Assembly (NCBI RefSeq): GCF_004010195.1
Contig: NC_057718.1
Location: 52,180,238 to 52,244,237, forward strand
Direction of reading: 5' to 3'
DNA length: 64,000 nucleotides
DNA from: Chiloscyllium plagiosum
Lineage: Eukaryota
The notes beneath the pieces are model-generated. The model did not search any database and had not been told where the DNA came from. It saw nothing but the letters and a program-made list of their open reading frames with translations. Shown here piece by piece: positions 1 to 64,000 of the stretch (position 1 is its first letter; the number at the start of each line of letters is the position of its first letter). A program made the translations under genes and the position numbers.

Positions 1-240
1 CCCATGTCCTTACCCCAATCCTCACACACTAGGCCTTGTTATTACATGATCTGCTATTATACACTCCCCATTGCTAGCCACTAACAGTCCCTATTAGTAG
101 CCAATCATTCTCCTAGGCTAGCCGTTATACGTTTCTGTGTCTGTCCAACTGTTTTCCTCTCTTTGTGCTCTCTCTGTCATTCTGCTTAATGTCCATCTAA
201 CATTTTCTCTTCATCCCTCTTCCACTCTATCTCAGCCTTA
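1..240 (+). mobile_element. Penelope-like element, pyrimidine-rich 3' region (continues at ~1845 after a nested insertion)
   Basis: C/T-rich sequence ending ...ctatctcagc appears to join gcataaatacc... at ~1845, which runs into a PLE-type terminus. Confidence 0.45.
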
Positions 241-255
241 GTGCAGACCCAATTT

Positions 256-1460
256 GGCATTCTCCCGGCCCAGTGAGGCAGTCTCTCGGCCCAGTGAGGC
301 AGTCTCTTGGCCCGGCAAGGTGGTCTCTCGGCTCAGTAAGGCAGTCTCTTGCCCAGCAAGGTGGTCTCTCGGTGCAAAGAGGCAGTCTCTCGCCCCCACG
401 TGGCAGTCTCTCGCCCCCACGTGGCAGTCTCTCGCCCCCACGTGGCAGTCTCTCGTCCCAGCGTGGCAGTCTCTCGGCCCAGCGTGGCAGTCTCTCGGCC
501 CAGCGTGGCAGTCTCTCGGCCCAGGAAGGCAGTCTCTCGGCCCAGCGTGGCAGTCTCTCAGCCCAGGGAGACAGTCTCTCGGCCCAGCGTGGCAGTCTCT
601 CGGCCCAGCGTGGCAGTCTCTCGGCCCAGGGAGGCAGTCTCTCGGCCCAGCGAGGCAGTCTCTCGGCCCAGGGAGGCAGTCTCTCGGCCCAGGAAGGCAG
701 TCTCTCGGCCCAGCGTGGCAGTCTCTCGGCCCAGGAGGGCAGTCTCTCGGCCCAGCGTGGCAGTCTCTCAGCCCAGGGAGACAGTCTCTCAGCCCAGGGA
801 GACAGTCTCTCAGCCCAGGAAGGCAGTCTCTCAGCCCAGCGTGGCAGTCTCTCGGCCCAGCGTGGCAGTCTCTCGGCCCAGCGTGGCAGTCTCTCGGCCC
901 AGGAAGGCAGTCTCTCGGCCCAGCGTGGCAGTCTCTCGGCCCAGCGAGGCAGTCTCTCGGCCCAGGGAGGCAGTCTCTCGGCCCAGGGAGGCAGTCTCTC
1001 GGCCCAGGAAGGCAGTCTCTCGGCCCAGCGTGGCAGTCTCTCGGCCCAGCGTGGCAGTCTCTCGGCCCAGGAAGGCAGTCTCTCGGCCCAGCGTGGCAGT
1101 CTCTCAGCCCAGGGAGGCAGTCTCTCGGCCCAGGAAGGCAGTCTCTCGGCCCAGCGTGGCAGTCTCTCGGCCCAGCGTGGCAGTCTCTCGGCCCAGGAAG
1201 GCAGTCTCTCGGCCCAGTGTGGCAGTCTCTTAGCTCAGGGAGGCAGTCTCTCGGCCCAGGAAGGCAGTCTCTCGGCCCAGCGTGGCAGTCTCTCGGCCCA
1301 GGAAGGCAGTATCTAGGCCCAGCGTGGCAGTCTCTCGGCCCAGGAAGGCAGTCTCTCGGCCCAGCAAGGCAGTCTCTCGGCCCGGGGAGGCAGTCTCTCA
1401 GCCCAGCTTGGCAGTCTCTCGGCCCAGCATGGCATTTCTGGGTGGTAGTCTCTCGGCCCG
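256..1460. repeat. 21-bp GC-rich minisatellite, ~57 units
   Basis: Unit GGCAGTCTCTCGGCCCAG+(CGT/GAA/GGA/CGA), with a CTCAGCCC variant; more degenerate units at both ends. Confidence 0.97.
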
Positions 1461-1836
1461 GTGTGACCGGAGTGAACCTCCAGTCTCGATATGATTCCAG
1501 GGCAGTCTCCCAGGCTCAAGATCCTCAAGGTGAAGCCTAGAGCAGTCTGGACTTAAGGCTCCGTGCAGACTAGAGGCTAGGTAACAGCATGGACTGGGTT
1601 TGGAGGACTATTTTTATCATCTTTTTATCCCGTTAATTTTCTAATTTATTCCTATTATCTGTTGTGCTGGACTTTGTTTTACATTTACATATTTTTGTCT
1701 GTAAGAATTTGTACTTGCGAATCTGTACCCAGATACCTCTGTACCCAAATGCGTAAGATGGTGCTGCAAGTGGTGACTTCTCAACCTTTCACCATACTCA
1801 TGTCAGTACATATGACAATAAAGCTTATTCTAATTC
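1461..1836 (+). mobile_element. 3' part of a non-autonomous retroposon that carries the minisatellite
   Basis: Ends gtacatatgacAATAAAgcttattctaattc, a non-LTR-type tail (GACAATAAA plus short repeat); lies inside the PLE fragment. Confidence 0.5.
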
Positions 1837-1844
1837 CACCTCCT

Positions 1845-2020
1845 GCATAAATACCAACCATCTAGCTACTAACTAGTTACCATCAGTCCTGAAAAAGGAT
1901 CATTGAACCTGAAACTTTAACTCTGATTTCTCTCCACAGATGTTGCCAGATTTGCTGCCTTTTTCCAGCAATTTCAGTCTAGTTTCTGATTTCCCACATC
2001 TGCAGTTCTTTTGTTTCTTC
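1845..2020 (+). mobile_element. Penelope-like element terminus with degenerate hammerhead motif
   Basis: agtcCTGAAAAaggatcattgaacctGAAActttaact followed by ...cacagatgttgccagatttgctg...catctgcagttc, resembling the other PLE ends in the window. Confidence 0.65.
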
Positions 2021-2742
2021 ATTAAACTGTTGATTTCATTTTCCAATAAATTACATGGTAAATTTATTTTCAATCCACACAATGTGCAATACTCCAAAAT
2101 ATTTCAGATAGGTCTTCAAAATAAATATGAATTTTCAACAAGTTAGTCATTTTTATTTTATTTTAAACTTTCCATCTTCCTATATTATTCAATGTATCGT
2201 GGTCTCAAAGTGTAAAGGCCCTTTATTGTTTCCAATCAAAATGCCTTCTAGTTTATCACATTTTAGTAAAACCGTACATGTTCAGCACTACTCAGAATGC
2301 ACGTCATTTAGACTATCTAAGCACTCAATGCCTTTTTTGTATGAATATGTTAGACAATGGCATGTATTACAATGTTAAATGAGACAGACAAAAAAATATA
2401 GCCACCTCCAAATTGTTAAGACAGGCAATTTTCTTCACTCATTATTCATCTTCTTTTCATGTGTGATAAGACTATACAATTTTCAATGAACTATGCTGAA
2501 TACATGAAGTGGAATCAAAACTATAATTGGTGGGTGTTACTGGGAATCACAACTCGACTATTACAAATTTCAGTGATTCACTCAAGTTAAAACAAAGACT
2601 TTTTCAGGCATCTGGATGACACCTTATGCTGCCGTCATTTAGTAGCATGCGGAAAAATATGAATTGAAAATGTCATCAGTAGAAGAACAAAGTAGTGCAA
2701 TGTTTTGTAATATTGCTATATCCCTTTTGAAATCCATCACTT

Positions 2743-2926
2743 AGAGTCATAGAGTCATAGAGATGTACAGCATGGAAACAGACCCTTTGGTCCAACCCGT
2801 CCATGCCGACCAGATATCCCAACTCAAACTAGTCCCACCTGCCAGCAAACGGCCCATATCCCTCCAAACCCTTCCTATTCATATACCCATCCAATTGCCT
2901 CTTAAATGTTGCAATTGTACCAGCCT
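2743..2926 (-). mobile_element. CR1 (HER1-type) LINE 3' fragment
   Basis: Reverse complement of the (CTCTATGA)n tail and 3' UTR seen at 53640-53820; flanked by ttgaaatccaYcactt (2727-2742 / 2929-2944). Confidence 0.9.
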
Positions 2927-5900
2927 TGTTGAAATCCACCACTTGATGCTGGGATGAAATTCTTCACTATTGACTAAATATACTCACCCTGACTATAATT
3001 AATATGGACAATCTCTAACTGGTAAGCATTAGTCTACAGCTAGAAAACACCAATTATTTGGTTGTCTTATTCTTTTACTCTTTCAGATTATGGACTAATC
3101 CAATAGTAGTTGCAATATTATAGGAACTGTATTGTCATTTGAATGCGTATGTGTGTATTGAGAGTCCCCCATCACTTAACTGCTCTATAGTCAATGGAGG
3201 ATTCTACAGCTTGTGGTGAGACCTGGAGAAAACACTTGATATCAGCTCCAATGTTCACATCACAAAAATGTGATTATTTCAAGTTCTGGCTCTGCCAGGA
3301 CCTAACATTAATTGATCTTATTGAAACTGAAGAAGTGAACTTACTGAGCTCAGAAAAAAAAACTTTACACTAGTTAAACATATTTGGAATTCTGACTGTG
3401 TGTACAAGTATTGCCACATATATTGGAAGAAAATACCTGTGACCACTAAATTATTATTGAATAGTGTAAAGAATTTCAAGATAAATACTTATATCTTGTT
3501 TACAAAACTCCTGAATAGGAATTGTATTTTTTGCTTTTGCACAATTTGACACAATACTGGATTTACAGCTCATGAAAGTCTCTTTGACCTAACTGTAGAA
3601 GGCATGATAGTAATTTGTGATCATTTATAAATGTGGGTTTAGTGCAGAAGGGAATGTCACATGAAGCCAGTAACAATCTAAAATACAAACCTGCAAGGAT
3701 TTTGTAGACTCCCTAGCCTGGAAAATATCTAATAAAAATCGATATTCCCAACGATATGCTTATTTGTCTTTTTCTACAATATCCTGTTTGTTTCATAACA
3801 CAGTGATTAAAATGATATGCAATATTCCAGTAATTGGTGCAGGTTCAATCACTTCCTAAGACTGAGACATCGATTGCTATTCCTCCGGCCGAGATTCTAC
3901 TTGGTGTCTCCATATTGTACTGATGACTACAACAATGAATCCATCTGCACCTCACAAAGACATCTCTGATGTCATTCTGGGAAAATAGCATGAAGAGGAG
4001 ATTAGTCGAGGAGATAGAAAGAGGGAATACTTCCAATCAAGACAACAGTGAGATTTTATTGGGATGTTCAACATCCTAATCAGTACAAGATCTTAAGTGT
4101 ATTAAACACCACAGAAAAAAATAGTTTAAATAGCATGAGTTATGGCAAGAAGAAGAAATGAAATTTTAGGTAAATATCTTAACTGAGGATGAACTTGCCC
4201 CTTCCCAAGAAGTTATGGGGAAGGTGATAGGAGGGGCTGAAAACTGGGTGGGCTGGTATAGGAGAAACAAGCACCTCCTTCTCATCATCTCAGAAATTAA
4301 ATTATAGGTGGGAACACTCATACTTGCCCTTTCCAACTCACCACCAATTAAGGCTCTTAACTGTTCAACTAATGACCAAGTAAAGGCTTCATCCTGCTTT
4401 GACATTAATGACTTCAACTCAAGATAACTCAAAAAGAAGCCTACATAGCTGATAAACCAGTATGGATAAGCTATCAGTTTTGGGGTGGGAAATCCCTTGC
4501 TCTATATTCATTTGTGTAATACTGAGGGACTCAACCTAGAGTGCGTGGGATGGGCATGTGAGGGGTGGAGGAGTGGTCGCTGAAAGCTGCACTCTGCCCT
4601 TACTTCTGAACCCTATGTTCTCCTTTCTCGTGACCCCAATCCCAAATTACTCTCCCTTCAACAAACACAACACTTACCTTGTCTCATCCTGTGTCTAGAT
4701 ATGCAGGATGCTGTGGCGGTGCTGAGTTCTGGAGATGCCCATCTCTCACTAGCTAGCAGCTTCAGGTGATTGGGAATTCCTAGTCTGGCTTTGTTCTTTT
4801 TACAGAAAGCTTGTCAGAAGCCAAACAGCTTCCTGAATATCATTTGATACCAGTGGGCTTTCTGAAAAAGGTAGGCCATGGGTTTATCTCTACTAAACAT
4901 TCCCATTTTCAACCTGAGTCTGAAATGGGATTATTACCGTTTTCACTGATTCTACAATAGGAGGAAATAACATCAAAATTGAAGAGGAATAGTGCAAGGA
5001 CAGGTCACTGTTGACAAATACAATGAATCAATTTTAGGTTAAGCAGTAAAGGATGATTATATCAGCAAATTCAGAGGAGTGTTGAATAAGAAATTGAACA
5101 GAATTTTGATACAGTGCTAAATGAGAATTATAAGATATGATATCTGCTGAAGCCAAATCCTATTCACATTTAATGCAACGTTCTCTTTTGATCTTTTGCC
5201 ACAGGGATTTTCTAAAGCCCTTTTCACAAATTACACTGTCATTAGACAAGGGAAAATGCTCAACCAAATTCCAGAAATGATTGAGGCTTTCATAGTGTAT
5301 TAGAAATTGTTTGTTTATGTCTCTAATAGAAAGTAACAAGCATCAAAGCAGAATGGAGTGCTTACTTAGATCCATGTGACAAGATGCCCACTGAAAATTC
5401 TGCAGGCTACACTTGTTCAAAGATATTCATTTAGGGATGTAGATGTTGTTAAAAAGGTCACATTCACCTCACATCTCCACTTGTTCTGAAAATATGGTGT
5501 GCTTTCTTAAAAGGTAAATTAAAATATCTTTATATGAGCAATCCCAAAATTAGTGTAATTAATACATTACTGTACGCAAGTACGGCTCTTCCACTTGTGA
5601 GGAAGAAGGAAGAGGAGGGAGCAGATGAAAAGGAAGAGACTGTTTGTGAAGAACCTATTTTAATATCAGTTACATGAATGAATGAATACATTTTTGAATG
5701 AATGAATGATTTTACTGCCACTTGTATTTAAGAAAATACTGTGAAAAGTGTATTTTTGCCACAATCTGTCACCATTTGGATTACAAAATGAATAAAAATA
5801 ATTTACTCAAATAGAGCTTCATCTTACAGAGAAATATAAAGACAGAAAAAAAATAACATCAATACCAATTCAGCATTCATCAGAAATTCCACGTTGCACT

Positions 5901-6547
5901 TCTATCTTCAACTGACCATCTTACCATCTGTTTGGCTGCAATGGAACAATTAACGCCCACAGATAATAAGGTATTGAAATAAATTTATAAAGTTATACCT
6001 AAAACCATCTCATATCATATACTGAAATCCCTCTTGTGTATTTCATTAATACCTATCTTCAGGATATTTTTGTTACTTCTAATGCTTTTACACAGAACTA
6101 TCACAGTGGCTGCAGCATGGTCAGTGCATGGTTACTGTCTTTCACTGGAGGAGACTGCAGGGGTACTTGAAGGATGAGCTTAAACAAGTCTGGCCTCATA
6201 AAATCCAGACGAGAACACCATTAACTTGGTATTTGCAGGCGAACTGATAGGTATTAATGGAAGTACTTGTCAGATTGAAGAGTGGGGGGGGGGGACAAAC
6301 ACAGTTTCCCTGATGAGAAAGAGCAGGTTTGTGCTCCATGGAGCCATCGGCATTCCTCCAGGACTGCACCTCAACTTTTTAGTAATCTGTTGGGAGTTGT
6401 ATTGCTGGATTGCTGTGACATCTGTAAGCATCTCTGCGCATGTTGTCAACTAAGGTAGCAGCAGTCTTATCTTTCATGACCTCTAAGTTTACACTGCAGT
6501 GTTCAAAGAAATTAATAGATGTATACACACATTGAAACTGCACTTGC

Positions 6548-7045
6548 AGATTCATAGAGTTAAACAGCACAGAAACAGACCCTTCAGTCCAACATGTTTG
6601 TGTTGACCAGATATGCTAAACTGATCGAGTCCCATTTGCCAGCATTTTGCCCATCTTCCTCTAAATCCATCCTAATCATACACCTATCCAGATGCCTTTT
6701 AAATATTGTAAAGTCATCCACCTTCATCACCTCCTCTGGCAACTCATGCCATTTACCAACATCCTCTGTGTGAAAATGTTGACCTGTTGGTCCCATTCAT
6801 ATCTTTATCCTCTCACCTTAAACCTATGCCTTCTAGTTTTGAATTCTCCTAACCTGCAGAAAAGAACTTGGCTATTCACCCTATCTACGTCCCTCGCCCA
6901 TCATGATTTTAAAACTTCCATAATGTCACCCTTCAGTCTCTGACGCTGCAGGAAAAAAAGCGGAAGCCGAATCAGCCTCTCCAATCTTGGCAAATCCTTT
7001 CTGAACCCTTTCAACATCCTTCCTGTAGTAGGGAGACTAGAATTT
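6548..7045 (-). mobile_element. CR1 LINE 3' fragment
   Basis: Minus ORF 6584-6796 WHELPEEVM..FTIFKRHLDRCM is the CR1 ORF2 C-terminus; 3' UTR follows. Confidence 0.9.
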
Positions 7046-7084
7046 CTGTGAGCACATATGACATTGAAATGTGATGTTATGGTG

Positions 7085-8132
7085 GTTTGGGCTATGCATG
7101 CAATGACTAGTGGTGTGTCTCAGGGATCAGTGTTGGGACAGCAATTATTCACAATTTACATAGATGATTTGGAGTCGGGGACCACGAGTAGTGTGTCAAA
7201 GTTTGCGGATGATACTAAGATGAAAGGTAGAGCAAAGTGTGCAAAGGACTGTGAAACTTTGCAAAGGGACTTAGGTAGTATAAGTGAGTGGGCAAAGGTC
7301 GGGCTGATAGATTACAATGTAAAAAATGTGAAGCCATCCATTTTGGCAGGAATAACAGTGAAAAGGACTATTATTTGAATGGTTTAAAAAAAAACTACAA
7401 CATTCTGCTGCGCAGAGGGACCTGGGTGTCCTTATGTGTGATTCACAGAATGTTGGTCTGCAGGTGCAACGGGTAATTAAGAAGGCAAATGGAATTTTGT
7501 CCTTCATTGCTAAAGGGATTGAGTTTAAAAGCAAGAAGGTTATGTTGCAGCTGTATAGGGTGTTGGTGAGGCCACACCTGGAGTGCTGCGTTTAACTTTT
7601 GTCTCCTTACTTGAGAAAGGATGCACAGGCGCTGGAGGGGCTGCAGAGGAGGTCCACTAGGTTGATTCTGAAGTTGAGGGGGTTGGCTTATGAGGAGAGA
7701 CTGAGTAGACTAGGATTATATTCATTGAAATTTAGAAGAATGACAGGGGGGTCTTATGGAAACATATCAACTTATGAAAGGAATAGATAAGGTTGAAGTG
7801 GAGAGGATGTTTCCACTGGCGGGTGAAACTAGGATGAAAAGGCATAGCCTCAAGATTAGAGGGAGCAGATGTAGGACCGAATTCAGAAGAAACCTCTTCA
7901 CCTAGAGGGTTGTGAATCTGTGGAATTCCCTGCCCAGTGAAGTAGTTGAGGTTTCTTCATTGAATGCTTTTTAAGATAAGATAGATAGGTTTTTGAATAG
8001 TAAATGGTGAGATGGTAGGTGAGTGGGGCTGAGGCCATGAAAAGATCAGCCACGGTCTTATTGAATGGCAGTAGAGGCTTGAAGGGCCAGATGGCCTATA
8101 CCTGCTCCTAGTTCTTATCTTAGGTTCTTATG
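7085..8132 (+). mobile_element. CR1 LINE, 5'-truncated degenerate RT and 3' end
   Basis: [41 protein letters not shown]; tail gttcttat. Confidence 0.93.
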
Positions 8133-8139
8133 TACTTAC

Positions 8140-8881
8140 GTAATAAATAACTGACTTTGTTTAAACTCATCAATATTGTCTGCTGTCATTTTAAAATGAA
8201 ACACACACTTCAATTATCAGAAAAGACATATTTCTTCCCATACAAAACATATGGATTACAAGCTGTACACATATTCTGTTCATGCTGATAGGTTATGGCA
8301 TTTGAAGATAGATTCACTGATGTTGTCCGCTCAGGAGAACACTGAACATTTTGTGGAATTTATAAGACCTCAGGGATTTATTTGGCAGGAACCTCACTGG
8401 CTAACATCTCTAACAGCTTTGTGAACATGTGTAACCTGGACCCTTGTGTATACAGGACATTTCTCCTCATCTTCATCTTCTGCACCAAGACTTCAGTGCA
8501 GCACTTACAAACCTTGGAGCTCACTCTTATCCATGTTATGCTGCTCTCAACATTTCCCAGTGTAGAATGACTTCCTGAATTTGCTCCAGGCTCCCTCACA
8601 CTGTTGCTTGTAGCCAAGGAAAAGCATAGTTAGTGCTGGCTGCACACAGCAATGATACAACCAACCAGGCAGCAGGAAATCAGTATGCTGCAGCATCACT
8701 GTGAACAAATATGGGATAATTATTGCTTGCGAATCCTGTATCCATTTTGAAGGACCATCCAATTTTGAACCCAAAATCTCTTATATTATTTCCAAAAATG
8801 AAAAAAAAAATTGCCATTTGCTTTGTTTTACAGAGTCGGGCATTTAAGACATTTGCCTTGGTATATATGGTTAACGAATGT
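8140..8881 (-). pseudogene. Candidate pseudo-exon resembling kinase subdomains VIII-XI
   Basis: Acceptor tttcacatag| and donor |gtaagt. Broken frames read TFVNHIYQGKCL..NKANGNFF, FSFLEII*EILG and WLYHCCVQPALTMLF. Confidence 0.35.
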
Positions 8882-9619
8882 CTATGTGAAATATTAACAG
8901 AGAACAAGAAGTTTCAACAGACTGTTCGGGAAATTTTTATGTGATATCAGTTGCAGGATATTACAAACATTATGAAAAAGTACTTTACATGAAATTTTTT
9001 TATTGAAAGATTTTCTGGGTTGTGTTACGTTTTTATTGGGTGAGATTCATAGCACCCAGCCCACCATGGCTCACAGCAACATTTCTCATTCAATCTTCCA
9101 TTCTTCACCTCCTTAATTAGATATTCAGGGCCTACAACACATTTTGCATGGAAATACTGCACCACATCTCACCCCCACCTGACAATCCCCCTTTGCCAGA
9201 CCAAGTTGTGAAGGGCACAATTTGTCATAATCGCACTGCACACCTTTTTGGATTACACTACAAGGATCTGAGAGCTCCAAGCATTAAAACATTATCTTTA
9301 GGTGGCCTGTTGCCTTTCCTACTCTGGAAAAGTGTTAGCAGTGTCTTATCTGCATTCTGCCTCAGTCTGAAAGTTTTGTAAAGTTGTCATGAACCATGTT
9401 TGGAGGAGGTAGTTCTTCACCAAGGACCTTTGATGGACACAGGAACTTACGAATGCTCTGCTATTTACTAAACATGGCAACTCCCAGATTATCTAGTGCA
9501 GATGTGCAAAATCTGATTTTACTGGTCAAATACAGTTTGAATGTTGATGGAAGTGAAAGCGTTCTCTATTGATAGACTGTGTAGGCAGATGATGAAATGT
9601 GGTGTAGCCTACAGTAGAT

Positions 9620-10290
9620 TTATATGTGTGTCCCACACACTTGATCTCACACACACTTGATCTCACAGTCATATACTCCCTCACGCTCACACACAATGTC
9701 TCTGAATCGTACACACTATCTTACACACACACACACATTCTCTCCCTCATATGTGCACACACACACATATAAATCTATGGGGTGAATTTGCATTTGCACA
9801 TGTGTTTTTGCAGATACATTCTATTTTATCCAAAAAGTACACAATCTGTAAAGTCAATGCGGCATTGTATAAATTCCTATTTTGGAAATAAAACCAGTCT
9901 GACTCCTGGTTAGGACACAGAAAGATTCTAAACAAGTCTGCTTTAGCCTCATGCCTAAATGCATTATTTGATCTGAGATGTCACCTCAATTATACTGATA
10001 AAACCTTGAGTTAACTCAGGTCAGTGGCTTGACAGAAATCCTGGGATTTATATATTAATTAATATATTAATAAAATGCACCTCCATTTTTACTGATTAAA
10101 GACTTAACAGCCAACTCAGTGTGTTCAATGCATTTGTATCAGTTGTATGATCTTTTGATCTTTTACTTATAAATTCAGTGTCAAATGTATCCTCCCTCAC
10201 GAGCACTTGAAGAAGGAGCAGAGCTCCAAAGGCTTGTGTTTTCAAATAAACCTGCTGGCCTATAACCCAGTGCCATGTGATTTTTCAATT
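9620..10290 (+). mobile_element. Penelope-like element (family B), longer 3' fragment with CA-rich tract
   Basis: Ends cacTTGAAGAaggagcagagctccAAAggcttgtg..aaataaacctgctggcctataacccagtgccatgtgattttt, homologous to the arm at 15540-15630. Confidence 0.75.
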
Positions 10291-12171
10291 TGAATTCAGA
10301 TAAGTGGCTTGCTAAATCTGAGTCTATGGATATATGGTTAATGCAATTTCCCCTACCAGGGTTCCTTATTCAAATAATTTTACTCCACCCCCAAAGAGAA
10401 CAACAGCAACTTACTCTGCCCAATTTCCATGTGATGCCATCTATTTTGCTCTGTTAATACAGGGGACTTTGAATCAAAGATGGCATCATTTCTAGTCACA
10501 TCCTTGCGAGTGACTTGCAGATTTCACTGCAGAATGATCCCACAATCCTCCATGCCCCTTTTGTATTGCTGTCCCTGTGTCTGTGATGACCTTTCTACTT
10601 TGCCCCTTTCTGTATAGTCTCTTTATGTAACAATTAAAGACTCTAATTTACCCACAGAGTTGATAACCTTGTGAATTTCCATGACACTGTTAGCCAGACT
10701 GAATCCCATGAAAATTAATCCCACTCCAGAGCTCCCTTCTAACTTAAAATGCACTATTTGACTGTAATTATTCCTCAATGACCAAGTCCAGTGGAACCCT
10801 GACCATTATTGAGAAAATATTCAAAACTGATTCAGACTGATTAACCTATAATCCCTGTCCTGCTTGCACTTAATTTGGAGGACAATTCTACATACTGGGA
10901 AGTCATGGATCCCTGAATTCTGCTCACGTCTGACTGTGGCCAACCTCTTGGATGGGAATCAATGACTGATTGTTGTATTAACCCTAATTGATTGTAGTCC
11001 CCTTGTTCCAACTATGTTCTAGTCCCCTTTGACCCTCAAATACAGCCATTTGCTTGAAGTATGTGTGGTGTCCTTCCTTTGTAAGCTACAGACACATATT
11101 GTAGGCATAATATTGAAGCTGTATGATGCTGTATACCCACTCCTCTTGACTGTTCAGTCCCCTCAACCATGACAAACTGACAGTCTTTTCCAATAAATCA
11201 AAAATCAGTGCATACCACAGAGTCTGACAAATTCCATGTTCCAATTAAGAAATCAATCTAAGAGCCAGAAGAGGTATCCCATTTAGATGCATAAACTGCG
11301 TGTATCCCAGCGGACTAAGGGACATAGCAGAAGTTTACAAGTCATAGGGCTCCAAGCGTAAGTTGTTTGAGAGTTTGCGTCTATTGGTTTTCAGATGTCA
11401 ATATGCTTGGATGAAGGTAGTGTGGTGTCCATGGAGCATGTTCGGACACTGTGGTGAAGATAGAGTTGGTTGATGGTCAGGACAAACTTGTGGTGATGGG
11501 TAGCCACCAAATAATTTCTCAGGGAAAGAGAGAACTGCAAGTGGTGTAGAAAGGAGGCCAAGTTGATCTAATAATGAGATGCAAATGCATCGAAATATGG
11601 GAGTTGCCACTCACTAGTGAGATTCTCAAGCTTAAGGAAAAATTTAGGAATTGTTTTCTCAACCATAAAATTCTGACTTTTTTAAAAACAAATTCTTGTC
11701 ATATTTTTCCAAAATTTTCTGCCCTCTGTCTTTGCTGATGCACCTACATTTTATTTAGAATTTTTACTCTTCAAATGACATATGTTCTGTAGACAATGTG
11801 AACTAGATTATTTTCTCAAAGATAATTGTGAATTCTTTCACATGACTACATAGCTGAAACTTAGCCCAAATTTTAGACTAAAACTCCCAGTAAGAATATG
11901 GAAGGTTCAAGGCAGATTATCAGCTTTTACCCTGCCAGATATCAAACATCACTGACTTCAGTGGGATACGAAAGCAGGAAGTATGCAAAGTGCCATCTGA
12001 TCTGAACCTACACCATTTCTACTCGGCGAGTCATGTCAAAAATTATTCCATTGTAGTCAATTGCCACTTCCTCTCTTGCCATCTGTTCCTCATGGAAATT
12101 TTTTTCATTCTTTTCCCAGCATGAGTTGGGAGCAAGATACTGGAGAATTATTAGTGTGATGTGATTAACAG

Positions 12172-12520
12172 TACAGAGTGCATAAAATCTGGAGCTGTTA
12201 AAAGCACAGCAGGTCAGACAGTGTCAGAGGAGCAGGAGAGTCGACATTCTGGGCAGGATCCTACATCAGGTCTGGGAAGGGGATAGGGGGCTGAGAAATA
12301 AATGAGGGTGTGGGGCTGGGGCATAGGTACGTAGGATAACAATTGGTGGATATGGGTAGGAGATGATTGTGATTGGTCAGTGGGAAGGGTGGAGAGGATA
12401 GGTGAAAAGGATGGCGGACAGGTTAGGTTCCGTCAGGTCAAGGTGGCCAGACAGAGAGGGAGGGCTGGTGCTGGGATGAGGTGTGGAATTGGGGAGATTT
12501 GGAAGCTGGTGAATTCTATG
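12172..12520 (-). mobile_element. Penelope-like element (family A) 3' fragment
   Basis: aaagcacagcaggtcag..gagcaggagagtcgacatt..catcagg, then a purine-rich tract and gaattctatg (IEFTSFQ on minus), as at 44612-45090. Confidence 0.75.
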
Positions 12521-13004
12521 AATAGGAGTTTATAAACAAAATACAAAATCTTGTTTACAAATTATACAAAAAGGGAGGCAAATCAGACAAAGCTCTTTCT
12601 TTTCTTGATAGCTGCAACACTTTAAAAAATATTAATGTCTTAGCACAAGAAAAAAATGTCCTTCACATCTTTGTAGGGTTAATAATATATTTTCACTCAA
12701 TATTTTAAAATATTTTTGCAAAACTCACTGCAAGAAGATCCTCATTTTTATACTGATAAGAGTGGCTTTTGGAATAGGAAACTGATTTTCATTGAGTCGA
12801 TCATTTTTCAAAGAAGATCTTAAAACAAAATAGTATGATATATAAAAGGATCTAGTTTTCAAATAATTCTAAAAAATAAAAAAAAGACTGGATTTCTTTG
12901 ATACTATAATGTGTTATTTGATAATAAAAGCAGAAGTATGCTATGCAGGTAATAAACTATAAAAAGAAAACAATTTATGCATCTCTTGTTTAGTTGTCAT
13001 GTTA

Positions 13005-13210
13005 AGCACCTCATATTAGAATTGGATCTTGTGTGTAAGAACCTCTCAGCTAAACAGAAAAAAAAGCTTAAGATAAACAGAACTGCATTGCCATATGTCA
13101 CATCATCCTTCCAAGCATCACTGATCTGTGTATTACAAATGTCAATACGATAAAGCTCACTGAAACATTTATTAATATTCCCCATAAAATGAAGTCTATT
13201 ATAGCCAATA
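13005..13210 (-). pseudogene. Candidate pseudo-exon resembling kinase subdomains V-VI
   Basis: LAIIDF / MGNINKCF ... CLAERFLH followed after a frameshift by QDPILI*G, similar to FLHxxxPxxxHxD. Confidence 0.3.
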
Positions 13211-13954
13211 ATGTATATTTCACAATTAATGAGATGATATCAGGTCCCACTTTTTAAGCTGACAGTTTCAAATATTTTTGTCATTCATACAGTCAACTGC
13301 ATTCAGATATTTTCAAAGGATATGAGAAGACATGTAAGCTTTGCGTGCACTATGAAACAGCTAAGCACGGGATCACGTTGCCTAGAAACAACCTGATTAT
13401 TACCGGCCACTGTGGGTAAGGAAGAAATTCTACCTGTTCCTTCAGGACCATTTGTCAAGGCTCATTAAAATAACACAGAAGGAAATACGCACATTAGTGC
13501 AGCTCCTAACAATAAACAGCATTGGTCTTTTAAACAGAATTTGAAACACTTAGGAAAGAAAACACAATCGTTTTGGTGCATTATAAATCTTTGTTTCTAC
13601 TTGGATAAAAAAAAAATTATTATTACGTTACTATACCTCAGGCGTGTTCTAAGAAGAAAAAAGGAAAACACTAATAGCATTCCCTGAAAATTACATATGA
13701 AAGCTTTGACAGCTGTCATCCTGTAAATGCCAAGGGCAGGAAGGCCATCTAATAATGTGTATCTGTATTCCACTGCAGTTCTGCTTTAGGTGGTACTTGC
13801 ATCTAAAGCATGACTTTCAATCAGATATTACCATTAATATCTACTTTGAAATGAAAACCAGTTTGTTTCATTTCACTCTGACAGCAAAAAGATCCCTTTT
13901 CCTGTATCCCAGAGTAAGAAAAAACTATAGTGGTGACATTGTTACAAAAACTGA

Positions 13955-14887
13955 TTCAATGCTCCTTGTCATTTATATAAATAATTTGAATGTGAATATA
14001 TGAGGTACGGTTAATAAGTTTGCAGATGACATAAAACTGGTGATGTAGTGCACAGTGAGGAAGTTTATCTCAGAGGACAGCAGGATCTTCATCAGTGGGA
14101 AAATGGGCCGAGGAGTGGCAGAGGGAGTTTAATAGATAAACGTGAGGTGTTGCATTTTGGTAAGGTATACCAGGAAGCAACTTATAGTAGGGCCCTGGGG
14201 ACTGTTGCCGAACAAAAAGACCTAGGGGTGTAGATGCATTGTCCCTTGGAAATAGAGTCACAGGTAGAGAGGGTTTGGCATGCTTGCCTTCGTTTGTCAA
14301 TACACTGAGTATAGAAGTCATGCTGCAGCTGTACAGGGCATAGGTGAGGCCACTTCTTAAAAACTATATTTAATTCTCATCTCTGTGCAACAAGGAAAGA
14401 TGTTGTTAAACTTGAAAGGGTTCAGAAAAGATTTGTAAGTATGTTGCCGAGATTGGAGGGTTTTAGCCATACAGAGACGCAAAATCGGGCGAATTGCGGC
14501 TTTTTTCCCTGGACCATCAGAGGCCAAGTGGTCACCTTATAGAGGTTTATAAAATCAGAGAGGCATGCATTGAGCAAATAGCCAAGGTCTTTTCCCAGAG
14601 TAGGGGAGTTCCAAAAATAGAGGGCGTAGGTTTAAGGTGAGAGAGGAAAAACTTGAAAGGGACCAGAGGGTGGTGCGTAGAATGAGCTGCCAGAGGAAAT
14701 GGTGGAGGCTGGTACATTTACAACAATTAAAAGCTATCTGGATGGGTATATGAAAAGGAAAAGATTTAAAGGGATATGGGCCAAATGCTGGTAAATTGAA
14801 CTAGATTAATTTAGGACACGTAGTCAGCATGGACAAGTTGGATAAAAAGCTTTGTTTCTGTGTTGTACAGCTCTATGACACTACGAC
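13955..14887 (+). mobile_element. CR1 LINE, 5'-truncated degenerate
   Basis: LLVIYINNL, aagtttgcagatgac (KFADD), EVLHFGK; tail ctctatgacactacga. Confidence 0.93.
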
Positions 14888-15169
14888 AAAATAAATTTCG
14901 CTTCATTAATGTATTCCAAGAACATGTCATAGGGAAAGAAAAATAGGTAAGTGGAGAAAGGATAAAAATAAATAGATATAGGTGAACAAATCAACTTCAT
15001 GAAAAATGTTGGCAAACAAAAAATGTTCAGCCTGAGGGAAGTGTTTATTCATATGCTGAAAATTTATTTTGTAAGTACACAAGGTGTGTCCTAGTGCTTG
15101 TTTTGCTGAAGGTATGAAAAAATACTCTTATGAAAGCTGGTGTTAATATACAGAATTTTTTTGAAAAAT

Positions 15170-15298
15170 TAAGCATCTTCCAACTTCTTCACATTCCTTT
15201 CAGAATGTGTTCTTCTTAACAGCAAAAAGGTGCTGTGGTCATCTTTATAAATAGCAAATTTTCCTGACCAAAGAAAATTGCTTCCTACTGTGTAACAC
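15170..15298 (-). pseudogene. Candidate pseudo-exon resembling kinase subdomains I-II
   Basis: Acceptor gttatatgcag| then CYTVGSNFLWSGKFAIYK...NVKKLE, similar to LGxGxFxxVYK...VKKL. Confidence 0.3.
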
Positions 15299-15448
15299 CT
15301 GCATATAACTGTGTTTTTAATGCTGTTGCTACAAGTAAATTCTCTTCCCCTCATCCCTCCTCCCAAGTTTACATTGAACGATTGGATAAACAAACTTCAT
15401 TAACACTATCAGACCTATGGTTAAAAAAGACATGTGTGTATTTTTATG

Positions 15449-15666
15449 AAGTTAAAAATCACACAACACCAGGTTATAGTCCAACAGGTTTAATTGGAAG
15501 CACACTAGCTTTTGGAGCGTCGCTTCTTCATCAGGTGATATCACCTGATGAAGGAGTGACACTCCGAAAGCTGGTGTGCTTCCAATTAAACCTGTTGGAC
15601 TATAACCTGGTGTTGTGTGATTTTTAACTTTGTACACCCCAGTCCAACACCGGCATCTCCAAATCA
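15449..15666 (+). mobile_element. Penelope-like family B palindromic insertion (inverted terminal repeat plus tail)
   Basis: 91-bp arms 15449-15539 and 15540-15630 with ~5 mismatches and no spacer; unpaired tail to ~15666; TSD tgtgtatttttat (15435-15447 / 15667-15679). Confidence 0.88.
15542..15576 (+). ncRNA. Minimal type I hammerhead ribozyme motif (cleavage-site base is G, probably inactive)
   Basis: CAC-CTGATGA-A-GGAGT(GAC)ACTCC-GAA-AGCT-G-GTG. The mirror copy at 15503-15537 (minus) has CUA but G12->A. Confidence 0.75.
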
Positions 15667-16229
15667 TGTGTATTTTTATACTATGATTGATGTCAAATTT
15701 TGTCACTTTGGTCACTTACAATTTAATCTTAAACCCAATAATCTTACCAAGCAAAGCTTTATCACAAGGAATTGTTTTGTCAAAGGACAGTGTTATCAAT
15801 TTTTTATAAATATGTTTAAGAAGTGAAAACATCAATTTAACATCTAAAAGGTGGTTAGTAATGATCTCCCGCAGTATTCAAATGAACAGCAATCGAAGTG
15901 TGTATATTATTCTGGTATGACGGAAGTCGTACTAAATATCGTAATATTTTATATAAAGCATGTCTGAGAAAATGCACCACAGTAATTTCCACAAATTTAT
16001 GGGTTCACCTCAGAAATCAATTACTTTGTTTGTCTTTGAATCAGTATTTTCATCACAATAATGGCAGACAGCAAGGTACATTAAATCATAATGCATTAAA
16101 TAAAAATCTTGAAAAACATTGAAAAGAAGGAAAAAGACCCTCCATGACAAGGCTAAGCTGGTCTTTTCTTTACAAATGCTGGGGACATTGTTGTGCATTG
16201 CAAGCATTTACAGCACTGGTTCTCCTTAC

Positions 16230-16483
16230 CATTTTTTTCTGCCATGTAGTGTTGGAGGTATATGAATTGATTACGTTGTACTCCCGTATTTGTTGGTTGC
16301 ACATTGGTTGTAAATGTTCCTTCCTTTTGCTAGAAGATTTGCATTAGCATTATTAGTGGCCAGTCTGGCTGTAGTCGAAGTGAGTCCAATACCTTTCAAG
16401 ATAGGATTTGTAGCCATTGTAAATGGGATACTAAATGGCAAAAAACTGTCACTGTCACTGAGTTGAATGCATCTGGCATACAC
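16230..16483 (-). pseudogene. Candidate pseudo-exon, death-domain-like
   Basis: tctctcctag|GTG...AATG|gtaagg; ILKGIGLTSTTARLATNNANANLLAKGRNIYNQCATNKYGST then, frameshifted, NQFIYLQHYM. Confidence 0.45.
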
Positions 16484-16594
16484 CTAGGAGAGATCATGTC
16501 CTCTTGACCTTTATGAACTGAGTCAAGGAGTCTTTGAAGTTTTACAATCCATGAGTTTTCTATCGCCAGTTTCCAAACAAATAGAAACACTTAC

Positions 16595-16681
16595 AGTGGT
16601 TTTCCCAAACCATTTCGAGCAGCAAAGGTATCGTAATATGGATGCAAATGATTTCTTTGTCACAGCAAGTGGTATTACTAT
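16595..16681 (-). pseudogene. Candidate 87-nt exon
   Basis: ttgtcattgtgtag|...|gtaagt; open in phase 0 (IVIPLAVTKKSFASILRYLCCSKWFGKTT) and in frame with the next candidate exon across a 111-nt intron. Confidence 0.45.
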
Positions 16682-17171
16682 CTACACAATGACAAATTAA
16701 AGTGTGGAGAACTACTGGGAGTGATATCACTCATGTCATGGAGACTGAAGTGCTGTGCTCCAGTACTACTCTTATTGTTTTTCATTACTGTGTTTAACAA
16801 AGAAAATTACTTTTTGATTTCTGCTGCTGCAGCCTCAGTTAAGCTTGCATCACCATAAAACACAGTTGGCCTACTAGATATATTGGATCTCCATTCCAAA
16901 CCAATTGCCATTTAAGCAACTTAATCCATTGCTATTTCTTCCTCACCAGCGTTTGGTGTCTTATCCCTGTGTGTTTACTTCTCCATAATTATATCATATT
17001 TTCATTTTTATCTGTATTAATCCCTAGTTTTAAGTGGCATTTTGATATAGCTTGCATGTTGAATGTCTTTGATATGTGACAAGATTAGAAATTATGAGTA
17101 ATTAAGTGAATATCTCTATTTACCTACTCTTACACTATCACATGCTCTTCTGTTTAGTCAATGTGATTGCA

Positions 17172-17195
17172 CAACACCGGCATCTCCAAATCATG
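17172..17195 (+). mobile_element. Isolated PLE family B tail
   Basis: caacaccggcatctccaaatcatg is identical to the tail at 15645-15668. Confidence 0.7.
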
Positions 17196-17399
17196 TTCAC
17201 ATGATACACTGTGCACTTTGTAAACATTGTTCTTATCATTACTTCTAGCTTCTTTACCAATCTCAATGGGGTCTGATTGATGTGAGAGCAATGGTGGAAG
17301 ATACTGCAAATTCAGGCAAGAAGCCCAGCAAGCAGCATCTCAATGTTGAGGTCAACCTGTGCCATTTTACAGGCTTTTCCCAAATACTGCAGCAAGTTT

Positions 17400-20300
17400 C
17401 TTGGCAGTCAGTTGATGGGGATTAACATTGTTGAACCGCCTTGCTGAACCAAATTACCACATTAATATTCTGGTTACTCTCTCACTAAACTTGCCAAACA
17501 AGCGGACCTTTGGGAAAACCTGACAACGTGGGTATCTGGTGGGTTTCACTCGCCACCTCCTCCGAATGACCTCCACAGTACCCACAGTCAAACCGCAAAA
17601 ACAGTCGCATCTATCTTTCTTCCACAGACAATGGCATCTGACTTTAAAGAAGCCATCACCATCATCTTGGCATCTTTCCATTGCATTGGCAGTGCACTCT
17701 GCAAATCCAGGTTCGATTGAGCAGGGCACACCAGTAACCAGAGTGAATAGCAGCATTGGCTATAGTTACCATACGGGGACAGGCACCCCAGTCCACAGTG
17801 TGGATCAGACTGCCTACCCCAAATGCTCCCTTATTCTCTCGGTAAATACTCATGTATTGTGGTGCATTACAGCATACTTTGCTTTTCCTTGCCTCCTTGT
17901 GCCTTGCAGTGGCAATTGGCATAATCACACAACCCAGGTGAGTGGCCATGCTGTGCAGCAACCCTCAGTGGAGGATGTGTCACCTTGTCATAAGTCACTG
18001 TGCCACATCAGGCTAGTACCTGTACCACGTGGCAGCAGAATTTGCACCAAACACATAGTGTCTGCAGCAAGCAGCGGGTTTATCTGAGAGGAGCTATCAG
18101 TTGGGGGTGGGGGGTGGGGATCCTGCCTGATCAGTCAGGAGCATCCTCCCATACCATTCCCAGGCCTTGGCCACAGTCAGGCATCAGGTTGGCCGTTCAT
18201 TGCACAGGGGGGACTGTGCCTGTTGACTCCAAGAAGTAGGTCACAGTCATTGCTTTGACACCATAAGAGCCAATTATGGTATGAGGGAGGTCTGCTGCAG
18301 TCAGGGACATGTGTGAGCACCGGTTAGTCAGGTCTGGGTACTGACGCTTGTAGGTCAGGGGTGAGCATGGGGGAACGGGGTATTGGGAATAGGCAGGTCG
18401 AAGTGCATGCAGGTTGCATGTTGGCAAATTGAGCCTTCTCGCCTTCTAAGGATCAGAGCAAGGGCAGGTAGGGTGGAGGGAGAGGGGGAGTGTTTCGCCA
18501 TGTCTGCAGTCTCCTGAGTGGAAACTACTGATGGGACCTGGGTGTGGCTCCTTCACCAGCTAGGTGCCCCCTGAACACCACCATGTCTCCATGTGAGGAG
18601 AATGCACCTGGACTAGGGCCTAGGCTCCCTGCCTTCCCTCTCACCCTATCTTCAGGCCAGAGGATAAGGCCCGGGGCGATGGAATGTACGAAGGAGTGAC
18701 TGAAGATGCCAACCTGTCTCACCATGGCAGATGCTAACCTGTCCACAGAGACAGACAAGTGGTCACAGGGTTGGTTGCATTGCTCCAGCTTCCAACTCAG
18801 CTATGACGCCCAGTGTGGTTCATACAACTGCATTTCTATGAAGGTGTCCATTGTTCAGACTGCAGGATTATCTCCTGCTGGGAGCTCAGCAAGTACTTAG
18901 TGTCTGGCTGTCATGAGCCTGCAGCGTCTCTCCCTCACTCTAGTTGCAGGACCCTCTCTGTGAGGTGCTCAGCCTCCGGGCTTGCACCAAATGTTGCTGT
19001 TGACTCCACCCTGCTGTCAGAGATGGGACAGGGTGTCAGACGCAGCCTTGCCAATGCTTCCTCCAAGGAGCGGTCACTGTCATCACCACGCCCTCCGGGC
19101 CTTGTGCCTGGGTCTCTACCAATGTGCCCTGGTGGGTGGGTGCAGCTGTAACATAGACAAGACAGAAGACGTTGTGGCCAGTTGTTAGAAGAGGTGTTCC
19201 CTGCGGGGCACTGACACCCTGGCCACCTTCGGTGTTGCAGTGGGATAGTAAGTGATACTTACTCAGCTGCCGGTACATGGGCATTTCAGCTTTCATACAG
19301 ATAATGCCCCATACATGGGCAAGGATTCTCTCTCTTAGGAGGCAAGGACACTGATGTCCAGAAACTCCTAACCACCCATCTTTCCTTCCACCCAGTTCTG
19401 GGATGTTTTCTCCTGCAATGATACAAAGAAGGCAAATGAGTAAGGTGCAAGTGGGTGGCAAAGCTATTAGTTCTGGTGCATGTGACAGCAACATCTTGAG
19501 TTGTTCTAAATGAGTGAGACTGCAGTGGACAGGGTACACAGGATTATCTTACGAACAAAGGTTAAACAGGTCAGAACTCTACTCACTGGAATTTAAAAGA
19601 ATGAGAGGTGATCTTATTGAGACAGATAGGATTCTTAAGGGTTTTGACAGAGTAAATACTGACAGAATGTTTCCCCTCATGAGAGACCCTAGGATCAGAG
19701 GATATAGTCTCAGAGTAAAGGGACATCAAGTTAAGATTGAGATGAAGAGGAATTCCTTTTCTCAGAGGAATGTGAGTCTTTGGATCTCCTTGCTACAGAG
19801 AGCTATGGGAAGTGGGGGGTGGGGGGGGGGGGGTGCAGAGTCCTTGGTTATATTTAAGACTGAGAAAGATTTTTGCTTAGTAGCGGAATCAGGGGTGATG
19901 AGGAAAATGCAGGAAAACAGATGAGAGGAATGTTGGATCAGCCACAATCTTATTGAATGGAAAAGCAGGCTTGAAGGGTTGACTCCTGTTCTTATTTCTT
20001 ACAGTCTTATGGACAGAGCCTCTGGAATTCCCTACCACAGAAAGTAGTTGATGCTAAAAAAATTGAATATTTTCAACGAGATAGATACAGGTGTTGGGGT
20101 AAAAAGAATACAAGGGTATGGAGCAAAAGTTGGAACAGGATAGTGAATTGGAGGATAAACCATGACCCTATTGAATGGCAGAGCAGGCTCAAAGGGCTGA
20201 ATGGCCTACTCCTGTTCCTATTTTTCTCAGCTTCTATGTTTTGTGGTATGGGACGGTGACAGTCAGGTGACTGAATGAGGGTAGGTATTGCATGGAACAG

Positions 20301-20880
20301 AAGGAGTATCAGGGCATGGACCTTGATGGGAGGTGGGTGCAGTGGCAGAGATGGAGTGAATGTGAAGTGGTAGAAAGTAGAGTATGGAGCTTACCTTGGC
20401 AGAGTGGAGAAGGTTGTTGATCTTCTTTCTACACAGCAGCCTGGTCCTCCATACCATGGAGATGGCTCTGATCCAGATGGTGATTTGTGAGCAGGCTGGT
20501 ATCATCTGGCATCCTCTGATGGTCCACTGGAAAGAGAACATCTTATTGCTGCACCAGGACCTGTCGGGGCCCTCTCTGAGAAACACAGTGCCATCCTCTC
20601 CTTCTCTGCCATCTGTCCTCACTGCTTGTACAACTGAGCAGGACAGCTGCCAAATGACAGCATTCCTGAAAGTGAGCAGCAGGCATTCGAAAATAGCAGA
20701 GATATGAAGGATGCTGGTCCTGAGCTGCGAGCTCTTCAGGGAACACCATGAGACAAGATGGGGTGGAGATCAGAGATGACACATGCTATGGGGGTGAGTG
20801 GCGAGTTTGGCAAGATTCAGCAAAAAGACTCACTTAACCTCACAGTGTGAAGTACTGCACCAAAGTTGTCATAACCTGTG
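17400..20880 (-). mobile_element. Degenerate PIF/Harbinger element with spliced Myb/SANT-like gene remnant
   Basis: 20396-20600 minus: IPACSQITIWIRAISMVWRTRLLCRKKINNLLHSAK|gtaag; second exon after ttgcag| at ~19412 (EKTSQN..DISVL); weak HARBI1-like N-terminus at ~18225-18330. Outer boundaries uncertain. Confidence 0.65.
19530..20240 (+). mobile_element. Two adjacent CR1 3' fragments inserted in the Harbinger Myb intron
   Basis: GLSYEQRLNRSELYSLEFKRMRGDLIET; two separate 3' UTRs ending ~20010 and ~20240. Confidence 0.9.
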
Positions 20881-20883
20881 CTG

Positions 20884-21088
20884 AGTTAAGATTAGAGTGG
20901 TGCTGGAAAAGCACAACAGGTCAGGCAGCATCCAAGGAACAGGAAAATCGATGTTTCAAACCATTCAAGGGCTCCTGCCCGAAACGTCAATTTTCCTGCT
21001 CCTCGGATGCTGCTTGACCTGCTGTGCTTTTCCAGCACCACTCTAATCTTGACTGATCTCCAGCGTCTGCAGTCCTCATTTTCGCCTA
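20884..21088 (+). mobile_element. PLE family A palindromic insertion
   Basis: Arms aagattagagtggtgctggaaaagcac... / ...gtgcttttccagcaccactctaatctt, tail gatctccagcgtctgcagtcctc; degenerate ~23-bp TSD agttgtcataacctgtgctgagt / agttgattatagcctgctctgatt. Confidence 0.85.
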
Positions 21089-21683
21089 GTTGATTATAGC
21101 CTGCTCTGATTCAAAGGTCCATAATAGGGATCCAGTGTTTTTGAAAACATATGTTATGTCTAAAACTGGTGTTTCCAACATCATGTGTTATCAGTTCTTT
21201 AAAATTATGGAGTTGTGCACTGTTGTGGTACCTTTTATTTATTACCTTTACAAGCAATAGAGTTTGTAGTGAAAATAATGGCATGATGATCAGCGCTCAC
21301 CATTATTTAGCATTAAACCAGACATCAATTTCTGATTCCATGATGTTATGGCAATCATAACGCACAACACATGATAGAAATCAGAATTTGCCTTGCATGT
21401 TTCTTAGCTCATCCAGAGGTTTTGCTCTGCGTCCATCATGCTAAGATATCCATGGAAGATGTCAGTTTAAGATGCCTATCCACTAAAACAAGTTAGGAAC
21501 AGACCGTATAGGCACAACTGAGTTTTAAATATTGTGTTCAGTCACAGCCAACAAGCTCTGCATTGTAAATTTACTTCTAAAAGAGTACAGTTTTGTTCAG
21601 ATTTCTTTTATTTATTTATTTTCAAAATTCAAAGAAGTTAAAACAATGTTTAAACTTTCGCTTTCCATATCTTCTTTCACTTA

Positions 21684-22225
21684 TGATGTGGAGGTGCCAG
21701 TGTTGGACAAAGTTAAAAATCACACAGCACCAGGTTATAGTCCAACAGATTTATTTGGAAGTACTAGTTTTTGGAGCGCTGCTCCTTCATTGGGTAGTTT
21801 ATGATTAAATTAAATTCCCTACAGTGTGGAAACAGGCCCTTTGGCCCCACAAGTCCACACCGACCCTCCGCAGAGCAACCCACTCAGACCCATTCCACTA
21901 CATTTACCTCTGACTAATCCAACTAACACTATGGGCAATTTAGCATGGCCAATTCACCTCACCTCCACTTCTTTGGACTGTGGGGGGAAACCGGAACACC
22001 CGAAGGAAACCCACGCAGATATGGGGAGAATGTGCAAACTCCACACAGACAGTTGCCTGAGGTGGAATTGAACCCTGGATCCTTGGCGCTGTGTGGCAGC
22101 AGTGCCAACCACTGAGCCACCATGCCACCCCTGATCCTGCTCCACAACTACCTGATGAAGGGGCAACACTCTGAAAGCGAATACTTCCAAATAAACCTGT
22201 TGGACTATAACCTGGTGTCATGTGA
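21684..22225 (-). mobile_element. PLE family B palindromic insertion split by a SINE
   Basis: Arms 21716-21800 and 22145-22226; perfect TSD ttctttcactta (21672-21683 / 22226-22237). Confidence 0.85.
21803..22130 (-). mobile_element. HE1-type V-SINE (tRNA-derived)
   Basis: Minus strand: A box TGGCTCAGTGG, B box GGTTCAATTCC, V-domain GGAGTTTGCACATTCTCCCC..GGTTTCC, CR1-like tail. Confidence 0.92.
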
Positions 22226-23744
22226 TTCTTTCACTTAATTCAACTTTCTTGCCTTCTCTTTATTTTTTTTATATATATGATTTGACATTGAGTTAAATAT
22301 TGGCATTCCCTGGTTTGGATGCAGCTTGGAGAACAATCCCAAGCTTGTACAGGCAAGGTCTGATTCAAATTGGCCTGAAAAATTTAAAAAATACAACTGA
22401 CCAGTAAACTGCATGTTCTAATTTCTTCCTGCTTTCCCCAGAGCTGGCTTCAGTGCAGGAATCAAAGAACAAAGAACAATACAGCACAGGAATCTGCTCT
22501 TTGTCAGGCCAAGTCCATGGTGAATGAACTTGTTAATGATTGAATTATCAGCCATTTTCCCAGGGATCTCACCAGTGCCACATAAGATCCAAGCAGAGGC
22601 TGCACGTCAACTGATAGGAGGCTAGGACACAGCAGAAGTCAAACATCAGTGAAAAACAATGGCAAATGTAAAACTATCCATAGGCAGAGGCTTGCATTTC
22701 ATGAAAGCTGCTTGGATATTGCTGTAATGACAAATTATGCGGTGGGGGCAGGACAGTGGGGAAGAAATAACCACCAGTTCTTTCAACCCTCACCTTAAGT
22801 TCAATCTGGTCCTCTCTCTTTAATGCCATTTACTTCAGCATTCACATTACAAGCACAGCGAGGGTCACTGTCCATGCATTCGTGCATACAATGGACCAAG
22901 CTCTTGCCTCTCCGTATCCACTTACCATCATGAACAGGCAGCAGCAACTTCACTCAAATGCTGGAAAATGTAACTAGAAGGTCCTTGTCGCTGGGTATGA
23001 ACATGCAAATAAAACTACTATGTGTTTAAAAATTAAACTTGTCAAATTCAGTCCAGCTTACCCCAATCCGATTAAGAAGTCATTATAGTTTGCCCTGTTC
23101 ATTAACGCTCCAGTGCCCAGAAAGAACATGGCACCATTCTGACTCAAAAGTAGCTTAAGTCACATGGAAAAGTTGACAAAATGAATAAAATTTAATGTCT
23201 TCCCCTCAGATGAGTTTGTTGACAGGAGAACATTTAATCAACCTTTTTGAATCCATCACATTTAAGTTTGGAGTGGAAGGATTCTTGGGTTCTATATTGT
23301 CAACCCCTAGTTGGCAAAGAGTTCACCATGTGGGATGCCTTAAAAGAAAAGCCCTTTGGAGAGAGGGTGCCTTGTTCAAAGACATTTAATGCCTAATTGA
23401 GGAGTCCAGCATTGGACAGGGAGGTGGTGGCTGGGGAGGATTAGGGGTAGGGTGTAGTTGAATCCATTGAGTTTCACTTCCAACCCTTGCAGCCAACATT
23501 GCTCTCCCCATCATGACCATCCCATCTCTCCAGAGCTCACCTGTAGCATGGGTCTCTGCAATCCTCACCCTTGAGTGGACTCATTTGTCAACAACAGATA
23601 CCTCTCCCCCGCTACTCAGCAATGATGAACTGACCATTTCTGGCAGGGCAGTGCACAATGTCACACTTCATTTGGTGGCTCTTACCCTAAAGGGGGCAAT
23701 GGGAGTCTCTTCCTAGCTCTCTTGCTGGTGGATAAGACTCCTAA

Positions 23745-24687
23745 TGCCTCCATTAAATAGAACACAAGCTGTGTGAAAGTGAAAATGTTATGAATGGAGA
23801 GGTGGTTGTTTGCTGCCTGCAGGTCATCATGGCTGAATGCTGTCACTTGGCCTATGAACCTTTCCAACTGCAGCATATTCTCTTTTCTAGAATGAAATGT
23901 GTTATATCATTTGCATTAATTTATTCACTTTCTTCTGTTTCAGTCTTGCTCAATATTTCTATGTCAGCAGAGCATTTGTTTCATGTCACATCCATCTGTG
24001 TCTTGTGCTGTTACTTTACGATAACCTTCATGTCTTTTCTTTTTGTTCTTAATTCATGCGTCTTCTTCAGAGACCAAATGACATGTGCTCTTTTTGCTAG
24101 TTGCAATCATCTCGGCTCTGCTGTGCTGTCACACTGTGTGACAGATGTACATCGAAGAAGTGACTCTTTCTGCACGTTTAAGTCAAATTTTCTCTATTTG
24201 TACTCTGGCATTTCCCTAATAACTGTATAATCCATATTGGGATTGTTGGGATTTTTAACACCTAAATGGTTTCCCAACAGCGTCAAAAGGTCTAATTCTA
24301 ATTCCTTCGAAAGTCACCCAAAAGCCCCTGTGCAGTCTGGCATCTTTTGAGGTGATGGGCATACATGGTCAAGAAAGAAATATAAAAGGAGACGTGCACT
24401 TAAATCACTCACATGCTCAAAATAAACTGGATTTTTTGTTTTTAATTCCCATTGTATGCTGCTAATTAATTGTTGCTCAGAAATGAATTAAAATACTGAG
24501 GTGCTTGATGAATACATTGTTTAGTTCAATGTGTATTTGTTGCATTTTCATGTTTTTACATGTTAGGGAAAATGAGTATATCAACGTTTTACTGTCAGTG
24601 CTCAAGTATTTGTAGTTCAAATTTCCACAGGCAAGAGAAACGAAGAGATATGCATTTTCAGCTCTTTATATATTTTCTTCAGTGCTC
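23745..24687 (-). pseudogene. Candidate pseudo-exon region with two death-domain-like starts
   Basis: Acceptor tactttagcag|; AFG*LSKELELDLLTLLGNHLGVK (~24250-24325); ITHFILEKRICCSW / ERFIGQVTAFSHDDL (~23820-23905). Confidence 0.35.
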
Positions 24688-25857
24688 CTGCTAAAGTAAC
24701 AGTCATACAGAGATAATGACAATAAGCAATGATATCTAGGGTTGGTACATTCAGGCAACGGGCAAGGATCTCTCAGTTAGGTCTCCACAATATGCCTTAG
24801 GCTGGAATCTTGTTACATCATCAGATATCTTCATGGAGAGATTGAAACCACATTTCTACTCATCGGCAGAATGGCCACCCCATACAATTTGATATTCATA
24901 GTCTATAGCAGGATCAGGCAGAGCACCCCACCATTACCTCAAAAGGTCAAAGATCTAGGTGCCATACTTAAAAGGTCAGCCAGGAAGGTATTCCTTCCCT
25001 GAAATCTAGCAGCATCAGTCTGGCAATGCAAGTGGTCTCCTTGCTGCAACCATTGGCACATTTTTCCCAATGGAATATATCTTCCCCTCCCCCAATTACA
25101 TAAAACCCCTGCTATCCCTTACTAATCTGGACATATATCAATAAACAGACAAGTGGCCATGAAGTTTAGCAATGCCATCTTTCAGGTTCTGTTCAAGCTT
25201 ACAGTGAGTGGTTCTGCTTCCCACTGTCTCCTTTTCTGTCTTAGTGAGCTATGTGCCAATTCCCTTGCACATCCGATAATGTATCAATGCCTTCTCTCCC
25301 ATGGTCCAATCAAGCTCTCCATGGAAGAAAGGAAGTTCAGTTCTGATCTTTCCTGCTGTAAATCAACATTGGTCACTCATCCATCTGAAAGCGCATAGCT
25401 CATGTGTACTGCAAAGCTGGTATTTAATCTGGTGAAACGGTTTTAATCAGTATTTTTAAAACTTCATTCATGGGATGTGGGCTTCATTGGCTAGGCCACC
25501 ATTTAGGCACGACATTCTTGTGCATTACAAATGTGTTTCTGTTGCATGCTGTTGGAAAGCTTAATCTAAATTCAATGCACAGTTATATTTATGCCTATGT
25601 TTCAGCCCATTGTTGGAAAGCTGACACTTCGCCTCCAAAACAATTAAGCGTGCATGTCTGTCTCATTTCCTGCTGCTGGTAGCGGCACAAGATTCTGCCC
25701 CTAGACTTAATCTGTAAAAAACACAATTCTACTTTTCATTACCAGTGCAAATTGTTCTACTTCCCTCATTATTTTGGGCATCTCGTGTGAGATTGTTCCT
25801 GTGACATTTATAACAAGGTGTAATCCTATTGCAACAGAAATACTCTGGTATTTTTAT

Positions 25858-26200
25858 TGATTGATTCACTGGATATAAATGTTGTTCAGTAGACCAGCAT
25901 TTATTGCACATTCCCATTTGCCAAGAAGGCTGTTAAGAGTTAAAATTGATATGGGTCCGGAGTCACAGATGGCAGATTTCCAAGTAGGTATGGTTGATAT
26001 CCTTCCCTAAATAACATTAGTGAACCAAATGAGCGTTCATGACAATTGACAGTGGCTACCTGGTCACCATCAGGCTGTTCATTCCAATTTTCTATTCAAA
26101 TTTCACCATCTGTCATAGTGGAATTCAAACTCATGTGTCTAGAATATTAACTTGGGTTTCTGGATTACCAGGTTAGTGACGTTCACACTTTGCTATCACT
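25858..26200 (-). mobile_element. Deu-domain (SacSINE1-like) SINE, degenerate
   Basis: Reverse-complement homologue of 26657-26988, including ccagcatttattgc tail and ttagtgaacc core. Confidence 0.7.
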
Positions 26201-26656
26201 TTCCCTTTTTTAACTTGAGCTAGAGAACAGAATCTTCCAGAACTTTCCCATAAATGAAAGTAATGTAGTCTTCCAGGAAATGTCATTGGCGGAACTCAAT
26301 CCCATGGAAACCCACCAAGTTTGAATTCTGGGATTGCAAGTCCATTTCAAACTCATCCACTTGAAAGTGAGAATTGAAATTGATCTGTGTCACCTGAAGA
26401 GGATGCAAGAATAGAAATTTCCAGAATTTTTCTAGATATTCTTCTCAAAATACCTGATGTAAACCAGGGACATAATGTCCCATTCAACTCAGCCATGACT
26501 GCAGACCAAGCCATATCATAATTTTTGATTATTTTGAAAAGAAAGAAAATACGGGATATTTGTCTCACGACTCTTCATGAAGGACACAGAGTATATCACC
26601 AGATTATTTATAAAGTAGAGTATTTGGCATAGATAGCGTAAAGTAACCACATGTGT

Positions 26657-26988
26657 GGAGATGATGACCTAGTGGCAGTACTGCTTGTCCACCTACCCAG
26701 GTAATGCTCTGGGGACTCGGGTTTGAATCCTGCGATTGCAGAAAAAGGAATCTGAATTCAATAAAAATCAGAAATTAAGAGTCTAATAATATGCATGAAA
26801 CTGAAGCAGATGAGTGGGAAAATTCCATTTAGTTTACAAAAGTCCTCAAGGGCAGGAAACTGTGGTCTTTATTTCTTCTGGCCTACATGTGACTCTAGAC
26901 TCACAATAATGTAAGTGACTCTTAACTGCCCTCTGGGCAATAAATGATGGCTTAGCCAGCAACACCCACATCCCATCAATTAATAAAG
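26657..26988 (+). mobile_element. Deu-domain (SacSINE1-like) tRNA-derived SINE
   Basis: B box gggtttgaatcc; core tggcctacatgtgactctagac..gactcttaactgccctctg; tail gggcaataaatgatggcttagccagcaacacccacatccc. Confidence 0.78.
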
Positions 26989-27574
26989 GATAATACATAT
27001 TCCTTTCTACTTAGAGTTCATCCAGCCCCCATCTAATTACGAGGATAACACTTGAGAATACCTCTTCTCCCTGCTCAAACACTTGCTCATTGTCCTCCAG
27101 AATAAATGAACCTCAAGTCAAACTTGCACTCATTTTTGCATTGTTATTCCTCAATCATGTCCTTATTTTGTGTGTTTCTTCATCTAATATTTGGCACCAT
27201 CCTCTAACCTGCTCCCTAATCAAATTGCAGGGACACCCAAATTCTGCTTGAGGTGCTGTTGGCATCCCTGAATGAGTAACATGAACACTTTCACAGGGTA
27301 TAATTAATAACCACATCATTGTTAACCTAATGATTTGTCCAAAATACATATTATGCAAAAATGCTTATTATCTGCTATGAAATTCACAAATTTTCTAGCT
27401 TTCCAATGAGGCTTCAACCTTACATTTAATATTGTTTGTGAATCTAATGTCCAGAAAATGCTCGAGCCTCCTCTTTTCTATAGCCAATATTGCACCTCAT
27501 AATAGTATTTTTCATTTTATTAAACCCAAGTGCGAGTTCAGATATTAAACTCTGTTCCTGGTGGGGACTATTTG

Positions 27575-28243
27575 ACACTAAATCAGCCCTGAAAAACTCC
27601 CACATCCACAGGAAGAGCACATCACTCTACGAAAGGCCGTCTTTGCTCCTTCACAATCTACAGATCCAGAAAATAGCACCTTCTTATTGTTCTAAAACAA
27701 AACAGTGCTCCAGGCTAACTTAGTACTTATGGTTTATATTTAAAAATTTAATCAAGAAACATATCTCAATAAAACATATAATCAAGAAAGAACCCACTCT
27801 ACTCACTACTGTAGACTTCCAGCAAGGTTACACATAAAAACTGTGCACTTATCTGTACCTGTGCTGCGAGCTCTCCCACACAGGTTCCTCCAAAGTCAGC
27901 TGTGAATTTCACTGTTCGTTAATTTTTCCAATGGCCAGATATACATGAACTCAAACAGCAAAGGCAAGAACTGTACAGATTCACTGTTGTGTCAGTCAGC
28001 AGTGTAGGTTTCTTTCTCTCTCTCCCTCACTGACCATGTGGTCACTGACTTTTGTCTGACTTCTTCCTTTTAAAAGTGCCGTTGTTGTGATCTTCTTCCC
28101 CCAAAATTCCAAAACAATGCAACAGCATATAAAACAATAATTACTGCTTCTGGAATTTGAGGAAATCACGTCCAACACCTAAAATAACTCAAAAAAAGGA
28201 GCAGCTCTTTCAACCACAATCTTTTCCCACCCTCCATCTTGGA
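27575..28243 (-). mobile_element. CR1 LINE 5' UTR and start of ORF1, without the 3' part
   Basis: Begins tccAAGATGG (YY1-like); ends in AFRRVMCSSC / MWEF, resembling the CxxC-MWE ORF1 N-terminus. Confidence 0.6.
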
Positions 28244-29041
28244 TTGTTTTATTGAGATCTGTCTCTTGATTAAACATCTTTCATTCCATTTTTGTTACAA
28301 ATAGAATAACTCAGAAAATATTTAATTCTTTTCTGATTAGAACCAGATTTGGAAAACTGTATCTAAATGTTGCTTCTATATAATAGAGCAGCTTCTATCG
28401 GTTAATAAAAAATCCCTTATTTAGAATCCCCTAATTATTTTTCTGCAAGCTTAACATTTTACTGTTGTACAATACAAGATGGTCATGAATCATTCTCTAT
28501 GTTATAGCATTTTGAAATTAATGGCGTTGACTCTGTTGTACTCTTCCTCACTACTCACAACAGCACAGTATAATTATGCTGCAATGATCAGTTCACAAAA
28601 TCGCACATGTAAGAGTATATTCCATATAACCAGCAACAGGCATGCATCAAAGATGGTCTAAAAGTCAGATTGTCACATTTCATACATTTGTTAAAATTAA
28701 CAAAACATTAACTCATTATATCACAAACATTTTTTTGAAAAATGACTCAAATCATTCTCTCAGGATCATTTAAAAATTAAACACTTCATTTACTTCCTCC
28801 CAAACTGAAGTTCTTTTGGAACCCATCCTCCCTCCCATATGAATATTTCGACAGTATGAAAGATGAAGCTTGAAATAAATGGCTCCTTTCAACCCCAATG
28901 TGCAACAAAATTATATAACTATTAGGAGCCTTGAATTTAAGAAGCAAATTCATAAAAAAGCAACTTACTGATCAAAGAAACAAAACTGTAATGTTTAAGA
29001 AATTCCAAAGATAAGAAGTGGTTCTGAAACAAGGAACTTAC

Positions 29042-29071
29042 CAGTCCTGTAGATGTTGCTAGAGATAACTC
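29042..29071 (-). pseudogene. Candidate 30-nt micro-exon
   Basis: ttttcttcatttctaag|GAGTTATCTCTAGCAACATCTACAGGACTG|gtaagt; length is a multiple of 3. Confidence 0.4.
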
Positions 29072-29299
29072 CTTAGAAATGAAGAAAATCTTAACTAGTT
29101 AATCCTTGCCATATGTTCAATGTTTTATTACAATTTTATACTCAAAATAAACATGTACTTTAAAAGAGAAAGGAATTGAAAGAACACAAAGGATTTCAAT
29201 TGGAAAAGTATTATGAATTTTAAGTACTTAACTCTGGAGATGATGTATTTTCCCTCTATGGTCTGATAGAGGTTTCTAAAGTTCTGAAGAGTTTTTATA

Positions 29300-29514
29300 G
29301 TCGAGAGTGTGGTGCTGGAAAAACACTGCAGATCAGATGGCATCTGAGGAGCAGGAGAATTGATGTTTTGGGCATAAGCCCTTCATCAGGAATTTCGGGC
29401 TTATGCCTGAAACGTCAATTCTCCTGCTCCTTGGATGTTGCATAACCTGCTGTGCTTTTCCAGCACCACACTCTCAATTCTGATCTCCAGCATCTGCAGT
29501 CCTCACTTTCTCCT
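29300..29514 (+). mobile_element. PLE family A palindromic insertion
   Basis: Inverted arms around cttcatcaggaatttcgggc; tail ctgatctccagcatctgcagtcctcactttctcct; 19-bp TSD with 3 mismatches (29284-29302 / 29517-29535). Confidence 0.88.
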
Positions 29515-30739
29515 CCCTGAAGTGTCTTTTTAGTCTATTCCTTGGTGAGGTATTGGAGATAAGTGATCTTCAACATAAGATTGCCAGCAAGAGTGTGGTA
29601 AGAATTTGGAAGAAATTTCTTAATTACAGGCAGAGCTGAGAAGGGCATAATTATGCCTTTTCAGGGAGAAACACGATCAAATATTAGAATCAGAGAAATC
29701 ATGGGGTTGATGGTGAGAGGTCAGAGCAGTAGTAGCTATTTTGGGCATATTCACACTAAATACAGACATAATGGGCCACATATCTTCCTTCTGCACTGCA
29801 ATCCTCTATGCTTTTATTGGATGAGTACTTAATATTCATAGTGTTAACATTTCTTTTTATTTAACATTCAATTCAGTAAATATTTCATTTTGGCACAATG
29901 CAGCTTCAGATTTTCTTGCAAATAATTTGTCTGTGTGTATAAAGCAGAAACTAAGTGCATGCAATGTTCTCATTTGTGTCAAATTACCAACCACTGTTTC
30001 CAGAATTGATTTCATACAATTTCCATGTCAAACATTTTTATTTTGACACAAAATGTGACAACATAGATATAATCATTGCCAGTTTCCAACTTCAGCCACT
30101 ATTACTTTAATGTGTGAGGCTACTTTATAGTTTCTACCATAATTAATAACATGGAACATATCTTATAACTTGAACCAATTTTATCAAAAAGAAGCATAAT
30201 AAAAAGTATGTGTCCACAGGTATTCCCAAATAACTAATAGAGTCTGTGACAACAAAGATCATTGACATTTGGAGGTGTGTGGGAGATGAAACCCCTGCTG
30301 TGCCCCATGCCATTCGGAGCTACACACTGAAGTTGCAGCAAGTAATTTGGTAGAGTTTCCAGAGGCTATACACTGCTGTATGCAGAATTTATCCAGGCCA
30401 TGAGCGGGTTCACATTTCAGACATAAATTTATGGCTTCTTCTATAAAGATGTTGTCAACCCTGATCCAGCAGATCATTGAACGCTTGTGAGAGGTGCAGA
30501 CATACTTTCATACCTTGACCTTGCCTCTGAACTCAACAAAGGAAAATCAGATGGGGAAGAGGCATCTGTATTCTCCTCCAGTTCTACTGGGGTGGTAAGG
30601 CTGTGCCTTGCAAGGGAGCAGAAGTGGCTGGCTTCCATATCTGGGGAGACGAGCACTTCAGTATTACAGTGTCAGAGAGGTTTCTCTTGTATAGAAGATT
30701 CTCAGTACGTCATAACTCTCTCGGCTCTTTAGCAACCAG

Positions 30740-30859
30740 ATGATAGCCAACAAGCTTATCCCAGGTCATGGGTCAGTTTGATCCATTTCTGCTGCATATG
30801 CATTGAGACCTCTTTGAGGAAACGGTCACAAATTTGTTCAGAAAAGTATACTCGTGTAC
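30740..30859 (-). pseudogene. Candidate pseudo-exon start, death-domain helices 1-2
   Basis: After ctag| reads TRVYFSEQICDRFLKEVSMHMQQKWIKLTHDLG*. Confidence 0.4.
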
Positions 30860-31039
30860 CTAGAATTCATAGTTGTTCAGTCTTGGCAAAGGTCTAGAAC
30901 TGACAGTATAGTCTAGATAAAATTTTGTCATTGTTGCTGATGTAGATCATTTATGTTTTACTATCTGCTCAGATGTCACCTCTACAATACTGTTCCCTCA
31001 ATGAGCTGCTGGCATTGGATAAGCTATTTTCTCAAGCGT

Positions 31040-31779
31040 AAAGAGAAAAAAAAACTGCAGATGCTTTGGAAAGCAAATCTTAGCAGGACTTATACATTTA
31101 ATGGTAAGGTCCAAGGGAGAGTTGCTGAACAAAAGGACCTTGGAGTGCAGGTTCATAGCTCCTTGAAAGTGGAGTCGCAGGTAGATACGATAGTGAAGAA
31201 GGTGTTCCTTTATTGGTCAGAGTATTGAGTACAGGAGTTGGGAGGTCATGTTGCGGCTGTACAGGACATTGGTCAGGCCATTGTTGGAATATTCTGTGCA
31301 ATTCAGGTCTCCTTTCTTTCGGAAAGATGTTGTGAAACTTGAAAAAGATTTACAAGAATGTTGCCAGGGTTGGAGGATCTGAGCTACAAGGAGAGGCTGA
31401 ACAGGCTGGGGCTGTTTTCCCTGGAGCGTCAGAGGCTGAGGGGTGACATTATAGAGGTTTACATATATGAATAGGAAGGGTTTGGAGGGATATGGGCTGG
31501 GTGCTGGCAGGTGGGACTAGATTGAGTTGGAATATCTGGTCGGCATGGACGGTTGGACCGAAGGGTCTGTTTCCATGCTGTACATCTCTATGACTTTATG
31601 ACTCAATGCTGAAATCCAAAATAGACAGGCAGGAGGCTGAAAGAACACAATAGCAAGATGTGGAGAAGTCGATGTTTCGGGTGTAACCTTTCTTGGGGTT
31701 ACACCTGAAATGGCGACTTCTCCACCTCCTGATGCTGCCTGGCTCACTGTGCTGTTCCAGCTTTCTGCCTGTCTATTTT
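31040..31779 (-). mobile_element. PLE palindromic insertion (third variant) split by a CR1
   Basis: Tail aaaactgcagatgct at 31050-31065 resumes atgctgaaatcc at 31606; arms aaaatagacaggcag / ctgcctgtctatttt; TSD ctattttctcaagYgt (31024-31039 / 31773-31788). Confidence 0.82.
31066..31605 (+). mobile_element. CR1 3' fragment with internal deletion
   Basis: KANLSRTYTFNGKV..EQKDLGVQVHSSLKV; ctctatga tail. Confidence 0.92.
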
Positions 31780-32065
31780 CTCAAGTGTGCCAATGAACAT
31801 GGATGGTTGGGAAAGAGAGGGAGAGTGCAAAGGACAGAGAGTAGTTTTCAATTGTCAATAAAGGAATTTCAACTAACAAACAGCCAGAGAAATTTGTACG
31901 CACTGAGGTAATAAAATCTCTGTAACTGAATGCTAAATCTCTTGAGCATCCAGGCTACATGTGTTCAAGTACCACTACACAGCGGAAGAATGTAGTTGGT
32001 GATATTCTAGATAGCACAGTGCCAATTGTTAAATTTAAATCCATGAATAAGATCTGAAATGGATA

Positions 32066-33315
32066 TACTTGATAGAGTTTTTTGAAGAAGTAACAAAGAG
32101 GATTGATAAGGGCAGAGTGGTAGATGTGATCTATATGGATTTCAGTAAAAAAAGGTTCTCCATGGAAGACTGGTTAGCAAGGTTAGATCTGTGAAATACA
32201 GGGAGAACGAGCCATTTTGATACAGAACTGGCTCAAAGGTAGAAGACAGAGAGTGGTGGTGGAGGGTTGTTTTTCAGACTGGAGGCCTGTGACCTGTGGA
32301 GTGCCACAAGGATCTGTGCTGGGTCCACTAATTTTCATCATTTATATAAATGTTTTGGATGTGAGCATAAGAGGTATAGTTAGTAAGTTTGCAGAAGACA
32401 CCAAAATTGGAGGTGTAGTGGACAGTGAAGAACATTACGTCAGATTACAATGGGATCTTGATGAGATGGGCCAATGGGCTGAGAAGTGGCAGATGGAGTT
32501 TTACTTTAGATAAATGTGAGGTGCTGCATTTTGGGAAAGCAAATCTTAGCAGGACTCATACACTTAATAGTAAGGTCCTAGGGAGTATTGCTGAACAAAG
32601 AGACTTGGAGTGCAGGTTCATAGCTCCTTGAAGGTGGAGTCACAGGAAGATAGGATAGTGAAAAAGACATTTTGTATGCTTTCCTTAATTGGTCAGAGTA
32701 TTGAGTAGAGGAGTTGGGAGGTCATGTTGCGGCTGTATAGGACATTGGTTAGGCCACTTTTGGAATATTGCATGCAAATCTGGTCTCCACCTTTTAAGAA
32801 GGATGTTGTGAAACTTGAAAGGGTTCAGAAAAGATTTACAAGAACGTTGCCAGGATTAGAGGATTTGAGCTATAGGGAGAGGCTGAATAGGCTCGAGCTG
32901 TTTTCACTGGAGCATCAGAGGCTGAGGGGTGATCTTATACAGGTTTATAAAATCATGAGGAGCATGGATAGGATAAATAGAGAAAGTCTCTTCTCTGGGG
33001 TGGAAAAGTCCAGAACTAGAGGGCATAGCTTTAGGGTGAGAGGGGAAAGATATAAAATAGACCTAAGGAACAACTTTTTCACACAGAAGGTGGTATGTGT
33101 ATGGAATGAGCTACCAGAGGAAGTGGTGGAGGCTAGTATGATTGCAACATTTAAAAGGCATCTGGTTGGGTATATGATTAGGAAGGGTTTAGAGGGATAT
33201 GGGCCAGGTGCTGGCAAGTGGGACAAGATTGGGTTGGGATATTTGGTCAGCATGGACAAGTTGGACCGAAGCATCCGTTTTCGTGCTGTACATCTCAATG
33301 ACTCTCTGACTCTAC
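32066..33315 (+). mobile_element. CR1 LINE, 5'-truncated RT and C-terminus
   Basis: GVPQGSVLGP, SKFAEDTK, LYRTLVRPLLEYC, RLRGDLIQVYK; frameshifted. Confidence 0.95.
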
Positions 33316-35094
33316 TAACAATTGCTGATTAAATTTGTTCAGTTCTGCCCAGATGAGATTTCAATCAGCAGCTGTGAGTTCACCAGTTTGTAAAAAGTGC
33401 ATTTAGGATTTCTTGTGTGTATATCTATATATCAGCTCTTCTGAAAAAAAGTGTTTATTGCCATGTTTTGTCCATTGTTTCGTGGTAAATTAAATACTAT
33501 GGCATTGAATAGATTAATGCTTTCCTTGTATGTTGGGATATTAATTTAATAGAGGCTCAATTATTATTAAGATATTGATGGATTCCTCTCTTTCTTTATG
33601 AAAGTCTAAATACTTCTTATATGAAGACAAAAATCAAAGGGAAATGTTCCTATTTGTTTGCATATTCTAATAAACATCTTAGTGAAAATGAAGACACGTA
33701 AATGCTGAATACCGAAAAATAGCTTCCATAAATTAAGTAGCTGTCCAAAAAGAAAATTGTTTGAATCTCAGGCCCTTATTTTTAATACAGGGGTGTCATC
33801 ATCCTATCCCATCTGCTGTCCCCATCCTGCACATTTTCCTCATGAGATGAGCTGCAACATTCATATTACGTTCCTGATGCAAGATCCCTCCCTCTGTGCA
33901 GTGCAAGGTTTACAAATCATAACTAAACAGACCGACATTACTTCACCACTACATCTCTGCAGCTGGCTAAGGAATAAATATCCAGATTGCTGACATGCAG
34001 AGAAATACCAGAGAGAAGGCATCTGCTCAGCCCTAGACAAGAGAGGACACTACAATGTCAGCAGTTTGTCACTCAGTTGATGTGCACAAGAGAAGCTGGC
34101 AGGTATTTTAGGGCAACTTGAAAGTACCTTTCTGATACCCATTGGAAACTGAACAGCTTCAGACATTAGAGTCAACTGCCTCCACGGATAGTTGCTGGCT
34201 GCCTCAGACAGTCAGGTCCAGCAGCCTCATGTGTATCACCTTTACTGTACGGGAGTCTATAACCTTCTCTGCATCCCAGCAAACTGCCTCCAAACCACAC
34301 AATTGAGTTTCACAGCTTCCTTCCCATCACAGTGCACCCTAATAAACTATCCCCACTCCTGATTTTTTTTAAACAAATGGACAGCCCTGAATGATGAGCA
34401 ACCAGACTCTGGAATGACTTCCATACAGCACCCCAGCCATCTTTACTCCAGGAGTGAATACACTGCGCCTCTGGAGCCAGACTGTAGAGGCACATACCTC
34501 CCAGCTGTGACTGCCCCAAGCTGTCGACTGATCATGTCCGCGCCCCTTGATGAATATTGGAATCTGCTTTTGACTTCCTCTGCTGGGACCCCTGAATGGA
34601 TGAGTGTGACCCTTGACTAAGGACTACTTCCTTTAGTCTCTGTGATATGGCTGTTTGATTGAAGTATTGGCGCATACATGACTGGTACATGAGCAGGAGA
34701 GAGATTGATATCACATGGTGCCATTTAGCAACATGTCCAGGCCCTTGATGGACCATTGATACCAACCATGACAAGCTGGCTTTGTGTCTGCACCAAAAAA
34801 CAAGGCAGGGCAGCAATACTGTTAGCCTTTAAGGTCTGGCTGAGGAGGCAAAGTACAAAAGGGCAAAATAAGGCAGGGAGATGCACTGTGATCCAGTACA
34901 TAAAATGGTTCCGAGTCCCAGTTGCAAAGTATCTTTGCAATAGCACTACAATGAGAGGTGCTGACATGCTCTACTGTGCAGCATTGAAGTGGAGAACCAT
35001 TCTGTCAATGATTTGGAGGTGTGCTAGGAGAATGCACTGAGGCTGGTATGTGTTGAATGCCAAGGTCTGAAGCCATGGGTTGCATGCAGTCACT

Positions 35095-35310
35095 ACTGTA
35101 GTGCTAGAGAAGCACAGCAGATCAGGCAGTATCCAAGGAGGAGGGGAATCAACATTTCGGGCAAAAGCCCTTCATCAGGAATGAGGCCTCATTTCTGATG
35201 AAGGGTTTTTGCCCGAAACATTGATTCTCCTGCTCTTCGGATGCTGCCTGACCTGTGTGCTTTTCCAGCACCACACTCCTGACTCTGATCTGCAGTCCTC
35301 ACTTTCTCCT
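35095..35310 (+). mobile_element. PLE family A palindromic insertion with hammerhead motif in both arms
   Basis: Axis tcaggaatgaggcctcatttctga; CTGATGA-AGGG..GCCC-GAAA on both strands; perfect TSD tgcatgcagtcact (35081-35094 / 35310-35323). Confidence 0.9.
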
Positions 35311-35516
35311 GCATGCAGTCACTGCCCATGTGATATGATCTAATTCCATAATTGGACAATGTGGGCTGCATAATACAGAGAGGGTGAAAGAATTTGTCAA
35401 CAATCTAGGATTGTCAGTCAGGTTTGCAGTATTGCACACTTGTGTGTACTGGGAGCGACATATACAAATAGACAGGGCCCTGTTCTTTGCAGATAGAAAG
35501 AACACAAAAAGAACAG

Positions 35517-35858
35517 GCAGCATAGTAGCTCAATGGTTGGTACTGCTGCATCACAGCACTAGGGACCCGGGCTCGATTCCAGCCTTAGGCGACTGTCTGA
35601 GTTGAGTTTGCATGATCTCCCCATGTCTGCATGGGTTTCCTCTGGGTGCTCTGGTTTTCTCCCACAGTGCAAAGATGTGCATGTTAGGTGGTTTGGCAAT
35701 GCTAAATTGCCCCATTGTGTCCAGGGATGTGCTGGCTAGATGGATTAGCCATGGGAAATGTGGGGTCATAGGGATAGGACAGGGGGCTATGTGTGGGTGG
35801 GTCAGTGCAGACTCAATGGGTTGAATGGCCTCTCTCTGCACTGTTGTGAGTCTATGTA
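35517..35858 (+). mobile_element. HE1-type V-SINE
   Basis: tagctcaatgg A box, gggctcgattcc B box, V domain. Confidence 0.88.
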
Positions 35859-35879
35859 TCAACTCAACAAAATAGGTGA

Positions 35880-36185
35880 CAGCCTGTCTCTGTTTTATTT
35901 CTCGAGGTTGTGCCTTGACCAATCAGAGTCATAAACAGGGGAGATTTAGTGTAATTGGTCAAGTATGCCATTAAAAAAATGAAACAAAGCTTGGAAGTTA
36001 ACTGTCAATCATCATTAGTGATTGCATTCTGCTTTGAAAAATTATTCATCAGATTCTACTTGCCATCCAATCAGTACTTCCCTAGTGTCTGGTATAAGTG
36101 CTATTATTTCTTTACTTTAGTATTTCTTGCAAATTGTCCTGATGAGTGCAGAACAAAAATGTTTTAACAAACGATTTTTTTAGCA
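35880..36185 (+). mobile_element. Penelope-like 3' fragment (further family) with decayed hammerhead motif
   Basis: ccaatcag boxes, a TATAA-like motif, then TTGTC-CTGATGA-GT(gcaga)AC-AAAAatgtttt-AACAA at 36134-36170. Confidence 0.55.
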
Positions 36186-36369
36186 ATCCAGTGGAAGGGA
36201 TGCTATAGTCTATGTCATATATATGTCATGTGCTTCCACACAACAACATGATCACAATTGTATGTTCTCCCTACATTTATCAAGAAATCACTTATTTCTG
36301 AACTGAAAGATGAGTGCTTTTCTACTGTAAGCTCACTGTAAGATCCCTTCAGTTCCCTATTGCAGAGAT

Positions 36370-37760
36370 GAATATTATTGCAACTCAGGAAGCAAAAAAG
36401 GAACTTCAGTGTTTTTTTGACCTTGACATTACTGAGGAAGTTGGGGATAAGCCTACTCTTTTGGTGTCAGCCATACAAGTCTTCAAGAAATCTAAGAGAA
36501 CCAGATTAGAATCTGTGTTGATATGTGGTCATGAAATCAAGCATTAAAATGAGATGGACACAAGATACGGATAGTCAGACATTGCAGAGAGTGTGAATGG
36601 TGTGAATACTTTGCTAAACTTGACTTTAATGCGGCTAACATCAAATTGAGCTTCCAAAAAAAATCAAGATATTTTACACAGTATCCTCCACATTGACACT
36701 GGACCTTTTTTGATTCAAGAGACTCGATTTTGATGTTAATTCAGCAGCTGAGGCATTCAGCACATGTTTCAGTCTGTAACTCAAGAACTTGAAGACACAC
36801 TGAACATTGACATTTTCATCTTCAGTCATACATGCACGCCTACAATTTTTTAGAGAATGTCATTTCACCTTGAAGACAGTTAACTGCTTGTTCAATTAAA
36901 ACAGTATGTTGCAAGTGAGTCATATGTTCAGTGGCAAAGGTATAACACCTTATCAATGTATGCAGGCAATTTGGAATCTGCTCAGACTCACATGTACAAT
37001 AGACACTTTTTCCCTAATTTTGTGACACAACTTGGTTCTTACACAATTTGATGACGGAGTCCACAAGGTAGAAGAATTCTCTTCCAAAGAAAGTGATGGA
37101 TGTCAAAACATGAAATGCTTTCAAGAGAGACTTCGATATAGGTTAATGGGATCAAAGACTATAGGGAGAAAGTGGGAAAAGGACACTGAGTGAGATGATC
37201 AGCATTGATCATGTGAAATAGCAGAGCAGACTCAACAAGCCAAATGGCCTACTCCTAATCCAATTTCTATGTTTCTATTAAGGTTATGGAATCTTGAAAG
37301 TGGAAAGATGTGATCAAGACAGTGTCTTCAAATTAAATAATGCATATACTGTAAGTCGTTTAACATGAGCTTATTTCTATAACCACATCTCATGGGACAT
37401 CTCATGTTATACAACAATTGTATTGTCATTCCACATTCATTGAAGGAGAGTTGTCGATGCAGCACATGAAGGTCTCGGGGGACTGTCAAAAACCAAATAG
37501 CTCTTAGAGACAAGATATGGTTCCAATGAATCGACAGTATGGTAGAGCAGAAAATCAATCAGTGTTTGCCACATCAAGCAATGACAACATCAAATCTTCG
37601 TGATCCTCTCAAGATGTTGGAAATATGTTTAGCTACACTCAACTTTGCATATCCTATGTGCTTGTTTTCATCAACCATGACATAGAGCCAATCAACATAT
37701 ATGCAAATGCAATTGAGAATAGAAGAATTGAATGAAAACATGACATTTAAAATGAGATTG
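36370..37760 (+). mobile_element. Ty3/Gypsy pol remnant (RT and integrase zinc-binding domain)
   Basis: KKELQCFFDLDITEEVGDKPTLLVSAI, QIRICVDM, YFAKLDFNA, FKRLDFDVNSAAEAF; then IVIPHSL..VVDAAHEG..VKTK..RDKIWF..VEQKINQCLPHQA. Confidence 0.85.
37075..37278 (+). mobile_element. CR1 3' end inserted in the Gypsy remnant
   Basis: gggatcaaagactatagggag..aatggcctactcct..ttctatgtttctat tail. Confidence 0.8.
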
Positions 37761-38569
37761 TAAAGCTGGGAAATAAAGTACTTGTGAAATGTGGTGGTTG
37801 CATTGGGAAACAAGCAACTTTCTGACATCTAGCCATTTGTGGCGAACAGCACGAAATATCAATGATCAATGTTCAACATTGTTTGCAAATCATCATGTGA
37901 AAACTGTCATTCTTCAAAGCGTTGAATACACCATTTGTGCACAAGGAATCAGACTCCAACATCAACATATAAGATGGAGATATGAGTCAGATCACATTAA
38001 ACTCGTAGGAATGCTGGTCCTTCATCATGATGTTTCTACCTCAGCCAATTAAATCAAATTATTTAAACCTGAGAGCAGGATCCAGAGGAATGAACAAGAG
38101 TCCCTGAGAGCATTAATTAAGCCCCATCAGAAATACAAATTTCAAGGAAGTTGTTGTATGTTTCCTATTCTGATAGCACAACACCCATTGAAAGGAAAAA
38201 AATACTTTTCCATGCAATGTTAAACTTTGTTGGAAAATATTCATATTAGGATTATATGTTACAATGCTAAATACACCAGAAGCAAATACATTTCACCTCT
38301 ATTTCTGCGTAGACTAAAAGAGTATGGATTTTTCAGCTGTAATTCAGTCGGTAGCACTCTCACCTCAGAAAATGGAATGTTATGCTGGAGGAGTGGTTCA
38401 TGTTTGGTGATGAAAAGTTGTTGGCAAGGTCATCTCTATATGACTGGCTCTTTCACAGCCATTTAGTGACAGTCTAGTGGCTTCAGATGAACATCAAACC
38501 CCATGTCTCAGCTTTGAGAGCTGCTGGCCACGTTGGCCAATCGATAACTGGCAATTCGCCATCTCAGTA

Positions 38570-39200
38570 GTTTCACCAATGACATTTCATCCATCATAAG
38601 GTCTGAAGTGAGGATGTTCATTTATGACTGCATGATGCAGAGCACAATCTGCATCTCCTCAGGTACCGAAGCAATCTCAGAACAAACACTCCAAAACTCG
38701 GATCATATTCAGGATTTGGCTGATAGATAGCAAGCGACATTCACACAAGTCCCAGGTAGCAACCATTTCCAACAAGAGGAATGCAACAAATGCTCCCAAC
38801 CCTAACTCCTTGGCATTATACCATCATTGGATCTACCATTTGCAACATTCTGGGCATTACCATTAACCAGAATATGAACTGGAATAAACACTAAAGCTAC
38901 AAGAGCAGATTAGAGACTGGGAACCATTTGGGGAATATCTCAGCTCCTGACTCCCTAATGTCTGTCCACCATCAGTAAGGTGCAGGACAGGATGATGATG
39001 GATTATTCACCACTTGCCTGGATAACTGCTGCACAACAACTCAAAAAAACCTCAACACCCTCCAGAACAAAGCAACCTGCTTGATTGGCACAGCATGCAA
39101 CACGTTCAACATACACACCCTGTGTCACTAACACATGGTTTTAGCAGAGCTTACCATCTGTAAGAGGCACTGCTACTACATAGAAAGCTTTCCCTGACAT
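38570..39200 (+). mobile_element. Older CR1/L2-group LINE (family X) RT fragment
   Basis: ccatcataaggtctgaagtgaggatgttc, cctgactccctaatgtctgtccaccatc; homologous to 49684-50017 and 53821-54285. Confidence 0.8.
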
Positions 39201-39212
39201 TTGCTCCAGACA

Positions 39213-40660
39213 TGGAAGATAAGGGTAATCTGCTGCCCCTTTGCAGAGAGGGGCCTTGAGGTACTGCTGATTGGGCTGGTGGACAGACAGGATGTATTGT
39301 CTCCTCAGGACCAGCAGAAGAGATCACTGTGCAAGATCATGCCAGCCTAGTCTAAGGTTGCCACCCAGGTCAGTGTAGTCTCAGCCATCTGGAAGATTGC
39401 ACAGTAATGTAGGAAGAAGGTCAGTATCCTTCTCTGATCTGCTCATGTAAATGCCATTCAGTTGTCTCCAGTACATCACACTCAATCTCTCTCTGTTACT
39501 GCCCTCACCTCCTACTAACCTCATGTTCTACCACTCTTACTGTTGCCTGCAAGAATTTCTCTTACTCACTCTCACCAATCATAACTTTGAAATCATTCCC
39601 CTGTATGCCCTCTGAGCTGCATACTCACTCACTTGGGCACTGCACCCCCTGCATCAAAACTAACAGCCGTGTCACCCACTTCCGTCCCCCTAAAGACCTG
39701 CCTCTCTCTTATTGCAGGAAGAAAGCAGCCCACAATAGAGCAGAAAGATTCATGATGGTGATGAGCTGACTGACATTAGTCTCCTCACCCCTTTAATAGA
39801 GACAGCATATGACTAACTGCCCCGAGTGGCTGACTGACTGAGCCCAGGAATCCTGACTGGTAACGGAGGCCACCCTTCACTTACTGTGCCAGCGTTCCCT
39901 GGCTGAAAGTTGTCTCCTTTGACTTTGCAGAGGAGTGCTAACAACCAGGACACACTTTCTGGCTTTGTATCTGCAAACAAGCAAGACGGCAGTATGGTGA
40001 GCTTGGTATCACGGGCTGAGGATGCAAAACGGTACAGCAAGGCCATGAAAGGCAGGGATGCAGTGAGTCTATAGGTAGATGAGTTGGGTATATGTCCCTT
40101 AGAGCACAGTGCTCTTGCTGCAGCATTACAGTGATAGTTACTTGTGCAGCATGAGGTGCAGCATTAAAGTGCGGAAGCTTCCTACAAGTGGATTAGATAT
40201 AACCCATGATTATTCTTACAGGCTGGTCCAGTCAGATGTCAGTGTCTATGGGTATGGAGTAGATGTGGCTGTTGCCTATGGGGTGTGCTTTGAGATGTAT
40301 CCTCTATCCAACTGGGAGGTCCTTTGGACCAACCACTGAGCTGAAGTTATCAGATATCTGCTTTGGCTTCCATGTTGAGGATTCGTAATATCGAGCTTAT
40401 TTGGGGTATTTGATAAGATAGCAAACTGAATATTAATGAGATGAATTGTATCATAAATGAGGTGTTTAACAAGCTATAAGTCTCTTTATTTGGCTGCTCA
40501 CCACCGCCCAGTCTGTGAGAAACTTGCTTCGCCACTCAGCAAACACAGAAATGATAGTGAGTTGTTTCCAAAGTCAAGATAGGTATTACCAGATCTCTCA
40601 TGTGATTCTGCCACAAATCCCACCACAGCCCACATCACTCAGGCCCCTATAAAATTCTGC
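39213..40660 (+). mobile_element. Degenerate PIF/Harbinger element with spliced Myb/SANT-like gene remnant
   Basis: FAERGLEVLLIGLVDRQDVLSP..IMPA*SKVATQVSVVSAIWKIAQ*CRKKVSILL*SA then gtaaat; exon 2 after cttattgcag| reads KAAHNRAER..DISLLTPF; end aaaattctgcc. Confidence 0.75.
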
Positions 40661-40699
40661 CTGCCCTTTCTCCTGATCAGAAAGGTTCCCAGTTGCAAG

Positions 40700-41328
40700 C
40701 TAGGGAAAAGATTTTGTCTTTAATAAGCTTGATTTATTTGGGAAACAAACGTGAGACCATTGCCCTGATTGCAACAAAGGCCATTATTAAAAGAAGTAAA
40801 GCCAGTAATACCAAATTAATGGTTCATAGACACATTTTCTTTCAGTTTGAAACTGCAGCAGTACATAATACTCATCCAGAGTTCAACCACATGGCACAGG
40901 ATGCTGAGAGTTCCTTCACTTGTCCTGCAATCAAACCAGTGTTGCACAGCTTTTAGGAATCTGCTTTGACTTTCTTCCCATGATTCCCAAAGTGTCAGAA
41001 TTCTTGAAGTCCTTCGACTGCCATCCTGCTAATCAATCTTCCAACTTCCCTTACGTAATTCACAATTGTGAACATCCTAGCTCAAGCATAGGCCCCACTG
41101 TATTGCAACTCCGAAAAACTCTGACTTCTGATAGCTTTTTCATTTTGTTCAACAGCTCATGGCAACTTCTCTCTCTGATTCTCAAGGCTACTCTAGGCTC
41201 CAATTGTCTGTGACTGTGAGAAAGCACAGCAAAACTCAAAATCAAAACACATCTTCCTGCAATCTGCACCGATGGCAATGTGGTTCATCTGGAATGTCCC
41301 AGAAATAAATTTAAACCGATGCTTTGAT
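40700..41328 (-). pseudogene. Candidate pseudo-exon, death-domain-like
   Basis: Acceptor atctttcag|; SWK / LISRMAVEGLQE, then ESQSRFLKAVQHWFDCRTSEGTLSILCHVVE (40882-40974). Confidence 0.45.
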
Positions 41329-41413
41329 CTGAAAGATATATGCATTTTTAAAGATTTTTTTTTGTTTATACATTGCTCTCAAATTTTTGACCTAGAAGCA
41401 AAATGAATAATTA

Positions 41414-41550
41414 AAATAAAAGCAAAATACTGCAGATGCCAAAAATCCAAAGGAAAAAAAAGGAGAGAACGTTGGAGAAAATTAGCAGGTCTGCATCTGT
41501 GGAGAGAGAAACAGTGTGAATGTTTCAAGTTAAAAATGACCCTTCTTCAG
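41414..41550 (-). mobile_element. PLE terminus, degenerate
   Basis: aaatactgcagatgc..catctgtggagagagaaacag..tgtttcaagt..gacccttcttcag (minus CTGAAGAAGGGTC..GAAAC). Confidence 0.7.
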
Positions 41551-44021
41551 CCTCTCCTTGATTCTCTCGCTCACTCGCTCCCTCCCTTACTCTTCCACTA
41601 CACTGCTCTTGCTCACAGTGAAGATTTAGGAGAGGGAAGTGACAAGTAAGGTGACGCAGGGCAGGGAAACTTAGGATGAAAGCAGCAAGTTGGGAATGAG
41701 ATTGGGAAGTAGTGAGCTGGAGGGTCAGAGAGGAACTGGTAAGGAAGAAGTAGGGAGCAAATCAGTGAGTGAGGACGCAACATGAACCTGGTTTTGGACG
41801 GAAAGCAGTACAGTTTATCTGAAAATAGTTAGTAGTTTAAATTAACAAGAGTTAGCAGGATATTAAAGATTGAGTAGAGGATGCTTTGGGTCAGTTGAGT
41901 TCAAGGCAGCCAGTATACTCTGAATGTAAAAGTTACAGGGTCAAAATGTAACCACTTTTGATAGGGAAAGTGATTTTTGTTTAGCACCTTTTTAAAAGCA
42001 TACTATTCTTTAGGAGTGCTGAAATAGGGAGATTTGTACAAATTACTGCTTTACAAATAAATTCATATTTTGTCTGTCCTACAGGTGATGACAGCAAAGC
42101 AGTAGTAATCAGTAAGAAGTTGGGGAATGTCAGAGGCTAGAAAAATATGAAGTTGATAATATGGCTGCCATTTTTTACTGTATTTAGGTATTTAATGACA
42201 GGAGCCATTTTAAAGTTATTTATTTGGTACCTCATTTGAAAATGAGTTCAGGTGTTAATTAGTGACAAAAATGTAATTAGCTGTTTTTGAGATGTTTTTT
42301 TCCTCATGGATATGAAATGGTTGTGTATGACTTGTGGATATTGATCTTCATCACATCCACTTCCCAGATGTAAAATAGCGTAACAAGATCAAATTGTGAA
42401 TACAACTTCTCTTGTCCATTTTATGCCTGAGGTGTGGAGATCACTGTATTGATGAAGGCAGTTTTGCCAGCCATCCAGCAGAAACTAATAAGGGGTCAAC
42501 TTATTTTTAAGGATTAGCTTCATTAAACTGATGATGAAAACAAAGCAAGCATATGAGAATATAATGTTGGCCAATATGGCCAATTGGCATCAACATAGAC
42601 TAGTTGGGTCAAAAAGTCTATATTTCTACAATCTGGATTGTGATTTTTGTGCAATAATGTGTGATCCCTGTTGCTACCTGTTTCACACCTTATCACTTAT
42701 GATGCTCAAAATTACTGAAGTATTTTAACTGAACATATAACTGTAGACAGGTATTTAGCAATATATCTAATCCCCATTTCATGTATATGTGCGAGAAAGA
42801 AAATCTAAGATTGCTGCAGACAATGTTTGGAAGGCAAATTCTGTACAAATGTATTTGACATCTGTGTTATAATGTGAAAACTATCATACTCAGCTTATTT
42901 GTCAGATTTAGGTGTAGTTAACCGGGTTTTCTCCAGATCATCCAGTAATCCAATAATGAAGCACATTATTTTTGTAATTGCTGATCGGTCAATTACCAGT
43001 CCAGTACTGTGCTAAAAGGATGTATGCTCTTCATCGGATTGTGACCTGATTCCTTCTCAAACTGTATTTTCATACCCAGGGAGTTGGAGCAGTCACCCCC
43101 AGAGAAAAGGTTATGCAGATCACCTCAATTGCTTTATAAGGATTTTTAAAAAAAAACTCACTTGTATTAGTGCCAAACATCTCCTTCAATACCAGTAAAA
43201 TATTGAATAAGCACAATGCTTTATTATAGCAAACAAGTTATTTAATTTTTGATAAATACCTGCCAGACCTCAATGTGCATATATTTAATGGGACATTAAA
43301 TTATGTGACTGTTTCTCATTCTGCTCGTGAGACTCAGCAAAATAGAATTACCCTACACCGTTACTATTTCATAATTTCATTACAGAAAGCAAGACAGCAT
43401 TTTGTTATGACAGCATGATTAAGTCAAAACAATGCCATTCAGTACTCCTTCATCTATTTATTACCTGCACCATAAGAAGAGATAGCAGTTGAAGTAATGG
43501 TGCAACAAATGTATGTGCATTAAGTACTATTATTTGGTTTGCTACACACTGTAAACACAGTCTGTGGCCATTCACCACTAATTATTATGTCCGGAAAAAC
43601 TCACGAAGTAATGTTTATGGTTATCTAAATATGCAGATGGATTCTTACAGCATCTAAAATAAAGTTAATTCTACATTTAATGAGGATCAACTAAAGTCCT
43701 GCGAACCAGGTTTGGCAGTAAAAGAAACAAATTAAACTTTTAAATGCAATTCTCCAGGACAAAACCAAAAGCAGGACTATTCCAGAACTACAGGTTTAAA
43801 CATTAGGGTTGTTTTTTTTTTACAACTATGATATCACTCCTACTATTAACCATGCTTTAGTTATTATTTTCTAGTTACTTACAGAAATCCCTGAAAAATA
43901 ACAGAAAATAAGTTTTATAGAGTTCATTCCTGTTTCCTTTCAAAAAGTGTGCACAATCTAAAGAAGCTAAGAAAGAAATCAAAGAGATCAGATTATTTTG
44001 AGTTTTAATTGCACTGTTTTT

Positions 44022-44500
44022 CATTCATGGATGTGGGCCATTGCTGCCTATTCCTAACTGCCTTGGAGAAAGTGGTGATGAACTGCCTTCTTGAATCACT
44101 GCGGTCCTTGGGGTATTGGAACACTCACGATGCTGTTAGGAAGAGATTTCATGGATTTTGATACAGTAGCAGTGAAGGAACAGTGATGTAGTTCTGAGGG
44201 GAAGGCACTGAATGTGAAAGCTGGTGGATGCAGGTGCAAACCAAATGGACTGCTTAATCTTAGAGCATCTTCAATATTGGTGGAGCTTCCCACATGACAA
44301 GTAGTGAGCAGTCCATTGCAAACCTGACTTATGGCGTGCAAAAAGTGGGTTGGCATTGGAGAGACAGGAGATGAGATACTCTTTACAGAATTCCTTGCCT
44401 CTGATCTGACCTTGCAGTCAGAGTATTTATGTGGCTATTCCACTTCAGTTTCTGGTCAATGGTAACTCCCAAGGTATTGATAGTGGGATGCTCAGCAATA
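44022..44500 (-). mobile_element. Family X LINE 3' fragment
   Basis: ttcatggatgtggg..gagaaagtggtgatgaactgccttcttgaatcactgc..tctggtcaatggtaactccc. Confidence 0.75.
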
Positions 44501-44611
44501 ATAACTCATCTAGTATCCACCATGGGTGGACCACAAGACCCAAGCAAAGATTGGAGATAAAAATGAAGTCATAAGGGTTTGATGTAAACTTCACTATATT
44601 AAAAAAAAACT

Positions 44612-45090
44612 ACTAGGAGACAATGGGGACTGCAGATGCTGGAGAAATCAGAATTGATAAAGTGTGGTTCTGGAAAAGGCACAGCAGGTCAGGCAGCATC
44701 CGAGGAACGAGAGTCAACATTTCGGGCAGGAACCTTCTTCAGGACTGGAGGGGGGGAAGGGGGTTGAGATATAAATGGGGGAAAGGGGGGGGGGGTTTAG
44801 AGGAAAGGTAGGCGATAGGTGGGCATAGGTAGGAGGTAATAGTGATAGATCGGTGGGAAGTGTGGAGCCGATAGGTGAGGAGGCAGATGGATGGGTAGGT
44901 CAGGTCAAGAGGGTAGATCTGAGTCGGAGGATTGCATCTGGGATTGGGTGGGAGGACTGGAGATTTGTAAATCAGTGAATTCAATGTTCACGCCGTGCGG
45001 TTTTAGGCTCCCAAGATGGAAGACGAAGTGTCCTCCTTTAGTTTGTGGGTCTCCATCTTCCTTCCCACCTCTTGCTCCTTGGATGCTGCC
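44612..45090 (-). mobile_element. Penelope-like element family A: ORF C-terminus, 3' UTR, hammerhead motif and short inverted arm
   Basis: Minus peptide GHFVFHLGSLKPHGVNIEF resembles the PLE GIY-YIG C-terminus; AGTC-CTGAAGA-A-GGTT(CCT)GCCC-GAA-ATGT-T-GACT at 44712-44746; inverted arm 45071-45090. Confidence 0.85.
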
Positions 45091-45249
45091 ATCATCAGGT
45101 CCATTCTGCAAACTACAGGTTTCACACTCTGAGGCTACCAAAACCTAGGTGAGTAGATGCAGTTGATTATTTAAATGGCCAGTAGCCTCCAAGAAACATC
45201 TATGTGGGAAAAACAAACTTTCCTCATTCCTGCCTCTGGGAAAATGGGA

Positions 45250-45533
45250 ACTGCAGTGTTCAGGGTTAGCACTGCAGCTTCACAGCCTCGGGTGACTGTC
45301 TGTGTAGATGTTGCACATTCTCCCTGTGTCTGCATGGGTTTCCTCCGGGTGTTCCGGTTTCCTCCCACAGTCCAAAGATGTGCAGGTCAGGTGAATTGGC
45401 TATGCTAAATTGCCCATAGTGTTAGGTGCGATAGTCAAAGGGAAATGGGTCTGGCTGGGTTACTCTTCAGACGGTCGGTGTGGACTCATTGGGCCGAAGG
45501 GCCTGTTTCCACCCTGTAGAGAATCTAATCTAA
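45250..45533 (+). mobile_element. HE1-type V-SINE with deletion in the tRNA head
   Basis: V domain gcacattctccctgtgtctgcatgggtttcctccggg; tail aatctaatctaa. Confidence 0.9.
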
Positions 45534-45645
45534 CTTGAAATTTTTGGGTTCCTCTGCTAGTTTTTCCTTAAAGAAGATGCTCTTTGTTCTGGCCAAAGTC
45601 TAGGACACCCGATCAATGTTCACTGACAACATATCTTATGCTTAC

Positions 45646-46300
45646 TTCCTCAGTCAATTCCAGCCATGCCTTGTTGCTCTGAGAGACTGGCCTGTTCCTC
45701 ACATCTGCAGGAAATAAACTTTGCAGAGGGCCCTCACAACCCAAAGCATGACCTCCAGGAAAAGATCACAGCATTCCTACATCTTGCTTCCATTTCCTTG
45801 TTTGCTGAGGCTTCCAGAATCAATGTCAAATTCCTGCAGTCTGGCCCATGCTGAAATCCTTTACATTAGAAATCCTTACATTGAAGTTTTCTTTGTGCCT
45901 GCACCATGTTTTGGGTTTCTATATCAATTGCAGAAACAGAATACTAACATCAGAGATTAATTAAACAGCACAGCAAATCTCATTCACCAAATGTTCAGAT
46001 TCTCATCCCATTTCTGTCTACTTTGGTGACCTCCATGGTGAGCAAAACTATGGGGTCAAAATCAGCATATAGCTTCTGAACAATAAAGAGATAATATGCT
46101 AGCTGGCTGTGGCTCAATTTCTGCTCCAGTATAGCAGTCTATCAAAATCTCCTCGACTCAGCCTGGAAATTATGAAAATGTCACAACTCAATTTCAGATG
46201 GCTTTGCACCTATAGTTCATACAAGAGCACTGGTGCCAATCTGGGACAGATTTCTCAAATAAACCTGGAACAATTCTAGAGCTGCTGTTAAAGTGCTAAT
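45646..46300 (-). pseudogene. Candidate pseudo-exon with two death-domain-like units
   Basis: EKSVPDW / ALV*TIGAKPSEIEL*HFHNF / DRLLYWSRN*ATAS*HIISLL (46081-46258); GPDCRNLTLILE..RNAVIFSWRSCFG (45740-45850); donor |gtaagc. Confidence 0.5.
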
Positions 46301-47306
46301 ATGTTTGAAGGAACACAGTGGTGTTGACATGATGAGTCTTTTTTTACAACGTTAGTTTTTGCTGCTTGAATATTTACTACATACGTACTAATGCATTGTC
46401 ATGAAAATTACATTCAGTAAGTCCAACATGCTGCATTTCCCTTTCGGATAATGGCTCATTTGGATGCAGTTGATGGAAAAAAAATCAAATATTCCTTAAT
46501 AAATTGGGAGAGTCATTCATCTGGTCCTCTCAAAAGTCATTGACAAATATTTCCCAAGTCGAAAATGGCGTATTTATACTTTGCCTCGGAGTAAAATGGT
46601 AAACCAGCCAGCACCCTCCCACATGAGGCAAAAGTAGTGATACCCAAACTGCTGCTCAGGATGCTGCTGTAATTTTAGCCAGGCAATGGAAGGGTGAAGA
46701 TATTGGGAGTGCTTGGTTTGTTTGACTAAAGATGAAGATTACAGAAATGACAAATCACAACTCCTGGTGACAATAAATAATTTCATGATTCACCAATATT
46801 CATTGACAGCTGTCATTTTGAATAAATGATGTAACAAGTACCATGACATTAAGCTCAGTTACATTCATATATCTTTTCATAAATATAACTATGATTTCAT
46901 TCTCATCTGATCTGATGTGCATTTGAGACTTACTCACAGAATTCAAATGAGGCCCCAGAGGATGTGCTTTTGATCCCCGGATGCAGTACTTTTGGTGCAC
47001 TCTGTACTAATTGCTCTCAGACCGGGCCAGGAAGGAAATACTGGCCTAGTTATTTTAATAACTCTAATTTATCAAAATATTACCAATAAAATGTGACAAG
47101 AAATTCCACAGCAGCTTTCATAGATAATTTGAAATAATCTTTCTTTGTTTGAATCATCACTATATCATTCAGTACCAACAAGTCAGATATTGTCTGCAGT
47201 CTTGAGATATCTTGCAGGATTTCACATTGTGTATTAAAATTAATTATTAATAAATTAATAAATATATTTAATGGGACTAAAACATAATACAGACAGTAAA
47301 CTGTAT

Positions 47307-47919
47307 TGTGACGAAATTGCTCATTGGCTTATTTTTGGAGAGGTCACGAATGACACAAACTCTGAATGGTCTGGAGTTGAAGGGTTTTAGGGCCAATTTG
47401 ATTATAGTTAACAGATAATGCCTCAGACAGAAGGTGTTCAAGTTTAAAAATAAAACACTTGTACAATCAAAGGGGAGTGGCCAGTTCTCCCAGCTCAGCT
47501 TTCTCTGGCTTGGTTCAGTTTTTAGCAGGAGTGTGAAAAAGTTGCTGGACTCAAAGAAGCAGGTCCAGGCTGGTACTCTCTCTCTCTAACTTCCATCCTG
47601 TAAGAACCTGTGTTTGATTTTACTTTTTGTGCCAAGGGCTGTTTATGGGAATTGTTGCAAGTATTTGAAACAGCATCATTAAGTTGGGATGATCTGTTGG
47701 GTTTTCGGATAAATTAGGTTATTCGGTATTCTGTTTTCTGTTGTTTGTAATTCATTCAATAATCTTGTAAATCAATTGTGTTTTGTCTAAAACTAAATGG
47801 TTTGACCAGCTGATTCTCCCCTGGAATATCCACCTTACACCTACTTAAAACAACAAGCAAAGTTAGGGTCTGGGCTACCTTCTTGAAGTGTTTTATGGGG
47901 TCTGGCCTGGTCCATAGCA
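47307..47919. mobile_element. Solo LTR, 613 bp
   Basis: TG...CA termini flanked by the 4-bp TSD GTAT (47303-47306 / 47920-47923). Confidence 0.75.
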
Positions 47920-48939
47920 GTATATAATCGAGGTTTTCCATTTCCTGTGTTATGGTTGACATATTTTTGTTCTAGTGCCCTACCCTCTTGCCCTGATACC
48001 AATAGATGTTCTGTGCACTCTAGTGTTTCAGCCAAGTGGTTTGCTACCAGGAGTGATTCTGAACATTGACAAACTTTCCAGCTGCAAAATAACTCACACA
48101 CCAATCTATACTTTAAAGTTACACTTTAAAGACAGAATTGTATTTGTTCCAGAGGGGCATTACTGGTTAATTATAGGGAGTGAAAATTGTTTCTTTCTTT
48201 TAACTCATCCTTAATCCAGTGATGTTGAGGTCAGTTGTGGCTTCACAACATATCTCCCAACCAGGTCGACACAGCTCAGCACAAGGGAGAACAGAAAGCA
48301 TTTGCGATATTGTCAACAGGCCAGCTAAACCAGATAGCACCTTGAACTACTTGTATATCAACAATTCATACAAAAATTCTCAGTGTTTTAGCATGCTGAA
48401 TCTTCTTGAGCTGTTTCACATCAAATGCCTGTGTTTATTAACTATAATAGATTCACTTTTGCCCAACTAATTGTCAAACTCCAAGGGGCCAATCTCCTTC
48501 TCCCATGTTAAGGACAATTATTGTAAAGCACTGTGGATATGGATTCCATCGGAATCAAAAGATTAAGGGCTTGAAGTTATAATCTGATCAAAATTAAATA
48601 AAGGAGATGCAAAGAAAATTGGAAGACTGGGCATATCGTAAAATGATCTGACATCAATTATGGGACAAATACAATCTCACAGAAGAGTCAGAAATATGTT
48701 GCAGGAAGGTATGCTGGGAATATTTACTACATTTAAAGGTGCTGTATAAATAAGTTATTGCTGTTATCTGGAATTGTCATGTTGATAAATAGTTTTTAAA
48801 GCAATCTATAAATGCAAAGCTATAAATTCTACACTAATAGCCTGTGCCATTATTGTAAGAATTATTCTCAATGTGAATCAGTGCAGATTGTGTGCCATGG
48901 CTGGAATGATGACGACACTCTTAGCACAAATCCATGAAA

Positions 48940-49683
48940 CAAAAAGCGAGTTGTGCACTCTTGTTCCATTCATGAAATGCAGAAACAGGAAAATCAAGTT
49001 TGGATTTGAAGAATAACGGAGGCAGGAGTGCGGGACATTCAGTGGATAGGTATATAGAAGGTAAATGGAGTGGTGGTCTTTATTTCACAGGGAATGGAAT
49101 ATAGAAGTAGGGAAGTCTTGCTCAATTTGTACAAGGCACTAGTGAGATAACATCTGTGAGATGGATTACTGTGGACAGTTTAAGTCCCCTTATAAAGGAA
49201 ATATAAACTGGCTTTGGACAAAGTTCAGGGAAGGTTCACGAGGTTGGTTATGGGTATGGAGGTACTTCCTTATGAGGAGAGGTTGAGTAGGTTGGGACTG
49301 TGCTCATTAGAGTTTAGAAGAATAAAAGGAGACCTAATTGAAACATAAAAAAGATTTTCAGCAGCTTGACAATGCCAGGTTGTGAAGTTGAGAGTCTTGG
49401 ACCAGAGGCATAATCTCAGATGAAGGGTCACTCATTTATGACAGAGATGACAAGGAATTCTTCCTCTCAAAGGGTAATGAATCTGTGAAATTCTTTACCA
49501 GAGACAGCCATTGAGGCCGGCTATTAAGCACATTCAAGGCTGAGATGGACAATGTTTTTGATTACTGAGGGGATCAAGGCTTTATTGGGATAAGGCAGGA
49601 AATTGAAGTTGAGGATTGCAGATCAGCTATGATCTCAGTGAATGGCAGAGGAGAACTGATGGGCTGAATGGCCTATTCAGCTC
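48940..49683 (+). mobile_element. CR1 LINE 3' fragment, old
   Basis: tatgaggagaggttgagtaggttgggactg..ggagacctaattgaaac; 3' UTR gggctgaatggcctatt. Confidence 0.85.
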
Positions 49684-50017
49684 TTCCATCCATCATAAGG
49701 TCAGAGGTAGATATATTCACTGATGGTTGCAGCATGTTCAGTCTGATTCACTACTCCTCAGATTGTGAAATCGATCCATATCGTTTCCCATTCTTTGGCA
49801 ACAAAAAGCTACACAGGAGGGTGAATTGGGAGGAGGATTCACAGATAATTCAGTGTGATTTAACATTCATTTGCATTGCCATCACTGAATTCCCCATCAT
49901 CAACATCCTGCAGATTATCACTGACCAAAAACTGTTCGCATTAGCAATATAAATACAATGGTTACAAGAAGCAATCAGAGGCTAAGAATCATGCAGTGAT
50001 TAACTTATATCCTGACT

Positions 50018-51980
50018 ATAAAGATAAAAGAGAAGTATAACATAGCAAAGATGAGCAGGAAGCCAGAAGACTGTGAAACATTTAAAGAGCAACAGAGGGT
50101 AACTAAAAAGGCAATACGTGGAGAAAAAATTAGGTACGAAAGCAAACTGGCCAAAAATGTAAAGGCAGATAGTAAAAGCTTTTTTAGGTATGTGAAAAGA
50201 AAAAAAAAATGGTTAAGACTAAAATTGGCCCCTTGAAGACAGAAGCGAGTGAACTTATTATGGGCAACAAGAAAATGGCAGAACAGTTGGATAGGTACTT
50301 TGGATCTGTCTTCTCTGGGGGAGACACAAGCCAACTCCCAGATGTAATGGTGGATGAAGAACTTAGGGTAATGGATGAACTGAAGGGAATTTATATTAGG
50401 CAGGAAGTGGTGTTGGATAGACTGTTAGGTCTGAAGGCTGATAAGTCCCCGGGACCTGATGGTCTGCATCCCAGGGTACTTAAGGAGGTGGCTCTAGAAA
50501 TCGTAAATGCATTGGTGATCATTTTTCAATGTTGCATAGATTCAGGATCCGTTCCTACAGATTGAAGGGTGGCTAATGTTGTCCCACTTTTCAAGGAAGG
50601 AGGGAGAGAAAAAACAGGGAATTATATAGACCAGTTAGCCTGATGTCAATGGTGGAAAACATGCTGGAGTCAATTATAAAAGATTAAATTATGACTCATT
50701 TGGATAGCAATAACAGGATAGGACAGAGTCAGCATGGATTTGTGGAGGGTAAATCATGCTTGACTAATTTTCTGGAATTTTTTGAGGATGTAACTATGAA
50801 GATGGACAAGGGAGAGCCAGAAAGATGCAGTGTACCTGGACTTTCAGAAAGCCTTTGATAAAGTCCCACGTAGGAGATTAGTGAGCAAAATTAGGGCACA
50901 TGGTATTGGGGGCAAACTACTGACTTGGATTGAAAATTGGCTGTCTGACAGGAAGCAAAGAGTAGTGATAAACGGATCTCTTTCAGAATGGCAGGTAGTG
51001 ACCAATGGGGTACCACAAGGTTTGGTGCTGGGACTGCAGCTGTTTACAATACACATAGATGAAGGTTATTAAAAATAATATTAGCAAATTTGCTGATGAA
51101 ACAGCGCTGGGTGGAAGGGTGAAATGTGAGCAGGATGTTATGAGAATACAGGATGACTTGGACAGGCTAGGTGAGTGGATGGATGCTGGCAGATACAGTT
51201 TAATTTGGATAAATGTGTGGTTATCCACTTTGGTGACAAGAACAGGAAGGCAGATTACCAACTAAATGGAGTCAAGTTAGGTAAAAGGCAAGTACAACAA
51301 GATCTAGGTGTTCTCGTACATCAGTTAATGAAAGTAAGCATGTAGGTACAGTAGGCAGTAAAGAAAGCTAATAGCATACTGGCCTTCATAACAAGAAGAA
51401 TTGAGTATAGGAGCAAAGAGGTCCTTCTGAAGTTGTACAGGGCCCTGGTGAGATTGCACCTGGAGTATTGTGTGCAGTTTTGGTCTCCAAATTTCAGGAA
51501 GGCCATTCTGGCTATTGAGGGAGTGCAGTGTAGGTTCACAAGGTCAATTCCCGGAATGGCGGGACTATCATAGGTTGAAAAATTGGAGCAACTGGGCCTG
51601 TATACACTTGAGTTTAGAAGGATAAGAGGAGATCTGATTGAGATGTATAAGATTATTAAAGGATTGGACACTCTGGAGGCAGGAAGCATGTTTCCGCTGA
51701 TGGAGGAGTCCAGAACCAGAGGACACAGTTTAAAAATAAGGGGGAGGCCATTTAGAACAGTGATGACGAGAAACTTCTTCACCCAGAGAATGGTGCATAT
51801 ATGGAATGCTTTGCCCCAGAAGACAGTGGTGGGCTAATCAATGGATACTTTCACGAAAGAGATGGATAGAGCTCTTAAAGATAGTGGAATCAAGGGCTAT
51901 GGATACTGATTGCGGATGATCAGCCATGAACGTACCGAATGGCCTACTCCTGCACCTGTTGTCTGTTGTCTATTGTCTAT
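50018..51980 (+). mobile_element. CR1 LINE ORF2 fragment, ~2 kb, frameshifted
   Basis: KSPGPDGLHPRVLKE, YLDFQKAFDKVP, KFADET; (gtctatt)n tail; tgact duplicated at 50013-50017 / 51981-51985. Confidence 0.96.
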
Positions 51981-52015
51981 TGACTCCCCAAAGCCTGTCC
52001 ACCACCTAAAGGTAC

Positions 52016-53820
52016 AAAAGGGTAACTAAAGAGAGAATAGAGCCCCTCAAAGATCAGCAAGGCGGCTTTTGTGTGGAGCCGCAGGAGATGGGGGAGATAC
52101 TAAATGAGTATTTTGCATCAGTATTTACTGCGGAAAAGGATATGGAAGATATAGAATGTAGGGAAATAGATGGTGACATCTTGAAAAATGTCCATATTAC
52201 AGAGGAGGAAGTGCTGGATGCCTTGAAATGCATAAAAGTGGATAAATCTCCAGCATCTGATCAGGTTTACCCGAGAACTCTGTGGGAAGCTAGAGAAGTG
52301 ATTGCTGGGCCTCTTACTGAGATATTTTGCATCATTGATAGTCATAGGTAAGGAGCTAGAAGACTGGAGGTTGGCTAATGTGGTGCCACTGTTTAAGAAA
52401 GGAGGTAAGAACAAGCCAGGGAACTATAGACCGGTGACCCTGACATTGGTGGCAGGCAAGTTGTTGGAGGGAGTCCTGAGGGACAGGATGTACATGTATT
52501 TGGAAAGGCAAGGACTGATACGGGATAGTCAACATGGCTTTGTGCATGGGAAATCATGTCTTACAAACTTGATTGAATTTTTTGAAGAAGTAACAAAGAA
52601 GATTGATGAGGGCAGAGCAGTAGATGTGATCTATATGGACTTCAGTAAGGCATTTGACAAGGTTCCCCATGGGAGACTGGTTAGCAAGGTTAGATCTCAT
52701 GGAATACAGGGAGAACTAGCCATTTGGATACAGAACTGGCTCAAAGGTAGAAGACAGAGGGTGTTGGTGAATGATTGCTTTTTAGACTGGAGACCTGTGA
52801 CCAGTGAAGTGCCACAAGGATCGGTGCTGGATACACTACATTTATAAAAACGATTTGGATGTGAGCATAAGAGGTTTAGTAAGTTTGCAGATGATACCAA
52901 ATTGGAGGTGTAATGGACAGTGAAGAAGGTTATCTCAAATTACAATGGGATCTTGATGAGATGGGCCAATGGGCTGAGAAGTGGCAGATGGAGTTTAATT
53001 TAGAGAAGTGGCAGATGGAGTTTAATTTAGATAAATGTGAGGTGCTGCATTTTGGGAAAGAAAATCTTCGCAGGACATAGACACTAATGGTAAGGTTCTA
53101 GGGAGTGTTGCTGAACTAAGAGACCTTGGTTCATTGCTCCTTGAAAGTGGAGTTGCAGTAGATAGGATAGTGAAGAAGACATTTGGTATGCTTTCCTTTA
53201 TTGGTTAGAGTCTTGAGTACAGGAGTTGAGAGGTAATTTTGCAGCTGTACAGGACATTGGTTAGGCCACTGTTGGAATATTGTGTGCAATTCTGGTCTCC
53301 TTCCTATCAGAAAGATGTTGTAAAACTTGAAAGGGTTCAGAAAAGATTTCCAAGGATGTTGCCAGCGTTGGAGGATTTGAGCTATAGGGAGAGGTTGAAT
53401 AGGCTGGGACTGTTTTGCCAGAAATGTTGGAGGCTGAAGGGTGACCTTATAGAGGTTTTTTAAATCCTGAGGAGCATGGATAGGTGAAATAGAGAAAATA
53501 TTTTCCCTTGGGTGGGGGAGTCCAGAACTAGAAGTCATAGGTTTAGGGTGAGAGGGGAAAGACATAAAAGAGACCTAAGGGGCAACCTTTTCATGAGAGG
53601 GAGTGCATCTTTGAAATGAGCTGCCAGAGGAAGTGAGGCTGGCACAATTGCAACATTTAAAAGGCATTTGGATGAGTATATGAATAGGAAGGGTTTGGAG
53701 GGATATGGGCCAGGTGCTGGCAGGTGGGACTAGATTGGGTTGGGATATCTGGTCAGCATAGACAAGTTGGACCGAAGGGCCTGTTTCCGTGTTGTACATC
53801 TCTATGACTCTACGACTCTA
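52016..53820 (+). mobile_element. CR1 (HER1-type) LINE ORF2 fragment, ~1.8 kb, frameshifted
   Basis: WRLANVVPLFKKG..PGNYRPV..QHGF..SCLTNL..YMDFSKAFDKVPH; ctctatgactctacga tail. Confidence 0.96.
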
Positions 53821-55194
53821 AATGAAGAGTATAATGGAATACTCTCCCCTTGCCGAGATGAGTTGCACTCCAACTTCACTCAAAAAACTTGACATCATTT
53901 CAGAACAAGCATCCTGCTTGATTTGCACCATATCCACAAATATTCAGTCACTCTACCACTAATGCACAGTAACAGCAGAGTGTGTCAAATGCATGAGGCA
54001 CTTGGCAAATTCACTAAGGCTCCTTTGACAATGCTCTTCAAACCCGTGGCACTACTATCTAGAAAGAAATGGGCAACTGTTAAATGAGATCACCATCACT
54101 TGCAAGTTCCCCACAAAGCCACTCACAATCCTTACTGGGAAATATATTGCCATTCCTTCATATTGCTGGATCAAAATCATTGAACTCTCTTTCTCTGCTC
54201 AGATCTATGCTCTATACCTGGGCCAACGAGGAATAGGCAATAAATGCTAGTCTAGCCAGTAAAGCCCACAATTCATGCGTGAGTATCAAGAAAACCTCCA
54301 CACAAGATCACCCAAACTTCTTATTCATCAACCCCGCAATTGCACACACTCAAAGAGTGGTCCTTTAAATTCAGCAGACAGAACACAGAAGCAACTGCCT
54401 TAAATCAGGGACAACATCTTCTCTTCCCTAATGTTATTATATTCCATTGGGTCTCCTGAGGGATGCAGCACTCCATCTCTGAAGATCCCAAAAGAAAATT
54501 CATACCAGTATTGGGTCAGGAGAATCTTCGCATGGGCAGGCACAATGCTCAGCACAACTACTGCTCACAAGATTCAAGCTTGTCTCTCCTTAATGGCTAT
54601 TAGATTAAATGTATTAATTTCTATTAGTGTGATTAATTCATCTCATTTGCTGTGAATGCTTCACAAATTCAGATATAGTGCCTTCAATTTTGATTTTTAA
54701 AAAAAATTTTTAAGATGACAAACTTGTCTCTTTAGCTGTTAAAATAATTTGTTCAAGTTCTCATCTGATTGCATAAAAGTTAATTGAATTCCTTAATAAA
54801 TTAACCACCTTAACAAAACAACTCAAGTCTTAACTCCCATCTGCTAAACACACAGCAAGCCATAAAAGTACTAATTCTTTTGTAATGGTACAACCTAAAT
54901 CATTCAGCTCATGATATATACTATATGAGGTTATAATTCATCCAAGTAGACAATGTGGCAGACTAGACTATGATGTTCCTGTTAAATGTGAATTGGATTC
55001 CACAGTTCCTAATTATTTCTTAAGCAGGTCAACTACCATTGAAATAGCAACCTTATCAGAATCAAACATCTTTGCAATTTTTATTCCTCATCAGAATGTT
55101 GCCATTGCTCTCTGAAGTTGCTTATTAAGCCTCTCACTAGTACCTGGGAAAGGGCAGAGTCAATACAATTGGTGTAGCACTGAACTGGAGCCAG

Positions 55195-55500
55195 AGAATT
55201 ATATAATCCCTTTAGTGCAGAAAGAGCCATTCAGCCCACTGGGTCTGCACTGACCCCCCACCCCGAAGAGCATCCCACCCTGATTCGCACCCCCACACCA
55301 TCCCCGTAACCCACATGGTGTTTTTACAGGGCTAACCCACTTCACCTGCACATCACTGGTTTTTTCCTTTTTTAGCATAGCCAATCCAGCTAAACTTCAC
55401 ATCTTTGGACTGTGCACCCATGCAAACATGGGGAGAACATGCAAACTCCACACATAGTCACCCAAGGATGGAATTGAACCTGGGTCCCTGGCACTTGTGA
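55195..55500 (-). mobile_element. HE1-type V-SINE, degenerate
   Basis: catctttggactgtg..ggggagaacatgcaaactccaca..ggaattgaacctgggtccctggc. Confidence 0.82.
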
Positions 55501-56142
55501 TGGTGTGGTTGAAAGTATAAATGGAAATGCCCAGAAACTGTAGTTCCTTCACTTCCACCTTAGCTTCACAAAAAATAGCATTTTGCTGTTTGGCTCTTCA
55601 TAGATTTTATGACATGAAGGTGTGTTGTGAAAGTGAACTATGCTCTTTTCAAATATTTGGTGCCAGTAATTTGTCAGTGCTACAACTTTCAACTACCTGA
55701 GAGATACCCTGAGCTGGCACATTGAATTTTAAAATAGCAACATCGGAATTAAGTCAACATTACATGCTAACTAACATCATGTTCTATTTCCTCTACATAT
55801 CCTCGTGGACATTTGTGACGCACAATTGCCAAAATGGCATCTGGTGTGGTGCATCTCTGAGATACGTATGCCATTTAGACTCAAAACCTACTCATAAAAC
55901 CAAACAAACAGGCACTGTTCATTCTAATTTTGCACCATGGGGCTTTCGATTCCCATTGTTGGCCATCTAATTACTTAGTACCTTAATAAAAACAAAGCAG
56001 CGTGGATTCTAAGTTATGTTTGATTTGCTATAAATAATCTTGTGGTGAGCAGTAAAAAACACATTTCCACAAGTGAACACTTATCCTGACAGTATTAAAA
56101 TAGACAAATTTAGGGAGATTTTGAGAAGCATGCTCACTGTCA

Positions 56143-56418
56143 CTGAGTCATAGAGATGTACAGCATGGAAACAGACTCTTTGGTCCAACCCCTCCATGCC
56201 GACCAGATATCCCAACCCAATCTAGTCCCACCTGCCAGCAACCGGCCCGTATCCCTCCAAACCCTTCCTATTCATATATCCATCCAAATGCCTCTTAAAT
56301 GTTGCAATTGTACCAGCCTCCACCACTTCCTCTGGCAGCTCATTCCATACACGTACTACCCTCTGCGTGAAAATGTTGCCCCTTGGCTATCTTTTATATC
56401 TTTCCCCTCTCACCCTCC
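56143..56418 (-). mobile_element. CR1 3' fragment
   Basis: gagtcatagagatgtacagcatggaaacag..., same as 2743-2926. Confidence 0.92.
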
Positions 56419-56439
56419 ATGAAGACTGTTCACTTCAGT

Positions 56440-56910
56440 GCACATAACGCTGATCAATTCCACCCCTGCCTCGACTCACAGCTACTCAAACCATGATTTG
56501 GTCTCTCTGCATTTCATTACTTCAATATACACAAGCCACCTTCCTTCTTCTAAACTTTATAATCTTTGAGTCATCCAGACCTCTATTGCTGGCATTCTAA
56601 CTATGTTCCCTTCATTGGTAAACCCATGCTCATTGCTCTACCAAAAAACCAATGTCTCTATTTTAAATTTCTTACCTTTGTTTTCAAATTACCCCATGGC
56701 ATCTAAACTCCAGTAGTTCTGATGTTTTGTAATCCCACTGTTAAATTGTGATGGTTGTGCCTTCAATGGTTGAGGCCTGAAGCTCTGGAATTCCCTCCTA
56801 AATTATTATGCCTCACGACTTCTCTCTCCCATCTTTTAAGAAACTCCTCAAATCCTAACTCTTTGACCAAGGTTTTGTTCAGCTGTCCTTGTAACTCCTT
56901 ACATGTGTCA
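56440..56910 (+). mobile_element. L2-type LINE 3' fragment, old
   Basis: ttttaaatttcttacctttgttttcaaat; gctctggaattccctccctaaa..tttaagaaactcctcaaatcctaactctttgaccaag. Confidence 0.6.
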
Positions 56911-56924
56911 ATGTCATTTTTTTT

Positions 56925-57535
56925 ATTTTGCCATGCGAGCATTGTCAGTGTGGTCAGCATTTATTGCCCACTCCCAATCGCTTTTAAGAAGGGAGTGGTT
57001 AGCTTCTTTCTTGAACCACTGCAGAGACACCCTCAATGCTGCTGGGTTCCAGTATATTGATGCAGCAACAATGACGGTATTGACACACAATTTCAAGTTA
57101 GTATTGTGTGAGACTTGGAGTGGAAATTGCAAGTAATGGTGTTCCATGCATCTCTTTCCCTTGTCCTTGTATGTGATAGAGGAAAGTGTTGTCAAAGGAG
57201 GCCTGGTGAATTGCTGCTGTGTGCCTTTAGATGGAATACACTGCTGTCACAATGCAAGTGGATTGAGTAAATGCTTAACTGTGCAAGAAATGCCAAAACA
57301 AGTAGGCCTACATGATGAACAAGCTGCTCAAGAGTTGTTGGAGCTGCCCGTCTAGGAAAGAGGAGAGCATTTGATCATATTCCAGAATTAACGCTATTAT
57401 AGATGAAGGACTGGTTGTTGGGAGAGGGGGAGGGCGGTTAAGAGACAAGCTACAGTAATTGTCACCAAATTCCCAGCATCTGATCTCTTCTTGTTACAGT
57501 ATTTGATTGGCCCAGTTAGATTCCTAGTCAAAGTT
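56925..57535 (-). mobile_element. Family X LINE 3' fragment
   Basis: ggtcagcatttattgccca tail; ttcttgaaccactgcag; ggaaattgcaagtaatggtgttcc. Confidence 0.72.
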
Positions 57536-59562
57536 GATAGATCAAAATATTGATACATAATGTTCCCGGAAAGGGCCTTGGAATATTATTGTATTAAATA
57601 CATGACACATTGCATTGCAGTTAACAAATTACCAAATATATGGAAGGATTACATTATCAAATTTCAGTAGGGAAAACCAAGTTCTGAATTCCCAGAAAAG
57701 TTCTAACTCAGAATTCAGATACTTTAACAAATCATAAATTCAATTGATTTCTCAATCTTAATCGAGTACTTAATGCCTCACCTTTACAATACAAAATAGC
57801 TATCAGAAACAGCAATCCAACAGACCACCGGTTCCACAAATGCTACTTCAAGACTAATCTCTTCATAACGGCATGGTCCTACATGAATCTTAATTTCCAC
57901 TCAAACTCGGCCCTGGTTATGTGTGGATTTATCATGAGATAATTGCTCAGTTGAGACATTCATACCAGGCCTTAATCAAAGTTGTAACATTGGGTGACAG
58001 GCTGAAATCAGCATTAGCAAGATCCCCCAAACAGATTCAATGGAGCAAGAATTCATGTCCTGCAGCACAAGGAATTACTTCAAGGTGTCCAAGCAGATAA
58101 AAATTATATGCATTTCTATGCTTGCTTGACTCTATCTCAGGCTATTAATGGCTCTGATAGTCAGCAACTTCAATAGTCTATTGAATCTACATTTATCTAA
58201 TGAACTAAACCTATGGTCGTTTTTACCAGGTCTTGGAGCAAATCAATGTGTTGACTGGAAGCACTGAACTTGTTGTGGGGAAAATCATCTCTCTCACCCT
58301 CGGAGCATATTTTATATTTTTCATGGTATAATGGCCCAGATATCGAGTCCTTGTTTGTGCAGCATGGTTTGTTTACAGAAAACATTACAGAGTCATTGTC
58401 AGTTTCAGAGGAATGTTACAGAGTCATTGTCAGTTTCAGCTGCAACGCAGAAGTCCAGTGCTGCAGTAATTGGTCGTGATCATTCCTCCTGAGAAGGAAG
58501 AGCGTTTTCCATTACTGCAAATCTAAGGTATTAACACTTGTATACAAGCAGTCTCAGGTAGCTAACATTTCTATTGAAAGTGGTGTCTGGACTCAGACAC
58601 TTTCACATGCAGTAGATGTTACTGATGTGTATTCTCTCCCAAACCCACCTTAAACTAATTATCTATGTATTGTGTCTATTGTGCTGGTATCTTGTTGGCC
58701 TCAGGCAGTATCTATATATGCCTGGCTGTACTTTTTCATGTAATGGCTCAGCAGCCACCATGTGTGCTAAGTGACCAACTTAACGGCTCAGTGGCCATCT
58801 TGGGTCTGTGTGCTCCATGCTAACTCCCACTTCAAACTCAAATAATTAGTAATGAATTGGCCTACCCATTCCAATATCATAGGAATGTACAAGTGGATTG
58901 AATTGTTTGGGACTAACATTCTTCTAGATGAAGTGTCATACCTCCATAACAGTGGAACACCAGAGTTACAAATCAAAAGGTAAGAGTCCAATATGATAAT
59001 CAGACATTGAGTTGGATATTTTCAGAGATACTTGAAGTTGTGAATGAAAGTGGATGGTGGGGTTGCACAGAAAATAGCAGCATCAGGCGGTGTGACAATT
59101 TCAAGACGCCATTCCTTGCGCTAACACTAATCACAAGGGCAGGAATCTTACTTTGCTTTGAAGAAAATTGAATCAATTTCAAACTTTTTTCAGAGCTTGA
59201 CAAAAGTGTCTTACAAGAGCAGACAGTTTACTCATCTCCCTTAAGAAGTAGGCACAGAGTTAGGAGCCAGATGTGACTGTCTCAGAATATTGTCAAGACC
59301 TAATAAGAGGGTGAAAAGCATTTGGTAAGGGGTACTTTGTCGCTGAATAGGTGACAAGGAGAGTGAGCATTCAGTGGCCAGGATTTAAATATGGACAGCA
59401 GCATCGGGGCAGAAGAACAGGGGAGCAAGTCTACCAAGGACAATGGGAGGTGACCTGCCCAGAAAGAAGGTTCCAGGTGCCATTAAATTCACGTGGCTTT
59501 GAACTTAGTAAGATTTTACTCTTCCCATTTCCTCTATCACTCAATTCTCGGGAACGGAAGAC

Positions 59563-60000
59563 ATCATGCATTGCATGTGCGTGACTATCATGCCAACTGC
59601 TGACTGGTCAGTGAGATCCATGAACAAGAAGCACCTCTAATCCCTCAATGTCCAATTAATCTGCAAGCAAGACAAGAGCTTCCTCAATCATGCACTTGCT
59701 TTCCTGTCAGCTGCAGTGGCAACTTCATCCTCTGCTAGTCCAAGCTACCTCAGACCGAAGATGTATAGCTGGCTCAGAAAGGACTAGTGGTTACCTAGAT
59801 CGGTGGCTTTTGACATTTCTGTGAAAACTCCATGTGGAGGTACAGAGTTAATACAGCTAATATCTTCCAACCAGTCAGATAATCATCAATTGGTCATTGG
59901 GCTTTAGGAGATAGGCTTCTAATGCCTGCCCAGTGCTGTCCAGTAACTTCCTCCAAGAGTCTGAGTCATTGCAGTGATCTGCTGCATTCTCCACATTATG
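59563..60000 (+). mobile_element. Degenerate PIF/Harbinger (HARBI1-like DDE) transposase
   Basis: IMHCMCVTI..MNKKHL*SLNVQLIC..CTCFPVSCSGNFIL..VIAVICCILH, matching IDCTHV..NRKGFHSLNVQLVC..PGSxHD..CCxLHN. Confidence 0.85.
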
Positions 60001-60242
60001 ACTCCAGTGAGGTTCTGGCCTTGAGGATAGTGAAACCTTGGAAGGATCAGCTCATCACAGGAGCGGCAAAAGGTGAGGGAGGAGGAGGAAGATGTGGCAG
60101 AAGGAAATAATAGTTAATGAGGAGCCTGCTTCTGCCTCCTCTAGCCCACAGTCTCCAGAATGAGATCCAGGTTGACATGAATGAAGCAAGGGGTTGCTGA
60201 TCCCTGGATGGGATGCCTCTGGCTCTACTGTGACAAATGGCT

Positions 60243-60605
60243 TTCAAATGTTATAACTCTTACTTCCATTTACCACTTCTGCTGCAAGTTTATTCCACAC
60301 ACAAACCACTGTCTGTGTAAAGAAAATGCCCCATGTATCCTTTTTAAGTCTTTCTCTTCTCACCTTAAAAATATGCCCCCTGGTTTTGAACTCCCCCACT
60401 CTAGGGAATAGACCCTTGTTATTCACCTAATTTATACCTCCCAAGATTTTATAAACCTCAATAATATCACCACTCAACTCCTGCACTGCAGTGAAAAATG
60501 TCTCAGTCTTTCAACTTTACTTTTATATCTCAAACTCTTCATTCCTGGCAACATCCTGGGAAATCTTTTCTGAACCCTCTCTAATTTAATAGTATCTTTC
60601 CTATT
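60243..60605 (-). mobile_element. CR1 fragment
   Basis: LFPRVGEFKTRGHIFKVRRERLKKD..FFTQTVVCVWNKL. Confidence 0.88.
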
Positions 60606-61200
60606 CATAGGAATCAAGCTGTTTCAACGTTTATCATATCAGTTTCTTTCAGAGGTGTAAATGCAAGGTGGTACAAGTGAGAAAGTAAATGGTTTTCAAG
60701 GACATCTGTCCATTGAAACTAATTTTGCAGGCATGATAATAAACCCCCACAGAACAGACCCTAATTCGAACACAAAATCTTATGCATTAACACAAAATCT
60801 CTTGATAGTTTCCCTATGGTTTTATTTTTATCATTTTCAGAAATGAAATCCAATTTCTTTTATGTAAGAGCACTGCATAACCTAGGGAGATAAGATAATA
60901 GTAAGCTGTGGAATGATTAAACATAGATGGATCATATGCAATTTCAGTAATTTTTCCCAGTGAGGTAGATGTTTCTTTTCTGAAAGAACAACTTCCATTT
61001 CAATCATATAACTTATTCAGGAAAATGTAATAAGGCTTAGAGGTTGAAGAAAGACGGACATCAAATCAAAAAAAGAATAAAAGATTGGGTAGCAAAGGCT
61101 AGCCAACAAAAAGACTTTTAAAGAAGCTTTTGGAAGCAGGGATGCAGTTGGTAAAATAGAGGAATTTCAACAGTGAGTTCCTGAGGGGAGATGTAATGTT

Positions 61201-61481
61201 CTCAAAGATAAAAGGTGATAAAATAAGGAAAAAAAAACAGGCGTTAAATAATTGAAGAGCACATTTGGAATGTGCAGCCACAGGGAGTTTTTAGATTGGG
61301 GAAGTAAGGTATGAAGCAATTTAAGGTTGGATTCAAGATACTCAAAGATAAAAGGTGGTAAAATAAGGAAAAAAAAACAGGCATTAAATAATTGAAGAGC
61401 ACATTTGGAATGTGCAGCCACAGGGAGTTGTTTTGATTGGGGAAGTAAGGTATGAAGCAATTTAAGGTTGGATTCAAGATA
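61201..61481. repeat. Tandem duplication, 2 x ~140 bp
   Basis: Copies at 61201-61340 and 61341-61481 differ at only a few positions. Confidence 0.95.
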
Positions 61482-61589
61482 ATGCCTGTATCCAGGAGAA
61501 AGAAAATCAATTCACTCAGACCTCTCAGCTCCAGAAATATTGCTAAACGACAACATCAAGATTCTCTCTGTTTTCTTCTTCTTAGCAGT

Positions 61590-62900
61590 AATGCCGATGT
61601 AGACCAACACCTACAAGTTCACTTTCAATTGGTTCAGTCAGATCAATGGAGTAGCAATATGTACCCTTATATTACCTTTGAGATTGTATATGAGCACCGG
61701 GTTGTTCTATATTCCTTGATCTGTTCTGGGTGGCCACAACTGCACTCTGGAGAGCTTTCCATTTTTCATTTATGCGCCAAACATTTGCATCTGTCATGGT
61801 TGCTGCAGATTTGATTTATCACGGCCCCAAAGCTGAGCTGAACATCAAAACCAGGTACTTTCAACAAATGTCTTTTTTGAGGTGTTTGTGATTTCTAGTG
61901 AACACACTTCAGCTTTTTGAGCTTTATTAAAACAAAATTTATCATGATCTAACTTAAGGTTATTGTGTCCAAAAGGGTTTGTGCTTCTTTAAATGTTTTT
62001 TCAGTGACATTGTTGAGGTTCAGGTAAATTACTTCATTTCCTGGACTTTCCCAAAGGTTTGGGGCATCATGCTGAATGGAGGGACAGAAGTGTGTGACTG
62101 CTCATGGGAGTTTGGAGTTAGGCTACACAACACAACACAATACAACAGTGATGTCCAGATAAACATTTCGAACTTGAACATTGTTATTTATGGTCTGTAC
62201 TGGTGTATGGCTGTGGAGTACACAAAGACCACCACTGATAAACAAGGCACTGTGTTTGCCACTCTCAGCTGGTGTTTGTTAGTATCTGCCTGATTGGGGA
62301 GGCACAATAGCACTATGGTAAGCACTGTTGCCTCACAGCACCGGGGACCCAGGCTCAATTCCAGCCTCGGGTGACTGTCTGTGTGCAGTTTGTACATTCT
62401 CCCCGTGTCTGCATAGGTTTCCACTGCGTGCTCTGGTTTCCTCCCACAGTCCAAAGAAATGCAGGTTGGGTGGATTGACCATGCTAAATTGCCCATAATA
62501 TCCAAGGATGTGTAGGCTTGGTGGATTAGCCATGGGAAATACAGGGCTACAGAGACTGGGTAGGGAGGTGGGCCTGGGTGGGATGCTCTTTGGCAAACTC
62601 AATGGGCTGAATGGACTGCTTCCATACTGTAGGAATTCTATGATCGTCTGTTGTCTTCATAGCGGCAGCTAGTTTCTCCAGTTAGTCAAGGAATGATTAA
62701 CAGTTCAGCTATACTCCAATATAAGTTAGAGTGGGATTGTGTCACATTGCAAAAATGGTGAACACTTGCAAGGTGTATTGAGTGTTTATGTTATCAAGGT
62801 GGAATGCAGTGACTTGTGCTTTAGAAGTTCAGTTTGAGAATCTATTTCCATAAATATTGCTCCGTGGTATTTAGTTTTCTATCCTTTCATTACTAAAGGA
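61590..62900 (-). mobile_element. Ingi/Vingi-like LINE remnant, interrupted by a SINE
   Basis: Minus peptides KAQVTAFHLDN..YIGV*LN, LSVVVFVYSTA and NQICSNHDRCKCLAHK*KMESSPECSCGHPEQ (C-terminal zinc finger) in the expected order. Confidence 0.7.
62297..62643 (+). mobile_element. HE1-type V-SINE
   Basis: agcactgttgcctcacagcaccggggacccaggctcaattccagcctcgggtgactgtctgtgtg, V domain, attctatga tail. Confidence 0.9.
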
Positions 62901-63227
62901 AGTCATCTGCACTAAAACTTCAAACTACCTGGTACACTTAGCTACCTAATGCTGCTGATCTGTGATCTATCGAAAGCTTTAAATCAAATTAGACACAGAC
63001 TTCTGGTATAATTTAAAATACTGTATCCATTAGGAGGATGCACTGATTCAAAGTGATTTGCTAAAAGTAGCAAATGTATTGAGAAAAATATTGTTCAGAC
63101 AGTGAGTGATTCATTTTCAGATTAGAATTTATGAGTACAGTGACAGATCAGGAAAATGTTGAGGGGATTGTGTTATCTGGACTCTTTTTACCATGAGGCA
63201 ATTACATCTCTGAGGATAAAGCCTCAA

Positions 63228-63264
63228 TCTGATCTCCAGCATCTGCAGTCCTCACTTTCTCCTA
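63228..63264 (+). mobile_element. Isolated PLE family A tail
   Basis: tctgatctccagcatctgcagtcctcactttctcct; flanking tcaatctgat / tcaacctgat. Confidence 0.8.
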
Positions 63265-63409
63265 GTCAACCTGATTTGCGCAGTGTTCTGGGAGAGAAGA
63301 GTACAATTACAAGAGAGAGCAGTAAGGAGACTTAGGAGGGAGGAGCGCAGGAACCTCAGTCTTTGCAGCTGTCCAACAGATCGAATTTCTTTCAGCTTGC
63401 TTGGATGAC

Positions 63410-63589
63410 AGTTGAAACTTTATTGCTGGAACAGCACAGCAGGTCAGGCAGCATCCAGGGAACAGGAGATTCGACGTTTCGGGCACAGGCCCTTCTTCAG
63501 GAATGCTGGATGCTGCCTGACCTGCTGTGCTGTTCCAGCAATAAAGTTTCAACTTTGATCTCCAGCATCTGCTGACCTCACTTTCTCCT
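63410..63589 (+). mobile_element. PLE family A palindromic insertion, young
   Basis: Perfect arms agttgaaactttattgctggaacagcacagcaggtcaggcagcatccag and its reverse complement; TSD tggatgacagt (63402-63412 / 63589-63599). Confidence 0.9.
63469..63504 (-). ncRNA. Minimal type I hammerhead ribozyme motif with intact core
   Basis: Minus strand ATTC-CTGAAGA-A-GGGC(CTGT)GCCC-GAA-AC-GT-C-GAAT: helix I 4 bp, helix II 4 bp, palindromic ACGT helix III, GUC cleavage triplet. Confidence 0.82.
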
Positions 63590-63619
63590 GGATGACAGTC
63601 CAGGCTAAGGATCGATGAG

Positions 63620-63885
63620 ATCACTGACCGTGACAATGTGGTACAAGAAGCTATTCAAGTGCAGGGAATAAAATGGAATGTAATGGTAGTTAGGGGTAAT
63701 GTAATGATATGGTCAGAGGTTGTCACAATAAGGAGTGCGAGTTAAGATGTCGGTGTGTCTGTGTTGTGATCCCAGTGCCAGGATATCTGCTTAGGGCTGG
63801 AGAAGAATTTACAGTGACAGTGGAAGGATCTAGTTCATGAATGTCCATGTAGGAACCAGTGACAAGAAAGGAGAGAGAAGGAGGT
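63620..63885 (+). mobile_element. CR1 ORF1 (SGNH esterase-like) remnant
   Basis: cccagtgccagg (PxAR), gggctggagaagaatttacag (GLEKNLQ), gtccatgtaggaaccagtgac (VHVGTSD). Confidence 0.65.
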
Positions 63886-64000
63886 TCATGGTATGTGGGC
63901 ATTGCTGGCTGCCATTCCTAGTTACTTTTGAGAAGTTCGTGGTGATCTGCCTTCTTAAACCACTGCAATATGCAGACAGATCTTGGGATGCAAGTCCAAA
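63885..64000 (-). mobile_element. Family X LINE/SINE tail
   Basis: ttcatggtatgtgggcattgctggct..gagaagttcgtggtgatctgccttcttaaaccactgca, as at 44022. Confidence 0.65.

What the first reader, a model, noticed from the sequence alone, without database searches (positions are those of the whole stretch)
63469..63504. Intact minimal hammerhead ribozyme motif that would need to dimerise
Seen: full core CUGAAGA...GAAA...GUC with paired helices I and II, one extra A after A9, and a helix III made only of the loop-less palindrome ACGU. Established: Penelope-like elements carry minimal type I hammerheads with palindromic helix III that act as dimers, and an extra nucleotide between A9 and G10.1 is tolerated. 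Inference: it lies on the same strand as the putative pseudogene, so a transcript across it could self-cleave only with a partner copy.
Basis: partly seen in the sequence, partly recalled or inferred. Interest (0 to 1): 0.7.

Follow-up and report, generated by a model that had tools for sequence, protein, structure and literature searches.

The report
Hammerhead in young Penelope retrotransposon fragment
The tiny self-cleaving RNA motif is real, but it is the standard cargo of a very common Penelope-like jumping gene in a shark-like genome, and it looks intact because this 176-base fold-back copy jumped in recently, not because the host uses it.

Summary
The motif is exactly as described (minus strand 63504-63469; predicted cut between 63473 and 63472) and is not chance. 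It lies in a 176-bp insertion (63413-63588) flanked by an 11-bp target-site duplication. Contigs of two related organisms hold the empty site. The insertion is an inverted, 5'-truncated pLTR piece joined head-to-head to a direct piece with a 34-nt tail, the known footprint of endonuclease-positive Penelope-like elements. A sister copy in the window still carries the end of an RT-GIY-YIG ORF like shark Penelope-like proteins. Family pieces occur at 8 places in the window. Only this arm, 1 of 11 aligned, keeps the whole core plus the ACGU helix III. Youth explains that: its arms are identical (0 of 49 mismatches). A transcript would fold into a 49-bp hairpin with the ribozyme in the loop. No tandem partner is in view, the computed dimer is not favoured, and one RNA run showed no reads on the unique flanks and no pile of ends. 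Verdict: a known kind of ribozyme in a dead-on-arrival transposon copy, probably inactive at this locus.

The parts
63469..63504 (-). Minimal type I hammerhead motif: helix I 4 bp, helix II 4 bp plus tetraloop, extra A after A9, loop-less ACGU helix III
   Evidence: Sequence; fold; pattern and chance control
63472..63473 (-). Predicted cleavage site, 3' of C17 (63473)
   Evidence: One search match ends at 63473; position by the standard hammerhead numbering; cleavage not shown
63402..63412 (+). Left copy of the 11-bp target-site duplication; its last 3 nt also pair with the direct arm (possible priming microhomology, inferred)
   Evidence: family D7; present once in organisms B and C (table 8)
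63589..63599 (+). Right copy of the 11-bp target-site duplication
   Evidence: family D7, 100% identical
63413..63505 (-). Inverted, 5'-truncated pLTR piece (93 bp); begins 5 nt before C3 of the hammerhead and ends without the tail
63506..63554 (+). Direct pLTR piece; perfect 49-nt inverted repeat with 63410-63458; starts 14 nt after the position of the cut site, so it has no ribozyme
   Evidence: 0 of 49 mismatches
63555..63588 (+). 34-nt 'tail' present on the direct arm only
   Evidence: tail of 30-40 bp described in PMC3846280 and PMC8557442
44612..45171 (-). Longer, older sister copy: decayed C-terminal end of the RT-GIY-YIG ORF, pyrimidine-rich spacer, decayed hammerhead, tail
   Evidence: About 83% identical to the 63k arm; phmmer hit P0002 E 6e-5; tblastn of P0003 E 2e-10 within the window
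35095..35309 (.). Older fold-back sister copy with two head-to-head hammerheads (each with a changed helix III) and a 14-bp target-site duplication
63216..63263 (+). Older tail-only fragment of the same family, 150 bp away, without a hammerhead; also covered by contigs of organisms B and C
   Evidence: (D1)

Best explanation
This is the pLTR hammerhead of an endonuclease-positive Penelope-like retrotransposon (probably Neptune type), carried in a short dead-on-arrival copy that inserted after organism A split from organisms B and C. Shown: the insertion limits, the target-site duplication, the empty site, the fold-back with a tail, and kinship to an RT-GIY-YIG element. Inferred: the element's protein nicked both target strands 11 nt apart and primed reverse transcription at its two start sites about 34 nt apart; the two short cDNAs stopped early and were joined head-to-head. 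In the parent element the ribozyme probably cuts tandem precursor RNA as a strand-swapped dimer through ACGU, or with help from the element's protein. At this locus it is a passenger: intact because young, clamped in a hairpin loop, with no tandem partner in view, and very likely silent.
For: 11-bp duplication and 49-nt perfect inverted repeat. Empty site: X9 record 17 and X18 record 2 join window 63401 directly to 63589. Flank divergence from those contigs is 2.7% and 4.4%, so the neutral chance that 15 core bases are still unchanged is about 0.5-0.8 (rough). Family pieces at 8 places in the window, and summed contig depth over the element about five orders of magnitude above the unique flanks in 3 of 3 contig runs (not a copy number). 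Arm mismatches 0 of 49 here, against 13 of 88, 14 of 79, 7 of 73 and 6 of 35 in the four older fold-backs; older cores are broken mostly by G-to-A and C-to-T changes at CpG positions or by truncation. Sister copy at 44.6-45.2 kb matches shark proteins with RVT_1 and GIY-YIG. The read-through C-terminus of P0004 aligns with the translated hammerhead itself (9 of 14 identical). Architecture matches PMC3846280 and PMC8557442 (passages); two RT start sites flank the tail in PMC11167929. Active dimer computed 1.1 kcal/mol above two monomers at standard state, and 5.5 kcal/mol above the best duplex fold.
Against: This copy has no ORF, and no full-length parent element could be seen because no genome is held; the link to RT-GIY-YIG runs through a sister copy about 83% identical. 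The sequence beyond 64000, which is upstream on the ribozyme strand, is out of view, so a tandem partner there is not excluded. This copy has a perfect 4-bp helix I where most sister arms have a U-U mismatch, though that variant is common in the family (place 63470). The energy model ignores magnesium, coaxial stacking and tertiary contacts. The RNA test was weak: about 2 in 100 of one poly(A) single-cell run. Whether the insertion is fixed in organism A is unknown (X5 does not span it).
Confidence: 0.88

Rival explanations
1. The locus is transcribed on the minus strand and the RNA is cut in trans. It pairs with another family RNA through ACGU, or two copies of the fold-back swap arms (hairpin to duplex), which would hold two cores in register as a double hammerhead.
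For: The core is fully intact. Family RNA covering the hammerhead region is present in a poly(A) run, 2276 reads laid, in both directions. The arm-swapped active duplex is computed within 1.1 kcal/mol of two hairpins at standard state. A same-strand sister arm at 35095-35187 keeps the catalytic bases, with a wobble helix III.
Against: Near-zero dimerisation energy at 1 M means almost no dimer at cellular levels. A 49-bp hairpin forms as the RNA is made and must melt to swap. In the duplex an inactive fold is 5.5 kcal/mol lower. No reads on the unique flanks and no pile of ends. Even dimers cleave slowly in vitro (PMC4209133), and no RNA-seq ends were found at the Anolis site (PMC11167929).
Confidence: 0.07
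2. If the locus is transcribed, its effect comes from the 49-bp double-stranded hairpin (Dicer or ADAR substrate), not from the ribozyme.
For: The hairpin is extremely stable on both strands (z -14.7 and -12.5) and scores like microRNA precursors below their cut-offs.
Against: No evidence of transcription of this copy. A-to-G and T-to-C counts in the RNA run (8 and 7 places) lie within the range of the three contig runs (7-15 and 2-9), and those reads come mostly from other copies.
Confidence: 0.04
3. A host-domesticated ribozyme that regulates a nearby pseudogene or gene transcript, or a chance match.
Against: The insertion is absent in organisms B and C, which leaves no conservation to explain. 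No host gene was found in 424 frames. Chance is excluded and by homologous copies.
Confidence: 0.01

Closest known systems
Minimal hammerheads (min-HHR) in pLTRs of metazoan Penelope-like elements (Cervera and De la Pena 2014, PMC4209133)
   Same: Same consensus: CUGANGAH, G10.1-C11.1, GAAA, palindromic CG, NUH, short helix I, no loop III. Many rows of their alignment read C G U C at helix III. They report most motifs as single copies from truncated elements, and pairs 100-700 bp apart on opposite strands.
   Different: No shark name was found in the 2 supplementary files searched (file 1 was not searched, and the text of file 2 was read in part 2 of 3 only). Helix II here is 4 bp, at the short end of their range.
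Endonuclease-positive Penelope-like element insertion unit with inverted pLTR and tail (Arkhipova et al. 2013, PMC3846280; Craig et al. 2021, PMC8557442)
   Same: Inverted 5'-truncated pLTR next to a direct one, head-to-head; 30-40-bp tail on one end only; short target-site duplication (8-10 bp there, 11 here).
   Different: This copy is only 176 bp and has no ORF.
PAc (Poseidon) element of Anolis carolinensis (Frangieh et al. 2024, PMC11167929)
   Same: Hammerhead in the pLTR; both target strands cut and extended; two RT start sites delimit the tail. Its ribozyme needs the protein, is dispensable for insertion in vitro, and leaves no RNA-seq ends.
   Different: PAc is Poseidon clade. The shark relative P0003 has a CX4CxxC linker between RT and endonuclease, which PMC8557442 ties to Neptune (and a similar motif to Nematis).
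Non-LTR retrozymes (Li et al. 2026 preprint 10.64898/2026.07.22.740005)
   Same: Non-coding, pLTR-derived, type I hammerhead; reported in the one chondrichthyan sampled.
   Different: Retrozymes are head-to-tail tandem repeats with a hammerhead in each unit; this is a single fold-back with one hammerhead.

Membership tests
min-HHR of Penelope-like elements | Core C3-A9 (CUGANGA), G12-A15.1 (GAAA), U16.1-H17 | tested here: met
   all 14 positions checked match
min-HHR of Penelope-like elements | One extra nucleotide between 9 and 10.1; G10.1-C11.1 pair | tested here: met
   Extra A, then G-C; feature list in PMC4209133
min-HHR of Penelope-like elements | Palindromic 15.2-16.2, no loop III | tested here: met
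   C15.2-G16.2 within ACGU
min-HHR of Penelope-like elements | Helices I and II can form | tested here: met
   4 bp each in the lowest-energy fold; inside the hairpin, helix II pair probability 0.96-0.97 but helix I only 0.20-0.26
min-HHR of Penelope-like elements | Lies in the pLTR, downstream of an RT-GIY-YIG ORF | tested here: met
   Shown through the sister copy at 44612-45171 and proteins P0003 and P0004, not in this copy itself
min-HHR of Penelope-like elements | Self-cleaves as a dimer or with protein, not as a monomer | not testable with these tools
   Needs in vitro assay; energies only; no pile of read ends in one weak RNA test
EN+ Penelope-like insertion unit | Inverted 5'-truncated pLTR adjacent to a direct pLTR | tested here: met
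EN+ Penelope-like insertion unit | 30-40-bp tail at one end | tested here: met
   34 nt here; 34, 41 and 37 nt by the same rough measure in three sister fold-backs; the fourth (31.7 kb) is too short and diverged to show it
EN+ Penelope-like insertion unit | Target-site duplication with an empty site in relatives | tested here: met
   11 bp; empty in 2 of 2 other organisms laid
Autonomous Penelope-like element | RT-GIY-YIG ORF in the copy | tested here: not met
   176-bp insertion, no Pfam hit in the frames across it
Neptune clade | CX2-5CxxC linker between RT and endonuclease | tested here: inconclusive
   Present in relative P0003, two steps removed from this copy; no tree was built
Non-LTR retrozyme | Head-to-tail tandem units, each with a hammerhead | tested here: not met
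   One intact motif in the window, no tandem unit; sequence beyond 64000 unseen
Rfam hammerhead families | Covariance-model hit | tested here: not met
   None at gathering score or at E up to 10; that these models expect a looped helix III is recalled

The most novel reading that the evidence does not exclude
Fold-back Penelope copies like this one could be self-assembling dimer scaffolds. Two transcripts that swap their 49-bp arms place two ACGU half-helices in exact register for a double hammerhead. Thousands of young shark copies could then cut host RNAs that run through them, in a dose- or chaperone-dependent way, which should leave a deficit of intact sense-strand copies in introns.
Probability: 0.05. 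Interest if true: 0.55.

Novelty: new member of a known kind. Interest (0 to 1): 0.14.

Why it matters
As it stands it matters little: one more copy of a motif class described in 2014, in a family that fills this genome. Its modest use is as a clean, young, dated example (known empty site, identical arms) for two open points: whether minimal Penelope hammerheads cut at all in vivo, and how fold-back insertions with a tail arise from two priming events. It would matter more only if the arm-swapped duplex proved active, because a very large number of copies would then be potential cutters of host RNA.

Tried and rejected
Rfam: no hammerhead hit; the mir-15 and other microRNA-like scores (best 49.9 bits, cut-off 57.3) are explained by the perfect inverted repeat and were rejected. 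Search for the 'pseudogene': Pfam on 424 frames gave only RT fragments and two sub-threshold hits; three frames at 58.2-59.0 kb had no PDB match; the decayed coding-like stretch at 61670-61894 found no homologue, and its likeness to a LINE C-terminus is recalled only. A word-based homologue search with the 44.9-kb fragment found nothing; the full phmmer search then gave one hit. No RNA holder was listed for the stretch, which is no evidence either way. Run X5 of organism A does not span the insertion, so polymorphism could not be judged. The idea that ribozyme cleavage sets the 5' end of the copies was rejected for this window: by my reading, none of the 10 arms of the 5 fold-backs begins at the cut; 4 begin 4-8 nt before C3, a fifth does if its core is read as deleted, and the rest begin in helix II or further downstream. 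The '21k_inv' row of the core table is misaligned; one search shows that this arm lacks the 5' core. Lunse et al. 2017 on dimer cleavage is not held; I saw only its title and a review's summary. Literature searches for a shark-specific report and for twin priming in pLTRs found none, in a library that lacks most subscription papers; supplements of the 2026 preprint are closed and may list this family.

Full report
Observation. The minus strand at 63504-63469 holds a complete minimal type I hammerhead: 4-bp helix I, the CUGAAGA box, one extra A, a 4-bp helix II with a tetraloop, GAAA, and a helix III reduced to the palindrome ACGU before C17. The core pattern occurs once in the window against a mean of 0.04 in 100 shuffles, and a descriptor with both helices occurs once against 0 in 300 Markov simulations. 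The bare fold is not more stable than shuffles, and Rfam has no hammerhead hit.

The motif sits in a 176-bp insertion, 63413-63588, between two identical 11-bp copies at 63402-63412 and 63589-63599. Contigs from two other organisms join window position 63401 directly to 63589 (X9 record 17, X18 record 2), so the site is empty there and the repeat is a true target-site duplication. The insertion has two head-to-head parts. One is an inverted 93-bp piece that starts 5 nt before C3 and carries the ribozyme. The other is a direct 83-bp piece that starts 14 nt past the position of the cut and ends in a 34-nt extension that the inverted piece lacks. The shared 49 nt form a perfect inverted repeat, so either strand folds into a long hairpin with the ribozyme region in a 47-nt loop.

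Family. Related pieces lie at 8 places in the window (12.2, 20.9, 29.3, 31.7, 35.1, 44.6, 63.2 and 63.4 kb), five of them fold-backs; the one at 35.1 kb has a 14-bp duplication. Summed contig depth over the element is about 2-5 million, against about 7-20 on the unique flanks, in 3 of 3 contig runs. That is no copy number, but the family is plainly very large. The copy at 44612-45171 extends upstream of its decayed hammerhead into the end of an ORF. That fragment found one protein among 1.84 billion (P0002, E 6e-5), labelled whale shark by its source. Its longer relatives P0003 (whale shark) and P0004 (zebra shark) came. P0003 has RVT_1 (below cut-off) and GIY-YIG (above cut-off) matches and aligns back to 45171-44911 at E 2e-10. 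The predicted C-terminus of P0004 runs on into the repeat and aligns with the translated hammerhead of this locus (9 of 14 identical). P0003 has a CX4CxxC linker, a Neptune-type mark according to PMC8557442 (passages). The genome is therefore shark-like by inference; Penelope-like elements are reported as expanded in whale shark introns (10.1101/443036, passages).

Why this copy is intact. Of 11 arms aligned over the ribozyme region, only this one keeps all 14 checked core and helix III positions; one row was misaligned, and that arm lacks the 5' core. The others are truncated or carry mostly G-to-A and C-to-T changes at the CpG positions; two (35k inverted, 44k) keep the catalytic bases with a wobble helix III, and the 44k copy also has a broken helix II. 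This copy's arms differ at 0 of 49 positions, against 13 of 88, 14 of 79, 7 of 73 and 6 of 35 in the older fold-backs. The flanks differ by 2.7% from organism B and 4.4% from organism C. If the insertion were as old as the A-B split, the neutral chance of an unchanged 15-nt core would still be about 0.5-0.8, depending on the CpG rate assumed. No selection is needed.

How it most likely works. Shown: limits, duplication, empty site, fold-back, tail, kinship to an RT-GIY-YIG element. From the literature: inverted pLTRs, tails of 30-40 bp and short duplications are the usual Penelope-like insertion unit (PMC3846280 and PMC8557442, passages). The Anolis protein cuts and extends both target strands and starts reverse transcription at two sites that delimit the tail (PMC11167929, parts 1-2 of 4). 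Inferred: two priming events, one at each start site, gave two short cDNAs that were joined head-to-head; 3 nt shared between the duplication and the template end would fit priming microhomology. For the ribozyme, PMC4209133 (parts 1-2 of 4 and part 2 of supplementary file 2) gives the same consensus and reports no monomer cleavage and low dimer cleavage for the one minimal motif tested. PMC11167929 reports cleavage only with the element's protein, no need of it for insertion in vitro, and no RNA-seq ends at the site.

Is it active here? Probably not. No intact tandem partner lies in the window, though sequence upstream of 64000 is unseen. In the nearest-neighbour model the active strand-swapped dimer is -13.1 kcal/mol against -14.2 for two monomers. 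In full context it is -205.7 against -206.8 for two hairpins, with an inactive duplex at -211.2; helix I has a pair probability of only 0.20-0.26 in the hairpin. These numbers ignore magnesium and tertiary contacts. In RNA run X21 (about 2 in 100 read) 2276 reads were laid, 96% ran on into unlike sequence, depth on the unique flanks was zero, and no place had a pile of ends. So family RNA exists, in both directions, but this copy shows no sign of expression; the test is weak, since a poly(A) single-cell library would show cut ends poorly.

Most novel reading left open. Because the arms are self-complementary, two transcripts that exchange arms would hold two cores in the register that a double hammerhead needs. 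The model puts this about level with two hairpins at 1 M, which makes it unlikely in a cell without a chaperone. I give it 0.05.

Earlier notes of this scan (unchecked AI notes) reached the same reading for other windows of this genome; they are not independent support. One lead, that 5' ends cluster just upstream of the motif and not at the cut, fits 4 or 5 of the 10 fold-back arms here.

Verdict. Observation confirmed; interpretation partly supported; a new member of a known kind; interest 0.14.

Noticed in passing
window 35081-35323: Fold-back sister copy with a 14-bp target-site duplication and two nearly complete hammerheads head-to-head on opposite strands, both starting 8 nt before C3 at a palindromic junction.
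   Followed up: partly
window 20885-21090, 29298-29516, 31640-31775, 35095-35309, 63413-63588: All five fold-back junctions fall in or right beside the hammerhead; none of the 10 arms starts at the predicted cut site.
   Followed up: partly
window 63470 (plus strand): The family is split at this base: this copy's variant gives a perfect 4-bp helix I, the other a U-U mismatch; the share of the mismatch variant among laid contigs differs by run (about 62%, 89%, 28%, biased by likeness to this copy).
   Followed up: no
window 61670-62200, minus strand: Decayed coding-like stretch ending in a cysteine/histidine pattern that resembles a LINE C-terminus (recalled); no homologue found.
   Followed up: partly
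window about 230-1500: GC-rich tandem repeat with a 21-nt period that leaves long open frames on both strands.
   Followed up: no
window 7052-7375, 32187-33329, 50188-51069, 52302-52844, plus strand: Reverse-transcriptase fragments (Pfam RVT_1), CR1-like by recall.
   Followed up: no
window 61200-61480: A direct duplication of about 140 bp visible in the sequence.
   Followed up: no
window 62991: A 6-bp deletion in the contig of run X5 (organism A, another sample) relative to the window.
   Followed up: no
window 63416-63548: The hairpin scores 49.9 bits against the mir-15 model (cut-off 57.3), from the perfect stem plus a seed-like word; judged incidental.
   Followed up: partly
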